Shown: piece after piece, positions 1-64,000 of the stretch
Layout of the letters: each line of letters begins with the position of its first letter
Position numbering within the stretch: position 1 is the first letter of the stretch
Source: an uncultured Methanoregulaceae archaeon
GTDB lineage: Archaea > Halobacteriota > Methanomicrobia > Methanomicrobiales > Methanospirillaceae
Assembly: GCA_963841015.1 (NCBI GenBank)
Contig: CAWJAX010000005.1
Location: forward strand, 160,001 to 224,000
Reading direction: 5' to 3'
Length of the DNA: 64,000 nt
The notes under the pieces: model-generated
Told to the model about the DNA's origin: nothing
The model's input: only the letters and a program-made list of their open reading frames with translations
Databases searched by the model: none
Translations under genes and position numbers: made by a program

Positions 1-327
1 ACCAATGATCGCAGCGCCGAATCGTGTGCAACAATCCTGTGCACCCTGCATGATCCCGGCCAGCTTCTGCCATGTATCAAGCCCGACAGCAATCAGGAGA
101 TATTTCGGCTCCGCCCCCATACTCGCAATGTCAGAAAGCGTAACCGCTGCACTCATCCAGCCAATCTGCCAGTCGCTCATCCCTTCAACAAAGTCGGTTG
201 TACGGTGGAGCATGTCGGTTGTCACCACCATAACCTGATCACCACAGGTTACTTCGGCACAATCATCCAGGCATTTCTCTTTCCCGACAATTCCCATCAC
301 GATGTTTAAGAGTTCACGGTCATCCAC
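1..327 (-). CDS. thiL: Thiamine-monophosphate kinase, N-terminal part; runs off the window edge and is not in the ORF track
   Basis: Manual translation from GTG at 327 (GGAGGTG upstream): MDDRELLNIVMGIVGKEKCLDDCA...VVTTDMLHRTTDF...IGWMSAAVTLSDIASMGAEP, with ThiL motifs DDCA, TTD and SDIAxMG. Confidence 0.9.
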   Translation of the reverse strand, partial: MDDRELLNIVMGIVGKEKCLDDCAEVTCGDQVMVVTTDMLHRTTDFVEGMSDWQIGWMSAAVTLSDIASMGAEPKYLLIAVGLDTWQKLAGIMQGAQDCCTRFGAAIIG

Positions 328-2284
328 TCTTACGCACCTCCTTACCCCGTTCGCTCTTATACTCTTTGAAGATGTGCTCGATCATTTCAGATTTCTTTTC
401 CCTTTCATGCTGATCCTGCATTTCCTGCCAGACTATAAGAGCGGCTTTTAGCATTTCCTTCCCACAGAGCCCCCGATTTCCCCGAACCTGAACACCGGCA
501 TCCTTATCAGAAATTAGGGGGATGCCCATTTCCCGGAATATCGGAAGCATCCGGGGATCACTTTCTGCAAGTACCGCTTCACTGGTAACAACCGCTTTTA
601 TCCGGATTCCAGCGAGATCCTTAACCACACTTTTTCCCCAGCCATCAAGCCGGGTCACAAAGATAATATCTCCTTCTTCTATCCCAACCTCCTCAATGAG
701 CCGGCGAAATCCTTCTTTTGTCAGAGCCTCCATCACTTTCACCGGCAGCACTTCACCATCCATTGAGAGCTCAGCAAACTGTTTTATGCGTACGATGCGT
801 TTGGAAAGATTCCTGTTATGCCGTTCCTCCTTTCGCAGTCGCTTTTTTAAGCTCTGTATAACGACATCTTTTTTTATCACTTCAGTATCCTTTGCAATCT
901 TTGCATCCTGAGACGTGTGGATCTTCCGGAGGCGGGCCTGAAGCCTCTGGATTTCATAATCCTTCTCCTTGACTTCTTCCTGCAACTCTCCAACAAAAGT
1001 ACGCAGGCGTTTCACCATCCCGTCAAGCACCCTTACCTTCTCATCATGTTTTACTTCCACCGGGACCACAGGTGCATCTATTGATGGCATCGGCGTTATG
1101 GTGTTCATATCACCGATTACCTGATCGAGTGACTGCCCTCTGATAACCCGTGCCCGTACTTCGTCAAGATCATGTCCCGGGGGAATTCGCTTCAGTAAGT
1201 TCTGGAACTTATGCCGGTACTGGCGATGCGCATCAAGCGCAGCAGAAAGAGCATCACGTTCATGATCGTTTCCATACGGAAAGGCTGCGGTAAGTTCTAC
1301 CTTTGTCTCAACACTCACATCCTGTTTTGGGGTATAGGCAACAGCAGAAAACGCCCGCCGGATCTTCTCTACAGAATGGGGCATTTCCTGCACATCTGAT
1401 GCAATAATGAGCGGTTTTCCTACGCGGCAGAGTGACTCAACGACATCTCCCATATTCATCTGCCGGGAACTTGCAAGATGAAGCAGGTTACCATCGAGAT
1501 CAAGAGCGGCGACCGCTGTAGTCGTACCAGGATCAATTCCTACAATCAGGTACCGCGGTTTACCCGAGAGAGGTCGGAACCGGATCCTCTCGAGGCGTTT
1601 CCCACTGATTCGAACCTGCACATCGGAGCCACGGTACGTTGAAATTGGGACTTGATCTCTTGTTGCAAAGATCCGGAATGCCACCCTGCTGCACCCGCCA
1701 AATGCCCGGGTCTCTTTTTTCTCGTACCGGAGCCCTGCTGCGACAAGAGCCATCTCAATCTCTCGCCCTTTCAACTGCACAGCACCATGGATCTTTCGCA
1801 CGTAACGATTCTGGCTCCACCCGCCTTTTCCCAGGGACCGGTGCCGGCTTACTACTACTTCGCTTTCGTTTTCAAATGCGATGACCTCTGCTCCTGCACC
1901 AAGAGAAGCCACGTGTGCAGCAGTGCGGGCTTCAGCAAACGGATCAAACCTGTTGAAGCTGATGTTGTACCGGGCAGCAACCTTACCGAGCGTCTCCTTA
2001 CGTTCCCCTCCGGTTACCTGAACAAGCCGGGTCTGCGGAGGCAAAGCCTGTAAAAAGAAAAAAAGATCGTGCTGGTCTGCGGCGATTTCCTGAAGGCTGT
2101 CTACCGCAAGTATATCGGGTTGTTCTTCATTGAGCATGCGAAAGAGCCGGAACATCGAGACCTCCGACTCGCTGTCAATATTCTGTCCCTCCATCCGCAC
2201 AAGAGCATACATTGGCCGCCGGGACCGTGACCTCACCGAACCTTTGATGATATCAATACCAAAGACCCTTAATCGATCACGCAT
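320..2284 (-). CDS. DUF460 domain protein (RNase H-like domain plus coiled coil)
   Basis: IVGIDPGTTTAVA and NDHERDAL motifs, long coiled coil, 654 aa. Confidence 0.85.
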   Translation of the reverse strand: MRDRLRVFGIDIIKGSVRSRSRRPMYALVRMEGQNIDSESEVSMFRLFRMLNEEQPDILAVDSLQEIAADQHDLFFFLQALPPQTRLVQVTGGERKETLGKVAARYNISFNRFDPFAEARTAAHVASLGAGAEVIAFENESEVVVSRHRSLGKGGWSQNRYVRKIHGAVQLKGREIEMALVAAGLRYEKKETRAFGGCSRVAFRIFATRDQVPISTYRGSDVQVRISGKRLERIRFRPLSGKPRYLIVGIDPGTTTAVAALDLDGNLLHLASSRQMNMGDVVESLCRVGKPLIIASDVQEMPHSVEKIRRAFSAVAYTPKQDVSVETKVELTAAFPYGNDHERDALSAALDAHRQYRHKFQNLLKRIPPGHDLDEVRARVIRGQSLDQVIGDMNTITPMPSIDAPVVPVEVKHDEKVRVLDGMVKRLRTFVGELQEEVKEKDYEIQRLQARLRKIHTSQDAKIAKDTEVIKKDVVIQSLKKRLRKEERHNRNLSKRIVRIKQFAELSMDGEVLPVKVMEALTKEGFRRLIEEVGIEEGDIIFVTRLDGWGKSVVKDLAGIRIKAVVTSEAVLAESDPRMLPIFREMGIPLISDKDAGVQVRGNRGLCGKEMLKAALIVWQEMQDQHEREKKSEMIEHIFKEYKSERGKEVRKSG

Positions 2285-3126
2285 CGTATCGCATCCCCGC
2301 GATCATACTTGACATTGTATTTACGTTTAAAAAACGTGAGGATATTATCGACGTCACGCTCCAGCATTGACGCAGCATTCGGGTGTGTGGTTCCTACCCA
2401 CTGTGGCCAGTCAATGATAACGCACCTCCCCTCCTCCATGAGGATGTTATATTCTGAAAGGTCGCCGTGGATAATTCCTTCTCGATAGGCAATGCCAGCA
2501 TTTGTAAGGATCTCATCAAGCACCTCTTCTGGCTCTTCAACCCGGCAATGATTCAGATTTGGACCGGTTATCAATGCCATCACAACCGTATGACGGTTTT
2601 GTCCGATGGGGAGGGGTACAGTGACTTTCGGGTGCAGGGCAGTGAGTGCCTGGTATTCCCGTTCTGCCGATCTCCGGGAAGCAATCAGCCAGGGACAGTG
2701 ACCTTCCTCAGGCATGTAATCACGGTTGACACGTGCTGATGAGAATGAACGCCCCCCAACCCGGTGAAACTTGATAGCAACCGGGCCAAGCCCCAGAGCT
2801 TCATATACTACGGACTCCTTTCCCTCGCCAATCTTCGATCCGAGAGCCGATATCGTTCCGTTCCGGGTGAGGGTCATGAGCGCAAGCGTGTCGTAACCAC
2901 CAAAAACAAGAGCATATCCATCGTAGGGCACGGGATTGAACCGGACCATGCCCCATTCGATCAGACGGGCGAGGCGATAGTTGACTTCGGATTCTGAAAG
3001 TCTGGTAGTGATTTTGATCTGTTCCAGCGGCACCCATGCGTAGTGTTTCATCCCACGTTCAAGCGCGTTGAGGATGGATTTTTCATATTTGTTCAGGGTG
3101 CGGATATGCTCCGCGGCGACGACCAT
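2269..3126 (-). CDS. rio2: RIO2-type serine/threonine kinase
   Basis: N-terminal winged helix, GEGKESVVY, KFHR, IHGDLSEYNI, IIDWPQ. Confidence 0.92.
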   Translation of the reverse strand: MVVAAEHIRTLNKYEKSILNALERGMKHYAWVPLEQIKITTRLSESEVNYRLARLIEWGMVRFNPVPYDGYALVFGGYDTLALMTLTRNGTISALGSKIGEGKESVVYEALGLGPVAIKFHRVGGRSFSSARVNRDYMPEEGHCPWLIASRRSAEREYQALTALHPKVTVPLPIGQNRHTVVMALITGPNLNHCRVEEPEEVLDEILTNAGIAYREGIIHGDLSEYNILMEEGRCVIIDWPQWVGTTHPNAASMLERDVDNILTFFKRKYNVKYDRGDAIRCVID

Positions 3127-3244
3127 AATCGTTAGAGTGGTTATGTGTAAGACTATAAAATCACATCTTTCGATGTCGTATCAAAAAGCAACCAGCGCAA
3201 CCTTAAACATCTTTTATCGTCCAGATAAAAAATGGATTTGACGA

Positions 3245-4138
3245 ATGCAGTGCAACAAGTGCAGGAGGAACGCGATACTTTTTCAGGAATACTCCGGGCT
3301 GCACCTTTGCAAACAACATTTTGAAGCTGATGTTGAGGTAAAAGCCAAGCATGAAATCCGCAGGCACCGGTGGATTATACCTGGCGATCATATCGCTGTA
3401 GCCCTCTCCGGTGACAAAAGCAGTGCTGCACTCCTGTATTTTTTAAAAAAACTTACATCAAATCGTCGCGATATTACCATTTCTGCAATTTCAATCGATG
3501 AAGGAATCACGGGATATCGTGATCCGGAAACTGCGATGCGGATCGCTGAACTGCTGGACACGGAATGCATTATGGGATCTTTTAAGGAAAACTTTGGGAC
3601 TACCGTTGATGAGATCTCAACAATAAAAGGCACCCTTTCCTGCACGTATTGCCGCGTTCTTCGGAATTTCCTGCTGAACCAGATTGCCAAAAAACACGGG
3701 ATAACAAAACTTGCTTTGAGCCAGACTCTGGATGAGCGGGGAGTGTCGGTGCTGAAGAATCTACTCCAGGGGATTCCTGAGATTCTGGTGAATTCAGAGC
3801 GAGAGGCCCGAGGAAAAATTCCCCGGATCCGGCCGTTCATCTCTGTTCCTCACAAAGAAGTGGCACTCTATGCAGATCTTCATGTCAAAGGGAGTGATCG
3901 ATCCCTGTGTCGTTATAATTACAAACCATTTGACAAGGATGTGCAGGCAATGCTGAATGAATTCACCATTCGTCACCCGGCAACAAAATATGCTGTCATG
4001 AACCTGGGGGAAAAACTGGCTGGTGCATGTGTGTCCATGGCAGATTCAATTTCTTCCTGTGAGCAGTGCGGTGAATCAATATCTGGCATATGCCAGAGCT
4101 GCCGGATAATCAATGAGGTGACTGCAAATGGCACTTAG
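3245..4138 (+). CDS. TtcA/Ncs6(TtuA)-like tRNA thiolation family protein with degenerate PP-loop
   Basis: N-terminal CxxC...CxxH, SGDKSS (canonical SGGKDS), CTYC, RIRPF, C-terminal CxxC..CxxC. Confidence 0.75.
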   Translation: MQCNKCRRNAILFQEYSGLHLCKQHFEADVEVKAKHEIRRHRWIIPGDHIAVALSGDKSSAALLYFLKKLTSNRRDITISAISIDEGITGYRDPETAMRIAELLDTECIMGSFKENFGTTVDEISTIKGTLSCTYCRVLRNFLLNQIAKKHGITKLALSQTLDERGVSVLKNLLQGIPEILVNSEREARGKIPRIRPFISVPHKEVALYADLHVKGSDRSLCRYNYKPFDKDVQAMLNEFTIRHPATKYAVMNLGEKLAGACVSMADSISSCEQCGESISGICQSCRIINEVTANGT

Positions 4139-5835
4139 GCGGGGACGGGTATGGAGGGCGATCCGGAATTCTCCCGGCATACAAATCTCCATCTATTTTT
4201 TGGCGTTTGCCCTGCTGATAGGTCTCAATACCTATTTATTTTACTCCTACTACCCTCTGCTGGAGAGCAAACCCCTTTCGTGGTCTGAATCACTTCTGTT
4301 TGTCGTTGAATCCATGACAACGGTCGGATATGGCGAGTTGTTACCCTTCTCCAGCGAAATTACCCGATTTCTGGTTATCCAGATCATACTGTCCGGCGTA
4401 ATCATGATCTTCGTTGTTATCCCGCTTCTTCTTGCCCCTTTCCTTACTACCCTTCTTGCTCCCGCTCCCCCACGAAGAACCCCTCACCGCCTTTCCGGAC
4501 ATACCATCATCATGGGTTACAACAAGCTCTACCAGTTCGGTTATTGACAGTCTCGGCATCTCTGACCAGGATATTGTGATTATTGAACAGGATAAAGGAA
4601 AAGCCCTTGAAATTGCCACACGTTACCGTAAACATGCCTATGTGATCTGGGGGGATTATACTGATCCTGAAACATGGTCGGCAGCACATATAACGGGAGC
4701 ACTTTTTGTTGTTATCTGTTTGGATGAGCGGCAGACCGCCAATATCGTTCTTGGTATACGTGAACAGGTAAAAGGAAAGATAATTTCAGTGGTAGACAAG
4801 CTCTCTTTTGACCGGTACCTCCGATTTGCTGGTGCGGATTATGTGCTATCTCCCAAACACACTACGGGAAAGCTTTTGGCACGCCATGCCATCTTCAAGC
4901 CGGGAGGGGATAGCGAACAGGCTATTCCCGGGCTGAACAGGATTACCCTCGATCTTCAGCATGACGGGGGTCAGGAACTCAGGCTTATCAACATCCCCCT
5001 GGTCTTCGGCTGCAATGCTGCGTTTAAATCCCTGAAAGAACTTCATCTTTTTGAGCGGTTCGGTATCATTATCCCGTTTCTCTGGAAGGCAGGAAAATTC
5101 ATTCCCTCTCCTGATGAGGATATTGTCGTCGACAACACTACATCATTGTTCCTTTTTGGCAGGACTGAAGCCATAGTCGCCACGCTCAAGGAGGAGTTCA
5201 ACACAGACGAGTGTACAGATGCTTTGGCAGTTATCGCCGGTTTTGGGGATGTTGGTGCAGGTGCATACCAGAAACTTTCGGAATCCGGTGTTTCATGCAT
5301 CGTGGTCGATTCAAAAAAACAGGAAGTGGAGCAGGTTATCGGCAATGCTGAAGATGAGGATGTGCTAAAAAAAGCCTCCATCGAAGAGGCACGGTTTTGT
5401 ATTGTTGCTTTGAACGACGACGATGTCAATATATTTACCACACTCATGGCCCGGAACCTGAACCCGGTTATCCGGATCCTTGCACGGGCAAATGAGCCGG
5501 CATCCGTTGAGAAACTATACCGGGCGGGTGCTGATTATGTTGCTCTCCTTCCCAGGATCGGGGGGCAGACGATTGCCAGGATCATTCTTTCTGACACAAT
5601 AACCATACTTCTTGAACTGCCAAACAATGATCTGGTAATCCTTAACCATGTCCGAACCATCTATCCGAAACCGGTGAGCTGGTTTATCAGGAAAACCGGT
5701 GTCCGTATCATCGGTATCGAGAAACCAGGATCTTCTGTTGTTGCCCCTGGTCCGGAGGAGATTCTGACGGAGGGTGATGCTGTCGTAGCTGTAGGAAATA
5801 TCGAACAATTGAAAAAGTTCATCCGACTACTCTAA
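4128..5835 (+). CDS. Potassium channel (2TM pore plus tandem TrkA-N/TrkA-C RCK domains), split by a +1 frameshift near 4530
   Basis: TTVGYG filter in ORF 4128-4547 and RCK domains in ORF 4414-5835. Removing one base in aagctc(t)accagt gives MGYNKLTSSVIDSL in one frame. Confidence 0.85.
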
Positions 5836-5849
5836 GCGGGGTGAGGGTT

Positions 5850-6605
5850 ATGGTAACTGAACTCGGGTGCAGGATGGGGCAGGTAGAACAGATGATCCGG
5901 TACGCATACTGGACCAGCGGGTGCAGGGGAATTGTTGTGGGACTGAGCGGGGGTGTTGATTCAGCGGTTGCAGCAGCGTTCTGCTGCCGGGCAATCGGCG
6001 GCGATAAAGTGCTGGGACTCTCCCTTCCCTCCACGATAAGCAACCCGGCAGATATCAAAGATGCTGCAGCGCTCTGTGAGCAGATGGGGATGATTCACCA
6101 TGTAATAAGCATAGAACCCATGCTTGAAGGATTCAGAACCATGCCGGAATTTAAAGAGTCCCGATACCTGCTCGGCAATCTGATGGCGCGAACCCGTATG
6201 GCTGTTCTGTATTATCACGCCAACCGTGACCAGAAAATAGTCTGTGGTACCTCAAACAGGAGTGAATTTATGCTCGGTTACTGCACAAAGTATGGCGATA
6301 ATGCGGCAGACCTCCAGCCTTTGCTGCACCTGTATAAAACTGAAGTCTATGAATATGCCAATGAACTTGGAATTCCCGAACCAATTATTAAAAAGGCACC
6401 CTCCGCTGGTCTGTGGGAGGGACAGCGCGATGAAGAAGAGATCGGTCTTTCCTATGCAGAAATTGATCATTCACTCCAGGCACTTGAGCTGAAGGGCTGG
6501 ATTGCAGCAACACCCACCGAAGAAAAGGTGCTCGGGCTCGTGAAAAAAAGTGAACACAAAAGAATTCCGGCACCTAACCTTTTAGCAGTACAGAAAATAC
6601 CGTAA
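5850..6605 (+). CDS. nadE: NH3-dependent NAD+ synthetase
   Basis: GLSGGVDS, GNLMARTRM, GTSNRSE, TKYGD, PSAGLW. Confidence 0.95.
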   Translation: MVTELGCRMGQVEQMIRYAYWTSGCRGIVVGLSGGVDSAVAAAFCCRAIGGDKVLGLSLPSTISNPADIKDAAALCEQMGMIHHVISIEPMLEGFRTMPEFKESRYLLGNLMARTRMAVLYYHANRDQKIVCGTSNRSEFMLGYCTKYGDNAADLQPLLHLYKTEVYEYANELGIPEPIIKKAPSAGLWEGQRDEEEIGLSYAEIDHSLQALELKGWIAATPTEEKVLGLVKKSEHKRIPAPNLLAVQKIP

Positions 6606-7284
6606 GGAATTTTTCCGGGAAGTTGAGGAATGCGAGTGCATCATCGTTCCCGATCAGGTTATACAGGGGTGCCTTGCATATCCGGTGAGTCCCCATCCCG
6701 CAGCTTGCCCCGATATACCTTATTGGGGGACAAACGGGATAATGGGAATTTTTGTGCATCTTCCCGGAACTCATCTCATAATAAGCAGCACCATGATATT
6801 TTTCATACTCACCATACTCGCTTTGGAATGCCGTTGAGACAATATTTGCCATAGTGAGGGTTGTATCCGGAGACGGGTTGATGGATATATGCCCGTAGTC
6901 CGGCGGGATTATCACAAGATCACCGGCTCGTGCAGAGATCATCACCGCATCATCAAGTGTCTGTGACTGGAGAAGGTAATGTGCCTGACCTTCAATGACT
7001 TCATAGATCTCCGGATAACCGATCCCTGCTGGGTTCTTCGGATGATAGTGCCCTTTGGTCTTTACCCATTCCCCACAGAGAGTCCGTGAAGGAATGACCG
7101 TAAGATCGTAACGCAGGTTGTGGTGGTGTAGCCACCTCCAGTCTGCATCCGATTTTGCGAGGTCCCGGTACATATAATAGAGGACACCGCTGCTCTCACA
7201 CGAAGGAACGGCAAGGACAGAACGCATCTCCTCAATAGTCCGAACCGCGGGCTGAGGCAGCTCGCCTTCCCATCCAAGCATCAC
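6574..7284 (-). CDS. pgi: Cupin-type glucose-6-phosphate isomerase (archaeal)
   Basis: KTKGHYH, YPEIYEV, IPPDYGH cupin metal ligands. Confidence 0.88.
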   Translation of the reverse strand: MMLGWEGELPQPAVRTIEEMRSVLAVPSCESSGVLYYMYRDLAKSDADWRWLHHHNLRYDLTVIPSRTLCGEWVKTKGHYHPKNPAGIGYPEIYEVIEGQAHYLLQSQTLDDAVMISARAGDLVIIPPDYGHISINPSPDTTLTMANIVSTAFQSEYGEYEKYHGAAYYEMSSGKMHKNSHYPVCPPIRYIGASCGMGTHRICKAPLYNLIGNDDALAFLNFPEKFLTVFSVLLKG

Positions 7285-7332
7285 TTCTTCTTTCGCATTA
7301 CAAGTAAATAATACCCGGCGCCGATTCTATCA

Positions 7333-7473
7333 GGATGTTAACTACCCTTACAGCCAGACCTGTATCTTTTGCAAATAGCGACCGCAGCCGGGTCTGCCTT
7401 TTAACATCCACGGTGCTCCGCAATACTCGCTGGCACCCCGATAGCGTTGCCGATATCAGGGGGCTCTTGCCAG
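7333..7473. ncRNA. Candidate structured non-coding RNA or element (two hairpins)
   Basis: GGATGTTAA(7333-41)/TTAACATCC(7401-09); CAGACC(7355-60)/GGTCTG(7391-96); CTGGCA(7430-35)/TGCCAG(7468-73); CCCCGATA/TATC-A-GGGG. GC-rich patch in an AT-rich intergenic region. Confidence 0.4.
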
Positions 7474-7545
7474 GATAAGTCAAAAAGATCTCAAAGAACA
7501 AGAAAAACAATTATCGGTTTTAGAAAGATTTCATAAATGCCCACT

Positions 7546-7567
7546 TGTTGTTATTATTATAACAACA
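7546..7567. promoter_or_regulatory. Perfect inverted repeat, candidate operator next to the trmB TATA-like box
   Basis: TGTTGTTAT-TATT-ATAACAACA directly followed by TTTAATATTA, about 30 bp before the trmB ATG. Confidence 0.55.
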
Positions 7568-7599
7568 TTTAATATTACAGGATATAAAGGGATGTTTCG

Positions 7600-8379
7600 A
7601 TGAAATTGCCGTCAGAAAATTCAGTTCGTGTTATTGAATGTCTCAAATCACTCGGTCTGACAAAGTATGAAGCACTCGTCTATATTGCACTCCTGAAACT
7701 GGAAAGTGCCACGGCAAGCGAGATTCATGAGATCTCCGGGGTTCCACGCGCATCGGTTTATACGGTTGTTGATCAGCTTCTTGATAAAGGACTTGTGTCA
7801 GTCTCTCAGTCTGCACCCAAACGATTTGCTTCCTTTTCCCCTGAAGACTCCATTTCCAAACTGATGGAACATATTGAACGGGATGCACAATTTGCACGTG
7901 ATTCCTTGTCGAAGATATACAGGGAACGGACAGGCCCGGGTTCGTCGGGTGAGGAACTCATCTGGAATATCTACGGTGTTGAAAATATCAAAAAAAAATT
8001 CACTGATACCATTTCCCGTGCAAAGCATGAGATCAGAATTATTGCTCACCCCCAGTTTTTATCTCCTGATATTCAGGATAAACTCATCTCCTCGGCACAT
8101 CATATCAAAGTCGAAATTATCACACCTCAATGGGCTGCAGAGATACCCAAAAAAATGAAAGTATATGTCTTAAAACATCCTGAAATCCCAAAAGAGCTTG
8201 ACAAAGCAAAAGATATGATGGCCGGCGGGGTCTGTATTATTGACAATCGGAGCGTAATGGTTATCGTCGGTGTTGGGGAGGAAGATGCAGTTGCACTGTT
8301 TTCAGAATCCGAAGGATTCGTCCGTTTCTTTGTGCGATATTATAACCTGATCTTCGACTGGGCAAAAAAAACCGGATGA
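7600..8379 (+). CDS. TrmB family transcriptional regulator
   Basis: LGLTKYEA..Y..LL...ATASEI...SGVPRASVY winged HTH plus C-terminal effector domain. Confidence 0.92.
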   Translation: MKLPSENSVRVIECLKSLGLTKYEALVYIALLKLESATASEIHEISGVPRASVYTVVDQLLDKGLVSVSQSAPKRFASFSPEDSISKLMEHIERDAQFARDSLSKIYRERTGPGSSGEELIWNIYGVENIKKKFTDTISRAKHEIRIIAHPQFLSPDIQDKLISSAHHIKVEIITPQWAAEIPKKMKVYVLKHPEIPKELDKAKDMMAGGVCIIDNRSVMVIVGVGEEDAVALFSESEGFVRFFVRYYNLIFDWAKKTG

Positions 8380-8391
8380 AAAAAAATCTTT

Positions 8392-9156
8392 TTAGTAATC
8401 CCTGATCTCATCCATCTGTGAAATTTCCATCAGTCCCTTCATTGCCTGAGTCTGCACCCAGCGACCACCCTCTCGTATTGCGGCCATCGGATTTGTGCCA
8501 CCAACAGCTGCCATTGCAATGAACTGCGGACTTACCGGAACACCGAGCAGAGGCAGGTTCGGCATACCCAGCTCGAGAATACCGGTGAGGCTGCTGCCTG
8601 AAAGCTCGTCAAGCACTAAGCCAACCTGATGTTCAGCTTCCATATGAAACTCCCTGATATTTGCCAGGATTGCCCCGCTTCCCGTGCGCATTACGCTGGT
8701 AATAGAGGTTGTTTTCTGGGAAAAGAGCACCTGAAGAGGATCGATAGTTGTATGTTCATACAGGATGATGTGGGTAAACCGCATGGGTGTACGTTTTTCT
8801 ATCTCGACAATTCCCCCACCAATAGGAGTGATCGGAATTCCCCGGCGGATAAGAAGACCATCAAATGTTATACTGCAGATTGTACAGATTCCGGTGAATC
8901 CTTTAGGCACCGTATAACCAGCGATTTTCTCACCGGAAGGGAGGAATCTGACACGACCACTCACCGTTACACCGGTCTTATATGCATCTTTAAGCGTGGA
9001 GATTGCAAAGTCGAGATCTTCGTTTTTAATCAGCGATAAGTTATAAACAACGTTACCTTCTCCCGAAACCGGATCAAAAGTCACCTGCATGGCAAAATCT
9101 TCAATGCTATGGTTGACGAACTTGAGCGGAACGGTCATTACAATAATTTCAGACAT
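8392..9156 (-). CDS. NrpR regulatory-domain protein lacking the wHTH (DUF128, NrpRII-like)
   Basis: TICSITFDGLL, YEHTTIDPL, ANIREF, VGGTNPMAA. Confidence 0.8.
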   Translation of the reverse strand: MSEIIVMTVPLKFVNHSIEDFAMQVTFDPVSGEGNVVYNLSLIKNEDLDFAISTLKDAYKTGVTVSGRVRFLPSGEKIAGYTVPKGFTGICTICSITFDGLLIRRGIPITPIGGGIVEIEKRTPMRFTHIILYEHTTIDPLQVLFSQKTTSITSVMRTGSGAILANIREFHMEAEHQVGLVLDELSGSSLTGILELGMPNLPLLGVPVSPQFIAMAAVGGTNPMAAIREGGRWVQTQAMKGLMEISQMDEIRDY

Positions 9157-9198
9157 CGCAATAGAAAAATTGTTCTATAAGACCATGGCAATTTATTT

Positions 9199-10167
9199 AT
9201 GATGGAACACGACATGCGGGAAAAAGCCAAGAATGCGATGCGTCTCATTCTTGAGGCAGCCCGTTTTGAGGTCGAAGAGGTTGATGACCCCCTTGATCTT
9301 TCTGCGGTACGGGACAGCACCTGCCTTCTGGTACTCTGTTCAAACGACAGTGACCTTATCGGGCAGTTTGATAAAACAAATTACAATCTGATGATCGACG
9401 ATCATGAGATGAACTGCAAGAAACTCCTCTTTTCCATAGATAAAGAAATTGTAACCGAGAATTGCATCCGCTGGGGGGTCGACGAATTTGTACGGTTTAC
9501 CGGGGAGGCTGTGCTGGCCGACATTCTTAACCGCGAACTGGCACTGGATCTCACACCATCAAAAGGAAAGAAAACATCTGTCATACCTACATCAACCGGG
9601 CAGGAAATATCCAGGAAAGAGGAGTCCTCTGGCATCACCATTCCGCATTACCCGGTTAAAATAACCGAACAGGCAGCAATGCGAACCGGGGGAGTTCAGG
9701 GAACTGCAAAACTCCGCTTCATACCCTATTACCTTTTTCACTACACCAGCAGTGGCGAACAGGTCTACAAGGAACGGCGTATTCCCTTCGATGCTGACGG
9801 GTGGGGTGCAATTAATGCAATCAACGGTATAAAAATCGACCTTGATGATAAGTTAGTTGAGGAAACGGAGATTCCGGTAGGCGCCGAAGTTTCTGATCCC
9901 CATATCCGGAAAGATGAGGCAACAGAGCGAATTGTTAATGAGCTGATCGATCGGCTTACCCAGAAAGTGCGCATCAAGCAGGAAAAAGGGGATGCAATCT
10001 TTTACGAAGAAAAGATCCTCAAACCCGATAAGAAAAATATCTCTGTTGATACAAGGCAGGTCTATATCCCGATCTGGCAGATACGGGGCAAAAAGATTGT
10101 CGAGATTAATGCTTTTACGGGAGAACTGCTTTCAGAGCCAATGGATGAGGGCGTCGAAATATTTTAA
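9199..10167 (+). CDS. Conserved hypothetical protein
   Basis: 322-aa ORF; C-terminal VYIPIW...VEINAFTGE motif. Confidence 0.7.
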   Translation: MMEHDMREKAKNAMRLILEAARFEVEEVDDPLDLSAVRDSTCLLVLCSNDSDLIGQFDKTNYNLMIDDHEMNCKKLLFSIDKEIVTENCIRWGVDEFVRFTGEAVLADILNRELALDLTPSKGKKTSVIPTSTGQEISRKEESSGITIPHYPVKITEQAAMRTGGVQGTAKLRFIPYYLFHYTSSGEQVYKERRIPFDADGWGAINAINGIKIDLDDKLVEETEIPVGAEVSDPHIRKDEATERIVNELIDRLTQKVRIKQEKGDAIFYEEKILKPDKKNISVDTRQVYIPIWQIRGKKIVEINAFTGELLSEPMDEGVEIF

Positions 10168-10260
10168 GGTGTAGGGTTGTTCAGTGAGAAGAATGGTTGA
10201 TCTCCTGAGCTCCACTCCTTAAAAGGAATAAAATTTCCCTTTATTAGGAAAGGAATACCC

Positions 10261-11596
10261 GTGATTGTAATTCTAGGGGGGGGGCCGGCAGGAAGGATCG
10301 CGTCCATTCGCCTCGCATCCGCAGGTAAAGATGTCCTTCTTATCGAACGAGGGGGTATCGGGGGTCAATGCCTCCATTTTGGATGCATGCCTGTATGTGC
10401 CCTGAATGATGTCGCCCGTTTCGTTCATTCGGCACGTACTTTTAACACCCTGGGAATTATTGATTCAGTTCCTGATATCAGTTTTTCATCGATTTTTTCA
10501 GAGATGCGGAAAATCCAGGAAAAGATCGCTTCTGTTCTGGATACCGAGACCAGATCTGCCGGAGTAAACATTATCTATGGGAAGAGCGGCAGGCTCGAGG
10601 GTAAGGAGGTTTTTGCCGGAGATGAGCAGATAGATGCTGAAGCAGTAATTGCAGCTACAGGTTCACGACCTAATATTCCTGCTTATCGACGGGATAAATC
10701 TCGAGGGAGTATACACCCCCCATACACTCTCTGGTATGAAAGAACTCCCAAAAAAACTGGTGATTGTCGGGGGAAGTGTAATGGCTGCTGAATTCGCTTA
10801 TATTTTTTCCATGTTCGGAAGCGAGGTGACCATTATCAGTCGGAGTGCTTTTCTGAAAAACACCGATAAACATCTCCGTACCATCGCAATCAGGGAACTT
10901 GAAGGGGTAAAAATCAGCGAGAATACAAGCGTACAATCGATATCCGGGAGATCACGTATCCAATCGGTTTGTGTGAGAGCAGATGACAAGGATGCATCGA
11001 TTGATGCTGATGCAGTCCTCATCGCTGCAGGTCTCGTTCCACGCTCCGAAATGCTGAACGGGGTAAAGAAAGGATCTATTGGAGAGGTTATTGTTGATTG
11101 TCACATGCAGACAAGTGTCCGGGATGTGTATGCCTGTGGAGATGTAATCGGTCCCCCATACCTCACCCCCGTTGCCCGTTATCAGGGTATTATCGCAGCC
11201 GATACTATACTTGGCAAACCTCGTACATTGGATATGCAGTACATCCCCCAGTCGATTAACCTTGCCCATGAACTTGCATTTTGCACTCCTGAAACGGAAG
11301 GCGCAGCTTCACTTGCGATTCCCGGGCCTGCAGGACCGGGAACATTCTGGTCGGTCCCCTCCGGAGATACCGGGCTCGCCAAGGTTATGGTTGATCCGGA
11401 TAACGGGGCACTTCAGGGAACCTGCGTGGCAGGGCCGGGGGGAGGGCTCATTGCCGGTTATATGGCATTTCTCATGAAGCGCCATTTTTCTGTTCATGAT
11501 TTTGAGGAGTTTATTGAAGTCCATCCGTCTACGGACGGTGTTTACGGACTGGCAAAATATGCATCTGATATGCTTAAAAAACAGAAAAAATCATAA
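10261..11596 (+). CDS. Pyridine nucleotide-disulfide oxidoreductase, dihydrolipoamide dehydrogenase-like; +1 frameshift near 10684
   Basis: GGGPAG, GGQCLHFGCMP redox disulfide, ATGS, YACGDV, C-terminal HPST. The two ORFs join if one T is removed in cctgct(t)atcgac. Confidence 0.85.
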
Positions 11597-11738
11597 TCGG
11601 ACTTTTTTTCTGTGATCTGATATTCCTGAGTATGAATGCAAATATCAGGTCATTTTTCCGGCACGAAGGCTGAAGGTATTATTACGATAAGGATCGAATA
11701 ATTACGATACATATCATCCCGGCCCCTGGAGTTTTACG

Positions 11739-13268
11739 ATGACCAGTCCAACTGAAAATACAGCTTTTGAACAGACACGGCTTGACAAGATTCGTGTACT
11801 CCAGGATAAAGGTATCATAATCTTCCCGTCTTCGTTTGACCGGCAGCACACGGTGCTCGATATCAAGACCCGCTATGCAGATATCACCCATGAAAAAAGT
11901 ATTGATCCTGTCTCCACTGCCGGCAGGATTTACATTGTCCGGAATCACGGCAAAACCATCTTTGCTGACATCGGGGACGAGAGTGGCAAGATCCAGCTCT
12001 ATATCCGTAAAAACGATCTCGGCGAGGAGCAGTTCGAGCTCTTCAATCAGTTCATCGAGCGGGGAGACATCATTGGGGTTACCGGCCATGTGTTCCGGAC
12101 AAAACTGGGCGAGATCACAATCTGGGTAGATACATTCACTCTCCTGTGCAAGGCTGTCTGCTCCCTGCCCGAGAAGTTCCACGGGCTCACCGATATCGAG
12201 AAACGCTATCGCCAGCGTTACGTCGACCTGATTGTCAACGAGGAAAGCAGGCAGACTTTCCGGAACCGGAGCCGGATTATCTCGTTGATCCGCAAGTATC
12301 TTGATGATCACGGATTCCTCGAGTTCGAGACCCCCATTCTCCAGCCGGTATACGGAGGAGCCAATGCCCGGCCTTTCACCTCCTACCATAACTTCCTTGA
12401 CCAGAAACTTTTCCTCCGTATTGCTCCGGAACTCTATTTGAAACGACTCGTTGTTGGGGGGTTCGAGAAGGTCTTCGAGATCGCCCGGAACTTCCGGAAC
12501 GAAGCGGTAGACACCGATCACAATCCTGAGTTTTCAATGGTGGAGATCTACTGGGCGTACCAGGACTTCAAGGACATGATGGCCCTGACCGAGGACATCA
12601 TCTCATCCATCGTCTTTGAGATCCACGGGAAATACGAGATCCCATACGGCGAGACCACTCTTGACTTCAAGGCACCATGGAAGAAACTCTCGATGACAGA
12701 TTCTGTGTGGGAGGTTGCCGGCATCGACATCTTTACCCATTCAGTTGACGACCTCCGGAAGCTCGCACATCAGCACCGGCTTGAGGACTGGGAGAAACTC
12801 AGTACCCATCGGGAGTTCCTTGTAGCATTCTTTGAAGGACTTGTTGAAGAGAAGCTGATCCAGCCGACCTTTATCTACGATTACCCGGTTGAGAACTCCC
12901 CGCTTGCGAAACGCCACCGCACCAAAGAAGGTTTCACCGAGCGATTCGAGCTCTTCATCAGCGGCATGGAAGTTGGCAACGGTTTCTCGGAACTGAACGA
13001 TCCGGTCGACCAGAAAGCCCGGTTCGAGGAACAGGACGAGAAGCGGCGGCTGGGTGATGTGGAGGCACAGATGATTGATTACGATTTCATCAATGCCATA
13101 GGTTATGGAATGCCCCCGACCGGGGGTGTTGGTATCGGTATTGACCGGCTGGTAATGCTCGTGACAAACAATAATTCCATCAAAGAAGTAATCCTGTTCC
13201 CCTCAATGAAGAAAATTCAGGCGGGAGAGGATGACACAGAACATTCTGCGGAAAAAGAAGAACGTTAA
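11739..13268 (+). CDS. lysS: Lysyl-tRNA synthetase, class II
   Basis: OB fold, YRQRYVDL, GGANARPF, LRIAPELYLK, FRNE, HNPEF, YGMPPTGGVGIGIDRL. Confidence 0.97.
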   Translation: MTSPTENTAFEQTRLDKIRVLQDKGIIIFPSSFDRQHTVLDIKTRYADITHEKSIDPVSTAGRIYIVRNHGKTIFADIGDESGKIQLYIRKNDLGEEQFELFNQFIERGDIIGVTGHVFRTKLGEITIWVDTFTLLCKAVCSLPEKFHGLTDIEKRYRQRYVDLIVNEESRQTFRNRSRIISLIRKYLDDHGFLEFETPILQPVYGGANARPFTSYHNFLDQKLFLRIAPELYLKRLVVGGFEKVFEIARNFRNEAVDTDHNPEFSMVEIYWAYQDFKDMMALTEDIISSIVFEIHGKYEIPYGETTLDFKAPWKKLSMTDSVWEVAGIDIFTHSVDDLRKLAHQHRLEDWEKLSTHREFLVAFFEGLVEEKLIQPTFIYDYPVENSPLAKRHRTKEGFTERFELFISGMEVGNGFSELNDPVDQKARFEEQDEKRRLGDVEAQMIDYDFINAIGYGMPPTGGVGIGIDRLVMLVTNNNSIKEVILFPSMKKIQAGEDDTEHSAEKEER

Positions 13269-13301
13269 ATTTTTTATAATTTTTCTATTTTTAAAAAATG
13301 C

Positions 13302-13781
13302 TTACTTATGGTACGGTTCACCACTTTTGATTTTACATGCCCGGTAGATCTGCTCAATCAGAACGAGCCGGATCATCTGGTGTGTAAATGTCATCAGCGA
13401 GAGTGAAAGCAGGACATTACTTCTCGCGATAACAGAATCAGAAAGCCCCAGATCCCCGCCAATCACAAACGTAATCTGATTCTTCCCGGCGATTTCATAC
13501 CGGCGGAGGTTTTCCGCCAGAGTCTCACTTGACCAGCAAACCCCATTACTATCAAGGACAATCACAAAACTATCCTTGGGGATGGCTGCAAGAATACGAA
13601 CCCCCTCCCCGTTTTTAACCAGGGTATCCTGAGAGGGTGACTGGCTGGCACCCCTTTTTTCTTCCGCAACCTCAAGGATATTCAGTTTCACGTAAGGGGG
13701 CAGACGTTTTTTGTATTCTGCAATACCCTCCTGCAAATACTTTTCCTTAAGTTTACCGACAGCGATTATGAGAATCTGCAT
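13302..13781 (-). CDS. rlmH: 23S rRNA m3-pseudouridine-1915 methyltransferase (SPOUT)
   Basis: AVGKLKE, FVIGGDLGL, LSLS.MTFTHQMIRLVLIEQIYRA, EPYHK C-terminus. Confidence 0.93.
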   Translation of the reverse strand: MQILIIAVGKLKEKYLQEGIAEYKKRLPPYVKLNILEVAEEKRGASQSPSQDTLVKNGEGVRILAAIPKDSFVIVLDSNGVCWSSETLAENLRRYEIAGKNQITFVIGGDLGLSDSVIARSNVLLSLSLMTFTHQMIRLVLIEQIYRACKIKSGEPYHK

Positions 13782-13837
13782 GAATCTGCCAACATAGTAA
13801 CTGGTGGATTTCCCTGCTGCTCTATGATAAAAAAATA

Positions 13838-15060
13838 TTATCCGAATATCTTTTTTGATTGTTCAAGTGCATCAACAGCCGGGAGCTTTTTCCGGTCAGA
13901 AACTCTATGCAGGCCCCGCCACCCGTAGAGATATGGGTGAAATCCTTTTCAATGCCAAGTTTTTCAATAACTGCTGCGGTGTGCCCGCCACCAATAACGG
14001 AAAACTCAACCTGTGATGCAGCCCTGAGTAGTTCGTAGGTTCCCGTTGCAAAGTCGGCATCTTCAAAGACTCCGGCAGGTCCGTTAAAGACAACAGTACC
14101 TGCCTTTTTAAGAACCTGAACCAGGGACGCAAGAGCATCCATCCCCAGGTCGAGAACGGGGGTATCTTCAGGAATCCTGTCAATGGGATATTCGACACGA
14201 TGATTATCCTGCCTGACTGCAACAGATTCCGGTATTACCACGCGGTCACGGTACAGGGAAAGGATCTCCTTTGCCTTTTCGATTTCCGGCTGGTATTTAA
14301 GTTGGGCAATCAGCTGGGTTGAGGGCTTACCGATATTGTAGCCGGAGGCAATCAAAAAGACATTTGCAACAACACCGATCACCATGACCTGATCAGCAAT
14401 ACCATTCGCCAGCACATGCCGCGCTACATCAATAGAATCATCCACCTTCGTTCCACCAAGAACCATACAGACAGGGCGGGGTGCCCCCGAAAAGACTTTG
14501 GAGAGTGTCGCCACTTCCTTTTCCATAAGGAGGCCCCCCGCTGATCGCATTGCAAGAGGGAGACCCACGATGGTTGGTTGTGAGCGGTGAGCGGTACCAA
14601 ATGCATCGTTTACAAAAACATCAGCCATTGAGGACAGTTTTCTTACCAGATGTGTCTTTTTTGCTTCTTCCGGTTTCAGGGTCAGGTTCTCTTCTGCATT
14701 AAACCTGACATTTTCCAGCATCAAAACGTCGCCAACCTTCATGGCATGCACACCTTCTCTGGCATGACGCCCGAATATGCCATCAACGTACTTGACCGGT
14801 TTTCCCAGAAGCTGCTCGAGCTTCTCTGCATGTGCTTCAAGCGTAGTGAAATCTTTTTTCCCGGGTCTGCTCTGGTGAGTGACAATTACCACCCGACTAT
14901 CAGAAAGGGCACGTATTGTCGGAAGGTGCTCACGGAACCGTTTGTCATCAAGAATAATGTTGGAGGTGGGATCGATGGGAGAGTTGAGATCGAGCCTGAG
15001 GAGGACCGTTTTCCCATTGCACCCCAGATCCCTGATGGTTCCAATCTGCATCCAGAACAC
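13838..15060 (-). CDS. pgk: Phosphoglycerate kinase; -1 frameshift in an A-run near the 3' end (13887-13891)
   Basis: RLDLNSP, LENVRF, NDAFGTAHR, NGPAGVFE, HISTGGGA. Adding one A restores GKKLPAVDALEQSKKIFG* ending at 13838. Confidence 0.93.
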
Positions 15061-15069
15061 CTTACCGAT

Positions 15070-15699
15070 TTATGATGTACTCCTCGCTTTAATTCTTTTC
15101 ATCCGGAAGAGCTCTTCACGCTCCATCTCGTCGAGGCGCATCTTGATAAAGTCCCGGGCTCCGGTTAGTTCGGGAATTACTTTGTATTCGAGGGCATTTA
15201 CCCTCCTTTTTGTCTTTTCAATCTCATCAAGCAGACGCTTCATGGTTGTCTCGACCTCGGCGCTCTGGATGATCGATTCGACAAGATCCTCAAAGGCGGA
15301 TGCCGTTTCATCGATCACCGTTGACGTACCCAGCACCCCATACCCTCGATCCACGAGGCTCTTCTTTACCTTGGATGACTCAATCTGGGGGACGATGACT
15401 CCCATGATATTCTTGCTCTTCAGGGTTATCTCGGGGACTTCCTTTACCGAGAACGCCGCAGACTTAACCCCAATGGCACCTTCAACGGTGTTTGCAAGTG
15501 CCATCATCTCTACTGCACGCTGGTGCCGCACCAGGAGTTCTCCCTTGGTGTCCTTTGCATTGGCAAGGATCTTGAAAAATTCCAGGATAAGTCCGTCGCG
15601 CTTCATCTTGAGGATCTTGTAGCCGCGTTCGGAGAGCTGGATCTTCCGCTTCAGGTTGATCAGTTCTGACCGGGTCGGCTTAATATCTCGCAGCGCCAT
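15070..15699 (-). CDS. atpD: A1Ao ATP synthase subunit D
   Basis: KPTRSEL...GYKILKMKRD, TKRRVNALE. Confidence 0.96.
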   Translation of the reverse strand: MALRDIKPTRSELINLKRKIQLSERGYKILKMKRDGLILEFFKILANAKDTKGELLVRHQRAVEMMALANTVEGAIGVKSAAFSVKEVPEITLKSKNIMGVIVPQIESSKVKKSLVDRGYGVLGTSTVIDETASAFEDLVESIIQSAEVETTMKRLLDEIEKTKRRVNALEYKVIPELTGARDFIKMRLDEMEREELFRMKRIKARSTS

Positions 15700-15705
15700 G
15701 GACTT

Positions 15706-17094
15706 TTACTCCTTCTTGGCACCGGCCTTCATCTTGGGGTGGTACTTGTTGATCAGATCGCGGTCAATACGAGTCAGCTGCTCAACCGGCAGCGTCGAGA
15801 GAAGATCCCAGCCTAGGGTCAGGGTATCTTCTATGGTTCGATCCTCGTCATATCCCTGGCGGACAAAGCGGTTCTCAAAGATATCTGCAAACTCGAGGAG
15901 CAGGCGGTCCCGCTCAGAGAGGGCATCCTTACCAACGATAGCCACGAGACCCCGGAGATCGTTTCCTTCCGCGTAGCCGGCATACATCTGGTCGGAGACT
16001 TTCTTGTGGTCTTCCCGCGTATGTCCCTTTCCGATACCGAGGTTCATCAACCGCGAGAGGGAGGGCAGCACATTGATTGGCGGGTATATACCCTTTCGGT
16101 GCAACTCCCGGTTGACCACAATCTGGCCTTCGGTAATATACCCGGTCAGGTCAGGGATCGGATGGGTGATATCGTCACCAGGCATAGTCAGGATCGGGAT
16201 CTGGGTGACCGAGCCCTTCAGGCCCTTGATCATACCGGCACGCTCGTAAATACAGGCAAGGTCCGTGTACATGTATCCCGGATACCCACGGCGTCCGGGT
16301 ACTTCTTCCCGGGCTGCACCGATCTGGCGGAGTGCCTCGCAATAGTTGGTCATATCCGTCAGGATAACAAGCACGTGCATACCCAGCTCAAAAGCAAGGT
16401 ATTCAGCAGTGGTGAGGGCGAGCCGCGGGGTGATGATACGCTCGACAGCCGGGTCATCTGCAAGGTTGAGGAAGACTACCGCCCGTTCGAGTGCACCGGT
16501 GCGCTCGAAGTCCTGCATGAAATAATTTGCTTCTTCTTTCGTTATACCCATCGCTGCAAAGACGACGGCGAAACTCTCGGTCGAGCCGGGCACTTTTGCC
16601 TGCCGTGCGATCTGCAGCGCGACTTTGTTATGAGGAAGACCGGCTCCCGAGAAGATCGGGAGCTTCTGGCCACGGACAAGAGTATTCGTACCGTCAATAG
16701 TCGAAATACCGGTCTGGATGAAATCTGCAGGCATACCTCTCGCGTAAGGGTTAATTGCAGCGCCGGTGATATCGAGGCGTTTCTCCGGGACAATCTCCGG
16801 ACCGCCATCAATAGGTTTACCGCCACCGGACAGGATACGGCCGAGCATTTCACGACCCACGGGCATCTTGATGGTCTCACCGGTGAAACGGACACCACTA
16901 TCCCTGCCGATACCGGTCGTAGTCTCGAAGATCTGGACCACTACCAGTTCATCGCTTGTGTCGAGAACCTGACCACGCTTGGTCGAGCCGTCGGAAAGAA
17001 CAATGTGCACAAGTTCTCCGTAGGCAATCGGCTCGGTCTTCTCGACAAAAACGAGAGGACCTGCAATCTTATTGATCGTCCTGTATTCCTTCAT
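15706..17094 (-). CDS. atpB: A1Ao ATP synthase subunit B
   Basis: [38 protein letters not shown]. Confidence 0.97.
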
Positions 17095-18857
17095 GCTGCC
17101 GACCTCAGTGTGTTGAACTCAGCGTCCATCTGTTTTTCGATTTTCGCCAGTTCAGGCTTGTAGTCCTTGATGAACTTGATCTGGGGCAGCTCGTTCTTTG
17201 CCTTGACCCCGTTGATCTGTGTAGGGCTGACACCGGCAATCTGGGCGGCGTAGGCAAGTTCGGCGAAGAGCTTGATCGCCTTCATCATGTCGTACTGTTT
17301 TGTCATGTCGCAGAACGTGTCAACAGCGTCATACGCGTTCTGCTGGAGGAAGATTTCACGGATCATACGGGCGACTTCGATAGTCACCTGTTCTGACTCC
17401 GGCAGGGCGTCGGAACCGACGAGCTGCACGATTTCCTGGAGCTCCGCCTCTTTTTGCAGGACTTCCATTGCCCACGAGCGGATCTTGTTCCACTCGGGGG
17501 AGACTTCCTTGTCATAATAGTCCTGCAGTGCTTCAAGATAGAGGGAGTAGGAGTTGAGCCAGTTGATAGCCGGGAAGTGCCGGCGCTGGGAAAGCTTCGC
17601 ATCCAGTGCCCAAAATACCTTGACGATACGAAGAGTGTTCTGGGTAACCGGCTCGGAGAAATCACCACCTGGCGGCGAGACCGCACCTATGACAGAAACC
17701 GACCCTGATGCTCCGTTCAGGGTCTCGACAAGACCGGCACGCTCGTAAAACTCGGAGAGCCGGGCTGCGAGATATGCAGGATACCCTTCTTCTCCCGGCA
17801 TCTCTTCGAGTCGGGATGAGATCTCACGCATCGCTTCAGCCCAGCGGGAAGTCGAATCTGCCATCAGCGAGACATCGTAGCCCATGTCACGGAAGTATTC
17901 CGCGATCGTAATACCGGTATACACTGATGCTTCACGGGCCGCAACCGGCATGTTGGAAGTGTTTGCAATAAGTACGGTCCTCTCCATGAGCGGTTTACCG
18001 GACTTCGGGTCCTCGAGGTGCGGGAACTCCGTAAGGACTTCCGTCATCTCATTGCCACGTTCACCGCAGCCGATATAGACCACGATCTCGGCATCCGACC
18101 ACTTGGCCAGCTGCTGCTGGGTGACGGTCTTACCACTCCCGAATGGGCCGGGGATTGCAGCTGTGCCACCCTTTGCTATAGGGAAGAGACCATCGAGGAT
18201 ACGTTGACCAGTGATCAGCGGGATCGTCGGATTCTTCTTTTCTTTTACAGGACGCGGGACACGGACCGGCCAGCGCTGGATCATCGGGTACTCGCGGCCA
18301 TCGTCAAGGACGCAAATCGTCTCGTCAACGGTGAAGTCCCCGTTCCTGATCGTTTTGACAATACCTGCCTTCACATTGGGAGGAAGCATGACCTTATGGA
18401 CGATGTTTGTCTCCTGGACTTCACCAAGGATTGCTCCCGGTTCGACCGAATCCCCTGATTTTACGACAGGCTTGAATGTCCATTTCTTCTCATGCGAAAG
18501 CCCTGGCGCCGAGACACCACGCTCGATGAAATTGCCCATCTTATCCACAAGGACCGCGAGGGGTCGCTGGATCCCGTCGTAGATACTGGTCAGGAGACCT
18601 GGACCCAGTTCAACTGCAAGTGAGAGGCCGGTGTTTTCAACCGGTTCACCGGGCCGGATACCGGAGGTATCTTCGTAAACCTGGATGATGATGCTGTCAC
18701 CCTGGATCTTGATGACTTCTCCCATCAGCGCTTCTTTTCCTACCTTCACCACATCGTACATGTGGGCGTCAAGATTGACTGCCGTAACGACAGGTCCGGC
18801 GATTCTTTTGAGAACCCCTTGTTTCTGCTCTTTTGCTTTTTTGGTTTTTACTTCCAC
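17091..18857 (-). CDS. atpA: A1Ao ATP synthase subunit A (no intein)
   Basis: GPFGSGKT Walker [19 protein letters not shown]. Confidence 0.97.
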
Positions 18858-19150
18858 AAATCAACACCCACCGATCTCTTGATTCTATCTCTCATAGACA
18901 ATCCCCCTTCCTCGCCACCGATCGCGATCACGGTGGGTTTCACGGAGTTTTCAAGGGTAGTCCGAAGTCTCCGGGGAACGCGGTCCATATCGCTGCTGTT
19001 GAGTACGAGAATGCCAACATTGCCATCATGGAGGACATTGTTGATGTATTCATTGAGTTTCTCGTCATTTTCTGCAGCGTATGTCTTTTTTATACCAGCA
19101 AGCCGGAACCCAAGAATGAACTCGCTGTTACCAATGACTGCAATCTCCAT
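18848..19150 (-). CDS. atpF: A1Ao ATP synthase subunit F
   Basis: IAVIG...[15 protein letters not shown]. Confidence 0.95.
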
Positions 19151-20206
19151 TTACACCACCAGATATTCTGCTATCCTCTCGGACGGAAGTTTCGATTCCT
19201 TTCCTCTGGCAAGCGCCCGGAGATTAAAGACTTCATACTTTTTCTTTTCCAGGTAAACAAGGATGGGATGAATCGAGAACGGGTTGCGCTTCGACAAGCG
19301 CTCCATCTGTTCCAGTTGAACACGGGTCAGCCTGCTCTCAACATCATGTATCACTTTTTCACTTTTCAGCTCATCAAGGAGTGATATTAAGAGATTGTTA
19401 CGAATTTTTTCTTTGAGCTGATCGATAAACTCGGCCTGGTCGCGAACGGTATTTAAATTTGTAAAATCCGCAGCAGAAAGAACGCCACCGGCAATATACA
19501 TCTCACGGGCGTCTTCCTCAAAAGTGTCCATTCGCAACCGGAAGAGAGTCTTGATATTCCGGATGTCAATATCAAACCTGATGAAATCGAGGAACTGGTT
19601 TCCTCCTTTGATTCCGCTTTCTGCTTCCGCAATAATCTCAGAGAAGAACTGTTTATAGAGCTCATTTTCCATCCGGGAGAACGAGCCGCTCTCTTTGGCA
19701 GCCGGGTACTCACGGGAGATGACCATGTATATCCGGTTCCCTTTGAGGGCTTCGATGATCCTTTCGGGATTGTCTTCTGCCAAAAGACGGTCGAGGGTGT
19801 CCCGATCCAGACTACCCGCCGGAACTAAGATCTCCTTGATCTTCCCCACCTTCTCTCCCTGCATCTTGCCCCGCAGGATGGTGAGAACGTTCTGGATATC
19901 CCAGCGGCGGAGATATGAGCGGGTGAACTGTTTTAAGTTTCCCGGGGTGATCTCCAGGATCTTCTGGTATTCTTTGGCAAGGTTCCAGCTCAGGGCAACT
20001 TCTATGAGGTCGATCCCTTTAAAGACCGTGCTCAGCTCATCGATCTCATCTTTATATTCAGTTTCCTGGATAATACGGGTGATTTCCGGGAGGCTCATAT
20101 TGAGCATCCTCATGTACTCCTCGCGGGGAATGAGCTTCGATTTTCTTACCCGCATCCTGGTACAAACGTAAATGTATGGTGCAAAGACACTTTTCACTGC
20201 AACCAT
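19151..20206 (-). CDS. atpC: A1Ao ATP synthase subunit C
   Basis: Position in operon; RWDIQNV.TILRG, EV.NLRALARG. Confidence 0.93.
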   Translation of the reverse strand: MVAVKSVFAPYIYVCTRMRVRKSKLIPREEYMRMLNMSLPEITRIIQETEYKDEIDELSTVFKGIDLIEVALSWNLAKEYQKILEITPGNLKQFTRSYLRRWDIQNVLTILRGKMQGEKVGKIKEILVPAGSLDRDTLDRLLAEDNPERIIEALKGNRIYMVISREYPAAKESGSFSRMENELYKQFFSEIIAEAESGIKGGNQFLDFIRFDIDIRNIKTLFRLRMDTFEEDAREMYIAGGVLSAADFTNLNTVRDQAEFIDQLKEKIRNNLLISLLDELKSEKVIHDVESRLTRVQLEQMERLSKRNPFSIHPILVYLEKKKYEVFNLRALARGKESKLPSERIAEYLVV

Positions 20207-20218
20207 CGTCGTACCCCC

Positions 20219-20797
20219 TTAACCAAACAGGATGTCAGATGCATCTTTCAACCCGGATTCCCACACCTTTGCAAGGAATGTGCGGTAACTGTAATCAATC
20301 TGCAATTCTCCTCCATCACCTTCCACAAGGACTCCCCCGTCGATATCGACGGGTGTCCCGACTTTGAATTTGGCAAATTCAGGAGTCTCAGAGATGACAG
20401 CTTTGACGGCTGCCATATCCCGTTTGTTGCAATAAATTTTACCTTGTGAAATCTCCTTATGTGCCTCGGTGAGGAGTTTTTTGATGGCTTCGCGATGGAA
20501 GCTTTCAGGGAGACCGGCAATCTCGATTAGCACTGTTTCGTAAACTTTATCGAGCAGTTCCTTCTGTGTGTTTAGGAGCTCCCGTTTGACAAGCAGGTTG
20601 GCTGCAGACGCTTCCTGATCGATGATATGCGTTGTCTGCTTGACTGATTCTGCCTCTGCCGTGAGTTTGATCTCTCCGGCACGCTTCCCGGCTGCTGCAA
20701 GGATTTGGTCAGTTTCCTGCTTTGACTCTGCACGTATCTTTTCTGCTTCCTTTTTGCCTTTTTCCCTGATTTCTTCAACAACGGCTTCCAGTCCCAT
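20219..20797 (-). CDS. atpE: A1Ao ATP synthase subunit E (start reassigned to MGLEAVV at 20797)
   Basis: Coiled-coil N-terminus, IDGGVLVE...IDYSY. Confidence 0.93.
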   Translation of the reverse strand: MGLEAVVEEIREKGKKEAEKIRAESKQETDQILAAAGKRAGEIKLTAEAESVKQTTHIIDQEASAANLLVKRELLNTQKELLDKVYETVLIEIAGLPESFHREAIKKLLTEAHKEISQGKIYCNKRDMAAVKAVISETPEFAKFKVGTPVDIDGGVLVEGDGGELQIDYSYRTFLAKVWESGLKDASDILFG

Positions 20798-20810
20798 TGT
20801 CTGCCCCGAT

Positions 20811-21083
20811 TTAGAACAACAGCAGGAGAGCGACGACAAGTCCGAAAATGACGATTGTTTCCGGAATGACCGTAAGGAGCAGGACAAGCCCGAACACGTC
20901 TTTGTTTTCCGCGGTTGCACCAACTGCTGCAGAACCTATCGCCATTTCAGCGATACCTGAAGCAATACCGGTTAATCCAACGGCTAAGCCTGCGCCAATA
21001 GCCTTCATTCCCATCTGCGATGCCTTCATCAATTCAACATCTGTAATTACTGATGCTGCTGCTGCTACAACTTCTGCTGCCAT
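20811..21083 (-). CDS. atpK: A1Ao ATP synthase proteolipid subunit K (single hairpin)
   Basis: Two TM helices, conserved IPET carboxylate. Confidence 0.95.
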   Translation of the reverse strand: MAAEVVAAAASVITDVELMKASQMGMKAIGAGLAVGLTGIASGIAEMAIGSAAVGATAENKDVFGLVLLLTVIPETIVIFGLVVALLLLF

Positions 21084-21085
21084 TT

Positions 21086-23056
21086 TTAATCCTCCGTAAA
21101 TCTTCTATTAAATCCAAACGGATTGTACTTTTTGCCTCCACCTTTGTAGAATTTGGTGAAGAATTCAACATAATGCAACCTAACTGAATGCAGACCGCTC
21201 CCGAGAATACCAAGTGCCAGGTTCAGCGCCTGACCTATCACAAAGACGGCAACACCCAATATAATAAAGAGCACTCCTGTAATCGTAATGTTTTCCAGCT
21301 GCGGTTCTATAAGCATCCCAATCGAGATGTAGTTCACCACCATGGCTATTGCCACGGAAGAAAGTCCCACGGCGACAATACGAGAGTACGAGAGCACGTG
21401 ACTGATAATCGTTGGAAGTTCAACAAGCTCAAGCCCGGAATCCCGTGCGATGAACAATACACCGGTAACCAGCATCACAGCACCAATGATTGCTGCAATG
21501 TTCAGATTCATAATAACCGGTGGAAATTTGGTTAAGTCAGGCATATATGGCATCTGAACAATCGACCAGATCATCACAAGGATACCCCACATAACTAAGA
21601 GCCATCCAAAATTTGCCATTACCGCTTTTGTCCGGTGATCCCCATGATCCTGGCGTGCATGGTTGATCATCCCAAAAACACGCCCAAGAGTGATGTGCAG
21701 GAGACCAATCCAGATCGCGAGAATCATAAGTTCAGGAATTTGCGGACCATGTCCTGTTGCATGGGCACCGATATTCAAGTGCCGGCTGAAAATGATGGGT
21801 CTCCACGGGAGAGGAAATCCCAGAAATTCAGCAAAGAGCAACCCAAAGATGATACTTGAGATACTCGCATTCCTGAGTACAACAAGCAGTTGAGTACCCT
21901 CTTCCCCTTTAAGGTACTTCCGAAGCACCAGACTCATCGCAAGAAGTATCAACCCATATCCCACATCTCCCAGAATCAGCCCGAAAAAGAGGGGAAACAC
22001 AATAGAGAGTGTGAGCGTTGGATCGAGTTCTGTGTATTTCGGTCGGGAGTATACGTCCATGAGCATCTGTGTTGGTTTTGCAAACGACGGGTTATGATAC
22101 TCAACGGGCACTGAATCGTGTTCTGGATCCTTGGGAAGCACGGTGAAAAAGATTTTCCCACCTGTCGCATTTTCAAGTGCCGGGCGTATTGTTTCAACAC
22201 TCACCGAGGGTACCCAGCCTTCTGCAACGAACGTCTCATTGGTCGTTGCAAACCGCAAAGGTGCCTCGGTTTTTTCTACCTGGACTTTTAAAATTTCCTC
22301 ACAGGCAACCAGAAACCCGGCATGTTTTTCTTTTATTCCATCCAGTTTCCGGTTAATCTCAACAGTCTCCTTTTTGAGGAGTACGATTTGTTCGTTGTAG
22401 AAATTTATACGACCCTGAGGATCGCCTGACTCCTCAGGAATGGGGACTGCCTGGTATCCCGCTTCCTGCAATACACCTTCGACAACACTCCTTTGTCCGA
22501 CCGGCACTATCACTACTATGAAATGTTTGCCTTTCCCTTTCGAAAAAAACATTTCATGAGGACCGGGGACGGATACCTCTTTTGCGACATATCCGGCTAA
22601 AACGACAAAGTTCGAATAACCGCGGTAAAGATCGAGATCGCCGGGAATTCCTACAAAGGGAGAGATCTCGGCAATCTTTTGTTCGTACTCTTTAACTTTT
22701 GTATCAAGCTTCGAACGTTTGCCCGTGAGCTCTTCAACCTCCTGCTCAATTGCAGGGAGTTCGCGTTCAATCAGACCCTGAAGTGCTGACTGATTTTGTC
22801 GCTCCTTCACCTCAAAATCATCGCTGCGGATTGAAAATGCATTCTGAATCGTACGTATCTTTACAAGATCACCGGATGCTTCACTAGCTCCCGATAGGGG
22901 TGTGCCGATTTTAAAGCCTTCATAGCCTTGTGCTCCCGCTTCAACAAAGTCCTCAATATGAAACAGGCGATGACGATACAATTCCGAAATAACCGGAGCC
23001 ATCTGATCTTTTGAAGCGACAATGAGCAACCTGCTCATCTGCTCAGGCTTTAACAT
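21086..23056 (-). CDS. atpI: A1Ao ATP synthase subunit I
   Basis: FFGLILGDVGYG, SHVLSYSRI, LHSVRLHYVEFFTKFY. Confidence 0.96.
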   Translation of the reverse strand: MLKPEQMSRLLIVASKDQMAPVISELYRHRLFHIEDFVEAGAQGYEGFKIGTPLSGASEASGDLVKIRTIQNAFSIRSDDFEVKERQNQSALQGLIERELPAIEQEVEELTGKRSKLDTKVKEYEQKIAEISPFVGIPGDLDLYRGYSNFVVLAGYVAKEVSVPGPHEMFFSKGKGKHFIVVIVPVGQRSVVEGVLQEAGYQAVPIPEESGDPQGRINFYNEQIVLLKKETVEINRKLDGIKEKHAGFLVACEEILKVQVEKTEAPLRFATTNETFVAEGWVPSVSVETIRPALENATGGKIFFTVLPKDPEHDSVPVEYHNPSFAKPTQMLMDVYSRPKYTELDPTLTLSIVFPLFFGLILGDVGYGLILLAMSLVLRKYLKGEEGTQLLVVLRNASISSIIFGLLFAEFLGFPLPWRPIIFSRHLNIGAHATGHGPQIPELMILAIWIGLLHITLGRVFGMINHARQDHGDHRTKAVMANFGWLLVMWGILVMIWSIVQMPYMPDLTKFPPVIMNLNIAAIIGAVMLVTGVLFIARDSGLELVELPTIISHVLSYSRIVAVGLSSVAIAMVVNYISIGMLIEPQLENITITGVLFIILGVAVFVIGQALNLALGILGSGLHSVRLHYVEFFTKFYKGGGKKYNPFGFNRRFTED

Positions 23057-23372
23057 GCAGCTGCTCCTTAAACCGCAAAATCAGCAGCTGCACTGCTTTT
23101 GGAAGGTTTTTTGAACCTTTTTCACGGATTGCTGCTGCCCGCTGATTGCCACTTTTTATGATTTCGGCGTGCTTGAGTGCCGCCTGGTGCCGTGCTTCTT
23201 CCAGTTTCAGCTTCTTGTATTGTTCAGCATTGCTCTGCGCTTTTATAATCAGATTATCAGACTCCAGCTCAACCTGAGAATGCCTGTGTTTTTTCTCTTC
23301 ATGGGCTGCCCTGATTGTTTTTTGGTAATCCTCTTCAGTTTTTTTAATGTCTCGTAGGACCTCAGTCTTCAT
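23043..23372 (-). CDS. atpH: A1Ao ATP synthase subunit H
   Basis: Charged helical 109-aa ORF at the head of the operon, overlapping atpI. Confidence 0.85.
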   Translation of the reverse strand: MKTEVLRDIKKTEEDYQKTIRAAHEEKKHRHSQVELESDNLIIKAQSNAEQYKKLKLEEARHQAALKHAEIIKSGNQRAAAIREKGSKNLPKAVQLLILRFKEQLHVKA

Positions 23373-23483
23373 CCAACCCTCCTCTCACGGCAATACAATA
23401 ATTGGTGAAAAAAACAATATATGTATTGTTATTTACGCTCAAACGATTGTCCCTTACAGATGAATTTTTTTAAAATGGAGGTC

Positions 23484-23957
23484 TCAGAATAAATCCGTTT
23501 TTATCTCGTATTTTATATTTCTGGGCATTATGCCCTCTGGCAGAGGCGATATATTGACACCCTGTTCGCTTCTTTTAAGAGTAATACCTGCAAGCTCATC
23601 ACTTGAACAGATAAGGTGCTGTTCCGGGTGTGTCCCTCTCTGAATCGAGCAGCTGGTAAAAATTTCAGGCCCTACGGATACAACATAGGAAATCCGTCGT
23701 GACCCGGGATGATCTTTGGGTAATACCAATAATGGCACATGGTAGGTCCTCACAAGGTCAATGAGCATCATCGCTGGTTCAACAGCCCCGTCTTCAGGAG
23801 CGGAGACCACAATAAGGTCACCAGCATCAACACCCTGGCAATATTCATCGTGGGAGGTTTCAATGCAGAGACCAAATCTGTTCTTTACCAATGCAATGAG
23901 TAAAAAGGATTTCTTCCCTCTGATAAGCAGCAGCTCATCATCGAGGGAGAAAATCAT
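23484..23957 (-). CDS. Conserved hypothetical protein
   Basis: 157-aa ORF with HPGS and RGTHPEQHLIC motifs; ATGA overlap with the upstream small ORF. Confidence 0.7.
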   Translation of the reverse strand: MIFSLDDELLLIRGKKSFLLIALVKNRFGLCIETSHDEYCQGVDAGDLIVVSAPEDGAVEPAMMLIDLVRTYHVPLLVLPKDHPGSRRISYVVSVGPEIFTSCSIQRGTHPEQHLICSSDELAGITLKRSEQGVNISPLPEGIMPRNIKYEIKTDLF

Positions 23958-24109
23958 GCCTTAGCCACATCTTCTGACTGGCAGCTGGGACACATTGGTT
24001 TTTTACCGATACCTTTGAACCGCTCACCACATTCATTGCAGCGGTAATCCTTCCCTTGAACCCGATCCGGGGGGAGATCAATATCTACAGGTCCTCCAAC
24101 AGTACACAT
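23954..24109 (-). CDS. Small zinc-ribbon protein, 51 aa (not in the ORF track)
   Basis: MCTVGGPVDIDLPPDRVQGKDYRCNECGERFKGIGKKPMCPSCQSEDVAKA; GAGGTGA RBS; stop overlaps the next ATG. Confidence 0.8.
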   Translation of the reverse strand: MCTVGGPVDIDLPPDRVQGKDYRCNECGERFKGIGKKPMCPSCQSEDVAKA

Positions 24110-24304
24110 ATTCCGGTCACCTCACTACGAAGTCTGTGCGACATTATTTAATTCTATCTCATGAACACTTTCCTTTTTCACCTGTTGCTCTTCTTCCCCG
24201 CTCCAAAAAACCGGCACGATGAAAACATCCCACTACCCCAATTGAGAAATCCAATTAAAACGGAAAGGAATCCTAGTTCAGATGCTAAAAAATGGTAGCT
24301 GTTT

Positions 24305-24568
24305 TTAGATCGTTATCCCAAGAATATCAAGGAAAACAAGGATACAGACACCGGGAAGCCCGCCCACTGCGCAGATAATGATTGTTGCAAGGCTGTAGCC
24401 AAGATCGGGTTTGCCGATCCATTGCATGACATGGAAATAATTGAGGAGAACCAGTACAGTCAGTCCTAAAATTGCATTTATGACAAGGACCATCAGATTT
24501 TTTACAAGATAGTAAACGATTGCGATAGTAGCTACGACGAGAAGTATCGTAATAAGCATGTCACTCAT
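24305..24568 (-). CDS. BofA-like small membrane protein (pro-sigmaK processing inhibitor family)
   Basis: NAILGL..L.LLN and GGLPGV motifs, 3 TM segments. Confidence 0.75.
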   Translation of the reverse strand: MSDMLITILLVVATIAIVYYLVKNLMVLVINAILGLTVLVLLNYFHVMQWIGKPDLGYSLATIIICAVGGLPGVCILVFLDILGITI

Positions 24569-24585
24569 GATTTTTTCTCTTTTGT

Positions 24586-25872
24586 CTATTTCCCAATGAT
24601 ATGCTGCCTGTTTATTTTTACCGATGGAAGTATCATTGAACCGATCGCCCGGGATTCCTTGCTTAGTCCGGAGATATGCTGATGCAGATCGAACACATTT
24701 CCCGACAGCATTGCACTCCGGACAGGAGTGTCAAACTCTCCTCCCTCCATCCAGAATGCATTGGAAAGTTCAACAGAAAATTCACCGCTCATCGGGTTTG
24801 CCGTATGGGCACCGACAATATTGTGCACATAAACAACGCGATCATCAGCAACCTCATTGCGTTTCCCGTCGACCACAAAATTATGATGGCCTATTGAGGG
24901 TAAACCACCAAATCCACCCCGTTTTGCACTCGCGGTACTCTTTTTACCGAACCGGTATGCAGTTTTTAGATCATAGGCAAAGGTTTCCAGAATTCCCTCT
25001 CTGATAAAATCAACCCGTCGTGTCGGTGTGCCCTCGGCATCCCACCGCACACTCCCGTTTGCCCTTCCCAGAAGCGGATCATCATACATGGTGATCATCG
25101 GATCTGCGACGATTTTACCAAGAGATTGTGCAAGCCTGGATCGCCCTGCATGCACATTTCGTCCACTCAGCGCAGGTACAAATACATTCCCCAGAAGTTC
25201 CCCATAGGCAAGAGGTGAGAGGAGGATATCATACTCTCCTGTCGCGATTTCTTTCCCATTATCCGATTCCGCAGCAAAGAATGTCGCCCGCTCTCCTACA
25301 GAGATCGGATCGATCTTGTCAAAGAAGCTGGAATGATCAAACTCGTAGCCGGTAGATTGTCCGCGAATCGCTTCCAATGAAACAGAAACGCCGGTGTGTT
25401 TGTCGATATACCGGACATCCCTGCTGTTTGCAAGTGTCACCTGGGAAGAAGAAACTGACGCTGAACCGGAGGCTACTTCTGCCGGGTGTTCTGCTGCTCC
25501 CTCAAGCATCTTCTCAATCAGCTCGATAACAACTGCAGGTTTTACCAGGACCGAGTCATCAAACGAAAGCGGGACCTTCGAAAGCGGGGCCGGTTCCGGT
25601 AGTCCCTTCCACTCCTGCGGGGTCGCAAGTTTTCCACTGGCAATTGCAGCGTTCAGGCACTCCCTCCATTGGCTGACATCGTTTGTACTTGAGGATCCTA
25701 TTCTTCCTTTATGAATGGTCCGGATGCCAAGACCACAATCTTCTGTTGTTGTGGCAAGGTCCACCTTCTTTTGTTTCAGGTTAGCAGAGACTGAGGTTCC
25801 CGTAACGTAAAAGATTTCGACTTCATCGACGATTTTTTCCGCTTCGTGTATCAGTTGATCAATCCACACCAC
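24586..25872 (-). CDS. pmbA: TldE/PmbA family protein
   Basis: GLGIR, DAEG, GAHTANPMSGEFSV; no HExxH; downstream of tldD. Confidence 0.9.
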   Translation of the reverse strand: MVWIDQLIHEAEKIVDEVEIFYVTGTSVSANLKQKKVDLATTTEDCGLGIRTIHKGRIGSSSTNDVSQWRECLNAAIASGKLATPQEWKGLPEPAPLSKVPLSFDDSVLVKPAVVIELIEKMLEGAAEHPAEVASGSASVSSSQVTLANSRDVRYIDKHTGVSVSLEAIRGQSTGYEFDHSSFFDKIDPISVGERATFFAAESDNGKEIATGEYDILLSPLAYGELLGNVFVPALSGRNVHAGRSRLAQSLGKIVADPMITMYDDPLLGRANGSVRWDAEGTPTRRVDFIREGILETFAYDLKTAYRFGKKSTASAKRGGFGGLPSIGHHNFVVDGKRNEVADDRVVYVHNIVGAHTANPMSGEFSVELSNAFWMEGGEFDTPVRSAMLSGNVFDLHQHISGLSKESRAIGSMILPSVKINRQHIIGK

Positions 25873-27190
25873 TGCCACCAACCACCGCATCACTTAAGAG
25901 AATATGGGGTGCTCCGTCGCTCACCGGAACACTCTGACCTCCCTTCCCGCAATATCCCGGACTCATGGTACGATTATTACCGCAGAGGGTGATCCCGTGG
26001 AGTGTTAAAAGAATTTCACCGGATAAAGAGACATCCCTCACCATTGTTGTACATTCCCCTTTTTCAATCAGGTAGCCATACTCCGCATTAAACTGGAATA
26101 TCCCCCGCCCGGGATCAACCTGACCTCCACGGGATCCTTTAAGAAAAATTCCATCCCGGCATTCTTCAAAGATCTCATGGTCCGTCGCATCTCCGGCTTC
26201 AATGAAAGTATTGCTCATCCTGACCAGCGGGGGTTCGCCCGGCATTGCACGGGCATGACCGGCCACACCATTCCCCACAGAAGAGAGCGTTTCAAGGTTG
26301 TGAAGAAATGCGTGGATGACGCCTTTTTTTATTATTTCTGTCCTGCACACTGCTACACCTTCGGCATCGACCGGATCAAAACCGAATTCGTGAATGCCGG
26401 GGTCATCAATAATGGTCAGGTTTTCATTCCCGATCTTCTGTCCGGTTTTTCCTTTCAGAACTGAGTTACCTTCCTTGATCAGGTCACCTTCACTTGCATG
26501 ACCAACTGCTTCATGGGCAAAAACACCCGCTAATTCCGGATCAAGTACCGCTCGCATCTTCCCGGATTTTGCTACCCCGGCATCAAGAAGAGCTACAGCA
26601 ATTTCAGCAGCCTTTTTACCTTGGGACTGCTGATGCCGGAGGTTGAATCCATGAATCGAATGCTCACGCTCGTATCCCATCTGGACATTCCCGTTCCGTG
26701 ATGCAACTGCCAGAACATTAAAGCCGGAACGGCACATTTCATAAGAATATTCATTTTCAGAACTATCAGTAAACCGGACATGTTCGATTTTTTCTATGAA
26801 ATTTGCCCTCCTGTTCACAACCAGGGGGTGTTTTGCAGCTGTTTCTATTCCGGAAAGGATCGATGATTTCTCCTCGATGCTTACATTACGGGGATCTTCT
26901 TTCATGGGCGGTACTGAGAGCATCCCGCGGGGGGCATCACCAAGGATAACATTTTCCTGGGTTATCCGGGCAAGTCTGCACGCGGACTCGAGAATCGCGT
27001 CAAATTTTTTGCCGGTACAGGGAGTATAATTATCAATCTGGAGGACTCCCCAGCCCGTTCCGCTCAGCACCCTGATCACTGCTTTATTGAAAAAAGATGA
27101 TCCTGCTGATTCCACGACACCGTTATCGATATCAATGTGGGTTACCTGCCCGGTTACATGCCGCAGATCATAATATTGTATGCCGGGCAT
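25859..27190 (-). CDS. tldD: TldD family metalloprotease
   Basis: HEAVGHASE, RMSNT, CGKGGQSVPV. Confidence 0.93.
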   Translation of the reverse strand: MPGIQYYDLRHVTGQVTHIDIDNGVVESAGSSFFNKAVIRVLSGTGWGVLQIDNYTPCTGKKFDAILESACRLARITQENVILGDAPRGMLSVPPMKEDPRNVSIEEKSSILSGIETAAKHPLVVNRRANFIEKIEHVRFTDSSENEYSYEMCRSGFNVLAVASRNGNVQMGYEREHSIHGFNLRHQQSQGKKAAEIAVALLDAGVAKSGKMRAVLDPELAGVFAHEAVGHASEGDLIKEGNSVLKGKTGQKIGNENLTIIDDPGIHEFGFDPVDAEGVAVCRTEIIKKGVIHAFLHNLETLSSVGNGVAGHARAMPGEPPLVRMSNTFIEAGDATDHEIFEECRDGIFLKGSRGGQVDPGRGIFQFNAEYGYLIEKGECTTMVRDVSLSGEILLTLHGITLCGNNRTMSPGYCGKGGQSVPVSDGAPHILLSDAVVGGSGVD

Positions 27191-27195
27191 CGCAT

Positions 27196-29169
27196 TCAGG
27201 CCATTGTCTGGTTAATTGCAGGGAGTTCGGGAATTATTGCTGTTGACCTCATTGCCATCTTTTTAAGTTTGGTGAGGAATCCGGTCGCGTTTTCCGGGAC
27301 CAGCGCAAACTTGAGGACATCATCAATGGTGTCCATAGGAAGGATCGTGACAACTGATTTATATCGTTCTTCAATCAACACATCCCCAACATTCATCCGT
27401 GGAATAAGCACTGTTTTGATACCCGCTTTTGCGGCGGCTTCAATTTTATAAGTCACTCCGCCCACCGGAAGTACATCTCCCCGGACAGACAGGGAGCCGG
27501 TCATAGCAATATCCTGCCGTATCGGAATTCCCTCAATTGCGCTGATTACCGCAGTTGCAATGCTGATCGAGGCAGAATCTCCTTCTGCACCATAGGTACC
27601 AATAAACTGGATGTGGACATCCATGTTTTTGATATCTTTTCCGGTGAATTTTTTGATTAATGCACTGACATTTTTGATGGATTGCTGTGCAATTGATTCT
27701 TCATCTTTCAGCCAAGGCTCCTGTCGCTTTCCGGAAACACCGGTAGCAATGATCTGGCCGCTCTCTCCTTGTGCCGGGGTTACCTCTGCCATTATCGGAA
27801 GGACTGATCCGGCGTCATTTCCTGTCACCGCAAGCCCGTTCACCCGTCCAATGCGGGTACCTTCAACAATAGTCATCTCATATTCCCTGAGATGCTGGGT
27901 AATTTCATCGGAAACCTGATCCTCAATCGATCGTGCCGTGCTCTTTGCCGTTATTACGTGGACGGATGTCGTCAGGATAGCATTTTCCTGCCGTGCGATA
28001 TCACCCGCAACACGGATCAGTCCCCCCATGTCCCGCAGTTTTAACGTCAGGTGCCCCTTCCGGTTTGAGCGTCGTTTTGCTTCACGGAGGATTTCATCAA
28101 TCGCACTTTGATCAAAATGGGGGATTTTTCCGTCATTTTTCACTTCCTGGGCAATAAAGCGAATATATTTGCGGCGATTGTCCTCATTATCCTCCATACT
28201 CTCCGCCATATACACTTCATACCCATACCCGCGAATACGAGAGCGTAGTGCCGGGTGCATACCCTTGATTGCATCAAGATTTCCTGCAGCAACCATCACA
28301 AATTTGCAGGGTACTGGTTCAGTGCGGACCATTGCACCACTCGACCGTTCACTCTGCCCGGTGATAGGGAACTCTCCTTCCTGGAGCGCTGTGAGCAGGT
28401 TCTGCTGGGAGTGTGGGTCCAGCGTGTTGATTTCATCAATGAAGAGTACACCGCCATGTGCCCTGTGGATAGCCCCAACTTCAACCCGGTCGTGCGCCGG
28501 GGTTTCAAGTCCTCCACTCTGGAAGGGATCGTGCCGTACGTCACCAAGAAGGGCACCGGCGTGAGATCCGGTCCCGTCGACGAAGGGTGCAATATTTTTG
28601 GTATCATTGGTAACGAGGAGTTTTGGCACCATCGCCTCCTCCCGGGGAGTAGTGTACCGCAATGCCATGAAAACAAATGCGGCGGCAATGATTCCCATCA
28701 GCCACTGGTAAGTAATAAAGGAATAACCAATAATTCCAATAAGAAGGAGCATAAGCAGGGTGTTGCGGAACTGGATTTTTTTCTTTGCTTCTGCTTTATG
28801 AGCGGCAACAATCTGCTTGCCCCTACCCCCGGCAACAGTCCTGATCACCGGGTTATTGGCATCATCGGAATTAGGGTAGGCAAGAATATCCTGAAGGTCT
28901 TCTTTAGGTAATATTTCGGCCATTGCCTTGCCAAGCATTGACTTTCCCGTTCCCGGGCTTCCGATCATCATAACATGCCGTCGCTGGATTGCTGCCTTTT
29001 TAATGACCTCAACAGCATGTTCCTGGCCGATTACCTGATCAATCAGCTTCTCAGGTACATCGATCTGGGAGGATGTTGCTATTTCACTTTCAGTGTGCGC
29101 AGCCTCAGGTGTTGTAACCGGGGGTTGTACTGCCACGTTCTGCGGTGAAGATTGTTCAGAAATTTCCAT
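27196..29169 (-). CDS. lonB: Membrane-anchored ATP-dependent protease LonB
   Basis: GSPGTGKS, two TM helices, IDEI, EGDSAS catalytic Ser, GGVTYKI. Confidence 0.95.
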
Positions 29170-29393
29170 TGTGGAATATACCTCTTTATCACTAAGGTTT
29201 TCATATCAATTGTTGCATGATAGTTTAAGTACTTTCAGCTGATTGCATCGGACGGTGTCTTTGAGAATCTCATACACGAAAAATACATGAAAAAAATGTG
29301 TAAAAACCAATGCGCATAAACTACAAGAGCACTTATTGTATAATAAATCCAAAAAGAAAGAAACTCCGCCACCAAGGGGTTAGGATAGATACA

Positions 29394-30242
29394 ATGAAAG
29401 TAATCTGTACTGAAAAATCCCAAATACTTGCTACAAGCCTTGCCAGGGCACTGAAGACCTCAGTTGTTGAAGTAAAATATTCCCGTTTTCCTGATGGGGA
29501 GCAGTACCTGATTACCGGCGAACTGGATGATGAGACTATTATTGTCGGAAGTGTGGTGGATAATGACTCACTCGTCCAGTTAGTCCTGTTGATGGATGCC
29601 TGCGACAGCTCTGATAACCACCTTGTTTTACCCTATATGGGATATGCCCGACAGGACAAGCGGTTTTTGCCAGGAGAACCTGTCAGTGCACGAGCCGTTG
29701 CACAGGTGCTCAGCAGAGGGATTTTGGAAATTATTACCGTCAATATCCATGAACAGGAAGTGCTGAAATATTTTGGAGTGCCGGCAAGAAATATCTCCCT
29801 TGCCCAGGACATCGGTTCCTATATAAAATCCTTAAATCTCAGCAACCCCCTGATCCTCGCTCCTGATGAGGGTGCCCTCACCTTCGCAGAACACGTTGCA
29901 TCTGCAGGTGGATGGGATGTTGATCATCTCGAGAAGACCCGACTCAGCGGTGTTGAGGTGAAGATGGCCCCTAAGCAGGTATGTGCTGCATCGAGATCGG
30001 TCGTAATAGTCGATGATATCATTTCAACCGGCGGGACAATTGCAACCGCTTCGGGTATGCTCTACCAACAGGGGGCTAAAGATGTTTTCGCTGCTTGTGT
30101 TCATGGGGTACTTACCGGAGGTGCATATGTCCACCTTATGGCCGCAGGAATCCGCGATGTTGTCTGCAGTGATACCATTGAACGCGGGTGCAGTAAAATT
30201 TCAGCTGCAGACCGGATTGCTCAAACGCTAAAAAAAAGCTGA
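29394..30242 (+). CDS. prs: Ribose-phosphate pyrophosphokinase
   Basis: FPDGE, PYMGYARQDK, APDEGA, VDDIISTGGT. Confidence 0.95.
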   Translation: MKVICTEKSQILATSLARALKTSVVEVKYSRFPDGEQYLITGELDDETIIVGSVVDNDSLVQLVLLMDACDSSDNHLVLPYMGYARQDKRFLPGEPVSARAVAQVLSRGILEIITVNIHEQEVLKYFGVPARNISLAQDIGSYIKSLNLSNPLILAPDEGALTFAEHVASAGGWDVDHLEKTRLSGVEVKMAPKQVCAASRSVVIVDDIISTGGTIATASGMLYQQGAKDVFAACVHGVLTGGAYVHLMAAGIRDVVCSDTIERGCSKISAADRIAQTLKKS

Positions 30243-30297
30243 TTCCAGAGGCCCATAATAATGAATGATATACTGTAGCTTCTCACAGGTTTGCCCC

Positions 30298-30753
30298 ATG
30301 AAAGCCATTCTTGATTCGAGCATTTTTTTCTCAGATATCCCAATCACCGGAGACCTCTACACAACTCCTTCTGTTTGTGATGAGCTGGTTGATATTCGCT
30401 CAAAAGGGAATTTTGAGAAATTATCCGCAGAAGGTTTACAGGTCATTTCTCCGAGTGCAGGGAGCAGAGAGATAGTGACAACTGCAGCAAAAAAAACCAG
30501 AGACACGGGTGTAATTTCTGATACGGATTGTGACCTTCTTGCGCTTGCCCTCGATCTTGGTGCAGTTCTCCACACCGATGATTTTGCTATCCAGAATGTT
30601 GCAGGCGTGCTTGGGGTGCAGACCATTCCTATCAACCAGCGAAAGGCAAAACGCATTCATTGGAAATACCGGTGCAGTGGTTGTGGCAGGTATTTTGATC
30701 ATGATGGCGAATGTCTTATCTGTGGCTCGATAATTAAAAGAAAACTTAAATAG
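30298..30753 (+). CDS. nob1: Nob1-like PIN-domain endonuclease with Zn ribbon
   Basis: ILDSS, SDTD, TDDFAIQNVA, CSGC...CLICG. Confidence 0.88.
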   Translation: MKAILDSSIFFSDIPITGDLYTTPSVCDELVDIRSKGNFEKLSAEGLQVISPSAGSREIVTTAAKKTRDTGVISDTDCDLLALALDLGAVLHTDDFAIQNVAGVLGVQTIPINQRKAKRIHWKYRCSGCGRYFDHDGECLICGSIIKRKLK

Positions 30754-30774
30754 ATACCGGAGAATCTTTTTCCC

Positions 30775-31383
30775 ATGTCTTCCCTTGACGATCTGATTGG
30801 CAGGGCAAAACTGCTCCTCGCGGAGGGACATAGTCCAGGTCAGATTGCAGATGAACTCTCCCTTTCCATGGAAACTGTTACGTGGCTGCTTACGCAGGGG
30901 AAAGGGACGGCTGCTCCAAAAGATGTCCATATAGACTGGACAGCGGTCAGCAGCCAGGCGCCTTTGCTTGAAGAAACTGCGCTGATGCTCCTTCAGAGGT
31001 ATTATGGAAGCCAGTCTGATGAGAGCGTTTCATCACCAGCTGCGGAGGTGATTGTGGGTATTGCCCTTTCAGGGATCCCGCTTGCAACAATTATTGCTGT
31101 TCAGGAGGCAGCAAAACTTGCCATCTATCACCCGGCAAAACAGAACCAGAGCGAGCGACCGATGGGATCAATCAGCGGGAATTTTGCCGCTATAGGAGGG
31201 GAGCGTTGTATTATCGTTGACGATACCATAACCTCGGGTAACACCATGCGGGAAGTGGTGAAGTATTTGAAGAAACACAATGCGATCCCTGTTGCCATCT
31301 GGGTCATATTCGATAAGCGCGGTATCAAGGATATTGATGGTGTACCGGTCTATTCGCTCTTTAAAATATCCCGCATAGACTGA
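30775..31383 (+). CDS. Orotate phosphoribosyltransferase-like protein with N-terminal HTH (GfcR-like)
   Basis: [33 protein letters not shown]. Confidence 0.85.
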
Positions 31384-31464
31384 TCATTCCTTTTTTTTAT
31401 AGAGCCAAACACAGATTATATATAGAAGTTCAATTCCACCTTTTACATCATCGGAGGATCCATT

Positions 31465-33069
31465 ATGCAATCTGGACAACAAATTATCATCTTAAAAGAA
31501 AATGTAGAGCGTAATACCGGGAAAGAAGCCCAGCGCTCGAATATCGCAGCAGCAAAAGCAATTGCCGGTGCTGTCAAGTCAACACTTGGTCCACGGGGAA
31601 TGGACAAGATGCTTGTAGATTCAACCGGGGATATTGTGATCACCAATGATGGTGCAACCATTCTTAGCGAAATTGCTGTGCAGCACCCCGGCGCAAAAAT
31701 GGTGATTGAAGTCGCACGGACTCAGGATGAAGAGGTCGGCGATGGAACAACCACTGCTGTTGTCATTGTTGGCGCGCTCATGGAGCAGGCAGAGGGAATG
31801 CTCGAACAGGGTATTCATCCAACCGTTATCGCACAGGGATACCGGATGGGCATGGAAAGAGCACTCGAGATCGTGAACAGTCTCTCCCTCAAAGTTGACC
31901 CGGCGGACCGCAAAACCCTTTTGAAAATTGTGGACACTGCCATAACCGGCAAATCTATCGAGTCAGTAAAAACCAAGCTTGATGGCATTATTGTTGATGC
32001 CGTGATGGCAGTTGCCGAAAAAACCAATGGGAAGATCACGGTCGATGAAGAAGACGTGATGATCAAGAAACAGAAAGGAAAGGCTATGGACGATGCAGAG
32101 CTGATCCGCGGTATTGTCATTGACAAAAAGCGCATCAGCGAGGGGATGCCCAAAAAGGTTACAAAAGCCAAAGTCGCTTTGGTTGCAACCCCTCTCGAGA
32201 TCACAAAAACCCAGGTAAAAGCCAAGATCAAGATCACGAGTGCCGAGCAGATCAATGCTTTCTCAGAGCAGGAACGCGATGCACTCAAAAAACTTGCCGA
32301 TGCGATTATCGGAAGCGGTGCAAATGTTCTTTTATGCCAGAAAGGCATCGCAGATCCCGTTCAGTTCTACCTGGCCAAGAACGGTATTTTAGCCATTGAA
32401 GATGTGCCGGAAAGTGATATGAAATATGCCGCGCGATCCCTTCATGCAACAATTGTCAATAAACCAGATGCACTCACGGCAAAAGATCTCGGGACCGCAG
32501 ACCTTGTAGAAGAGGATACCGATGCCAACATCACCCGGATATCCGGGTGCAAGAACCCCAAGTCAATCACCATCCTGCTCCGCGGCTCAACCGATTATCT
32601 CCTTGACGAACTCGAACGTGCTGTTATTGACGGAACCCGCGTGGTCATGGACGCTATGGAAGATGGCACCTATGTGGTTGGTGGCGGTGCTGTCGAGACC
32701 GAACTCCTCATGAACATCCGGGATTACGCGTCAACAGTCGGTGGGCGTGTCCAGCTTGCCATAGAAGCCTATGCAGCAGCGTTTGAATCCATTCCCCGCG
32801 CCCTTGCAGAGAACTCAGGTTTCAATCCCATTGACAAACTGGTCGAACTCAAGAACGCCCATTCAAAAGGGAAGAAAAACGCGGGTCTGAACGTTTATGA
32901 CGGTACGATTGTGGACATGCTCGCAGCAGGTGTACTCGAACCACTCAGATCAAAACGCCAGTCCATCCAGAGCGCTTCAGAGACTGCAGTCATGCTCATC
33001 CGTGTTGATGACATGATGGTCACCCAGTCAAAATCGCCAGGTTCTGGCGGTGCTCCTGCAGCATTTTAA
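31465..33069 (+). CDS. ths: Thermosome (group II chaperonin) subunit
   Basis: [31 protein letters not shown]. Confidence 0.96.
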
Positions 33070-33085
33070 TAAAATCTTTTTGTGA

Positions 33086-33120
33086 GGGATTGGATCAATC
33101 CCCCTTCATCAAATTTTTTT
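33086..33120 (+). terminator. Hairpin plus T-tract after the thermosome gene
   Basis: GGGATTG-GAT-CAATCCC followed by TTTTTTT. Confidence 0.5.
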
Positions 33121-33299
33121 CCTAGTTCTCCTCAAAGAATGCACGTATTCCTGCAGAGAAGTACCTGTACTGACTGAATCTTCTCTCATCGTGAGTAAAA
33201 AAATCCATGACGCGGGCAGGGTTTAGAATGGACGGGATTTAGTATCATAGTATCAGATAACTATTAGAGCAATTGATGGAAAAAATATCAGAACCGGTT

Positions 33300-33384
33300 G
33301 CCGAGGTAGTCTAGCCCGGGAAGGCGGTAGCCTCGAAAGCTACTGGCGCTTCGCGCCTCGGGAGTTCAAATCTCCCCCTCGGCG
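33300..33384 (+). tRNA. tRNA-Ser(CGA)
   Basis: GCCGAGG/CCTCGGC acceptor stem, GTAGC-CT-CGA-AA-GCTAC anticodon arm, long variable arm, TTCAAAT T-loop. Confidence 0.96.
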
Positions 33385-33735
33385 TACTTTTCCTGGAAAA
33401 TTTTCTTTCAGCATAGTATATCGTTGATTATTGTTTTTACCTGAAGATAATCCGTCTTCTGAGTAATGATGACACGAAAAATTACACGTGGTGCAGGGAT
33501 CAGAAATGCAATACATTGTTATTGCTGTGCGATTTCCCCCAATGGTGAAAAATAACAGATATTTTTTTAAAAAAAACCGAGATTTGGGGATATTTAATTT
33601 TTAGTGTGAAAAAAAAATTATATATATTACGTATCCATAGTATATCATAATAAGAAAGAATTTGTTTATATCAATACAACCAATAACGCCGCCAGAATCG
33701 TTGGAAGAAAAATCTTGTCTGATGGGTGAACTAAG

Positions 33736-33939
33736 ATGATCCGGATCAAGAAAAATAAACCCCCGATTTCGCCAGATACCCGATCGTTTCGTCAGGTACG
33801 AAGGGTTAATCTGAACCGAACCTACATTCCGCTAAAAATTGGAATAATAGTCGGATATATTATTTTAGGTATGTTATCCGCATCCACATCCATGTTCGGG
33901 ATCTTGATCGGGGCGATGCTCCGGATTGCCGGATTATAA
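33736..33939 (+). CDS. Small putative membrane protein
   Basis: GGTGA RBS, basic N-terminus, hydrophobic C-terminal half, T-tract downstream. Confidence 0.45.
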   Translation: MIRIKKNKPPISPDTRSFRQVRRVNLNRTYIPLKIGIIVGYIILGMLSASTSMFGILIGAMLRIAGL

Positions 33940-34161
33940 TTTTTTTTGGCAGACTCGTTTTTTTCTCGTAAAAGTTGTCTGTTTTTTTCCGGAAATGGGA
34001 GGTTCCCCAGATCCCGTTACTACAAATAATCAGAATTTTCGGTTTTTCGCTTTACTAAAAAGTGCCCCCAAAAAATCGGGGGTAGACAGGATTGACGCAT
34101 GAACACGAATAAACACTTTCAAAAAAAAATTGGGGGTGCGGGTAATTTCCTTAAACATCCA

Positions 34162-34578
34162 TTATTCCACGACAACGGTTCCCTGCATAGCCGGGTGGAT
34201 TGTGCAGGAATAATCATAAGTGCCGGCCTTATCAATTTTCCTGCTCCAGGATTGCGAAGGCGCGAGCACGGCTGAATCCTCACCATCCGCAAATAATATC
34301 CTGTGCGGCACTGAATCCAGGTTCACCCAGCGTGCTGTTGATCCCACCTTCATCGTCATTCTTGCAGGATCAAATGCGAAATTTTTGATTTGGATAGTAT
34401 TATCAGATACAGAACTTGTTGTCTGCGGAACCGGAATGGTTGTTGATGCCAGCTGTTGCGTCGTTTGCAGGGGAGTAGTGACAGGCGCTGGGGGTTGGAC
34501 TGGGGGTGCTGTCTGGGTGCATCCACAGACACCAGCAAGTATGAGGGTAACAGCAAGAAGAATGAGACCGTTTTTCAT
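34162..34578 (-). CDS. Cupredoxin (plastocyanin/amicyanin-like) lipoprotein
   Basis: Lipobox-like AGVCGC, Pro/Thr linker, type-1 Cu ligands PH...CTIHPAM. Confidence 0.88.
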   Translation of the reverse strand: MKNGLILLAVTLILAGVCGCTQTAPPVQPPAPVTTPLQTTQQLASTTIPVPQTTSSVSDNTIQIKNFAFDPARMTMKVGSTARWVNLDSVPHRILFADGEDSAVLAPSQSWSRKIDKAGTYDYSCTIHPAMQGTVVVE

Positions 34579-34647
34579 AGATTAATCTCCATAGGTTCCC
34601 GTATAATAATCTGATGTAACCAGATAAAGCGGGAGCACAGGTTTATT

Positions 34648-36800
34648 TTATCTTTCTTGAAAGTGTATGTCCGGGATTTGAGTATCAAGGAAAAAAACCG
34701 GTATATTCCTCATAATGTCCATGAACTCTTCTGCATGGTAGTGATCGGAAAAGGACAGATCAGAAAGGAGAGCGGCCGGCAGGGCACTGGCAAATTTCCA
34801 GCCTTCTGCCTGGGGCAAAGGCAGGACTACCCGAATTTCATTCTTTCCCATTTTCTGGATTTCTTGTACTGCAGACATCACCAGTTGTCCCCGGCCTTTT
34901 TTTCCTGCACGCATAACTCTGACAACAAAGTCGTTATACCGCACCTGTGCCTTGCCACCAAGCTTGTCCTGAAGCAACAGAGAGAGCAACCGGTTAAACC
35001 TGATCCCTGAAAAAGAGAATATGAGAACCTCGACCCCTTTTTTCCCGGTCCGTTCGACGATATACAACCCATCCTCTCCGATACCCTCCGGAATCCGTGC
35101 GAGCACGGTCTGCATTAACTCCTTCTCCTGCTCACTAATGGGGAGCACTGATCCCCCCCTTGCATGTATCTTCTGTACCATCCGGCACACAAGGGGTGAA
35201 AACCCTCCTTCATTGGCACTGGTCCAGAATGTGCGGGACATTTCCGATCCACCTGGAACCACAACAACAATATTATGTCCTTCATCGCACTTTACCATCG
35301 ACCAGCTGCGACCACCGAGCGAGATCTCTTCTGAGTTCCTGCTGTTCACGAACCGTGCATCCAGCTTCCCCACAACCTCACCTTCAGGAGTCACAGCGCG
35401 GTACTCCCCTCCTGCAGCGATCACCGAATAGAGATCTTTCCAGTTTGAACGCCCGAACACCCGCTCGGCCTCAGTTCCCAGCATCAGGATTTCACCATCA
35501 GTAGTCAGATACCCCGCTTGAATGAGATGGTTAACAATCTGGTCAAGGATCTTTGGCTCAAGGTCTTTGAATACCGGCGGGGAAAGAACCGATGATGCCA
35601 GCTGTTTGCGGCTGACCCTCGAATGGATGTACAAATACAGGAAAATCTGCTGCAGCAGGACATTGTAGGGTTTTTTTGGAGGAACGAGGTTTTCAACTTC
35701 CTTTCGGGTCGCACATTCTATGATGGCAAGACTGCATAAAAGTTCACAGGGGTTCTGGAGTACCCAGGCCATATATGCTGATTTCCCACGCCGACCACTC
35801 CGTCCCATTCGCTGGAGGAATGAAGAAACAGAATTTGGAGGGCCAACCTGTACGACAACATCAAGGTCGCCAATATCAATGCCGAGTTCCAGCGTGCTTG
35901 TGCAGATGATGCAGGCACCATCCTGTGAAGAGAACGCATCTTCCGATGTTTTTCGCGTAGCTGGAGAGAGCGAAGAGTGATGGATGTGAAGATTCCGTAT
36001 CCTCCCGGCACTTGCCTTCATGAGTTTCTCTGCAATACTACGACTGTTTACAAAGACGAGAGCCTTCTTTCCGCTCACGATCCGTACAAGTGCATTGATC
36101 CGGTCTTTTTCTTCTGGGTTTACAATAAACAGGAACTGTTTCTCTCTTGGAGGTGATGAAACCTCAACGATTTCCGCTGTATGCCGGCCATCAGAGAGCC
36201 AGTCAAGCACTTCCCGGGGATTTCCTGTTGTTGCGGAAAGTCCAATCCGCTGTACAGGTCTCTTTGTGATTCGGTCCATCCGGTCGAGTAGTACTTTGAG
36301 ATGAACCCCCCTCTCGGACTCAACAAATGCATGGAGTTCGTCGATAATAATGGTCCGAACCCGCCGGAGATCCAAAGATAGGTTTTTTTCCTGAAGGAGA
36401 ACCTCAAGCGATTCGGGCGTAATCATCAGAAAGTGAGGGGGTTCCCCGTCCTTCCAGGAGCGATCCCCTTTCGGCACGTCACCATGCCATTTCATCACTG
36501 ATAGTGAAGTCGGTATGCAAAAATCCCTGAAACGATCCTCCTGGTCATTTATCAGCGCTTTTAAAGGGGATATATAGAGACAGGTCACGCCCATCCTCCC
36601 ATTTTTCAGGATATCATCCATAACAGGAATAAGCGCAGCCTCAGACTTCCCCCGGCGGTTGGTGCGATTACGAGCACGTCACTTCCCGTCGCCACTGCTG
36701 AATATGTCTGCTCCTGGACTTCACGGAGCTCAGTCCACTCCAGTCGTTGGGCAAGCACCTGCTGGAGGGATTCGTGGAGAGTTGAAAATACTGATGACAC
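34648..36800 (-). CDS. Lhr-like DEAH-box helicase; -1 frameshift in Walker A (36647-36653)
   Basis: Q motif and APTAGG in ORF 36606-36800; SPLKAL, DELH, SAT, TLELGIDIG, QRMGRSGR in ORF 34648-36621. One added base restores APTAGGKSEAA. Confidence 0.85.
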
Positions 36801-36973
36801 GTTTTTCTCATAGTGCGTAGTCTCTGACGCATTATGTTCTTTCCGGGTAATTTGTCGTTTAAGATGACATGCGTTCAGCGAAGTTCAGAATCAGCGTAAA
36901 ATACCCCCGGGTAGAAAATCTGGCCACCGGTTCAAGAGAACCTTTTTTTGTTCAGAGAGACGACAAAATAACC

Positions 36974-37306
36974 ATGGAACTCGCACAACAAAAATGCACT
37001 ACCTATCGGGTGGGATCTCCTCCATTGACCAGAAAGGAGACGATTGAGCTCCTTGGTCAAGTGCCTGGATGGTCGCTTGTCAATGGTCACCTTACCCGGG
37101 TGTTTGAGCTCGATGACAGCGACCGGTGCGTTGAATTTTTTATTGAAGTTATGGCTCTTTCATCACAGGAGGGACATATTCCGGATATCTGTATGAAAGA
37201 GTCACGATTCATCGAAATTTCATACTATACGTATCTTGCCGGCGGATTGACATTAAACGATTTTATTATGGCAGCAAAACTAAATACACTCAGGCAAGAA
37301 CAGTAA
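36974..37306 (+). CDS. Pterin-4-alpha-carbinolamine dehydratase family protein
   Basis: PGW, EGHIPDI, GGLTLNDFIMAAK; start reassigned to MELAQQKC. Confidence 0.85.
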   Translation: MELAQQKCTTYRVGSPPLTRKETIELLGQVPGWSLVNGHLTRVFELDDSDRCVEFFIEVMALSSQEGHIPDICMKESRFIEISYYTYLAGGLTLNDFIMAAKLNTLRQEQ

Positions 37307-37347
37307 TGTCGTTTTCAAAGTCCGATACTTCTTTTTTTTAAAATGAT

Positions 37348-37749
37348 TTATTTCAGGTTAAATTTCCTGACAATTTTTTCCCGTATATCTTCTTTTGGAT
37401 AAGCCCCGATAATCCGGTCCACCAGCTGACCATGAGAAAAGAGCATTATGGATGGTATTGCGGTAATGTTGAACTGCATGGCGAGGTGCCGGTTGTCCTC
37501 GGTGTTACACTTACCGAATGTAACCTTCCCGGAAAATTCCTTGGACAGTTCTTCAATTACCAAACCAACCCTGCGGCACGGAGCACACCATTCTGCCCAG
37601 AAGTCCAGGACAACAAATGGATTTGTCTTGATGAATTCCTGAAAATGCGTCTCATCCACGTGCGTTACATCCACCTTTGCCGAGTGTTTCATTTTTTCTT
37701 TCAGCTCCTGCATCCGCTTCTCTCGTATCCGGCTGATCTCATCATCCAT
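37348..37749 (-). CDS. trxA: Thioredoxin
   Basis: DFWAEWCAPC, cis-Pro IP, GA motif. Confidence 0.93.
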   Translation of the reverse strand: MDDEISRIREKRMQELKEKMKHSAKVDVTHVDETHFQEFIKTNPFVVLDFWAEWCAPCRRVGLVIEELSKEFSGKVTFGKCNTEDNRHLAMQFNITAIPSIMLFSHGQLVDRIIGAYPKEDIREKIVRKFNLK

Positions 37750-37862
37750 AATTCTCTGTAGGTAAAAGAGTAATTAAATGTCCCTGACCGTGAACCGGTA
37801 CACGGATAAACTGAGTAAAGTATATCAGCGCACGCCAACTATATTATTACCCTGATTAATGG

Positions 37863-37937
37863 AGCGAGGTAGGGTAGTCAGGATATCCCGACGGGCTCAT
37901 AACCCGTAGATCGATGGTTCAAATCCATCCCTCGCTA
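37863..37937 (+). tRNA. Initiator tRNA-Met(CAT)
   Basis: A1-U72 pair, three G-C pairs in the anticodon stem (GGG-CT-CAT-AA-CCC), TTCAAAT T-loop. Confidence 0.96.
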
Positions 37938-38097
37938 CTGCTTCTTTTATGAATTTCTGTTTTTAAAGGTCGTCTTTTATTAGTTATTCAGTTTGTTCGG
38001 GCGTGATCAAGAAGAATCGAACATCAGCATCTGGGCACGGACAGGTAATGTATGGTAATCAGCTCCAACCCAGCCATTTTGCCTGTCTTTTTATGCT

Positions 38098-38778
38098 TTA
38101 TCCTTTTCGTGCAACAGTGACGATGAATGTACGGTTCCGGTAAACCACATCCACATCGGAAAAACCACACTCCTTCAGCCATTGAAGCTGAACCGATAGT
38201 TTTTCGTTCCGGTCAAGGGTGTCACGACGCTTGAGAATTTCCGCGTGTTCCCGTGCATTCATGGGACCGTTGTGAAGAAATTCATTCCAGTACTCAAGGT
38301 ACCTTTCCCGGAAATAGAGGGTATCGCCGTCAGCCTGATCAGCATTCACAAACAGCCCGCCGGGATTCAGTGCAGAAAATATTTTCCCGAACAGTGTGTG
38401 TTTGTCCTCAAACGTGAGATGATGTATGGAAAGTGCCGAACAGACCAGATCGTACTGCCCGACGGGTATCTTCCTGCTGTAATCACTGGCAATATAGGTA
38501 ATATTCTTTCTGTCTGAAAACCTCTGCCGGGCAATTTCCAGCATGTTTTCAGAAATATCCAGCAGTGTCATATGCGCATTGGGGAATTTCTGTAGTATAA
38601 GAGCACTCAATAAACCCGTACCTGCTCCGATATCAAGGATTGATGGCTCGGGTATTGAAGACTCTGACGCCCAGACTGCTGTTGAATAAAACTGCTGCAT
38701 ATCCGGAATGACGAACTCCCGCTGGGAATCGTATTCTTGAGCAATAGCATCGAATGCCTTTTTTATATGTTCCATCAT
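38098..38778 (-). CDS. Class I SAM-dependent methyltransferase
   Basis: ILDIGAGTG, LDISENML, SALSIHHL, LNPGG. Confidence 0.9.
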   Translation of the reverse strand: MMEHIKKAFDAIAQEYDSQREFVIPDMQQFYSTAVWASESSIPEPSILDIGAGTGLLSALILQKFPNAHMTLLDISENMLEIARQRFSDRKNITYIASDYSRKIPVGQYDLVCSALSIHHLTFEDKHTLFGKIFSALNPGGLFVNADQADGDTLYFRERYLEYWNEFLHNGPMNAREHAEILKRRDTLDRNEKLSVQLQWLKECGFSDVDVVYRNRTFIVTVARKG

Positions 38779-38911
38779 ATCCCCCGCTTTTTAAAAAGAT
38801 TGTAAAATCCACAAGGTTATCTTATTCTTGGCAAAGAAGATAAAAAAAATTATTCACCTGCCAACCGGGAATGGTTCTCACTGGTTAAAACCCAGACTAT
38901 CCAGCTCAGGT

Positions 38912-40342
38912 TCACAAGCTTTCAGCGTCAAACGATACCAGTTTAGACTGGTACGTCCCGTCAATAAAATCAACCTGACGCATCTTTGCCTGCTCGCCTT
39001 CAATCTGTAAAGGATAGCACCCCGTAAGGCAGCCGGTACAAAGATTTTCCCGGTCAAAACCAATCGCCTCTATAAGCGCAGAGAGGGAGACATGGTGAAG
39101 AGTTGTAGCGGTAATGCTATGCCGGACCTCATCCTCAATTCTGTTGTTCGCTATCAGCTCTTCTCTCGTGGGCATATCAACACCAAGATAGCAGGGTGCT
39201 TTGATTGCCGGAGATCCTATACGCATATGGATCTCCCGGGCACCAGCTTCCCGCATCATGTTGATAATTCTGCGTGATGTAGTCCCCCGCACAATACTGT
39301 CATCGACAAGCACTACAGACTTCCCCTTCAGGTGAGCGGGAATAGGGTTGAGTTTTATTCGCACCGCTTTTTCCCGCTCCTTCTGGGTCGGCATGATAAA
39401 CGTGCGTCCCATGTACCTGTTCTTCATCAGGGACTCCACAAACGGGATCTTTGAATGTTCAGCGTATCCGATAGCATACGCAGTCCCGGAATCAGGAAGA
39501 GAACAGACAGAATCCGCCACCACCGGATCCTCCTCATACAGTTTTTGCCCGATTCTACGCCGCACATCATAGACCAGCACACCGTCGATGATTGCATCTG
39601 CACGAGCGAAGTAAATATATTCAAAGATGCAATGTGCACGCTTACCTGCAATCGCTACCTGGTTACACTTTATTCCTTCAGCATCTATCCTGACCAGTTC
39701 CCCGGGCCGGACATCCCTTATGAATTTCCCATTGAGGGCATCAACCGCTACACTCTCAGACGCAACCATGTACCCTTTATCGGTCTTACCAATACAGAAT
39801 GGCTTGATACCCAGCGGATCCCGGAAGGCATAGATAATACCGTCAATCATCATCACGACGGAATAGGATCCCCTGAGTTTCCGCATGCAGCGGTTAACTG
39901 CGTCCTCGACACATCCGGTATTACTTATTTCGTCAATAAGGATCTTTGCAATGATCTCCGTATCAGTGGTGGTAGTAAAGATCTGGCCAGCCTGTTCATA
40001 TTCGGCTCTGAGTTCTGCAGTGTTTACCAGATTGCCATTATGGGCAATCGAAATGAAATGGTCCTTGAACTGGAAATTAAGAGGCTGGATATTCTCCAAA
40101 AGATTTGACCCGGTTGTCGGGTAGCGTACATGTCCGATACCGGCATTCCCTTTCAGGTCGTTTAAAACTGTGGGGGAAAAAACATCGGCGACGAGACCCG
40201 GACCCTTAAACTTCCGGAGGTTCGTGCCATCATAAGTGGAAATCCCGGCACTTTCCTGCCCCCGGTGCTGGAGTGCGTACAGGGAGTAATAGAGCTGGAT
40301 CGATACACCGCCAGCATCGACGATGCCAACGATACCACACAT
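38912..40342 (-). CDS. purF: Amidophosphoribosyltransferase
   Basis: N-terminal MCGIVG, LQHRGQES, GHVRY, VDDSIVRGTT, Fe-S cysteines. Confidence 0.97.
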   Translation of the reverse strand: MCGIVGIVDAGGVSIQLYYSLYALQHRGQESAGISTYDGTNLRKFKGPGLVADVFSPTVLNDLKGNAGIGHVRYPTTGSNLLENIQPLNFQFKDHFISIAHNGNLVNTAELRAEYEQAGQIFTTTTDTEIIAKILIDEISNTGCVEDAVNRCMRKLRGSYSVVMMIDGIIYAFRDPLGIKPFCIGKTDKGYMVASESVAVDALNGKFIRDVRPGELVRIDAEGIKCNQVAIAGKRAHCIFEYIYFARADAIIDGVLVYDVRRRIGQKLYEEDPVVADSVCSLPDSGTAYAIGYAEHSKIPFVESLMKNRYMGRTFIMPTQKEREKAVRIKLNPIPAHLKGKSVVLVDDSIVRGTTSRRIINMMREAGAREIHMRIGSPAIKAPCYLGVDMPTREELIANNRIEDEVRHSITATTLHHVSLSALIEAIGFDRENLCTGCLTGCYPLQIEGEQAKMRQVDFIDGTYQSKLVSFDAESL

Positions 40343-40351
40343 GGTAAAACT

Positions 40352-40534
40352 CTAATGCGTTGGAATTTTTGGTCGCTTTGTGGTCCACTTATAGCTGCGC
40401 ATTTTAGTGCTTCTGCCAAACCCGCAGGCAGAGCATTGTTTTTTCTGGGCGTGAAACGAGATTTTCCCACAGCGCCTGCAGGCGACATGGGTGAACTTGT
40501 TCATCTTTCCCATTGATGGAGTGCCTTTTGACAT
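40352..40534 (-). CDS. rpl37e: 50S ribosomal protein L37e
   Basis: [13 protein letters not shown]...CSACGFG. Confidence 0.96.
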
Positions 40535-40545
40535 GTTACTTCACC

Positions 40546-40776
40546 TTATTGTTCCAGCGATGGGGATATATAGATAACATTATCCCCGCGTACGATGAGC
40601 GTACCTACCTTCTGAACCTGTCCCTTCTCCTCTTCCTCCGCCTTGTCAAGCACGAGGTTCATATGAACATCATATCCCTGGAGAATACCCCGTATTTCTC
40701 TCCCACCCTTGAGAGATACAATAACGGGCTGTCGGTTCAGCACCTGATCCAAAATATCCAACGGCCTTTTGGTCAT
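40546..40776 (-). CDS. Sm-like (Lsm) RNA-binding protein
   Basis: [17 protein letters not shown]; conserved linkage with rpl37e. Confidence 0.95.
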
Positions 40777-40967
40777 AATAATACCCTTTTCACCATCGCT
40801 CTGGAGTAATATATGTGTGTGAGCTGCTTACTTAAACATACCGTAGATCCGCATCAGCCTTATACTATTTTTGAGGTATATGAAGGAAGGGTTTCTCCAA
40901 ACAAACACCATAATTTTCCAATGCAAATTATTTTCAAGCGAGAGGGATGAATGTAGGAACTGTAACG

Positions 40968-41465
40968 ATGAAAAAGATTGTTGTAAAAAAACGTCATTCT
41001 ATCCGGAAAAGCCAGGCACAGGATCTCTTGTCCAGGCTCTCTGACCAGATCGGAAATTCAGCAAAATTTTTTCACGCGGATATGATTGAGGTACTTGAGA
41101 CCAACGCCGATGTCTCGTTGTTCATGGTTAATAAAAAACCCCTCCTGATGGACAACGGCGACTGGGTGTTCCCAACCTTAAAAGGTGCGATCCAGTTTCC
41201 CTTTCCGGAACGCAGGGTTGTTGTGGATGCCGGGGCAATCCCCTTTGTAGTCAATGGTGCAGATGTGATGCGGCCAGGAATCGTCTCAATATCTGATGAT
41301 GTAAAGGTCTCAAAGCCGGTACAGATCGTTGATGAGCGGCACGGCAAACCGCTTGCGATCGGAATAGCGCTCCTTGATGCGCCCGATATGCGTGCCAGAA
41401 TTTCAGGAAAGATGTGTAAAAATTTTCATCACGTCAGCGATGAGATATGGAATATTGAAATCTAA
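40968..41465 (+). CDS. PUA-domain RNA-binding protein (DUF1947+PUA)
   Basis: VVVDAGAIPFVVNGADVMRPGI, H.V.DEIW. Confidence 0.9.
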   Translation: MKKIVVKKRHSIRKSQAQDLLSRLSDQIGNSAKFFHADMIEVLETNADVSLFMVNKKPLLMDNGDWVFPTLKGAIQFPFPERRVVVDAGAIPFVVNGADVMRPGIVSISDDVKVSKPVQIVDERHGKPLAIGIALLDAPDMRARISGKMCKNFHHVSDEIWNIEI

Positions 41466-41588
41466 CACATACCGGTCCAAATCGATTGTGCGGAAAATCG
41501 GTCATTTTCTCTATTTTATGGAAAAAAAAACCTGACAGTTGCTTTCAAAATAGATACTATTAAATAAGTTTCATCATACAGTTTTTTT

Positions 41589-41957
41589 ATGGTTAAAATC
41601 ATTGACACCCTTCTTGGAAAGAGTTCCGCAAGCTCAGACGACGATTACATGGAGCTCGATCTTGCATCATATGAAGAGCATGGTAGTTCTGCACCTGCAC
41701 TTCTCGTAAAGATCGCAACGATTACTGATCTCAAGGATACCCCAAGGGTTAAGGACGAAGTTTATAGTGGTAACATAGTCATTGTGGATATTTCCCGACT
41801 CAAAATGGACAAGATATCCTATGAACGGGTTTTAAAAGACTTAAAAGAAGTAGCAAAGGATGTCAATGGCGACATTATCGGCCTCGGGGACCAGAGGTAT
41901 GTTGTACTCACACCCATGTCGGTAAAAATTTCCCGGGACAAGATTGGCGGAGCTTAA
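41589..41957 (+). CDS. sepF: Cell division protein SepF
   Basis: GNIVIVD, GDI, VVLTP. Confidence 0.88.
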   Translation: MVKIIDTLLGKSSASSDDDYMELDLASYEEHGSSAPALLVKIATITDLKDTPRVKDEVYSGNIVIVDISRLKMDKISYERVLKDLKEVAKDVNGDIIGLGDQRYVVLTPMSVKISRDKIGGA

Positions 41958-41959
41958 CG

Positions 41960-42487
41960 TTGCGAACGGTCGTTCCAGGTCCTTGTCCCATTTGCAATAC
42001 TGAAATCGAATATATTTATCAGACTGAAAATATTCCTTATTTTTCCGATATTCTGATCATTTCTGCTATCTGCAGTTCATGCGGATACAAATATGTTGAT
42101 ACTCAGCTCCTCAAAGCAAACGAACCAGTCCGGTATGTAGTGGCAGTTGACACCGAAGAAGACCTTGGGATCCGCATTGTACGGAGTATGAGCGCAAGCC
42201 TTGAAATTCCCGAGCTGGGCGTGCGAATAGATCCTGGGCCTGCCTGCCAGGGCTTTGTGTCTAATATTGAGGGTGTCCTTGACCGTATCAGACAAATCGT
42301 GGAGGGCGCATTGCTGTGGGGGGAGGTTGAGGAACGGGAAAATGCACAGGTACTTCTGGAAAAAATTGAGGGTGTGAAATGTGGAGCAATCCCTATTACT
42401 CTCATTCTTGAAGATCGGTGTGGAAACAGCGCGATCATTTCAGATAAAGCACAAAAGAGTGGATATACCCCAGAACCCGACCAATGA
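41960..42487 (+). CDS. ZPR1 zinc-finger protein
   Basis: CPIC, IPYF, CSSCGY, IPELG, SNIEGVL, D..GNS. Confidence 0.92.
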   Translation: MRTVVPGPCPICNTEIEYIYQTENIPYFSDILIISAICSSCGYKYVDTQLLKANEPVRYVVAVDTEEDLGIRIVRSMSASLEIPELGVRIDPGPACQGFVSNIEGVLDRIRQIVEGALLWGEVEERENAQVLLEKIEGVKCGAIPITLILEDRCGNSAIISDKAQKSGYTPEPDQ

Positions 42488-42493
42488 AAAATG

Positions 42494-43486
42494 TTATGTA
42501 ATTTCGATATCCCTCAACCAGGCTCCAGGTTCCTCGGTAATTTCACCGACGATTTTTGCACCTTTGACAGCATTCTGTATACCGGCGACACTATCATTTG
42601 GTACTATGTAGGCGTATCCCATTCCCATGTTGAATGTACGGTACATTTCAACCGTTGAAATATCACCGGTTTTCTGGATCCATGAAAAGATTTCCGGAGG
42701 TATAATCGGTGTATTGACCACAAAACCAAACGGACAGAGCCGCTTGAAATTAAGCAGCCCTCCACCGGTGATGTGGCACATACCATGCACAGTGCAGGTT
42801 GAGGCAACCTGCAGACTTTCATGGTAGATTCGTGTGGGTGTGAGAAGTTCCTCACCAAGTGTCCGGCCATTCTTCAGTCTTTCATCGTAATTTGTGTATT
42901 TTTCCACAACCGCTCTGGCAAGCGACAGGCCGTTGCTGTGGACCCCGGATGAGGGTACTCCGATGATTTTGTCACCCGGCTGTATTGCACTGCCAGTGAT
43001 GATTTTATCCTTTTTTTGCATCCCCAGACAGGTACCTGCAAGGTCAAGACCATTGACAAGCCCACGCAGAGATGCCGTCTCACCGCCGACAATATCGATA
43101 TTTGCCTGTCGGGCGCCTTCGTTTAACCCGATTCCTATCTGCGCCATCTTCTCAACTGAAAGCTTATCGGTTGCGATGTAGTCTACAAAAGCAACAGGTT
43201 CCATATTCATGACATAAAGGTCATTGACGTTCATTGCAATGCAGTCTATTCCAACGGTGCTCCAGTCCTGCATATGATCGGCAACCAGCATCTTTGTACC
43301 GACACCATCCGTGGTCAGTGCAAGTGCCAGCTCACCGAAATCAATGAGTCCGGCAAAATGCCCTACCTTGCCAACCATCGTACAGCTGCCTTTCCGTTTG
43401 TAGGTGAGGTTTTTAATAAGGGCATTGATTGCCGTTGCCTCGAGATCAATATCAACTCCGGCCTCACGGTACGAGATACTACTCAT
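42494..43486 (-). CDS. purM: Phosphoribosylformylglycinamidine cyclo-ligase
   Basis: YREAGVD, DGVGTK, GGETA, SSGVHSNG, HITGGG, FNMGMG. Confidence 0.96.
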   Translation of the reverse strand: MSSISYREAGVDIDLEATAINALIKNLTYKRKGSCTMVGKVGHFAGLIDFGELALALTTDGVGTKMLVADHMQDWSTVGIDCIAMNVNDLYVMNMEPVAFVDYIATDKLSVEKMAQIGIGLNEGARQANIDIVGGETASLRGLVNGLDLAGTCLGMQKKDKIITGSAIQPGDKIIGVPSSGVHSNGLSLARAVVEKYTNYDERLKNGRTLGEELLTPTRIYHESLQVASTCTVHGMCHITGGGLLNFKRLCPFGFVVNTPIIPPEIFSWIQKTGDISTVEMYRTFNMGMGYAYIVPNDSVAGIQNAVKGAKIVGEITEEPGAWLRDIEIT

Positions 43487-44879
43487 CAGACTCCTCCGAT
43501 AACCTGAACTCATCGTGAAGAACGCGTACCGCCCTGGGGCCGTCCTGCTGATTCACCACAAATGAGATGTTCGCTTCAGAGGACCCCTGCGAGATCATCA
43601 TGACATTCACACCTGTTTTTCCCAGAGCTGTGAAGATCCTTCCCCCGGTGCCTGGTGCTCCAGCCATACCGGCACCGACAACAGCAACTGCGCATACATC
43701 AGGGTTGTGCGTAACTTCACGCACGATCCCCTGCTTCACCAGATCGGCAAGAGCATGAACTGCGGCATTGAGGTGCGCTTCATCAACAATAAGCGATATG
43801 TTCGCTTCAGAGGATCCCTGCGAGATCATCATGACGTTCACTTCATGATCCGCAAGGATGGTGAAAATTGCCTTTGCTACCCCCGGCCTCCCGATCATCT
43901 GCGCACCATTGATATTTATCGCAGCTACTTTATCGATATAGGTCAGGGCTTTTACCACGCGGTTGTCCCGTTGCCCGTTCCGAATAATCACGGTGCCGGG
44001 ATGAGATGTATTGAAGGTGTTTTTTACCCGGACAAGGATATTCTTCCGCATTGCGGGTTCAATGGAACGCGGGTGCATCACTTTCGCACCGAAGTAGGAG
44101 AGCTCCATCACCTCGATATAGGACAGGGATGGCATAACCCGTGCATCATTGATCACCCTTGGATCGCAGGTCATGATACCATCCACATCCGTCCAGATCC
44201 AAATCTCGTCAGCATCGATACCTGCACCGATGATCGATGCAGAGTAATCAGAGCCGCTCCTGCCAAGGGTAGTCACTATCCCGTTTCTGGTGCAGCCCAT
44301 GAATCCCATGATCACGGGAATTTCCGTTTCCAGCAGAGGACCTATCCGTTTTTTAATCCGTTCATCGCTTTCCAGAAGTGCGGTGGATTCACCATGTTGA
44401 AGGGATGTGAGGATGCCGGCATCGCATCCATCCAGTACCGTTGAGCGGATGCCACGCTGACGGAGAGCTGCCCCAAGGATCGGGGCAAGCAACCGCTCCC
44501 CGAATGAGATGACATAATCCCTTGAGCGGGGAGTGAGTTCCCGCAGATTATAAACCGCAAAGAGAATATTCTGGAGACTGATGAGCCGTTCCTCGATGAC
44601 AGAGCCGGTTTCAGCAAGATAGTCAGGTGCAGCTCCTTCGAGTGTGGACATGTGCCTTTTTCCCAGTGCCTGAATGAGTGGTGCTATTGCAGTATCATCC
44701 TTCGCTGTCGGGAGTTTGCTGGTAATTTCGATCAGCTGGTCGGTCACACCGCGCTGTGCGGATACAACAACTGCCAGTTCGTCTCCGGCGTTGTGATGTT
44801 TTTCCAAAATATCCACGACGCGTCTGATACATTGTCCATCGGCAACTGAAGTCCCACCGAATTTCATTAATAATCTCAT
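43479..44879 (-). CDS. lysC: Aspartate kinase with two ACT domains
   Basis: MKFGGTSV, LGRSGSDYSA, WTDVDG, GAKVMHP. Confidence 0.95.
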   Translation of the reverse strand: MRLLMKFGGTSVADGQCIRRVVDILEKHHNAGDELAVVVSAQRGVTDQLIEITSKLPTAKDDTAIAPLIQALGKRHMSTLEGAAPDYLAETGSVIEERLISLQNILFAVYNLRELTPRSRDYVISFGERLLAPILGAALRQRGIRSTVLDGCDAGILTSLQHGESTALLESDERIKKRIGPLLETEIPVIMGFMGCTRNGIVTTLGRSGSDYSASIIGAGIDADEIWIWTDVDGIMTCDPRVINDARVMPSLSYIEVMELSYFGAKVMHPRSIEPAMRKNILVRVKNTFNTSHPGTVIIRNGQRDNRVVKALTYIDKVAAININGAQMIGRPGVAKAIFTILADHEVNVMMISQGSSEANISLIVDEAHLNAAVHALADLVKQGIVREVTHNPDVCAVAVVGAGMAGAPGTGGRIFTALGKTGVNVMMISQGSSEANISFVVNQQDGPRAVRVLHDEFRLSEESDE

Positions 44880-44939
44880 TTCGCTCTCACTTTGGCTATG
44901 CCATTTATTATGTAACTATACGATCCACAAAATAATAAG

Positions 44940-46569
44940 ATGCTTGCAGGGGAGGTTATTGATTGCCATGTCCTGGTGATCGGGAGCGGGGGCGCGGGTG
45001 TTAGAGCCGCCATTGAGGCATCAAAATATGGCGACACGGTGCTCATTTCAAAGACCATCGTCGGTAAAGGAGGCTGTACCACGATGGCGGAAGGAGGCTA
45101 TAATGCAGTCCTCCGCGAGCAGGATTCCTGCGGGATTCATTTTGAGGATACCCTCAAAGGAGGTGCGTACCTCAACAATCCCGAGCTGGTACATATTCTC
45201 GTAAAGGAAGCTCCGTTGCGGATGGGCGATCTCATAAAGTGGGGAGCGGTGTTTGATTTCACCGATACTGATGAAATCGCCCAGCGACCCTTCGGAGGTC
45301 AGCGGTTCCCGCGAACCTGTTATGCCGGTGACAGGACCGGCCATGAGATGATGACCACATTAGTCGAGCGGCTGGATTCATCGAATGTTACCCTTCTGCA
45401 GGAGTTCACGGTTATCGACCTGCTTAAAACCGGGGAAGCGGTCATCGGTGCAATGGCACTGGACGAAAAAGGCAATCTCGTCTTACTGAAGGCGGACAGT
45501 ACAATCCTTGCAACCGGTGGCGGGACAAAAGTATATGATATCTCAACAAATTCATGGGGAGGTACCGGGGACGGTTTTGCCATTGGATACCGGGCCGGTG
45601 CCGAACTGATCGATATGGAGATGGTCCAGTTTCACCCGACCGGGGCGGTGTTCCCCTACGATGCACGGGGGAGGCTCGTGACCGAAGCAGTACGTGGTGA
45701 AGGAGGTCTCCTGCTCAATAACCTCGGTGAGCGGTTCATGAAACAGTACGATCCCGAACGGATGGAGCTGTCAACCCGGGATGTTGTAGCACGTGCGATC
45801 GCGACGGAAATAAATGAAGGGCGAGGGACAAAAAATGGCGGAGTATATCTTGATGTTACCCATCTTCCCCGCGAGCAGATAGAGACCCGGCTCCCGGTCA
45901 TGCTCGAACAATTCCTGAAATTCGGCGTTGATATCAGGGAAAAACCTATGGAGATCGCTCCCACAGCTCACCATATGATGGGCGGTCTTCGGATAACACC
46001 GGAATGCCGGACAACACTTCCCGGATTATTTGCCTGCGGTGAAGTCGCCGGGGGGGTCCACGGGGCAAACCGTCTTGGAGGAAATGCCCTGGCTGATACT
46101 CAGGTATTCGGGAAACGGGCGGGGGAATTTGCAGGTAAAACCGAAAAACGCATAATAAAAGTGAGTGAAGAACAGGTAAGACAGCAGCAGGATCTTCTTG
46201 ATGCATTCCTTGCAGGGAGTGATAATCCGGCAAGGATTCGAACGCAGCTCCAGCAGGTAATGTGGCAGGGCGCGGGGATCTTCCGGAACGCAACAGATCT
46301 CAATAAGACACTGGAGACGGTCAACAACCTCTCTCATGCGAAAATCCGGGCTGAATCTCTCAGAAACCTTGCAGATTGCAGCATCGTCCAGAATATGTGC
46401 CTGACAGACTTCTCTTATCTGCCAGGGGGCGCTCATCAGGAAAGAGTCACGGGGGGCACATGTCCGGAGCGATGTTAATCAGTCCCATGATGCCCGACAC
46501 TCTCCCTTTGGTCATACATACATCTCGCAATTTCACGAAGGTATCGAACAGAACGGGGTGGGGATATGA
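44940..46569 (+). CDS. tfrA: Thiol:fumarate reductase flavoprotein subunit; +1 frameshift near 46409
   Basis: GSGGAG, QFHPT, TEAVRGEG, HHMMGG, HGANRLGGNAL. Removing one A restores ...RKESRGAH...* ending at 46569 and overlapping the tfrB ATG. Confidence 0.9.
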
Positions 46570-48035
46570 AGACACTTACCGTAAGAGTAAGCCGTTTTGA
46601 CCCTGATAAGGACAAGGAGTCACATTTCGAGACCTATACGGTGAATGTCAATGAGGGTGCACGTATACTTCATGTTCTCCATGCCATACACGATGTGTTG
46701 GATTCAACACTCTCTTACCGGCATAGTTGTGGGTCGGGACAATGCGGGAGCTGTGCAGTACGTGTTAATGGTGAGCCGGTACTTGCCTGCATGGAAGAGG
46801 CTCAAAATAATATCACCATCGAGCCCCTGAACCTTTCGGTGAAAAAGGATCTCGTTGTTGATCTCCTGCCAACACTTGAAACGATAGCGTCCCTGAAACC
46901 GTCAGATGCACTGAAAATGCCGACTCAGTCCGATATTAATACGATAAAACCTCTTCGGGATTGTATCGAGTGCCTCTGCTGTGTATCGGTCTGCCCGGCA
47001 ATGGATGTTACGAAGTTTCTTGGACCCACGGCCATGCGGCAGGAAATGCGGCTGGCGCTCGATCCTCGTGACAGCGGGGATCGGGTGACTGATGCTGTGA
47101 AGGAGGGGCTGTTTACCTGCACCAGCTGCCAGGCCTGCTGGAAGGCATGCCCAAAAGAGATTGAGATTCCATCAAAAGCAATCGAAAAACTACGGGCGCT
47201 GGCAAACAGGCGTGGATTTACCCTGCCACGGCACCAGGAAGTTGCAGCTCTTGTGAAAGAGACAGGCCGTTCTGTTACACGGATCGAACCGACATTTATG
47301 GAACTCGTAAATGCGGAAGTGATCGAGCCGAAAGGTCCTGTGAAAGCAACGGTCGGTTTCTTTGTCGGTTGTATGTACAACATGCGCCTGCCCAAAGCAG
47401 CACTGGATGCAATCGAAGTTTTGAAACGAAACGGTATCCGGGTCATCATTCCCAAAGAACAGGTCTGCTGCGGTTCGCCGCTCATCCGTACTGGCCAGCT
47501 GGCCTTCCTGGATACCCTCAAGAAACGCAACATCGATGCGTTCCGGTTCCGTAACATACATACAGTCATGACCATGTGCGCCGGTTGCGGGTCCACTCTG
47601 AAAAATGATTACAAAACACCCTTTGTCGTGATGGATATCAATGAAGTGCTCACAAAATACGGGATTGAACCTCCGGCACGCCTTCCTGTCAAGGCCACCT
47701 ATCACGATCCCTGTCACCTCCTTCGCGGGCAGGGTATTCGCGAACAACCCCGTCAGCTGATCCGGCAGGTGGTGGATCTTATCGATATGCCTTCCATCTG
47801 TTGTGGTTCCGGAGGGGGGGTGAAATCCGGAATGCCGGATGAAGCGGCAGCGCTGGGTAAACGAAGGGGGGAGGAGATAAAAAAGAGCGGGGCTGATGTG
47901 GTGATATCATCCTGCCCGTTTTGTGAATTCCATATCTCCGGGCATACGGACAAACCCGTCAAAAATATCGCCACGGTGCTGCTCGAAGGGTATAAAGAAA
48001 AAGACCGGAAAAAGGGTATTCTGACAATACCCTGA
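46566..48035 (+). CDS. tfrB: Thiol:fumarate reductase Fe-S/CCG subunit
   Basis: 2Fe-2S CGSGQCGSC, two 4Fe-4S motifs, two CCG domains. Confidence 0.92.
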   Translation: MKTLTVRVSRFDPDKDKESHFETYTVNVNEGARILHVLHAIHDVLDSTLSYRHSCGSGQCGSCAVRVNGEPVLACMEEAQNNITIEPLNLSVKKDLVVDLLPTLETIASLKPSDALKMPTQSDINTIKPLRDCIECLCCVSVCPAMDVTKFLGPTAMRQEMRLALDPRDSGDRVTDAVKEGLFTCTSCQACWKACPKEIEIPSKAIEKLRALANRRGFTLPRHQEVAALVKETGRSVTRIEPTFMELVNAEVIEPKGPVKATVGFFVGCMYNMRLPKAALDAIEVLKRNGIRVIIPKEQVCCGSPLIRTGQLAFLDTLKKRNIDAFRFRNIHTVMTMCAGCGSTLKNDYKTPFVVMDINEVLTKYGIEPPARLPVKATYHDPCHLLRGQGIREQPRQLIRQVVDLIDMPSICCGSGGGVKSGMPDEAAALGKRRGEEIKKSGADVVISSCPFCEFHISGHTDKPVKNIATVLLEGYKEKDRKKGILTIP

Positions 48036-48119
48036 GAGAATCGAAAGGGCAACGAAGACTTTTTTCAATGCTTTTTTCCTTTTTTAAAAATGAAAAGCAC
48101 GAAATGATAAAGTTTTTTT

Positions 48120-49280
48120 TCACCTGGATGCAGACTTCAGCAAATACTCATGGGCTTCAAGCGCGGCCTTTGCCCCTTCTCCGGAAGCAATGATGATCTG
48201 CTTGCCTTTTATTGAAGTGACGTCCCCGGCTGCAAAAACACCTGCCATGCTTGTGTGGCAGTTTATGTCCACAATGATTTCCTTCTTCTCGTTCAGCGCG
48301 ACAAAGCCATCAAGAATGTCAGTATTGGGCAGCCAGCCGATCTCAATAAAAACCCCGTCGAGATCAATTTTCTGTTCTTCACCGGATTCATTCCTGATAG
48401 TTATTGCAGAGAGGAACTTATCTCCGTGAAGGGCAATTACCTGTGTGTTTAAATGAACGGCAATATTCTTTTTTGATTCGAGCATGCTGATATATACCGG
48501 ATCAGCCCTGATACTGCTCCTGACGATGAGATGTGCCGATTGTGCAATTTCGCTCATCTCAACAGCAGTCTGCAGCGCGGAATTGCCGCCACCTACTACA
48601 GCCACCCGCTTTCCCTGATATAACGGCCCATCGCAGGTGGAACAGATGGAAAGACCCCGTCCGAGATACTGCTCTTCGTTTGCCACGCCAAGTTTTTTCG
48701 GACGATTACCCTGGGCTAAGATCAGGGTTTTTGCTTTTAACGTATTTTCTGAAATTGTCCGTAGAGTAAAAACGTCGTCTTCTTTTGAGATACTGACAAT
48801 CCGGTCGAGTTCAAGCCGCATATTCAGGGTACGGACCTGCTCTTCGAATTTTTTCATCAGCTCTTCGCCGCTAATCATACGGTAACCCATGTAATTTTCG
48901 ATTGTCCATGATGCCAGTGCCTGACCACCAATGTTTTCGCTGATAATTATCGTATTCAGCATTTTTCTGGCGCAGTATACACCTGCTGTTAATCCTGCAG
49001 GGCCGGCACCAACGATGAGAACATCATACACTTCACCGGATACGGTTTTTCCAAAGAGGTCGTTCAGCCTCTGCGAATCAAACCCGATGATTACTTCATC
49101 ATCAACCAGAATAACCGGAACGCCACGTTGTCCCGAAAGATCTATCATTTTTTTTGCTGCATCGGAATTTTCACCGACATCGATACTCTCATAAGGAACG
49201 CCATGTTTGTCGAGGAATACCTTTGCCATCCTGCAATAGGGACAGTTTTTTGTAGAATAGACGGTGACTTTTCTCATCAT
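48120..49280 (-). CDS. Glutaredoxin(NrdH-like)-thioredoxin reductase fusion
   Basis: N-terminal CPYC...GVPV, then GAGPAG, CSTCDG, GGGNSA, FAAGD. Confidence 0.9.
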   Translation of the reverse strand: MMRKVTVYSTKNCPYCRMAKVFLDKHGVPYESIDVGENSDAAKKMIDLSGQRGVPVILVDDEVIIGFDSQRLNDLFGKTVSGEVYDVLIVGAGPAGLTAGVYCARKMLNTIIISENIGGQALASWTIENYMGYRMISGEELMKKFEEQVRTLNMRLELDRIVSISKEDDVFTLRTISENTLKAKTLILAQGNRPKKLGVANEEQYLGRGLSICSTCDGPLYQGKRVAVVGGGNSALQTAVEMSEIAQSAHLIVRSSIRADPVYISMLESKKNIAVHLNTQVIALHGDKFLSAITIRNESGEEQKIDLDGVFIEIGWLPNTDILDGFVALNEKKEIIVDINCHTSMAGVFAAGDVTSIKGKQIIIASGEGAKAALEAHEYLLKSASR

Positions 49281-49392
49281 TTCGAAGATGGTGCGTTCTC
49301 TTATAAATATATTGATAAGCGAAAAAGAAATTTTTCAATAGCATAGCAACTTTCTTTTTGGACAAGCCCCAATACACCATTGAAAGGATACC

Positions 49393-50727
49393 ATGAGCGT
49401 ACTGCCGGGAACAGGGAGACTGAAAAAATACACTCTTTTTTGTCTTATTCTTCTCTGCATCATAAGCGGGGCATATGCCTACACAGACAACTCTTACCCA
49501 GTTTCCGATCCGGGATTGTATTTCAACTTCAATGAGGGTAGCGGGGATTATGCACTCGATGTATCCGGTAATGGCAACGCGGGAACCATGCATGGGATAT
49601 CAAGGCTTGAAAACGGGGGTTGCGGGCGGGCTGTATTTTTTAACGGAATTAACGATTACGTTGAAATACCTTTCAGCTCCAAGAATCACCCCGCAAAGGA
49701 AATAACTGTTTCATTGTTGTTTTACACGGACTCGTTCGAACCACAGGTTTTAATCTCGTCGTACGAGGACGGGGGATACAGGTTGGGATTTGATGATGGC
49801 AACGATCTCTGGTGGACTATAAATCTCGAACGCCGCGGGGAAGTGTCAATTCCGGTTCAGCATGAAGGTATCTCGCTTCACCAGTGGCATCAGGTTACCG
49901 GAACGTATGACGGGGAGACTTTGAAAGTGTATCTCGATGGTGTGCTCAGAAACCAGTTGAATGCACCGGGTTCGATCCACTATGAATACAACAATTATAT
50001 CATGCTCGGGGCCGATGCAGGGGTCTACAACCTGACAGATCTGAATTGCCCGCAGTATTTCCGGGGGGGACTCGATGAAGTAAGGATATATCCCGTTGCG
50101 TTAACCTATGGCCAGGTAATGGATGACAGGTTCAGTTGTTCCCAGGAACCGTTCGCTCCTTCCAGGGATTTTGTAGTTCAGATGCAACCTTCTTCTTCCT
50201 GTTCAGTTGCATCAGGTTCTGTCCTATTAGGTCAAAATGAAGTAACTTCCCGGACCCTTTCTTTCTCAAACCAGACTGAGAACGGCACATGGAATGTTGC
50301 GCTGCCACCAGGTTCAACACTTGTTGTGAGGGGAGAAGATTTCTACTCGGTTTCGTACCCTGACGCATGGTATATTGAATTGTCTGATGAAAACGGGAGA
50401 ATAACACGATCCATAGAATTCCCAAACACCAACAATGCCCCAATAAAAGGTGTTGTACCATCAGGGAACGCAACAGTGCGCATAAAATATTTCGACGGGA
50501 AAGAAAGGTTTCCCGCGAAGGTTGCCATCCGGTTTGAGAGTATAGCACCCCCGCCCCTGTCACCAGCCCCGCAGACCATCCTGAATTATCCTATAATTGT
50601 TATATACACTGCATCCTGGGCGACTCTGATTGCAATCATCCTTGTCATGGTGTGGCTGCACCGTCGCAAACAAAGAGGGGGTAAAGAGAAAGATAATGAA
50701 AACAGAAACGGTGGGGAAAAATTATAG
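49393..50727 (+). CDS. Secreted, membrane-anchored LamG (ConA-like) domain protein
   Basis: Signal peptide; FNEGSG..A.D.SGNG, WHQVTGTYDG..LKVYLDG, F.G.LDEVRIY; C-terminal TM plus basic tail. Confidence 0.88.
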   Translation: MSVLPGTGRLKKYTLFCLILLCIISGAYAYTDNSYPVSDPGLYFNFNEGSGDYALDVSGNGNAGTMHGISRLENGGCGRAVFFNGINDYVEIPFSSKNHPAKEITVSLLFYTDSFEPQVLISSYEDGGYRLGFDDGNDLWWTINLERRGEVSIPVQHEGISLHQWHQVTGTYDGETLKVYLDGVLRNQLNAPGSIHYEYNNYIMLGADAGVYNLTDLNCPQYFRGGLDEVRIYPVALTYGQVMDDRFSCSQEPFAPSRDFVVQMQPSSSCSVASGSVLLGQNEVTSRTLSFSNQTENGTWNVALPPGSTLVVRGEDFYSVSYPDAWYIELSDENGRITRSIEFPNTNNAPIKGVVPSGNATVRIKYFDGKERFPAKVAIRFESIAPPPLSPAPQTILNYPIIVIYTASWATLIAIILVMVWLHRRKQRGGKEKDNENRNGGEKL

Positions 50728-51243
50728 AGTTATTTCCCTGAACTGTTTCCCGAAAACACCGCATATCGGGCACTTATCGGGGACTTTCCCGATCTCGATA
50801 TTCCCGCAGACAGGACAGAGGAAAATTTTTTCCCGCCCGATATCTTTTCCGGATTTTACCGCATCGAGCGCTTTCTTGTAGAGGGTTGCATGAACCTGTT
50901 CAGCTTTCATGGCATGGGTGAAAGCAAGTACTGCATCGCTTTTACCTTCCGCCTCTGCCAGTCTGACAAATTCCGGGTACATTTGGGTGAACTCGTGTGT
51001 CTCACCCGTGATGCTGGTTTCAAGGTTTTTCTGCGTGGATTCGATAGCCGCCAGAACCTTTAAGAGTTTTTTTGCATGGATTGCCTCGGCTTCAGAGGCT
51101 GCCTTGTAGAGAGTTGCAACGTTGTTGAACCCTTCTGCAGCAGCTTTTTCAGAAAACGCCAGATATTTCCGGTTTGCCTGGGATTCTCCGGCAAACGCTT
51201 CTTTTACATTCTCAATGGTTGCCATACAGGAATGGTATTGCAT
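50722..51243 (-). CDS. rbr: Rubrerythrin
   Basis: AFAGESQA, EAIHA, EQVH, CPVCG...CPICG. Confidence 0.94.
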   Translation of the reverse strand: MQYHSCMATIENVKEAFAGESQANRKYLAFSEKAAAEGFNNVATLYKAASEAEAIHAKKLLKVLAAIESTQKNLETSITGETHEFTQMYPEFVRLAEAEGKSDAVLAFTHAMKAEQVHATLYKKALDAVKSGKDIGREKIFLCPVCGNIEIGKVPDKCPICGVFGKQFREITL

Positions 51244-51424
51244 AGTTTTTACTTAAAGATTCTTCATGGGGCAGAAATATACCATTTAATATTTAAATTG
51301 ACAGGAATACGTATTTTGTCTTGTTAAAATTCAAAATTTTCGTATTCAAACAAGAAATTAAGATTTTTTTAATTAGAAAAGTTTATATATTTTTATTAAT
51401 AATATTTTTGACTGGTATCTGAAT

Positions 51425-54400
51425 ATGAGAGTAAAACCTGGCATTTTACTAATCATTGGTTTGCTGTTCCTGGCGGGAACCGTTACGGCAGTCGGGATTC
51501 CGGATACCCTGACTGTTACTACGGACAAAGCCTGGATCATAGCCAATAATGTGGATCAATCCACTATCATCGTAAAAGTAACGAATACAACCTCGGATCC
51601 TGGTCCTGTACCAGGGATAATCGTAAACCTTGAAGTTGATCCGTTATATGGAAACATCAGTCCCATACAAGTCACCACAAATATATCGGGAATGGCTTCA
51701 AGCACCTTCAAAGTGAGCACCAAGAGTGGTGCAGCACAAATAAATGCATCCATACCCGCGGGGGTTTCTGGTTCCACAATGCAGAATATTGATCATAACA
51801 GTGCCTATTTTGCAGATTTTACGCATCCGATCAATGGAACCGTTGCATCCGAAGTTCCATTTAATGTATCACTTACTGACCAATACCGGAATCCTGTGGA
51901 TAATCGAAGAGGCAACCATATAATAAAACTCCACGTTCATGGTCCTTTCCCGGATGACTGCGGTTTTGCTGAAGCCGGCTATGCACATGATATTTCCCCC
52001 ACGCTTGATGCAAACGGGAACACCACAGTAAATATCAAATTAACCTCTAAAATAGGTGACAACAACGTTGCGATGGACGCATATGAGAGTATCCCGAACC
52101 AACTCGAATGGATCTCTGCCGAGGCAATTGGCAAACCGTTTTCGATGACGCAGGTTATTTCACCTTCGGGATCTCCCCCGACGCTTCCCGCAGACGGGGT
52201 CAGTTATTTCACGATAATTTATAATTTGTTTGATGAATTCGGGAATCCAACGAACAAACAATTTATCTGGGTCAATACCTCCATCCCGGGGGAGGAACAA
52301 CAGTTCCTGTCAAACAATGTGGGTCAGGTAACGGTACAATATGGTCCGAGGTCTTCAATAGGTGAAATTGACATCATTGCAACATCAGTTGCAAATTCGA
52401 CACTTACCTTGACGCAAAGAGTAAAATTCAAGCACACGGGTGCGGAGATCATATCCCTTACCGCAAATCCTGATACTATGCCAAGTCAGGATGCCAATCC
52501 ACTATTTACATCAAATATTATCGCAACGGTTGCGGATATTTCGGGAAATGCAGTTCCCGGGGAAACGGTAGACTTTATTATAGAAAATATAACCTACGAT
52601 GCATCATATAACGTGACGGCAGATCCCAGTCTTTTAAGTTCAAGCGCTATCACCGACGTATATGGACGGGCCTTGGTCCAATTCAGACCCGGGAACTTTA
52701 CAGCAGTTGGCAACCCCGGTTACAATGCAACGGCAACCGGGCATTGTATGATGAATGCAACGTGGAAAAATTCAACAAAAAAAGTTCCCGTCACCTGGAA
52801 GAATTATCCTTATCTGAGTCTGTCAACATCGGTAAATCCCCATACTGTTGAGATAAACAAAACTATTGATGTTACCATTGAGTTCAGAGGTGACGGGTTC
52901 GCATTGCAGCCCACACCCATCGATGTGGTCATGGTCATAGACAAATCGGGCAGTATGGAGAACTATAATATAGGCGGCATTACCCGGATGCAGGCAGCGA
53001 AAAATGCAGCAAGTACGTTTGTCAACAAAATGAATGAAGGGACTGACCGTATCGGTGTTGTAACCTTTGATCGAGAAGACACAGTTATCACTGACGCTCC
53101 TTTGGGCGCCCCCTTCTTAACTATTACGAACACGATCAACGCGATTGATCCTAATAATGGAGGGACTGCAATGCGCCAGGGCTTCAAACAGGGTATCGAT
53201 CATATTAAGGCGAACGGCAGGCCGTCAGCAGTCCGGGCAGTTATTCTCATGACTGACGGGAACTGGAATTTAGGGGGAAGTCCCCTTGCTGTAGGAAGGG
53301 GCTATGATCTCAACACATGGGTCAGAGATAACCGGGATCGTGGCGTAGCCACCAAATATTATGGATTCTCCGGTTTGGCAACAGATTTTGAGGATCAGGA
53401 CTACCGCTGGTATTCTGGACTTGGGGGTAATCTATCTTCCAGTAGTGACACGGTCGTGAGGACACCTCGCAAGATTGATCCAGCAACAGGATTCGACGTG
53501 GCTTCTCGAACGACTGAATCGAGAAGCGGGGGATCCTACTATATTAATGGCCAGTTTACTCAGCAGAACATGTCGATCTACGCAAAGGACAATAATATAC
53601 GGTTGTACACCTTGTCGTTTGCCATGAACATCCCCGCAGACGAGCGTAATGCTCTTATTACTCTTGCAAATTCAACCGGGGGATTCTACCGGCATGCTCC
53701 CACCCAGGCCGATTTAGAAGCATTCTATACAGAAATCGCCGGAGACCTGAAAGATACCGCTGGTGTAAACGCCACCATGACGGCAGATTTCGATAAGATT
53801 AATGTCACGGGTTTTGAAATGGATGGAGACCAGGTATACGACTATGTATACCATCCAACGGAATCGACAAAGATCCGATGGCAGGATGGGATAACAAATG
53901 TGTCTGATCAATCCGCCGATTGGCTTGCAGATAGTAAACTGGACTTCAACATCGGAACAATAAAAGTAGGTCAATACTGGAATGCGACATTCCGGCTGAA
54001 GGTCAAACAGGGTGGCTTGATTGATGTATTCGGCAATCATTCAACGGTATCTTTCAATGGGGGGGCAGAGAACCTGTATCTTCCTCAAACATTCATCACA
54101 GTAATACCCAACCTTTCGGTCACGAATATTACCATGAAAACAATAACTCTCGACAATCTGATGTGTACCGAGACCGGGGAGATCAAGGCACTCTTTCCGG
54201 TACAATGGAACACAAACTATACAGGAAACAAGACCCTCACGGAAAAGGTCTATTACCGTATTGATAATAAGGGACCCTGGGTTCAATTCGACATAAAAAC
54301 ACACCCCTATGATCCACTTACCATGGAATATGTGAATTATGCACAACTCGATGTGACAAAACTCCCATGGGGAAACTACACGATTCAGGTACGTGCAACT

Positions 54401-54556
54401 GCCTCCGATGCGCCTGATGCAACAGCTGAAACCGTCAGTAAAACGGTAGGGGGACGAGGGAAAACGTTTATTAAACTTGAAGCTCCCCCGTTCCTGGACG
54501 ATACGCAGTTCTTCAATCAAAATCCGTGGGGGATTGTGGATAGCAGGAGCATTTAA
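51425..54556 (+). CDS. Large secreted adhesin-like protein: Ig-like (invasin/Big_1-type) repeats plus vWA domain
   Basis: Signal peptide; repeated A+G...TI...V.D..GNPV modules; MIDAS DKSGS, GGT, ILMTDG; many N-x-S/T sequons. Confidence 0.85.
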   Translation: MRVKPGILLIIGLLFLAGTVTAVGIPDTLTVTTDKAWIIANNVDQSTIIVKVTNTTSDPGPVPGIIVNLEVDPLYGNISPIQVTTNISGMASSTFKVSTKSGAAQINASIPAGVSGSTMQNIDHNSAYFADFTHPINGTVASEVPFNVSLTDQYRNPVDNRRGNHIIKLHVHGPFPDDCGFAEAGYAHDISPTLDANGNTTVNIKLTSKIGDNNVAMDAYESIPNQLEWISAEAIGKPFSMTQVISPSGSPPTLPADGVSYFTIIYNLFDEFGNPTNKQFIWVNTSIPGEEQQFLSNNVGQVTVQYGPRSSIGEIDIIATSVANSTLTLTQRVKFKHTGAEIISLTANPDTMPSQDANPLFTSNIIATVADISGNAVPGETVDFIIENITYDASYNVTADPSLLSSSAITDVYGRALVQFRPGNFTAVGNPGYNATATGHCMMNATWKNSTKKVPVTWKNYPYLSLSTSVNPHTVEINKTIDVTIEFRGDGFALQPTPIDVVMVIDKSGSMENYNIGGITRMQAAKNAASTFVNKMNEGTDRIGVVTFDREDTVITDAPLGAPFLTITNTINAIDPNNGGTAMRQGFKQGIDHIKANGRPSAVRAVILMTDGNWNLGGSPLAVGRGYDLNTWVRDNRDRGVATKYYGFSGLATDFEDQDYRWYSGLGGNLSSSSDTVVRTPRKIDPATGFDVASRTTESRSGGSYYINGQFTQQNMSIYAKDNNIRLYTLSFAMNIPADERNALITLANSTGGFYRHAPTQADLEAFYTEIAGDLKDTAGVNATMTADFDKINVTGFEMDGDQVYDYVYHPTESTKIRWQDGITNVSDQSADWLADSKLDFNIGTIKVGQYWNATFRLKVKQGGLIDVFGNHSTVSFNGGAENLYLPQTFITVIPNLSVTNITMKTITLDNLMCTETGEIKALFPVQWNTNYTGNKTLTEKVYYRIDNKGPWVQFDIKTHPYDPLTMEYVNYAQLDVTKLPWGNYTIQVRATASDAPDATAETVSKTVGGRGKTFIKLEAPPFLDDTQFFNQNPWGIVDSRSI

Positions 54557-54770
54557 AAAAACATCTTTCTTATAGGATCGGGGAATGTTTCTCCACCAGT
54601 AATTGGCAATCATTTCTCAAATCTTTGGAAAATACACACGATTATTACTAATCCTGACGAACAATCAGACATTGTTTGGTATTCAGGAAACCGTTATGCG
54701 ATTCCAATCGAAGTAATCCGAACAGAAAAAAATCTTTATAATTTCATTTTTTCGTTTCCCGGATGTTATT

Positions 54771-55436
54771 ATGAAAATGATGAAAGATATTTCCCCAAAC
54801 GACAGGCCACGTGAGAAGATTGCAAAAAAAGGCGCCTCTGCCCTTTCAGACACTGAATTGATCGAGGCAATCATTGGGCGGGGAACAAAAAACAAAGACG
54901 TCCGCATGCTTGCAAAAGAAATCTGCGGGCTTATCGAGATACACAGGGAAAAAATCAGGTATGATGATCTGGCAGCAATACAGGGAATCGGACCTACTAA
55001 AGCGTCGCAGATCACGGCATGCTTTGAACTCTCGCGGAGATATTCCCCGAATGGAGGAGCGAATACGCATGTGACAAAACCCGAAGATATCCTCCCCCAT
55101 GTTGCTTATTTAAAAGAAAAACGGCAGGAGCATTTCATCTGTATCACCCTCAATGGCGCCGGTGAGGTTCTCGGTAATAGAACAATAACCCTGGGTCTGC
55201 TCAACCACAGCCTTGTCCATCCGCGGGAGGTGTTTGCCGATGCAATCACGGACAGGGCCGCATCTATCATCTGCGTTCACAATCACCCTTCGGGTTCCCT
55301 TGATCCCAGCCCACAGGACATTGCGATCACAACTCAGCTGAAAGAAGCGGGAGTGCTTCTCGGCATCCAGCTGATTGATCATATCATTGTCACAAAAACC
55401 GGTTACCTGAGCATGAAAGAGCGTGGTCTGATTTAA
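54771..55436 (+). CDS. radC: RadC/UPF0758 JAB-domain protein
   Basis: RPREK, GIGPTKA HhH, VHPREVF, HNHPSG..PS..D, DHII. Confidence 0.93.
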   Translation: MKMMKDISPNDRPREKIAKKGASALSDTELIEAIIGRGTKNKDVRMLAKEICGLIEIHREKIRYDDLAAIQGIGPTKASQITACFELSRRYSPNGGANTHVTKPEDILPHVAYLKEKRQEHFICITLNGAGEVLGNRTITLGLLNHSLVHPREVFADAITDRAASIICVHNHPSGSLDPSPQDIAITTQLKEAGVLLGIQLIDHIIVTKTGYLSMKERGLI

Positions 55437-55700
55437 CGTAAAAAAAGCATCCCGATCCTGCAGGCATCCTGAGGTTCAATTATCCAAAGAATCAATAATA
55501 ATGCTTCATTCGGATTAATTCATGCATGGAAAATATTGGGATTGAAAAAAATTTATTAAAAATATACTCATCCCTGCTCATTCGACAAATTCTCATCCAC
55601 TGAAAGGTGAGATCAAATCCAGTGAATTACTTTACACATAAACCGATTTTTTTAAATTCCCTATTATTTCATAAACATCAATCTTTCAGGCGAGACAAAT

Positions 55701-55727
55701 ATTTATATAACGTAACCACAAAGTGGT
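55701..55727 (+). promoter_or_regulatory. TATA box with adjacent short palindrome upstream of the TasA-like operon
   Basis: TTTATATAA (55702-55710) followed by ACCAC-AAA-GTGGT (55715-55727). Confidence 0.45.
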
Positions 55728-55810
55728 AATTATCCTTTTTACGGGAAGAATTCGTTCAATTCGCTTGAGAGTCTTGAAAAAATAAGGTGGGAAAATTGAG
55801 AAAAAAAGAA

Positions 55811-56488
55811 ATGAGTACGAAAAAAGTTCTCCTAATCAGCATCATGCTGATAGCACTGACTGCACTCCTGACAGGTGTTGGAACAATGGCATATTTCAGT
55901 TCAACACAAACAAGCGGACCAAACCTGCTCAGCACCGGAAGCATTTCAATTAATGTAAATGGTCAGGATCCCTGGTCAGGCACCTTCAACGCAACGCTTG
56001 CAGATGTGAAACCCGGATTAAAGCGTTGGGGAAATGTTACCTTGCAGAACACCGGGCAGAATCAGGCTGATCTCTGGTTGAATACCATAAATGTTGTTAC
56101 CGACAACGGATCAAATACTTCTGCTGAAATTCTGGAGCCCTACGCCTTTGATATCGATGGGGTAATCCGGTATGATTTGTATAATAACACGGGTTCGGGT
56201 CTTCAGCCAATAATCGTGGATACTGATGATTATACAATCAGCACGGGTTCCCATAATTTAACCGGCGCACTTCAGACCACGGCTGTGAAAAATCAATGGA
56301 TTTACCTTGGTAACATTCCCTCCGGAGCAACGTGGCAGATTAACCAGAGTTATATGATGGACGGGAATGTCACCAACTGGGCACAGACGGATAATATGAC
56401 GTTTAACGTTGTATTTTATGCCCAACAAAGCCAGGGCAATCCCCAGCCGGCAGCTCCGTCACCAGAACTGCCCGGACACGGAAGATAA
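55811..56488 (+). CDS. TasA/CalY-like fibre subunit with SipW-cognate signal peptide
   Basis: KK-hydrophobic-GTMA|YFS...N...G.+.+ signal and N-terminal strand; KPG and NTG motifs; AQ...TF.V.F.AQQ C-terminal strand. Confidence 0.85.
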   Translation: MSTKKVLLISIMLIALTALLTGVGTMAYFSSTQTSGPNLLSTGSISINVNGQDPWSGTFNATLADVKPGLKRWGNVTLQNTGQNQADLWLNTINVVTDNGSNTSAEILEPYAFDIDGVIRYDLYNNTGSGLQPIIVDTDDYTISTGSHNLTGALQTTAVKNQWIYLGNIPSGATWQINQSYMMDGNVTNWAQTDNMTFNVVFYAQQSQGNPQPAAPSPELPGHGR

Positions 56489-56496
56489 TCCATAGT

Positions 56497-56516
56497 GTGC
56501 AGGTAATTTCCTGCAC
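56497..56516 (+). terminator. Intergenic hairpin after the TasA-like gene (partial terminator or mRNA stabiliser)
   Basis: GTGCAGG-TAATTT-CCTGCAC. Confidence 0.5.
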
Positions 56517-56534
56517 CGCTACATTTAGGGTGAC

Positions 56535-57068
56535 GTGATTAAGGAGATGAATACGCAAAACCTGAGATTAGTTGAGCCTCAAATAAAAAAACTGGGGAGA
56601 ATCGCGGCAATTCTCATCCTTATTTTAATTATTGCAGGATCATTATTCACGATTTTTACCCCTTTTTTTGGCTGGAGGACTGAGGTCGTCATTTCAGGGA
56701 GTATGGAGCCTGCAATATCAACAGGAAGTGTCGTTATCGTCCGCCCGGTAATTCCTGATACTCTCCGAAAAGGAGATGTAATCATGTATTATTCTCCCGA
56801 TAAATCGAGCCTGACCACACATCGTGTATTTTATGTAGCATCTGAGCCCTCACTCCAGTTCATCACCAAAGGAGATGCCAACAATAATTCTGATGTGATT
56901 CCTGTCACGCCGGGTCAAGTCGTCGGAATAGTTGCATTCACTATACCGTATCTGGGTCTTCTTGCCCAGTTCATCAAAACACCATTTGGATTTACACTTT
57001 TCCTGCTGATCCCGGCAGTGATTCTTATCGGACGCGAGATGCTTGATCTTTGGAGAGAGATGGAATAA
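56535..57068 (+). CDS. sipW: Signal peptidase I, SipW (ER/S26B) type
   Basis: TM, V.SGSMEP (Ser), GDVI, THRV (His), TKGDANN..D, IPYLG, C-terminal TM. Confidence 0.92.
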   Translation: MIKEMNTQNLRLVEPQIKKLGRIAAILILILIIAGSLFTIFTPFFGWRTEVVISGSMEPAISTGSVVIVRPVIPDTLRKGDVIMYYSPDKSSLTTHRVFYVASEPSLQFITKGDANNNSDVIPVTPGQVVGIVAFTIPYLGLLAQFIKTPFGFTLFLLIPAVILIGREMLDLWREME

Positions 57069-57091
57069 CAGAAGAGAAAAGCTGCCAGACC

Positions 57092-58456
57092 ATGAAAAAA
57101 ACAACCATCGTAATAATCGTTTTAACTCTCGTGGTAATTTCTCTCAGCACCTTTGGTACGACACATGCACATTTCACCTCCGGGCAGGTTACAGGTCCGC
57201 ATCTTATTTCCACATGGCAATCCTATTTTTGGATCCAGACCAGTCAGGCTGACTATCAGATGGGGATATTAGAGAATGTTGATATAATATCCAGTCCTGG
57301 TAACGTGAAACTGGTCATGAGAAATATATCTCCGACAATGTATGCAACATTCGGAAGCGGATCAACTACTTTTCAGCAGTATAATGTTTCTAACAACACC
57401 TGGAACTCGCTGGCAAATACACTTGGCAGTATAAGCAACGGAGGGGCTGTTGCAAAAGATAATCTTAGTTACCTTTACGCGTTACGGGGAGGAGGTACTA
57501 CAAATTTTTACCGGTACTCAATCCCGTTCAATAACTGGTCATCCATGACCGTAACTCCCGCCACCATTAATTCCGGTGGCGCTTTGGTATATACCGGCGG
57601 AAATTACCTTTACGCGTTACGGGGGGGCGGACAGCGTAACTTATACCGGTATTCAATGCCCTTCAATAACTGGTCATCCATGACCGCAACTCCCGCCACC
57701 ATTAATTCCGGTGGCGCTTTGGTATATACCGGCGGAAATTACCTTTACGCGTTACGGGGGGGCGGACAGCGTAACTTATACCGGTATTCAATGCCCTTCA
57801 ATAACTGGTCATCCATGACCGTAACTCCCGCCACCATTAATTCCGGTGGCGCTTTGGTATATACCGGCGGAAATTACCTTTACGCGTTACGGGGAGGAGG
57901 TACTACAAATTTTTACCGGTACTCAATCCCGTTCAATAACTGGTCTTCCATGGCCGCAACTCCCGGTCCTGTAAATGCTGGCGGGGCTCTGGTATCTGAT
58001 AACGGGAACAATATTTATGCTTTTAACGGTTCTTCGCAAAAATTCTGGCTCTATAATATTTCCACAAACACCTGGAACGATACTCTTGTTTCTGATCCCC
58101 CCGGTCTGGCAGGCTGGGGGGGCAGTCTTTCGTACCGTCCTGGTTCTTCCGGATATCTGCCACTTGGTAAACTTACTTCAGCCGTATATGATACCGGGAA
58201 TTCTGGTTCACGATGGGACTCCCTTTCCTGGGATAGCACACTTGTTGCAGGAACAAATGTCACGTTTGAGGTGCGAGCGTCCGATATTCCTTATACCAGC
58301 ACAGATTTATTACCTGCATGGCAGCAATCCGGCTGGCCATCACCAGTTAATTCAGGATTACCAACCGGAAGGTACATTCAATGGCGTGCAACCCTCTTCA
58401 CGACAGATACATCAGGAACGCCAATTCTTAGTGAGGTGCGGGTATGGTACTCATAA
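57092..58456 (+). CDS. SipW-cognate secreted protein with Kelch-like beta-propeller (putative tip adhesin)
   Basis: KK-hydrophobic-GTTHA|HFTS signal; six Y..RGG...YRY....N.W repeats. Confidence 0.8.
   Translation: MKKTTIVIIVLTLVVISLSTFGTTHAHFTSGQVTGPHLISTWQSYFWIQTSQADYQMGILENVDIISSPGNVKLVMRNISPTMYATFGSGSTTFQQYNVSNNTWNSLANTLGSISNGGAVAKDNLSYLYALRGGGTTNFYRYSIPFNNWSSMTVTPATINSGGALVYTGGNYLYALRGGGQRNLYRYSMPFNNWSSMTATPATINSGGALVYTGGNYLYALRGGGQRNLYRYSMPFNNWSSMTVTPATINSGGALVYTGGNYLYALRGGGTTNFYRYSIPFNNWSSMAATPGPVNAGGALVSDNGNNIYAFNGSSQKFWLYNISTNTWNDTLVSDPPGLAGWGGSLSYRPGSSGYLPLGKLTSAVYDTGNSGSRWDSLSWDSTLVAGTNVTFEVRASDIPYTSTDLLPAWQQSGWPSPVNSGLPTGRYIQWRATLFTTDTSGTPILSEVRVWYS
57469..57990 (+). repeat. About 3.9 near-identical 135-bp (45-aa) tandem repeats inside the propeller gene
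   Basis: TTACCTTTACGCGTTACGGGG recurs at 57469, 57604, 57739 and 57874. Confidence 0.95.
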
Positions 58457-58517
58457 GCACAAGTGCGCAAGTATTCATCCCATTAAGGAAATACCTCGTA
58501 ATGCTGAGGGGGGTATA

Positions 58518-59336
58518 TTGACGATTTCAGGGATTACTTACCGGAATTCATTATTCCCTCTGGCGGGATTCATTTTCATCCTTCTCTTTCTCCTGCCTGT
58601 ACCTGTTTTTGCACAGGGCCCCGTTGACCTCACTTTCGAAGAAACGGGTGTTTTCCCCTGGAGTATCACGGGAATTCTACCAGGAGATCATGGTTCTACC
58701 TTTATCGATCTTCACAATAACGGAACCGAGAGTGGGATTGTCTATATCTGGGTTGACAATATCAGCACTACCGATCGATACGGTAATCCGGGAGGCGGGC
58801 TGGCAAATTATATGTACTTCAATGTCTCAAATCATGACCTTACCAGCACAATAAATCTTCCAGCCCGAATCAATTCCTTTCCAAAAGCTCCCCTCCTCGA
58901 GGACCATTTCATCATTATCGATTCATTCAAACCCGGAGATACCATCAGACTTAACTGGACATGGGAATTTGAAGAAACGGGACAACCACAGAATGATGCA
59001 CAGAATAATACTCTTCACTTCAACATCTCATACACGCTGGTGAATCTGACCGCCCCCGTGATACCAACGCCAGTACCAACGGGTATCCAACCTGGTTTGC
59101 CGGGGGGAACAGGAATGAATCCCCAAAATCCTTCCCTGTTCGAGCCCGGAGGGATCCCGGGATTAAATCCTGCTCAACGTCCCCAACTCAGAGCACCAAT
59201 TGAAGAGCCGCCTGAAATGGAGATCGAGCAACCGGAACTCCCTGAATACGGATGCATTATGGCGATAGGGCTCATCGCCATAATTTTCATAATCTCCGTT
59301 CTGGTGCTCTGGAAACGGAAAAAAGACAGGAAATAA
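58518..59336 (+). CDS. Membrane-anchored TasA-fold-like protein (putative pilus base); start reassigned to TTG 58518
   Basis: GAGGGGGG RBS; ordinary signal peptide ending VFA; ILPGD, NNGT, KPGD, NDAQNNTLHFNISYTL; Pro-rich linker; LPEYG, TM helix, KRKKDRK. Confidence 0.75.
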   Translation: MTISGITYRNSLFPLAGFIFILLFLLPVPVFAQGPVDLTFEETGVFPWSITGILPGDHGSTFIDLHNNGTESGIVYIWVDNISTTDRYGNPGGGLANYMYFNVSNHDLTSTINLPARINSFPKAPLLEDHFIIIDSFKPGDTIRLNWTWEFEETGQPQNDAQNNTLHFNISYTLVNLTAPVIPTPVPTGIQPGLPGGTGMNPQNPSLFEPGGIPGLNPAQRPQLRAPIEEPPEMEIEQPELPEYGCIMAIGLIAIIFIISVLVLWKRKKDRK

Positions 59337-59539
59337 AAGGAAGAGAGGAATGTATGGGTATTTCTTCTTTTGAATGTCATAACAAACATCTGCCAGGTTC
59401 CCGTGGTAAATCGTTTTGGGAGTATGCAACCGGTGCACCCGAGGATTTTTTTTTATTGATTCAGAAGGGCAGCAACATCAACAGATTCATAGAAATTATA
59501 TATTACCGGGTCAAGAGTGTGAAATATGAGGAATAGCCA

Positions 59540-61861
59540 ATGAAACTGTTTGATTCTTCACGGCAGGACAAGCCCGTTTTTTTCCCTTGTTTTACATTTG
59601 TGTTTTTCATTCAGATCTTCTTTATTCTCCTGCTTTTACTATTCAACCCGGTTCATGCAGCTACCGATACTACGCCGGGATCAGCTCCTCAACTGGGATG
59701 GATGAATACATTCGAACAACCTGTTGAAGGAGGGAAATATTCAATCATTGCTGTAAGTGATGGGGGATCCGTGGCCATAGGAAATAGCAAATCCCTTCCA
59801 GGAAGTTCCAGTCTATACATCCTCAAAACTGATACAAATGGAAATAAAGTGTGGGAATGGACCGATGCTGGAAGTACCTACGAGGGATATTCTATTATTG
59901 AAACACGGGATAAAGGGTACATTATCGCCGGGAGTTCCAATACTACCACCACCAACGGGATTATCCTCAGGAAACTTGATCAGGCCGGAAAAATGACATG
60001 GACACAGCTATTCAATAAAGGTGAATATTACTTCGGTAATTATGTCAGTCCAACACGTGACGGTGGATTCATCGTTGCCGGGTCCGTGTTGAGGAATGAC
60101 ACTTCTCAATCATCACTCTGGGATGGTTACACTCTCAAAACCGATGCTGAAGGGAGAGAACAGTGGACCGGTTTTTTTAAGGGTGAAAAAAATGATTTTG
60201 CCAGGTTTATCCGCCAGACTGAAGATGGAGGGTACATAGTTGCCGGAATTACCGAAAGCTATGGCATTAACGGTGTTCCCTCTACGTACCTGCACAAAAT
60301 GAATGAATTTGGTAATAAAGAATGGTTTACTACCTATGGGACCGGGCCGGGGGATGAAAAACTATCGGTCATTCAAACGCCCGATGGAGGATATATCATC
60401 ATGGGAATCTCCCTGCCCGTTGCCATCAATCAAGGATATAAGGATCTTTTCCTGGTCAGAACCGATGATCATGGAAAAGAACTGTGGAGAAAAAATATTC
60501 CCGTGAGGGGGAGAGCCACAGGTAACATCCTTATCCCGGCGGCTGAAGGTGTAACCGTTATTGCAGGTTCTTACCAGGGATCTGAACGAGAAAAAACCGG
60601 CGAGATAATCATACTGGACATTGACCTGAACGGCAACGAGAAGCAGAACCGGACATTCAGTATTGGAAAATCTATCGATATTCAGGATATTGCGGTTGTC
60701 CCGGGTGAGGGATATTTCGTTACCGGTTTAGTATCCGGACCAGGAGGCCTTGAAAAAAAAGGGTTTACCATTATTAAGATACTCGATACCCCTTACCGCA
60801 CTGAAGTAACCGTAAAAAACTCATTCGAACTCACGGTAATAACAAAAGATGCTAAAACGGGGACATTTATTGGAGGGGCTCATGTATATCTCGATGGTAG
60901 GTCTACCGGAAGCACCTCGGAGCAGGATGGAAAGCAGATTCTCCGTGATGTTGAGAAGGGCTCACATACTATCAGGGTGGCAAAATCAGGATATGAAGAG
61001 ATTACCCGACCAGTAGATATTACTGAAAAGAAGCAGATCACCTTCACTCTCAACCGATCAAACGTGATACCGGTACAAATCCACGGATCAACAGATGAAA
61101 AGATCGATATTGTTTTTGTGCCTTCAAAAACTTCATTTAACTGTAATTCCAAAACAAAAATCCAGACCGACGCATATACCGGTAATCAGCAACGATTCAT
61201 CCAAGATGTAAACAATAAAATTGATGTATTTTTAACATTGGATTCCCTGACATCCGGCTCGGTGGGTTTGCCCGGGGATTTCAGGGAGCGTTTCAATTTT
61301 TATTACTACTGGGATACCGGAAGTTTCGCTGATGCTTTCGACGGTTGTGCTGGAACACTTCCCAATGAATTCTGGAATGATGCACCATTCACTGATGTGG
61401 CAATTATCATGTACCCATCCTATGAGGGTCGCTATTCCGGCTCTCCCTGTGAACCAATTGGGTGTGCAAACGGCCTGGGGCCCGGATCAGGATCCTGGCT
61501 GAAAGCACCAGCTGATTCTCCGATGATTTTTCTGCATGAGAGCGGGCATGTGGTCTTTGGTCTGATTGATACCTATTGCGGGGATACCTATTACGTGGAA
61601 AATTCTCCTTTTCCCAATGTCTGGAGTTCTGAGTCCTCATGCAAAAAAAAAGCCGAGCAGGAACGCTGGGATAGCACAAGCTGCCGGCAAATTTTAAAAC
61701 CTCCCAGCAGCCGTCCGATAGATCCCTGTGTGAAAAATTTCTGGAGAGCGGATACAGATCCCGATATCATGGGCAGCGGGGCATATTCCGGCAGGTTCGG
61801 CAATGCATCGACATCACGTATCCGCCATATTTTTGATACGATCAACAGGTGGCAGAAATGA
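59540..61861 (+). CDS. Secreted protein: DGG(Y/F)IxAG repeat propeller, PEGA-like domain and M64-like zinc metallopeptidase
   Basis: Signal peptide; repeated T.DGGYI.AG..; VYLDG...G.T...G.HTIRV.K.GYE; IDIVFVP, FNFY, HESGH...GL.D.Y. Confidence 0.75.
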   Translation: MKLFDSSRQDKPVFFPCFTFVFFIQIFFILLLLLFNPVHAATDTTPGSAPQLGWMNTFEQPVEGGKYSIIAVSDGGSVAIGNSKSLPGSSSLYILKTDTNGNKVWEWTDAGSTYEGYSIIETRDKGYIIAGSSNTTTTNGIILRKLDQAGKMTWTQLFNKGEYYFGNYVSPTRDGGFIVAGSVLRNDTSQSSLWDGYTLKTDAEGREQWTGFFKGEKNDFARFIRQTEDGGYIVAGITESYGINGVPSTYLHKMNEFGNKEWFTTYGTGPGDEKLSVIQTPDGGYIIMGISLPVAINQGYKDLFLVRTDDHGKELWRKNIPVRGRATGNILIPAAEGVTVIAGSYQGSEREKTGEIIILDIDLNGNEKQNRTFSIGKSIDIQDIAVVPGEGYFVTGLVSGPGGLEKKGFTIIKILDTPYRTEVTVKNSFELTVITKDAKTGTFIGGAHVYLDGRSTGSTSEQDGKQILRDVEKGSHTIRVAKSGYEEITRPVDITEKKQITFTLNRSNVIPVQIHGSTDEKIDIVFVPSKTSFNCNSKTKIQTDAYTGNQQRFIQDVNNKIDVFLTLDSLTSGSVGLPGDFRERFNFYYYWDTGSFADAFDGCAGTLPNEFWNDAPFTDVAIIMYPSYEGRYSGSPCEPIGCANGLGPGSGSWLKAPADSPMIFLHESGHVVFGLIDTYCGDTYYVENSPFPNVWSSESSCKKKAEQERWDSTSCRQILKPPSSRPIDPCVKNFWRADTDPDIMGSGAYSGRFGNASTSRIRHIFDTINRWQK

Positions 61862-62454
61862 AGCGTTTCGTTTTCGCAGGTCTGATTTTTCTGGTGCTCC
61901 TGCAGGGCATCTGGTTTGCCTCCGCAAATGACTCGCCCGATTATTCTAAGATTGTTGTTGTCCACCTCAACATAAATAAAAGCAGTATCACAGAAAAGTC
62001 AGTTGAGATGCGCTACGGCCACCCCCCAAATATCGAAGGTAGAAGCGGGGACTTTAAAGGGACGCTGAAATCAACTGATGGTTCCACGATCCGGGAATTT
62101 ACTCTTTGGGATCCCCGCTATCAGCTGGGAGATGTCCTTGAAAAAGACAATGAATCTTCCGATTATCTTTCCGGGTACCTGACATATTCTGATAATGCAG
62201 ATCTTGTCCTCATACTTCCGTACTATGAAAACCAGATGACGTTTGAGTTGCATGACAAAAAGACCGGCACTCTGTTAAAAAAAGTGAACATGTCACAGGC
62301 AATAACAAAATTTCAATCAAACTATCCCAAAGATCCCGGAAGTGTTTCTGTATTACCTATCCAATTCGATAAATCCGTTATATATGTGATAACCGGAGTT
62401 GTGATTTCGATACTTATCATCGGAATGATTCTCTCAATGGTTCGAAAAAAATGA
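61858..62454 (+). CDS. Exported protein with C-terminal membrane anchor, translationally coupled to the peptidase
   Basis: ATGA overlap, signal peptide, C-terminal TM plus RKK. Confidence 0.75.
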   Translation: MKRFVFAGLIFLVLLQGIWFASANDSPDYSKIVVVHLNINKSSITEKSVEMRYGHPPNIEGRSGDFKGTLKSTDGSTIREFTLWDPRYQLGDVLEKDNESSDYLSGYLTYSDNADLVLILPYYENQMTFELHDKKTGTLLKKVNMSQAITKFQSNYPKDPGSVSVLPIQFDKSVIYVITGVVISILIIGMILSMVRKK

Positions 62455-62514
62455 TTTGCTGAAATCTTTTTATTGCACTTCCTTTTTTCAAAAAGAAGTT
62501 TTTCTTCCCCTCTG

Positions 62515-63108
62515 TCACGACGAGAGAGACTTTCCCAACGCGAAACCTTTTTTATATGCGGCTTCGAGGAGGGCAGGTTGCGCCTGGATATCTTTGATAG
62601 TGTCCATATCGCTGATCAACAGCTCGTCGGAATACTGGCAGTCGATGATATCAAAAAACGCCTTTACCGTCAATTTCGCGCCGACAAACACTTCAGGAAT
62701 ATTCATACCGGAGATGCAGATAAATAACCCCTTTCGTTCCTTTTTCTTTTCTTTTGATATGAGCGGTTTTTTCCGCACGTACTTTGCCATGAAAAATACC
62801 TGAAAACGATCGATAAATGACTTAAGTTTCCCGGGAATTCCCATGGTCATGACGGGTGTTGCAACGATGAGACCGTCCATTCCCCTGAGTTTCGGGTACA
62901 TTGCCTGCATATCATCATCCAGGATACAGGTTTCATGTTCCTTACAAAACATCATCTCCTGGCATGCCTGGAAATCAAGATTTGCAACAACAATTTTCTC
63001 AACTTCACATCCCGCATCTTCAGCTCCTTTGAGCGCCCTGTCGAGCAACTGTGCGGTATTTCCTTCAGTAAGAGGACTGCCAAGGAGACCGATGATCTTT
63101 CCTGCCAT
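62515..63108 (-). CDS. Flavodoxin-like / iron-sulfur flavoprotein (FMN reductase) family
   Basis: GSP...GNT, Cys cluster followed by DDM, ATPV, LKSFIDR. Confidence 0.88.
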   Translation of the reverse strand: MAGKIIGLLGSPLTEGNTAQLLDRALKGAEDAGCEVEKIVVANLDFQACQEMMFCKEHETCILDDDMQAMYPKLRGMDGLIVATPVMTMGIPGKLKSFIDRFQVFFMAKYVRKKPLISKEKKKERKGLFICISGMNIPEVFVGAKLTVKAFFDIIDCQYSDELLISDMDTIKDIQAQPALLEAAYKKGFALGKSLSS

Positions 63109-63251
63109 ACTAACACCTTAAAAAAAATACGCAATATACTTTTGCCTGTAGATAAGTGTTTTTTTAATTTTATGCAGTTTTTTTTCTTTTTCTGATGCAC
63201 GAACGCAACTCATATATATCTTTGACGTGCATGAAAGTTTTGGTGAATTAG

Positions 63252-63482
63252 TTGACTGAACAGAAGACGTACACCGCGGGACAGAAAGTCGGCGCGGGAA
63301 AATATGTGTGCATTGACTGCGGAAAAGAACTTACCCTGGACAAGAGTGAACAGGATCTCAGGAAATGTCCCTCCTGCGCCTGCGAAGAATACCAATGCTT
63401 CCCCATGACGCACATACGCCCGGACATTAAGACTCCGGAGGATGCAAAAAATCCGCCAAAACGCGGTAAAAGCAACCAGTAA
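63252..63482 (+). CDS. Small zinc-ribbon protein
   Basis: Y.AG...GAG.Y.CIDCG...CPSC; GGTGA RBS; TTG start. Confidence 0.8.
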   Translation: MTEQKTYTAGQKVGAGKYVCIDCGKELTLDKSEQDLRKCPSCACEEYQCFPMTHIRPDIKTPEDAKNPPKRGKSNQ

Positions 63483-63600
63483 CTTACATTTTTCTTTTCA
63501 GGCATTGACAGCAAATGTGACTCCTGGGAGTTCCTGCAAAAAATATACCCGCAGATTCCTGCTCCCAGTTTTTATCTGACAAAAAAGGGAGGATCCTTAC

Positions 63601-63729
63601 ATGGTAAACGTCTCAAAAGAGGGCCAGGTCTTCCGGTGTGAGATCTGCGGCAACGTTGTAATTGTAAAAGAGTCCGGTGGCGGCGAACTTGTCTGCTGCG
63701 GCGAACCTATGCAACTGGAGAGTGAGTAA
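63601..63729 (+). CDS. Desulforedoxin-like standalone FeS4 protein, 42 aa (not in the ORF track)
   Basis: MVNVSKEGQVFRCEICGNVVIVKESGGGELVCCGEPMQLESE; GGAGG RBS. Confidence 0.9.
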   Translation: MVNVSKEGQVFRCEICGNVVIVKESGGGELVCCGEPMQLESE

Positions 63730-63732
63730 ATT

Positions 63733-64000
63733 ATGGCAGTAAAAAAAACAGTACCCAAAAAAACACCTGCGAAAATATCCGCAACAAAAAAAGGAACTGA
63801 TAAGAAACTCAATACCCTTGAGAAGAAGATCGGAAAAGTGCCGAAATTTTTCCGGGAGTTGACGACAAAAGAGCCGGAGATGTTCAATCTCGTGATGAGA
63901 TTTGAGCAGCACATCTGGGACGATGGCAAACTGTCGAGAAAGACAAAAAAACTAATTGCTATTGCGATTGCAGCAGCTCTGCGTGACCAGCATGCGGTCC
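63733..64000 (+). CDS. Carboxymuconolactone decarboxylase/AhpD-like family protein, truncated by the window end (not in the ORF track)
   Basis: Lys-rich N-terminus, G.VP.F, DGKLSRKTKKLIAIAIAAA. Confidence 0.8.
   Translation, partial: MAVKKTVPKKTPAKISATKKGTDKKLNTLEKKIGKVPKFFRELTTKEPEMFNLVMRFEQHIWDDGKLSRKTKKLIAIAIAAALRDQHAV

Follow-up and report, generated by a model that had tools for sequence, protein, structure and literature searches.

The donor strand of Bacillus subtilis TasA has been described as residues 28 to 38 (Bohning et al., PMC9674648), and TapA is reported to give its N-terminus to TasA (PMC9674648; PMC10151520). Among archaea, the tafi systems of haloarchaea have been described for Haloarcula hispanica (TafA to TafG; PMC11821415) and, by cryo-EM, for Natrinema (Tafi; PMC12337348). 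According to the Haloarcula report, the major pilin is accompanied by a dedicated signal peptidase I, TafD; TafC is the donor-strand tip or activator and carries an outward, adhesin-like laminin-G-like domain; and TafF, a membrane-spanning protein with a pilin-like domain, accepts the final donor strand and terminates assembly (PMC11821415). In Pyrobaculum, AbpB was proposed to be the first-strand donor, with distal adhesin-like domains (PMC9245690), and the text of that report does not name Methanomicrobiales among the orders with PF12389 homologues. For bacterial AbpX loci, SLH and LPXTG anchors are predicted to join by donor-strand complementation (bioRxiv 10.64898/2026.01.04.697558).

Here we describe four co-directional genes, G1 to G4, that lie at 55811-59336 on the plus strand of the window, a 64,000-nucleotide stretch of a contig from an uncultured Methanoregulaceae archaeon. 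We postulate, with a probability of roughly 0.6, that they encode a TasA-superfamily fibre that is tethered to the cell and assembled tip first by donor-strand exchange, with G3 starting and G4 ending the chain. Family and fold assignments, the missing donor segment of G4, synteny, and a modelled interface form the computed basis of this reading, and together they support in silico an earlier note that had taken the four genes for shaft, peptidase, tip, and base. The features of the locus are as follows.

55700-55709, plus strand: A+T-rich, TATA-like stretch, found by eye about 80 to 110 nt upstream of the G1 start
55811-56488, plus strand: G1, 225 aa, ATG start (alternative GTG at 55787)
55811-55891, plus strand: predicted G1 signal peptide, residues 1-27 (TIGR04088 aligns with 13-44)
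55892-55948, plus strand: putative G1 N-terminal donor strand, residues 28-46, in contact with G4 in the complex model
56535-57068, plus strand: G2, 177 aa, GTG start (in-frame ATG at 56547)
57092-58456, plus strand: G3, 454 aa
57170-57217, plus strand: putative G3 donor-strand mimic, residues 27-42, following a predicted cleavage between Ala26 and His27
57323-58147, plus strand: G3 six-bladed Kelch beta-propeller, residues 78-352 (fold match and Kelch_6)
57469-57965, plus strand: 135-bp tandem repeat, 3.7 copies (TRF, 92% matches, score 794)
58148-58453, plus strand: G3 conserved C-terminal beta-rich domain, residues 353-454 (homologue alignment and model)
58518-59336, plus strand: G4, 272 aa, TTG start after a G-rich stretch
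58518-58613, plus strand: predicted G4 signal peptide of the ordinary type, residues 1-32 (hydrophobic 8-26; AF2 helix 13-25)
58614-59051, plus strand: G4 TasA-like jelly-roll ectodomain, residues 33-178 (pLDDT 85-94)
59052-59246, plus strand: G4 Pro-rich disordered linker, residues 179-243 (17 Pro in 65 residues; pLDDT <50 over 180-249)
59250-59333, plus strand: G4 C-terminal TM helix and basic tail, residues 245-272 (AF2 helix 245-271; hydrophobic 19-mer 240-258)

In the ORF list and the sequence, the genes are separated by gaps of 46 nt (G1-G2), 23 nt (G2-G3), and 61 nt (G3-G4), and the 272-aa length of G4 is matched by homologues from gene callers at 100% coverage. The TATA-like stretch is a possible archaeal promoter element; the sigma-70 and terminator scan does not apply to archaea. 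RNA-library contigs from two studies overlap each of the four genes in part, and one crosses the G1-G2 gap, an overlap for which carried-over DNA could account. G1, G3, and G4 are each present as a single copy in the genome.

Assembly by this cassette would take place outside the membrane. G2 would cleave G1 and G3 behind their signal peptides, exposing their N-terminal strands, and the strand of G3, which has no TasA body, would enter the first G1 subunit in the manner of TapA entering TasA and of TafC in tafi. This insertion would release the first subunit's own strand for the next G1, and repetition of the step would yield a G1 homopolymer. Since the first G1 strand would be freed by G3 and the chain would grow from there, the Kelch-bearing G3 would be placed at the distal tip. 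G4, which has a TasA fold and no donor strand, would take the last G1 strand; growth would stop there because G4 has no strand to donate, and its Pro-rich linker of about 65 residues and its TM helix would tie the fibre to the cytoplasmic membrane.

G1 matched the TasA/Peptidase_M73 family PF12389 at 31.8 bits (cut-off, 22.5), which was its sole significant Pfam match (DUF237 fell far under its own cut-off), and the SipW-cognate signal model TIGR04088 at 25.2 bits (cut-off, 19). With both scores over the curated cut-offs, the SipW-type signal and TasA-like body proposed earlier for gene 1 are borne out. A G1 family profile also reached TasA structures (fibre form 8aur, E 6.6e-5; 5of1, E 8.5e-5). 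Cleavage is predicted after Ala27 on the basis of the alignment to TasA numbering (PMC9674648), and 15 G1 homologues show no variation at G24, A27, Y28, F29, and S30. The G1 sequence contains nine N-x-S/T sequons and no twin-arginine. Judging from these matches, G1 belongs to the TasA/Peptidase_M73 family, has a SipW-cognate signal, and is probably the shaft or major subunit.

The SipW peptidase expected in gene 2 was recovered as an archaeal-type signal peptidase I: G2 scored 106.8 bits against TIGR02228 (cut-off, 51.85) and 111.1 bits against the Bacillus SipW equivalog NF046067, under its cut-off of 190. G2 has hydrophobic segments at both termini, and elsewhere in the genome there is one further match, a weaker paralogue outside the window (41.5 bits). 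G2 is predicted to be a dedicated signal peptidase I of the archaeal/SipW type, with a specificity that probably covers G1 and G3.

A beta-propeller had been expected to replace the TasA body in gene 3, and this was the case. The propeller model of G3 superimposed on the Kelch domain of KLHL17 (VIA Z 36.0, rmsd 1.5, 262 residues aligned), Kelch_6 scored 31 bits (cut-off, 25.3), and the mean pLDDT of the AF2 model was 82.8. The 135-bp repeat units encode Kelch blades that are near-identical. Homologues of G3 have a conserved N-terminal region and about 100 conserved C-terminal residues on either side of a variable insert, which differs by lineage (Kelch, DUF2341/LamG-like, His-rich, or absent), as expected for a tip adhesin. 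The C-terminal stretch is 46 to 54% identical to G3 homologues of another genus, model strands span residues 358-453, and 12 columns are invariant among 11 sequences; Pfam and PDB sequence searches with this domain gave no match. From the alignment, the conserved core of the family appears to consist of residues 45-79 and the C-terminal domain, 353-454. The Kelch propeller is a putative adhesin or lectin module, and we propose that G3 is a secreted, donor-only subunit that serves as initiator and tip.

The signal class and N-terminal strand of G3 had been described as those of G1. The likeness was upheld: BLASTP aligned G3 3-41 with G1 4-42 (E 8e-5), hhalign aligned the two families over 38 columns (76.7%, E 2.1e-5), and out of 1,695,494 16-mers from six-frame ORFs genome-wide, that of G3 was, self excluded, the closest to the G1 16-mer (score 44; runner-up, 38). 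The likeness appears to exceed chance. Against it stands the TIGR04088 search, in which G3 is missing even at E<=10. Likewise, a G1-strand HMM did not include G3 among its matches at E<=5, and a G3-strand HMM reached G1 marginally (E 0.39), ranked after one unrelated ORF. In the AF2 monomer model, G3 residues 20-44 are without secondary structure and residues 21-34 have pLDDT <50, so that the N-terminus does not fold into a domain of its own, as anticipated. Across six lineages, cognate G1 and G3 strands share 8, 8, 5, 7, 8, and 9 of 16 residues, a sum reached by 3 of 720 permutations; this signal is carried by two Methanoregulaceae lineages, which as kin are not independent, and where the motif is canonical, as it is in four lineages, cognate strands match no better than non-cognate ones.

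It is quite improbable, in our view, that G3 lies outside the fibre as a Kelch lectin, secreted or on the surface, and has only the peptidase in common with it, its likeness to G1 reflecting recognition of the cleavage site instead of a donor strand. TIGR04088 describes a SipW-dependent signal that extends beyond the cleavage site, the likeness is limited to the signal and about 16 mature residues, and an aromatic P2' residue is reported for the SipW substrate TasA (PMC10269814), all of which would suit such a lectin. However, the equivalent residues of TasA are described as forming its donor strand (PMC9674648), the strand of G3 tracks lineage-specific changes of its cognate G1 well past the cleavage site, the strand is free in the monomer model, G3 lies between the peptidase gene and G4 in every surveyed locus with sufficient flank, and TapA and TafC provide precedents.

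For G4, the earlier note had listed an ordinary signal, no donor strand, a Pro-rich linker, and a TM anchor, and all of these were found. There is no donor motif behind the signal peptide, and homology to G1 begins at G4 residue 33, which corresponds to G1 residue 41; homologues of G4 have one to several C-terminal hydrophobic segments. Although PF12389, the sole Pfam match, scored under its cut-off (17.4 versus 22.5 bits), so that the direct family search with G4 fell short, comparison of the G4 and G1 family profiles established homology (97.5% probability, E 7.9e-12, 149 columns, G4 33-184 to G1 41-214), and the pairs of body motifs that had been listed for the two genes align there. With the G4 profile, 316 cluster representatives were recovered at E<=1e-3. 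The suggested Foldseek comparison of the ectodomain with TasA gave the TasA monomer 5of2 as best solved match (E 4.1e-4), and the model of residues 31-180 aligned to TasA 39-236 (VIA Z 10.5, rmsd 3.5 over 142 residues; Z 6.9 for the next unrelated row). The predicted TasA fold therefore stood; the open groove is not seen in the monomer model, which matches the closed monomer of TasA (Z 10.5) better than it does 8aur, the fibre form (Z 6.8). Because the alignment starts at TasA residue 39, G4 lacks the segment that corresponds to the TasA donor strand; by the model, it is a TasA-fold domain that begins exactly where the donor strand ends. We propose that G4 is an acceptor-only, membrane-anchored subunit, the terminator or base.

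Strand insertion between genes 1 and 4, which had been put forward as a prediction, appeared when two copies of G1 (28-225) were modelled with the G4 ectodomain in three runs with three controls. The ipSAE values were 0.77, 0.76, and 0.78 against 0.01 for the best control, scores that may partly recall the solved TasA fibre 8aur. In the calibration set, 58 of the 80 solved complexes attained the mark for complex scores, as did 2 of the 110 mismatched pairs; the complex modelled here differs from that set in having its own alignments and three chains. The runs had at least 98% of contacts in common, with a partner pLDDT of 91. Residues 28-46 of one G1 copy face residues 129-144 of the G4 ectodomain, as well as 2-8 and 14-25, and G1 31-43 runs antiparallel to 142-130, the last strand of G4. 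The computation thus points to a specific interface between the G1 strand and G4.

That interface is compatible with both orders of events, and it would also suit a G4 that acts as a starting platform or dock at the membrane instead of a terminator, with G3 capping or decorating the distal end late. As a platform, where the TM anchor would place it beside the secretion site, G4 would capture the first G1 strand and the fibre would grow outward; as a dock, it would bind fibres released into the matrix, possibly those of neighbouring cells, and in AbpA bundles, filaments contributed by different cells are described as opposite in polarity (PMC9245690). We regard this order as unlikely. A TasA subunit is believed not to free its donor strand before its own groove has been filled (PMC9674648), and this need for a filled groove favours as starter the donor-only G3 and not an acceptor-only subunit. 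Growth from the base would moreover require subunits to diffuse to the distal end, and the TM subunit comes last in the tafi model as published (PMC11821415). Termination by G4 is our preferred reading.

The prediction that the four genes would occur together in related genomes was confirmed. The order G1-G2-G3-G4 was found in 6 of 6 loci with long flanks in a first survey and, in a second survey of 15 loci, in all 9 with sufficient upstream flank. Besides Methanoregulaceae, it occurs in a second Methanomicrobiales genus, in a Methanomassiliicoccus, and in a Dehalococcoidales bacterium and thus spans two archaeal orders and one bacterium. The cassette is accessory: within the order it was found in 13 of 201 genomes, within the genus in 2 of 15 others, and within the phylum in 11 of 401. 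This conserved order, the precise absence of the donor segment from G4, the specific strand interface (0.77 versus 0.01), and the conserved donor motif of G1 make it very improbable that G1 and G4 are non-polymerizing surface or matrix proteins, such as a camelysin-like protease or a monomeric coat, in a loose set of secreted proteins, even though the name of PF12389 comes from a reported metalloprotease and a stable TasA monomer is described (PMC9674648).

Chaperone-usher (Fim/Pap) and sortase pili are functional analogues only, with tip-first assembly, a lectin-bearing tip, and a dedicated terminator or base, a comparison made in the tafi and TasA papers (PMC11821415, PMC9674648). Their proteins are unrelated and their polarity is opposite, and the G1-G4 cassette has no chaperone, usher, or sortase. 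The tip of Fim/Pap pili is acceptor-only and the terminator donates. In the proposed cassette, by contrast, the tip (G3) would donate and the base (G4) would accept.

The tapA-sipW-tasA operon of B. subtilis is nearer. Like G1, TasA is in PF12389 and has a SipW-cognate signal; its structures (5of1/5of2, 8aur) match the fold of G4; the operon carries a dedicated archaeal-type signal peptidase, as here; and TapA, like G3, is described as having a TasA-like N-terminal strand on a different body (PMC9674648; PMC10151520). We rejected G3 as a TapA homologue: TIGR04087 gave no match, and the body of G3 consists of a Kelch propeller set into a different beta domain. The B. subtilis operon differs in gene order, in having no donor-less, TM-anchored TasA paralogue such as G4, and in its SipW equivalog, for which G2 is under the cut-off (111 versus 190). 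Pyrobaculum AbpA (7ueg) is likewise described as a TasA-like jelly-roll pilin that polymerizes by N-terminal donor strands, but it is distant from PF12389, of which G1 is a direct member, and the abp locus as reported has no dedicated peptidase and no described donor-less anchored paralogue (PMC9245690). The AbpX loci of Pyrodictium abyssi and its homologues are reported to combine a TIGR02228 peptidase with minor subunits and predicted tip proteins; AbpX is placed there in a subfamily apart from TasA, and its anchors are those of bacterial cell walls, whereas G4 has a C-terminal TM helix on a donor-less archaeal TasA domain (bioRxiv 10.64898/2026.01.04.697558).

The novelty that had been claimed for an anchored scheme of tip, shaft, and peptidase was overstated, as it was proposed before for tafi (PMC11821415, PMC12337348) and, as tip and anchor partners, for AbpX (bioRxiv 10.64898/2026.01.04.697558). 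Likened through published descriptions rather than Taf sequences, tafi appears to be the closest system in its proposed mechanism. None of the eight neighbouring proteins scanned resembled TafB, TafE, or TafG (DUF5305). The tafi pilins are described as Tat secreted, with non-halophilic relatives in DUF1102, unlike the PF12389 member G1, which is without a twin-arginine, and the Sec-type TafF analogues reported for Thermococcus and Archaeoglobus are without the TM segment that G4 has (PMC11821415). The signal type of TafF differs from that of the pilins, as that of G4 does here (PMC11821415), and the DUF2341/LamG-type inserts in G3 homologues of other lineages recall the laminin-G-like domain of TafC. 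An anchored TasA-type cassette, proposed for haloarchaeal tafi and undescribed for methanogens, would thus have a counterpart in the Methanoregula-like methanogen that is the host of G1 to G4.

Four genes lie tightly spaced on the forward strand at 55.8 to 59.3 kb of the window, as read from the ORF list and the sequence, and make up the cassette G1-G2-G3-G4:

55811-56488, + strand: G1, 225 aa, TasA/Peptidase_M73-family protein, proposed shaft subunit; alternative GTG start at 55787
56535-57068, + strand: G2, 177 aa, signal peptidase
57092-58456, + strand: G3, 454 aa, Kelch protein with a putative donor strand, proposed tip
58518-59336, + strand: G4, 272 aa, membrane-anchored protein with a predicted TasA fold and no donor strand, proposed base; TTG start preceded by a G-rich stretch

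The intergenic gaps are 46 nt (G1-G2), 23 nt (G2-G3), and 61 nt (G3-G4); the cassette is preceded, at a distance of 374 nt, by a RadC gene, and the next gene follows 203 nt downstream. G4 apparently starts at the TTG at 58518, as does a same-genus homologue. No in-frame ATG or GTG occurs between the G3 stop and the G4 signal peptide, and homologues that gene callers put at 272 aa match G4 over its full length. The genome (2.28 Mb in 5 contigs, the window being C5:160001-224000) has Methanoregula and Methanoregulaceae MAGs as its closest named relatives. A scan for sigma-70 promoters and intrinsic terminators was set aside as not meaningful for an archaeon. Metatranscriptomic contigs from two studies (RNA library X18 in one, X19 and X20 in the other) match parts of each of the four genes at 90 to 99% likeness, and one bridges the G1-G2 gap (56268-56651). 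These contigs, which come from libraries with small word shares (0.06 to 0.08), speak to presence and not to transcript ends, strand, or level; DNA carry-over is possible, and uncovered parts are uninformative.

Upstream of the cassette, the RadC gene (54771-55436) and a gene (51425-54556) whose 1043-aa product is secreted and has Big_1/invasin-like and VWA domains are also found beside the cassette in a same-genus genome, though not in other genera. The product of the downstream gene (59540-61861) is 773 aa long; it has a hydrophobic segment at its N-terminus, Gly-rich beta units that repeat, a PEGA/CarboxypepD_reg domain, and, close to the C-terminus, an HExxH motif. In L052, a homologous locus in another genome, a region of similar repeats forms part of a fusion with a donor-bearing TasA domain (positions 5377-7518), so the 773-aa protein may have a functional link to the fibre.

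The earlier note had credited G1 with a SipW-type signal followed by a TasA body, and profile searches bear out both parts. G1 scores 25.2 bits against TIGR04088 (SipW-cognate signal; cut-off 19) and 31.8 bits against PF12389 (Peptidase_M73; profile positions 3-195, Pfam gathering cut-off 22.5), and it is the only PF12389 match in a six-frame search of the genome. Its TasA-like fold is assigned from profile matches by sequence, in which a profile of 15 G1 homologues matched 8aur, a TasA fibre, at E 6.6e-5 and also the monomer 5of1. Residues G24, A27, Y28, F29, and S30 are invariant in G1 homologues, which predicts cleavage after Ala27. Given the TIGR04088 match, the invariance of A27, Y28, F29, and S30, and the role of residues 28-46 as the interface strand in the complex model described below, G1 is predicted to carry a donor strand directly behind its signal cleavage site, where TasA has its own (residues 28-38).

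The second gene had been called a SipW peptidase. G2 scores 106.8 bits against the archaeal signal peptidase I model TIGR02228 (cut-off 51.85) but only 111.1 bits against the 190 needed for the Bacillus SipW equivalog NF046067, and we therefore regard it as a SipW-like archaeal peptidase and not as an orthologue of SipW. The genome holds one other signal peptidase I match, which is weaker (41.5 bits, below the cut-off), and G2 thus appears to be an extra, locus-specific peptidase. The weaker match lies outside the window (C5:254398-254997 of the same genome, G000) and is presumably the housekeeping enzyme.

G4 consists of a signal peptide (1-32), a beta-sandwich (33-178, pLDDT 85 to 94), a linker that is disordered in the model (180-249) and in which 17 of 65 residues are Pro, and a C-terminal helix (245-271), in agreement with the Pro-rich linker and TM anchor first read from the sequence. 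Against PF12389 it scores 17.4 bits (E 0.0042), below the cut-off of 22.5 and over profile positions 37-185 only. When families were compared using hhalign, G4 33-184 aligned with G1 41-214 at 97.5% probability (E 7.9e-12), and G1 and G4 are each other's sole relatives within the genome. Monomeric TasA was the best solved match to the G4 model in Foldseek (E 4.1e-4), and VIA aligned G4 31-180 with TasA (5of2) 39-236 (Z 10.5, rmsd 3.5, 142 aligned; next unrelated entry, Z 6.9). PDB sequences searched with the G4-family profile gave only a spurious TM-region match (E 1.8). The fold match to TasA makes G4 a predicted jelly-roll beta-sandwich. The donor strand entering the next TasA subunit is reported to be TasA 28-38 (Bohning et al., PMC9674648), and since G4 aligns from TasA 39, it starts just behind the donor-strand position. 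Lacking the donor segment, G4 is best described as an acceptor-only derivative and not a polymerising subunit, so that its description as TasA-like yet without a donor strand holds.

The C-terminus of G4 (59230-59336) recalls tripartite sorting signals: a Pro directly before the TM segment is invariant in 16/16 aligned homologues and is followed by a basic tail. The genome also has an exosortase/archaeosortase-family gene (C3:291162-291734, 43.9 bits). An archaeosortase-type signal was rejected, as no CTERM model matched G4 and most homologues have further TM segments; a plain TM anchor is favoured.

We modelled two mature G1 chains (28-225) with one G4 ectodomain, using a separate alignment for each chain. 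This multimer, proposed as a check in the earlier note, placed the G1 strand against the last strand of G4, with ipSAE values of 0.77, 0.76, and 0.78 versus 0.01 for the best of three controls. Contacts were common to at least 98% across the three runs, and partner pLDDT was 91. The ipSAE mark is reached by 58/80 solved complexes and 2/110 mismatched pairs, a calibration that is only rough for G1/G4 because own alignments and three chains were used. The interface sets G1 28-46 against ectodomain residues 129-144 (the last strand), 2-8, 14-25, and 117-127, in an antiparallel register of G1 31-43 against 142-130, and the conserved C-terminal tail of G1 (206-214) also contacts G4. As modelled, this interface is donor-strand complementation. 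A solved TasA fibre exists, so the high score may in part reflect a complex already familiar to the predictor, and the model shows likeness, not binding. An unlikely rival explanation is that the cassette proteins form no fibre.

In the AF2 monomer model of G3 (mean pLDDT 82.8), a signal helix (2-19) is followed by residues 20-44, which lack secondary structure (pLDDT <50 at 21-34). Residues 45-79 and 353-454 together form a beta domain, and between its halves sits a six-bladed Kelch propeller (78-352). The propeller matches KLHL17 (6hrl_B; VIA Z 36.0, rmsd 1.5, 262 aligned), and Kelch_6 scores 31.0 bits (cut-off 25.3), so the body of G3 is a beta-propeller, as had been proposed. As to the fold of the conserved core (45-79 plus 353-454), Kelch propellers crowded the results of a VIA search with the whole model, no credible match among PDB sequences came from a profile of the C-terminal domain (best E 1.4), and an Atlas feature search returned only unnamed clusters under 0.9, none of which is grounds for calling the fold new. 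A 135-bp tandem repeat at 57469-57965 (3.7 copies, 92% matches) codes for near-identical Kelch blades. Metagenome homologues of G3 measure 319, 364, 409, and 454-455 aa, in steps of one 45-aa blade, and in a same-genus genome the repeat position is occupied by a run of N; the length classes reflect either true variation in blade number or repeat collapse in assembly.

The N-terminus of G3 had been placed in the same signal class as that of G1. TIGR04088, a 34-position signal model, gave no match to G3 at E<=10, either when its first 60 aa were searched separately or across the genome, and what survives of that claim is a likeness to G1 itself. When G1 28-43 was compared with the 1,695,494 16-mers contained in the genome's six-frame ORFs, G3 27-42 ranked first after G1 itself (score 44; next, 38). 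BLASTP aligns G3 3-41 with G1 4-42 without gaps (E 8e-5), the two family profiles align solely at the N-terminus (76.7%, E 2.1e-5, 38 columns), and G1 is the top non-self match in the genome to an HMM of the G3 N-terminus (E 0.018). HMMs of the strands alone, which at 16 to 20 columns are too short to decide the matter, were run against all genome ORFs; that of G3 reached G1 at E 0.39, and that of G1 did not return G3 at E<=5. Across six lineages, cognate G1 and G3 strands share 8, 8, 5, 7, 8, and 9 of 16 residues, and the observed summed score was reached by 3/720 permutations, a signal that stems from two Methanoregulaceae lineages in which both proteins depart from the canonical motif. In the remaining four lineages, cognate pairs scored no better than non-cognate ones.

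We infer that the G3 strand may insert into G1, because the strand is free in the monomer model and because strand donation has precedents in TapA (PMC9674648; PMC10151520) and TafC (PMC11821415). The TapA model TIGR04087 (YqxM_for_SipW) did not match G3, which may work like TapA yet is no member of the TapA family. A less likely rival explanation takes G3 to be a co-processed lectin outside the fibre; the free strand and the two precedents speak against it.

Our best reading of the cassette is tip-first donor-strand exchange, in which the order of events follows the model of tafi (haloarchaeal Tat-fimbriae) and the TasA rule that a strand is released only once the subunit itself has been complemented (PMC9674648). 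G1 and G3 would be cleaved by G2, the first G1 would receive the strand of G3, and the complemented G1 would free its own strand for the next. The last strand would be taken by G4, which would have none to give, so that growth would end, and the fibre would be held by the 65-residue linker of G4, which, if extended, could span roughly 20 nm. Alternatively, G4 could be a starting platform or dock, a role to which the modelled G1/G4 contact also lends itself; its missing donor segment is what would make it the terminator in tip-first exchange.

What homologues of G3 have in common is the signal, the strand, a short stretch near the N-terminus, and the last ~100 residues; the middle differs. Methanoregula types have a Kelch propeller there, a second genus and a Dehalococcoidales bacterium have DUF2341 with LamG-like sequence, and some homologues elsewhere have a His-rich region; there is no insert in Methanomassiliicoccus (176 aa) or in the homologous locus L023. 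Such variation would fit a tip adhesin whose heads are exchangeable. In 1.84 billion proteins, the G4-ectodomain profile found 316 cluster representatives at E<=1e-3, 201 at <=1e-10, and 81 at <=1e-30. Of the best 150 of these 316, 148 were examined: 130/148 have a hydrophobic start with the G4 domain directly behind it, 107/148 have at least one C-terminal hydrophobic segment, and a regular expression found a donor-like motif within the first 70 residues in 0/148. Among 10 members scanned with Pfam, four that are more distant pass PF12389, from profile positions of about 39, seven pass CARDB, and one has PKD repeats; where sources name family members at all, they are called "hypothetical protein" or "CARDB."

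With G4 as the query, 13 of the 201 genomes of the order matched, the window's own among them. Within its genus, 2 of the 15 other genomes matched, and in a second genus 7 of 12 did; two matches of the 13 were weak and partial. The earlier note had proposed a synteny survey, and the order G1-G2-G3-G4 does recur: it is present in all six long-flank loci among 11 fetched regions (in two of which tblastn missed G1, which was read in the ORF list), while in four short contigs the G3 C-terminus adjoins G4 and the remaining region gave no more than a weak match of 57 residues. Species representatives, when scanned, gave 15 loci (12 in Methanoregula/Methanoregulaceae and one each in Methanofollis, Methanomassiliicoccus, and a Dehalococcoidales bacterium), with all four genes in order in 9/9 loci having enough upstream flank; this survey overlaps the order-level one, as some contigs are in both. 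The other six loci end at contig edges and have the expected partial gene sets. Three of the nine complete loci have split ORFs: in these, from Methanoregulaceae MAGs (L032, L035, and L036), one or more of G1, G3, and G4 are divided between at least two ORFs, which could be assembly errors or decaying copies.

At the phylum level, G4 matched in 11/401 genomes. One of these, L052, contains the same four kinds of gene arranged differently; its G3 is 1668 aa long, and a repeat domain is joined to one G1. This variant cluster (G349:C1:385000-400000), from another family of the phylum, runs from the peptidase through the 1668-aa G3, a 714-aa G1 fusion, a 287-aa G4, and a 219-aa G1 to G1 fragments; its G3 has several DUF2341/LamG-like modules, and its G4 has a C-terminal TM segment. 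Matches in few, scattered genomes indicate that the cassette is rare, patchy, and probably mobile.

We postulate, at odds of about one in three, that this is a compact four-gene "plug-and-play" pilus cassette moving horizontally among Methanomicrobiales, Methanomassiliicoccales, and Dehalococcoidia, a widespread attachment organelle of uncultured anaerobes. The core of G3 would stay constant while its adhesin is swapped (Kelch, DUF2341/LamG, His-rich, or none), and a donor-less TasA-fold protein, drawn from a large unnamed family of which many members have CARDB/PKD spacers, would serve as terminator and tether. The size of this donor-less anchored family suggests that membrane-anchored TasA-type pili may be widespread and so far unrecognised, and such pili may serve in attachment between methanogens and syntrophs or in granules.

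To our knowledge, few adhesive fibres of methanogens have been described beyond Mth60 fimbriae and type IV-like pili, and little is understood of how hydrogenotrophic methanogens attach to partners, particles, and granules. With four proteins and with cleavage sites, an assembly order, and a capping reaction all predicted, the cassette is a small and fully specified system that lends itself to testing. Its donor-less anchored TasA domain defines a sizeable family now annotated as "hypothetical" or "CARDB," and the presence of this domain in genomes could show whether TasA-type fibres there are tethered pili or released as matrix. That a Dehalococcoidales bacterium has the cassette as well suggests that archaea and bacteria of anoxic sediments exchange attachment organelles.

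The only comparable full model is that of tafi, which is haloarchaeal and derives largely from structure prediction. There, TafC is described as a tip and activator with a laminin-G-like head, TafA as the shaft, TafD as the peptidase, and TafF as a TM anchor that ends assembly (PMC11821415). The cassette, known here in silico, is proposed to work likewise and has the corresponding architecture: a tip with a donor strand, a major pilin, a signal peptidase I, and a membrane-spanning protein that bears a pilin-like domain. For Natrinema Tafi, the shaft is reported from cryo-EM, with the tip and the TafF1/F2 anchors proposed (PMC12337348), and tip, minor, and anchor partners are reported for AbpX loci (bioRxiv 10.64898/2026.01.04.697558). 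Unlike tafi, the cassette belongs by sequence to the TasA family proper and has Sec-type signals: the translated N-termini of G1 and G3 have Lys and no Arg-Arg pair of a twin-arginine (Tat) signal. DUF1102 and DUF5305 had no Pfam match at E<=0.1 among 8 proteins scanned, and no equivalents of TafB, TafE, or TafG were found among scanned neighbours. G4 also has a C-terminal TM anchor, which is described as absent from the Sec-type TafF analogues of Thermococcus and Archaeoglobus (PMC11821415). The text of Wang et al. (PMC9245690), its supplement aside, does not name Methanomicrobiales among archaeal orders with PF12389 homologues in the parts covered. Our literature search found no paper linking TasA-like proteins or fibres with methanogens, and the work found on archaeal donor-strand pili concerned tafi, Tafi, AbpA, AbpX, thread, and cannulae, none of it on Methanomicrobiales. 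The cassette is well supported in silico; its working scheme resembles that proposed for tafi and the partners reported for AbpX loci, and what would be new is a TasA-family version in methanogens.
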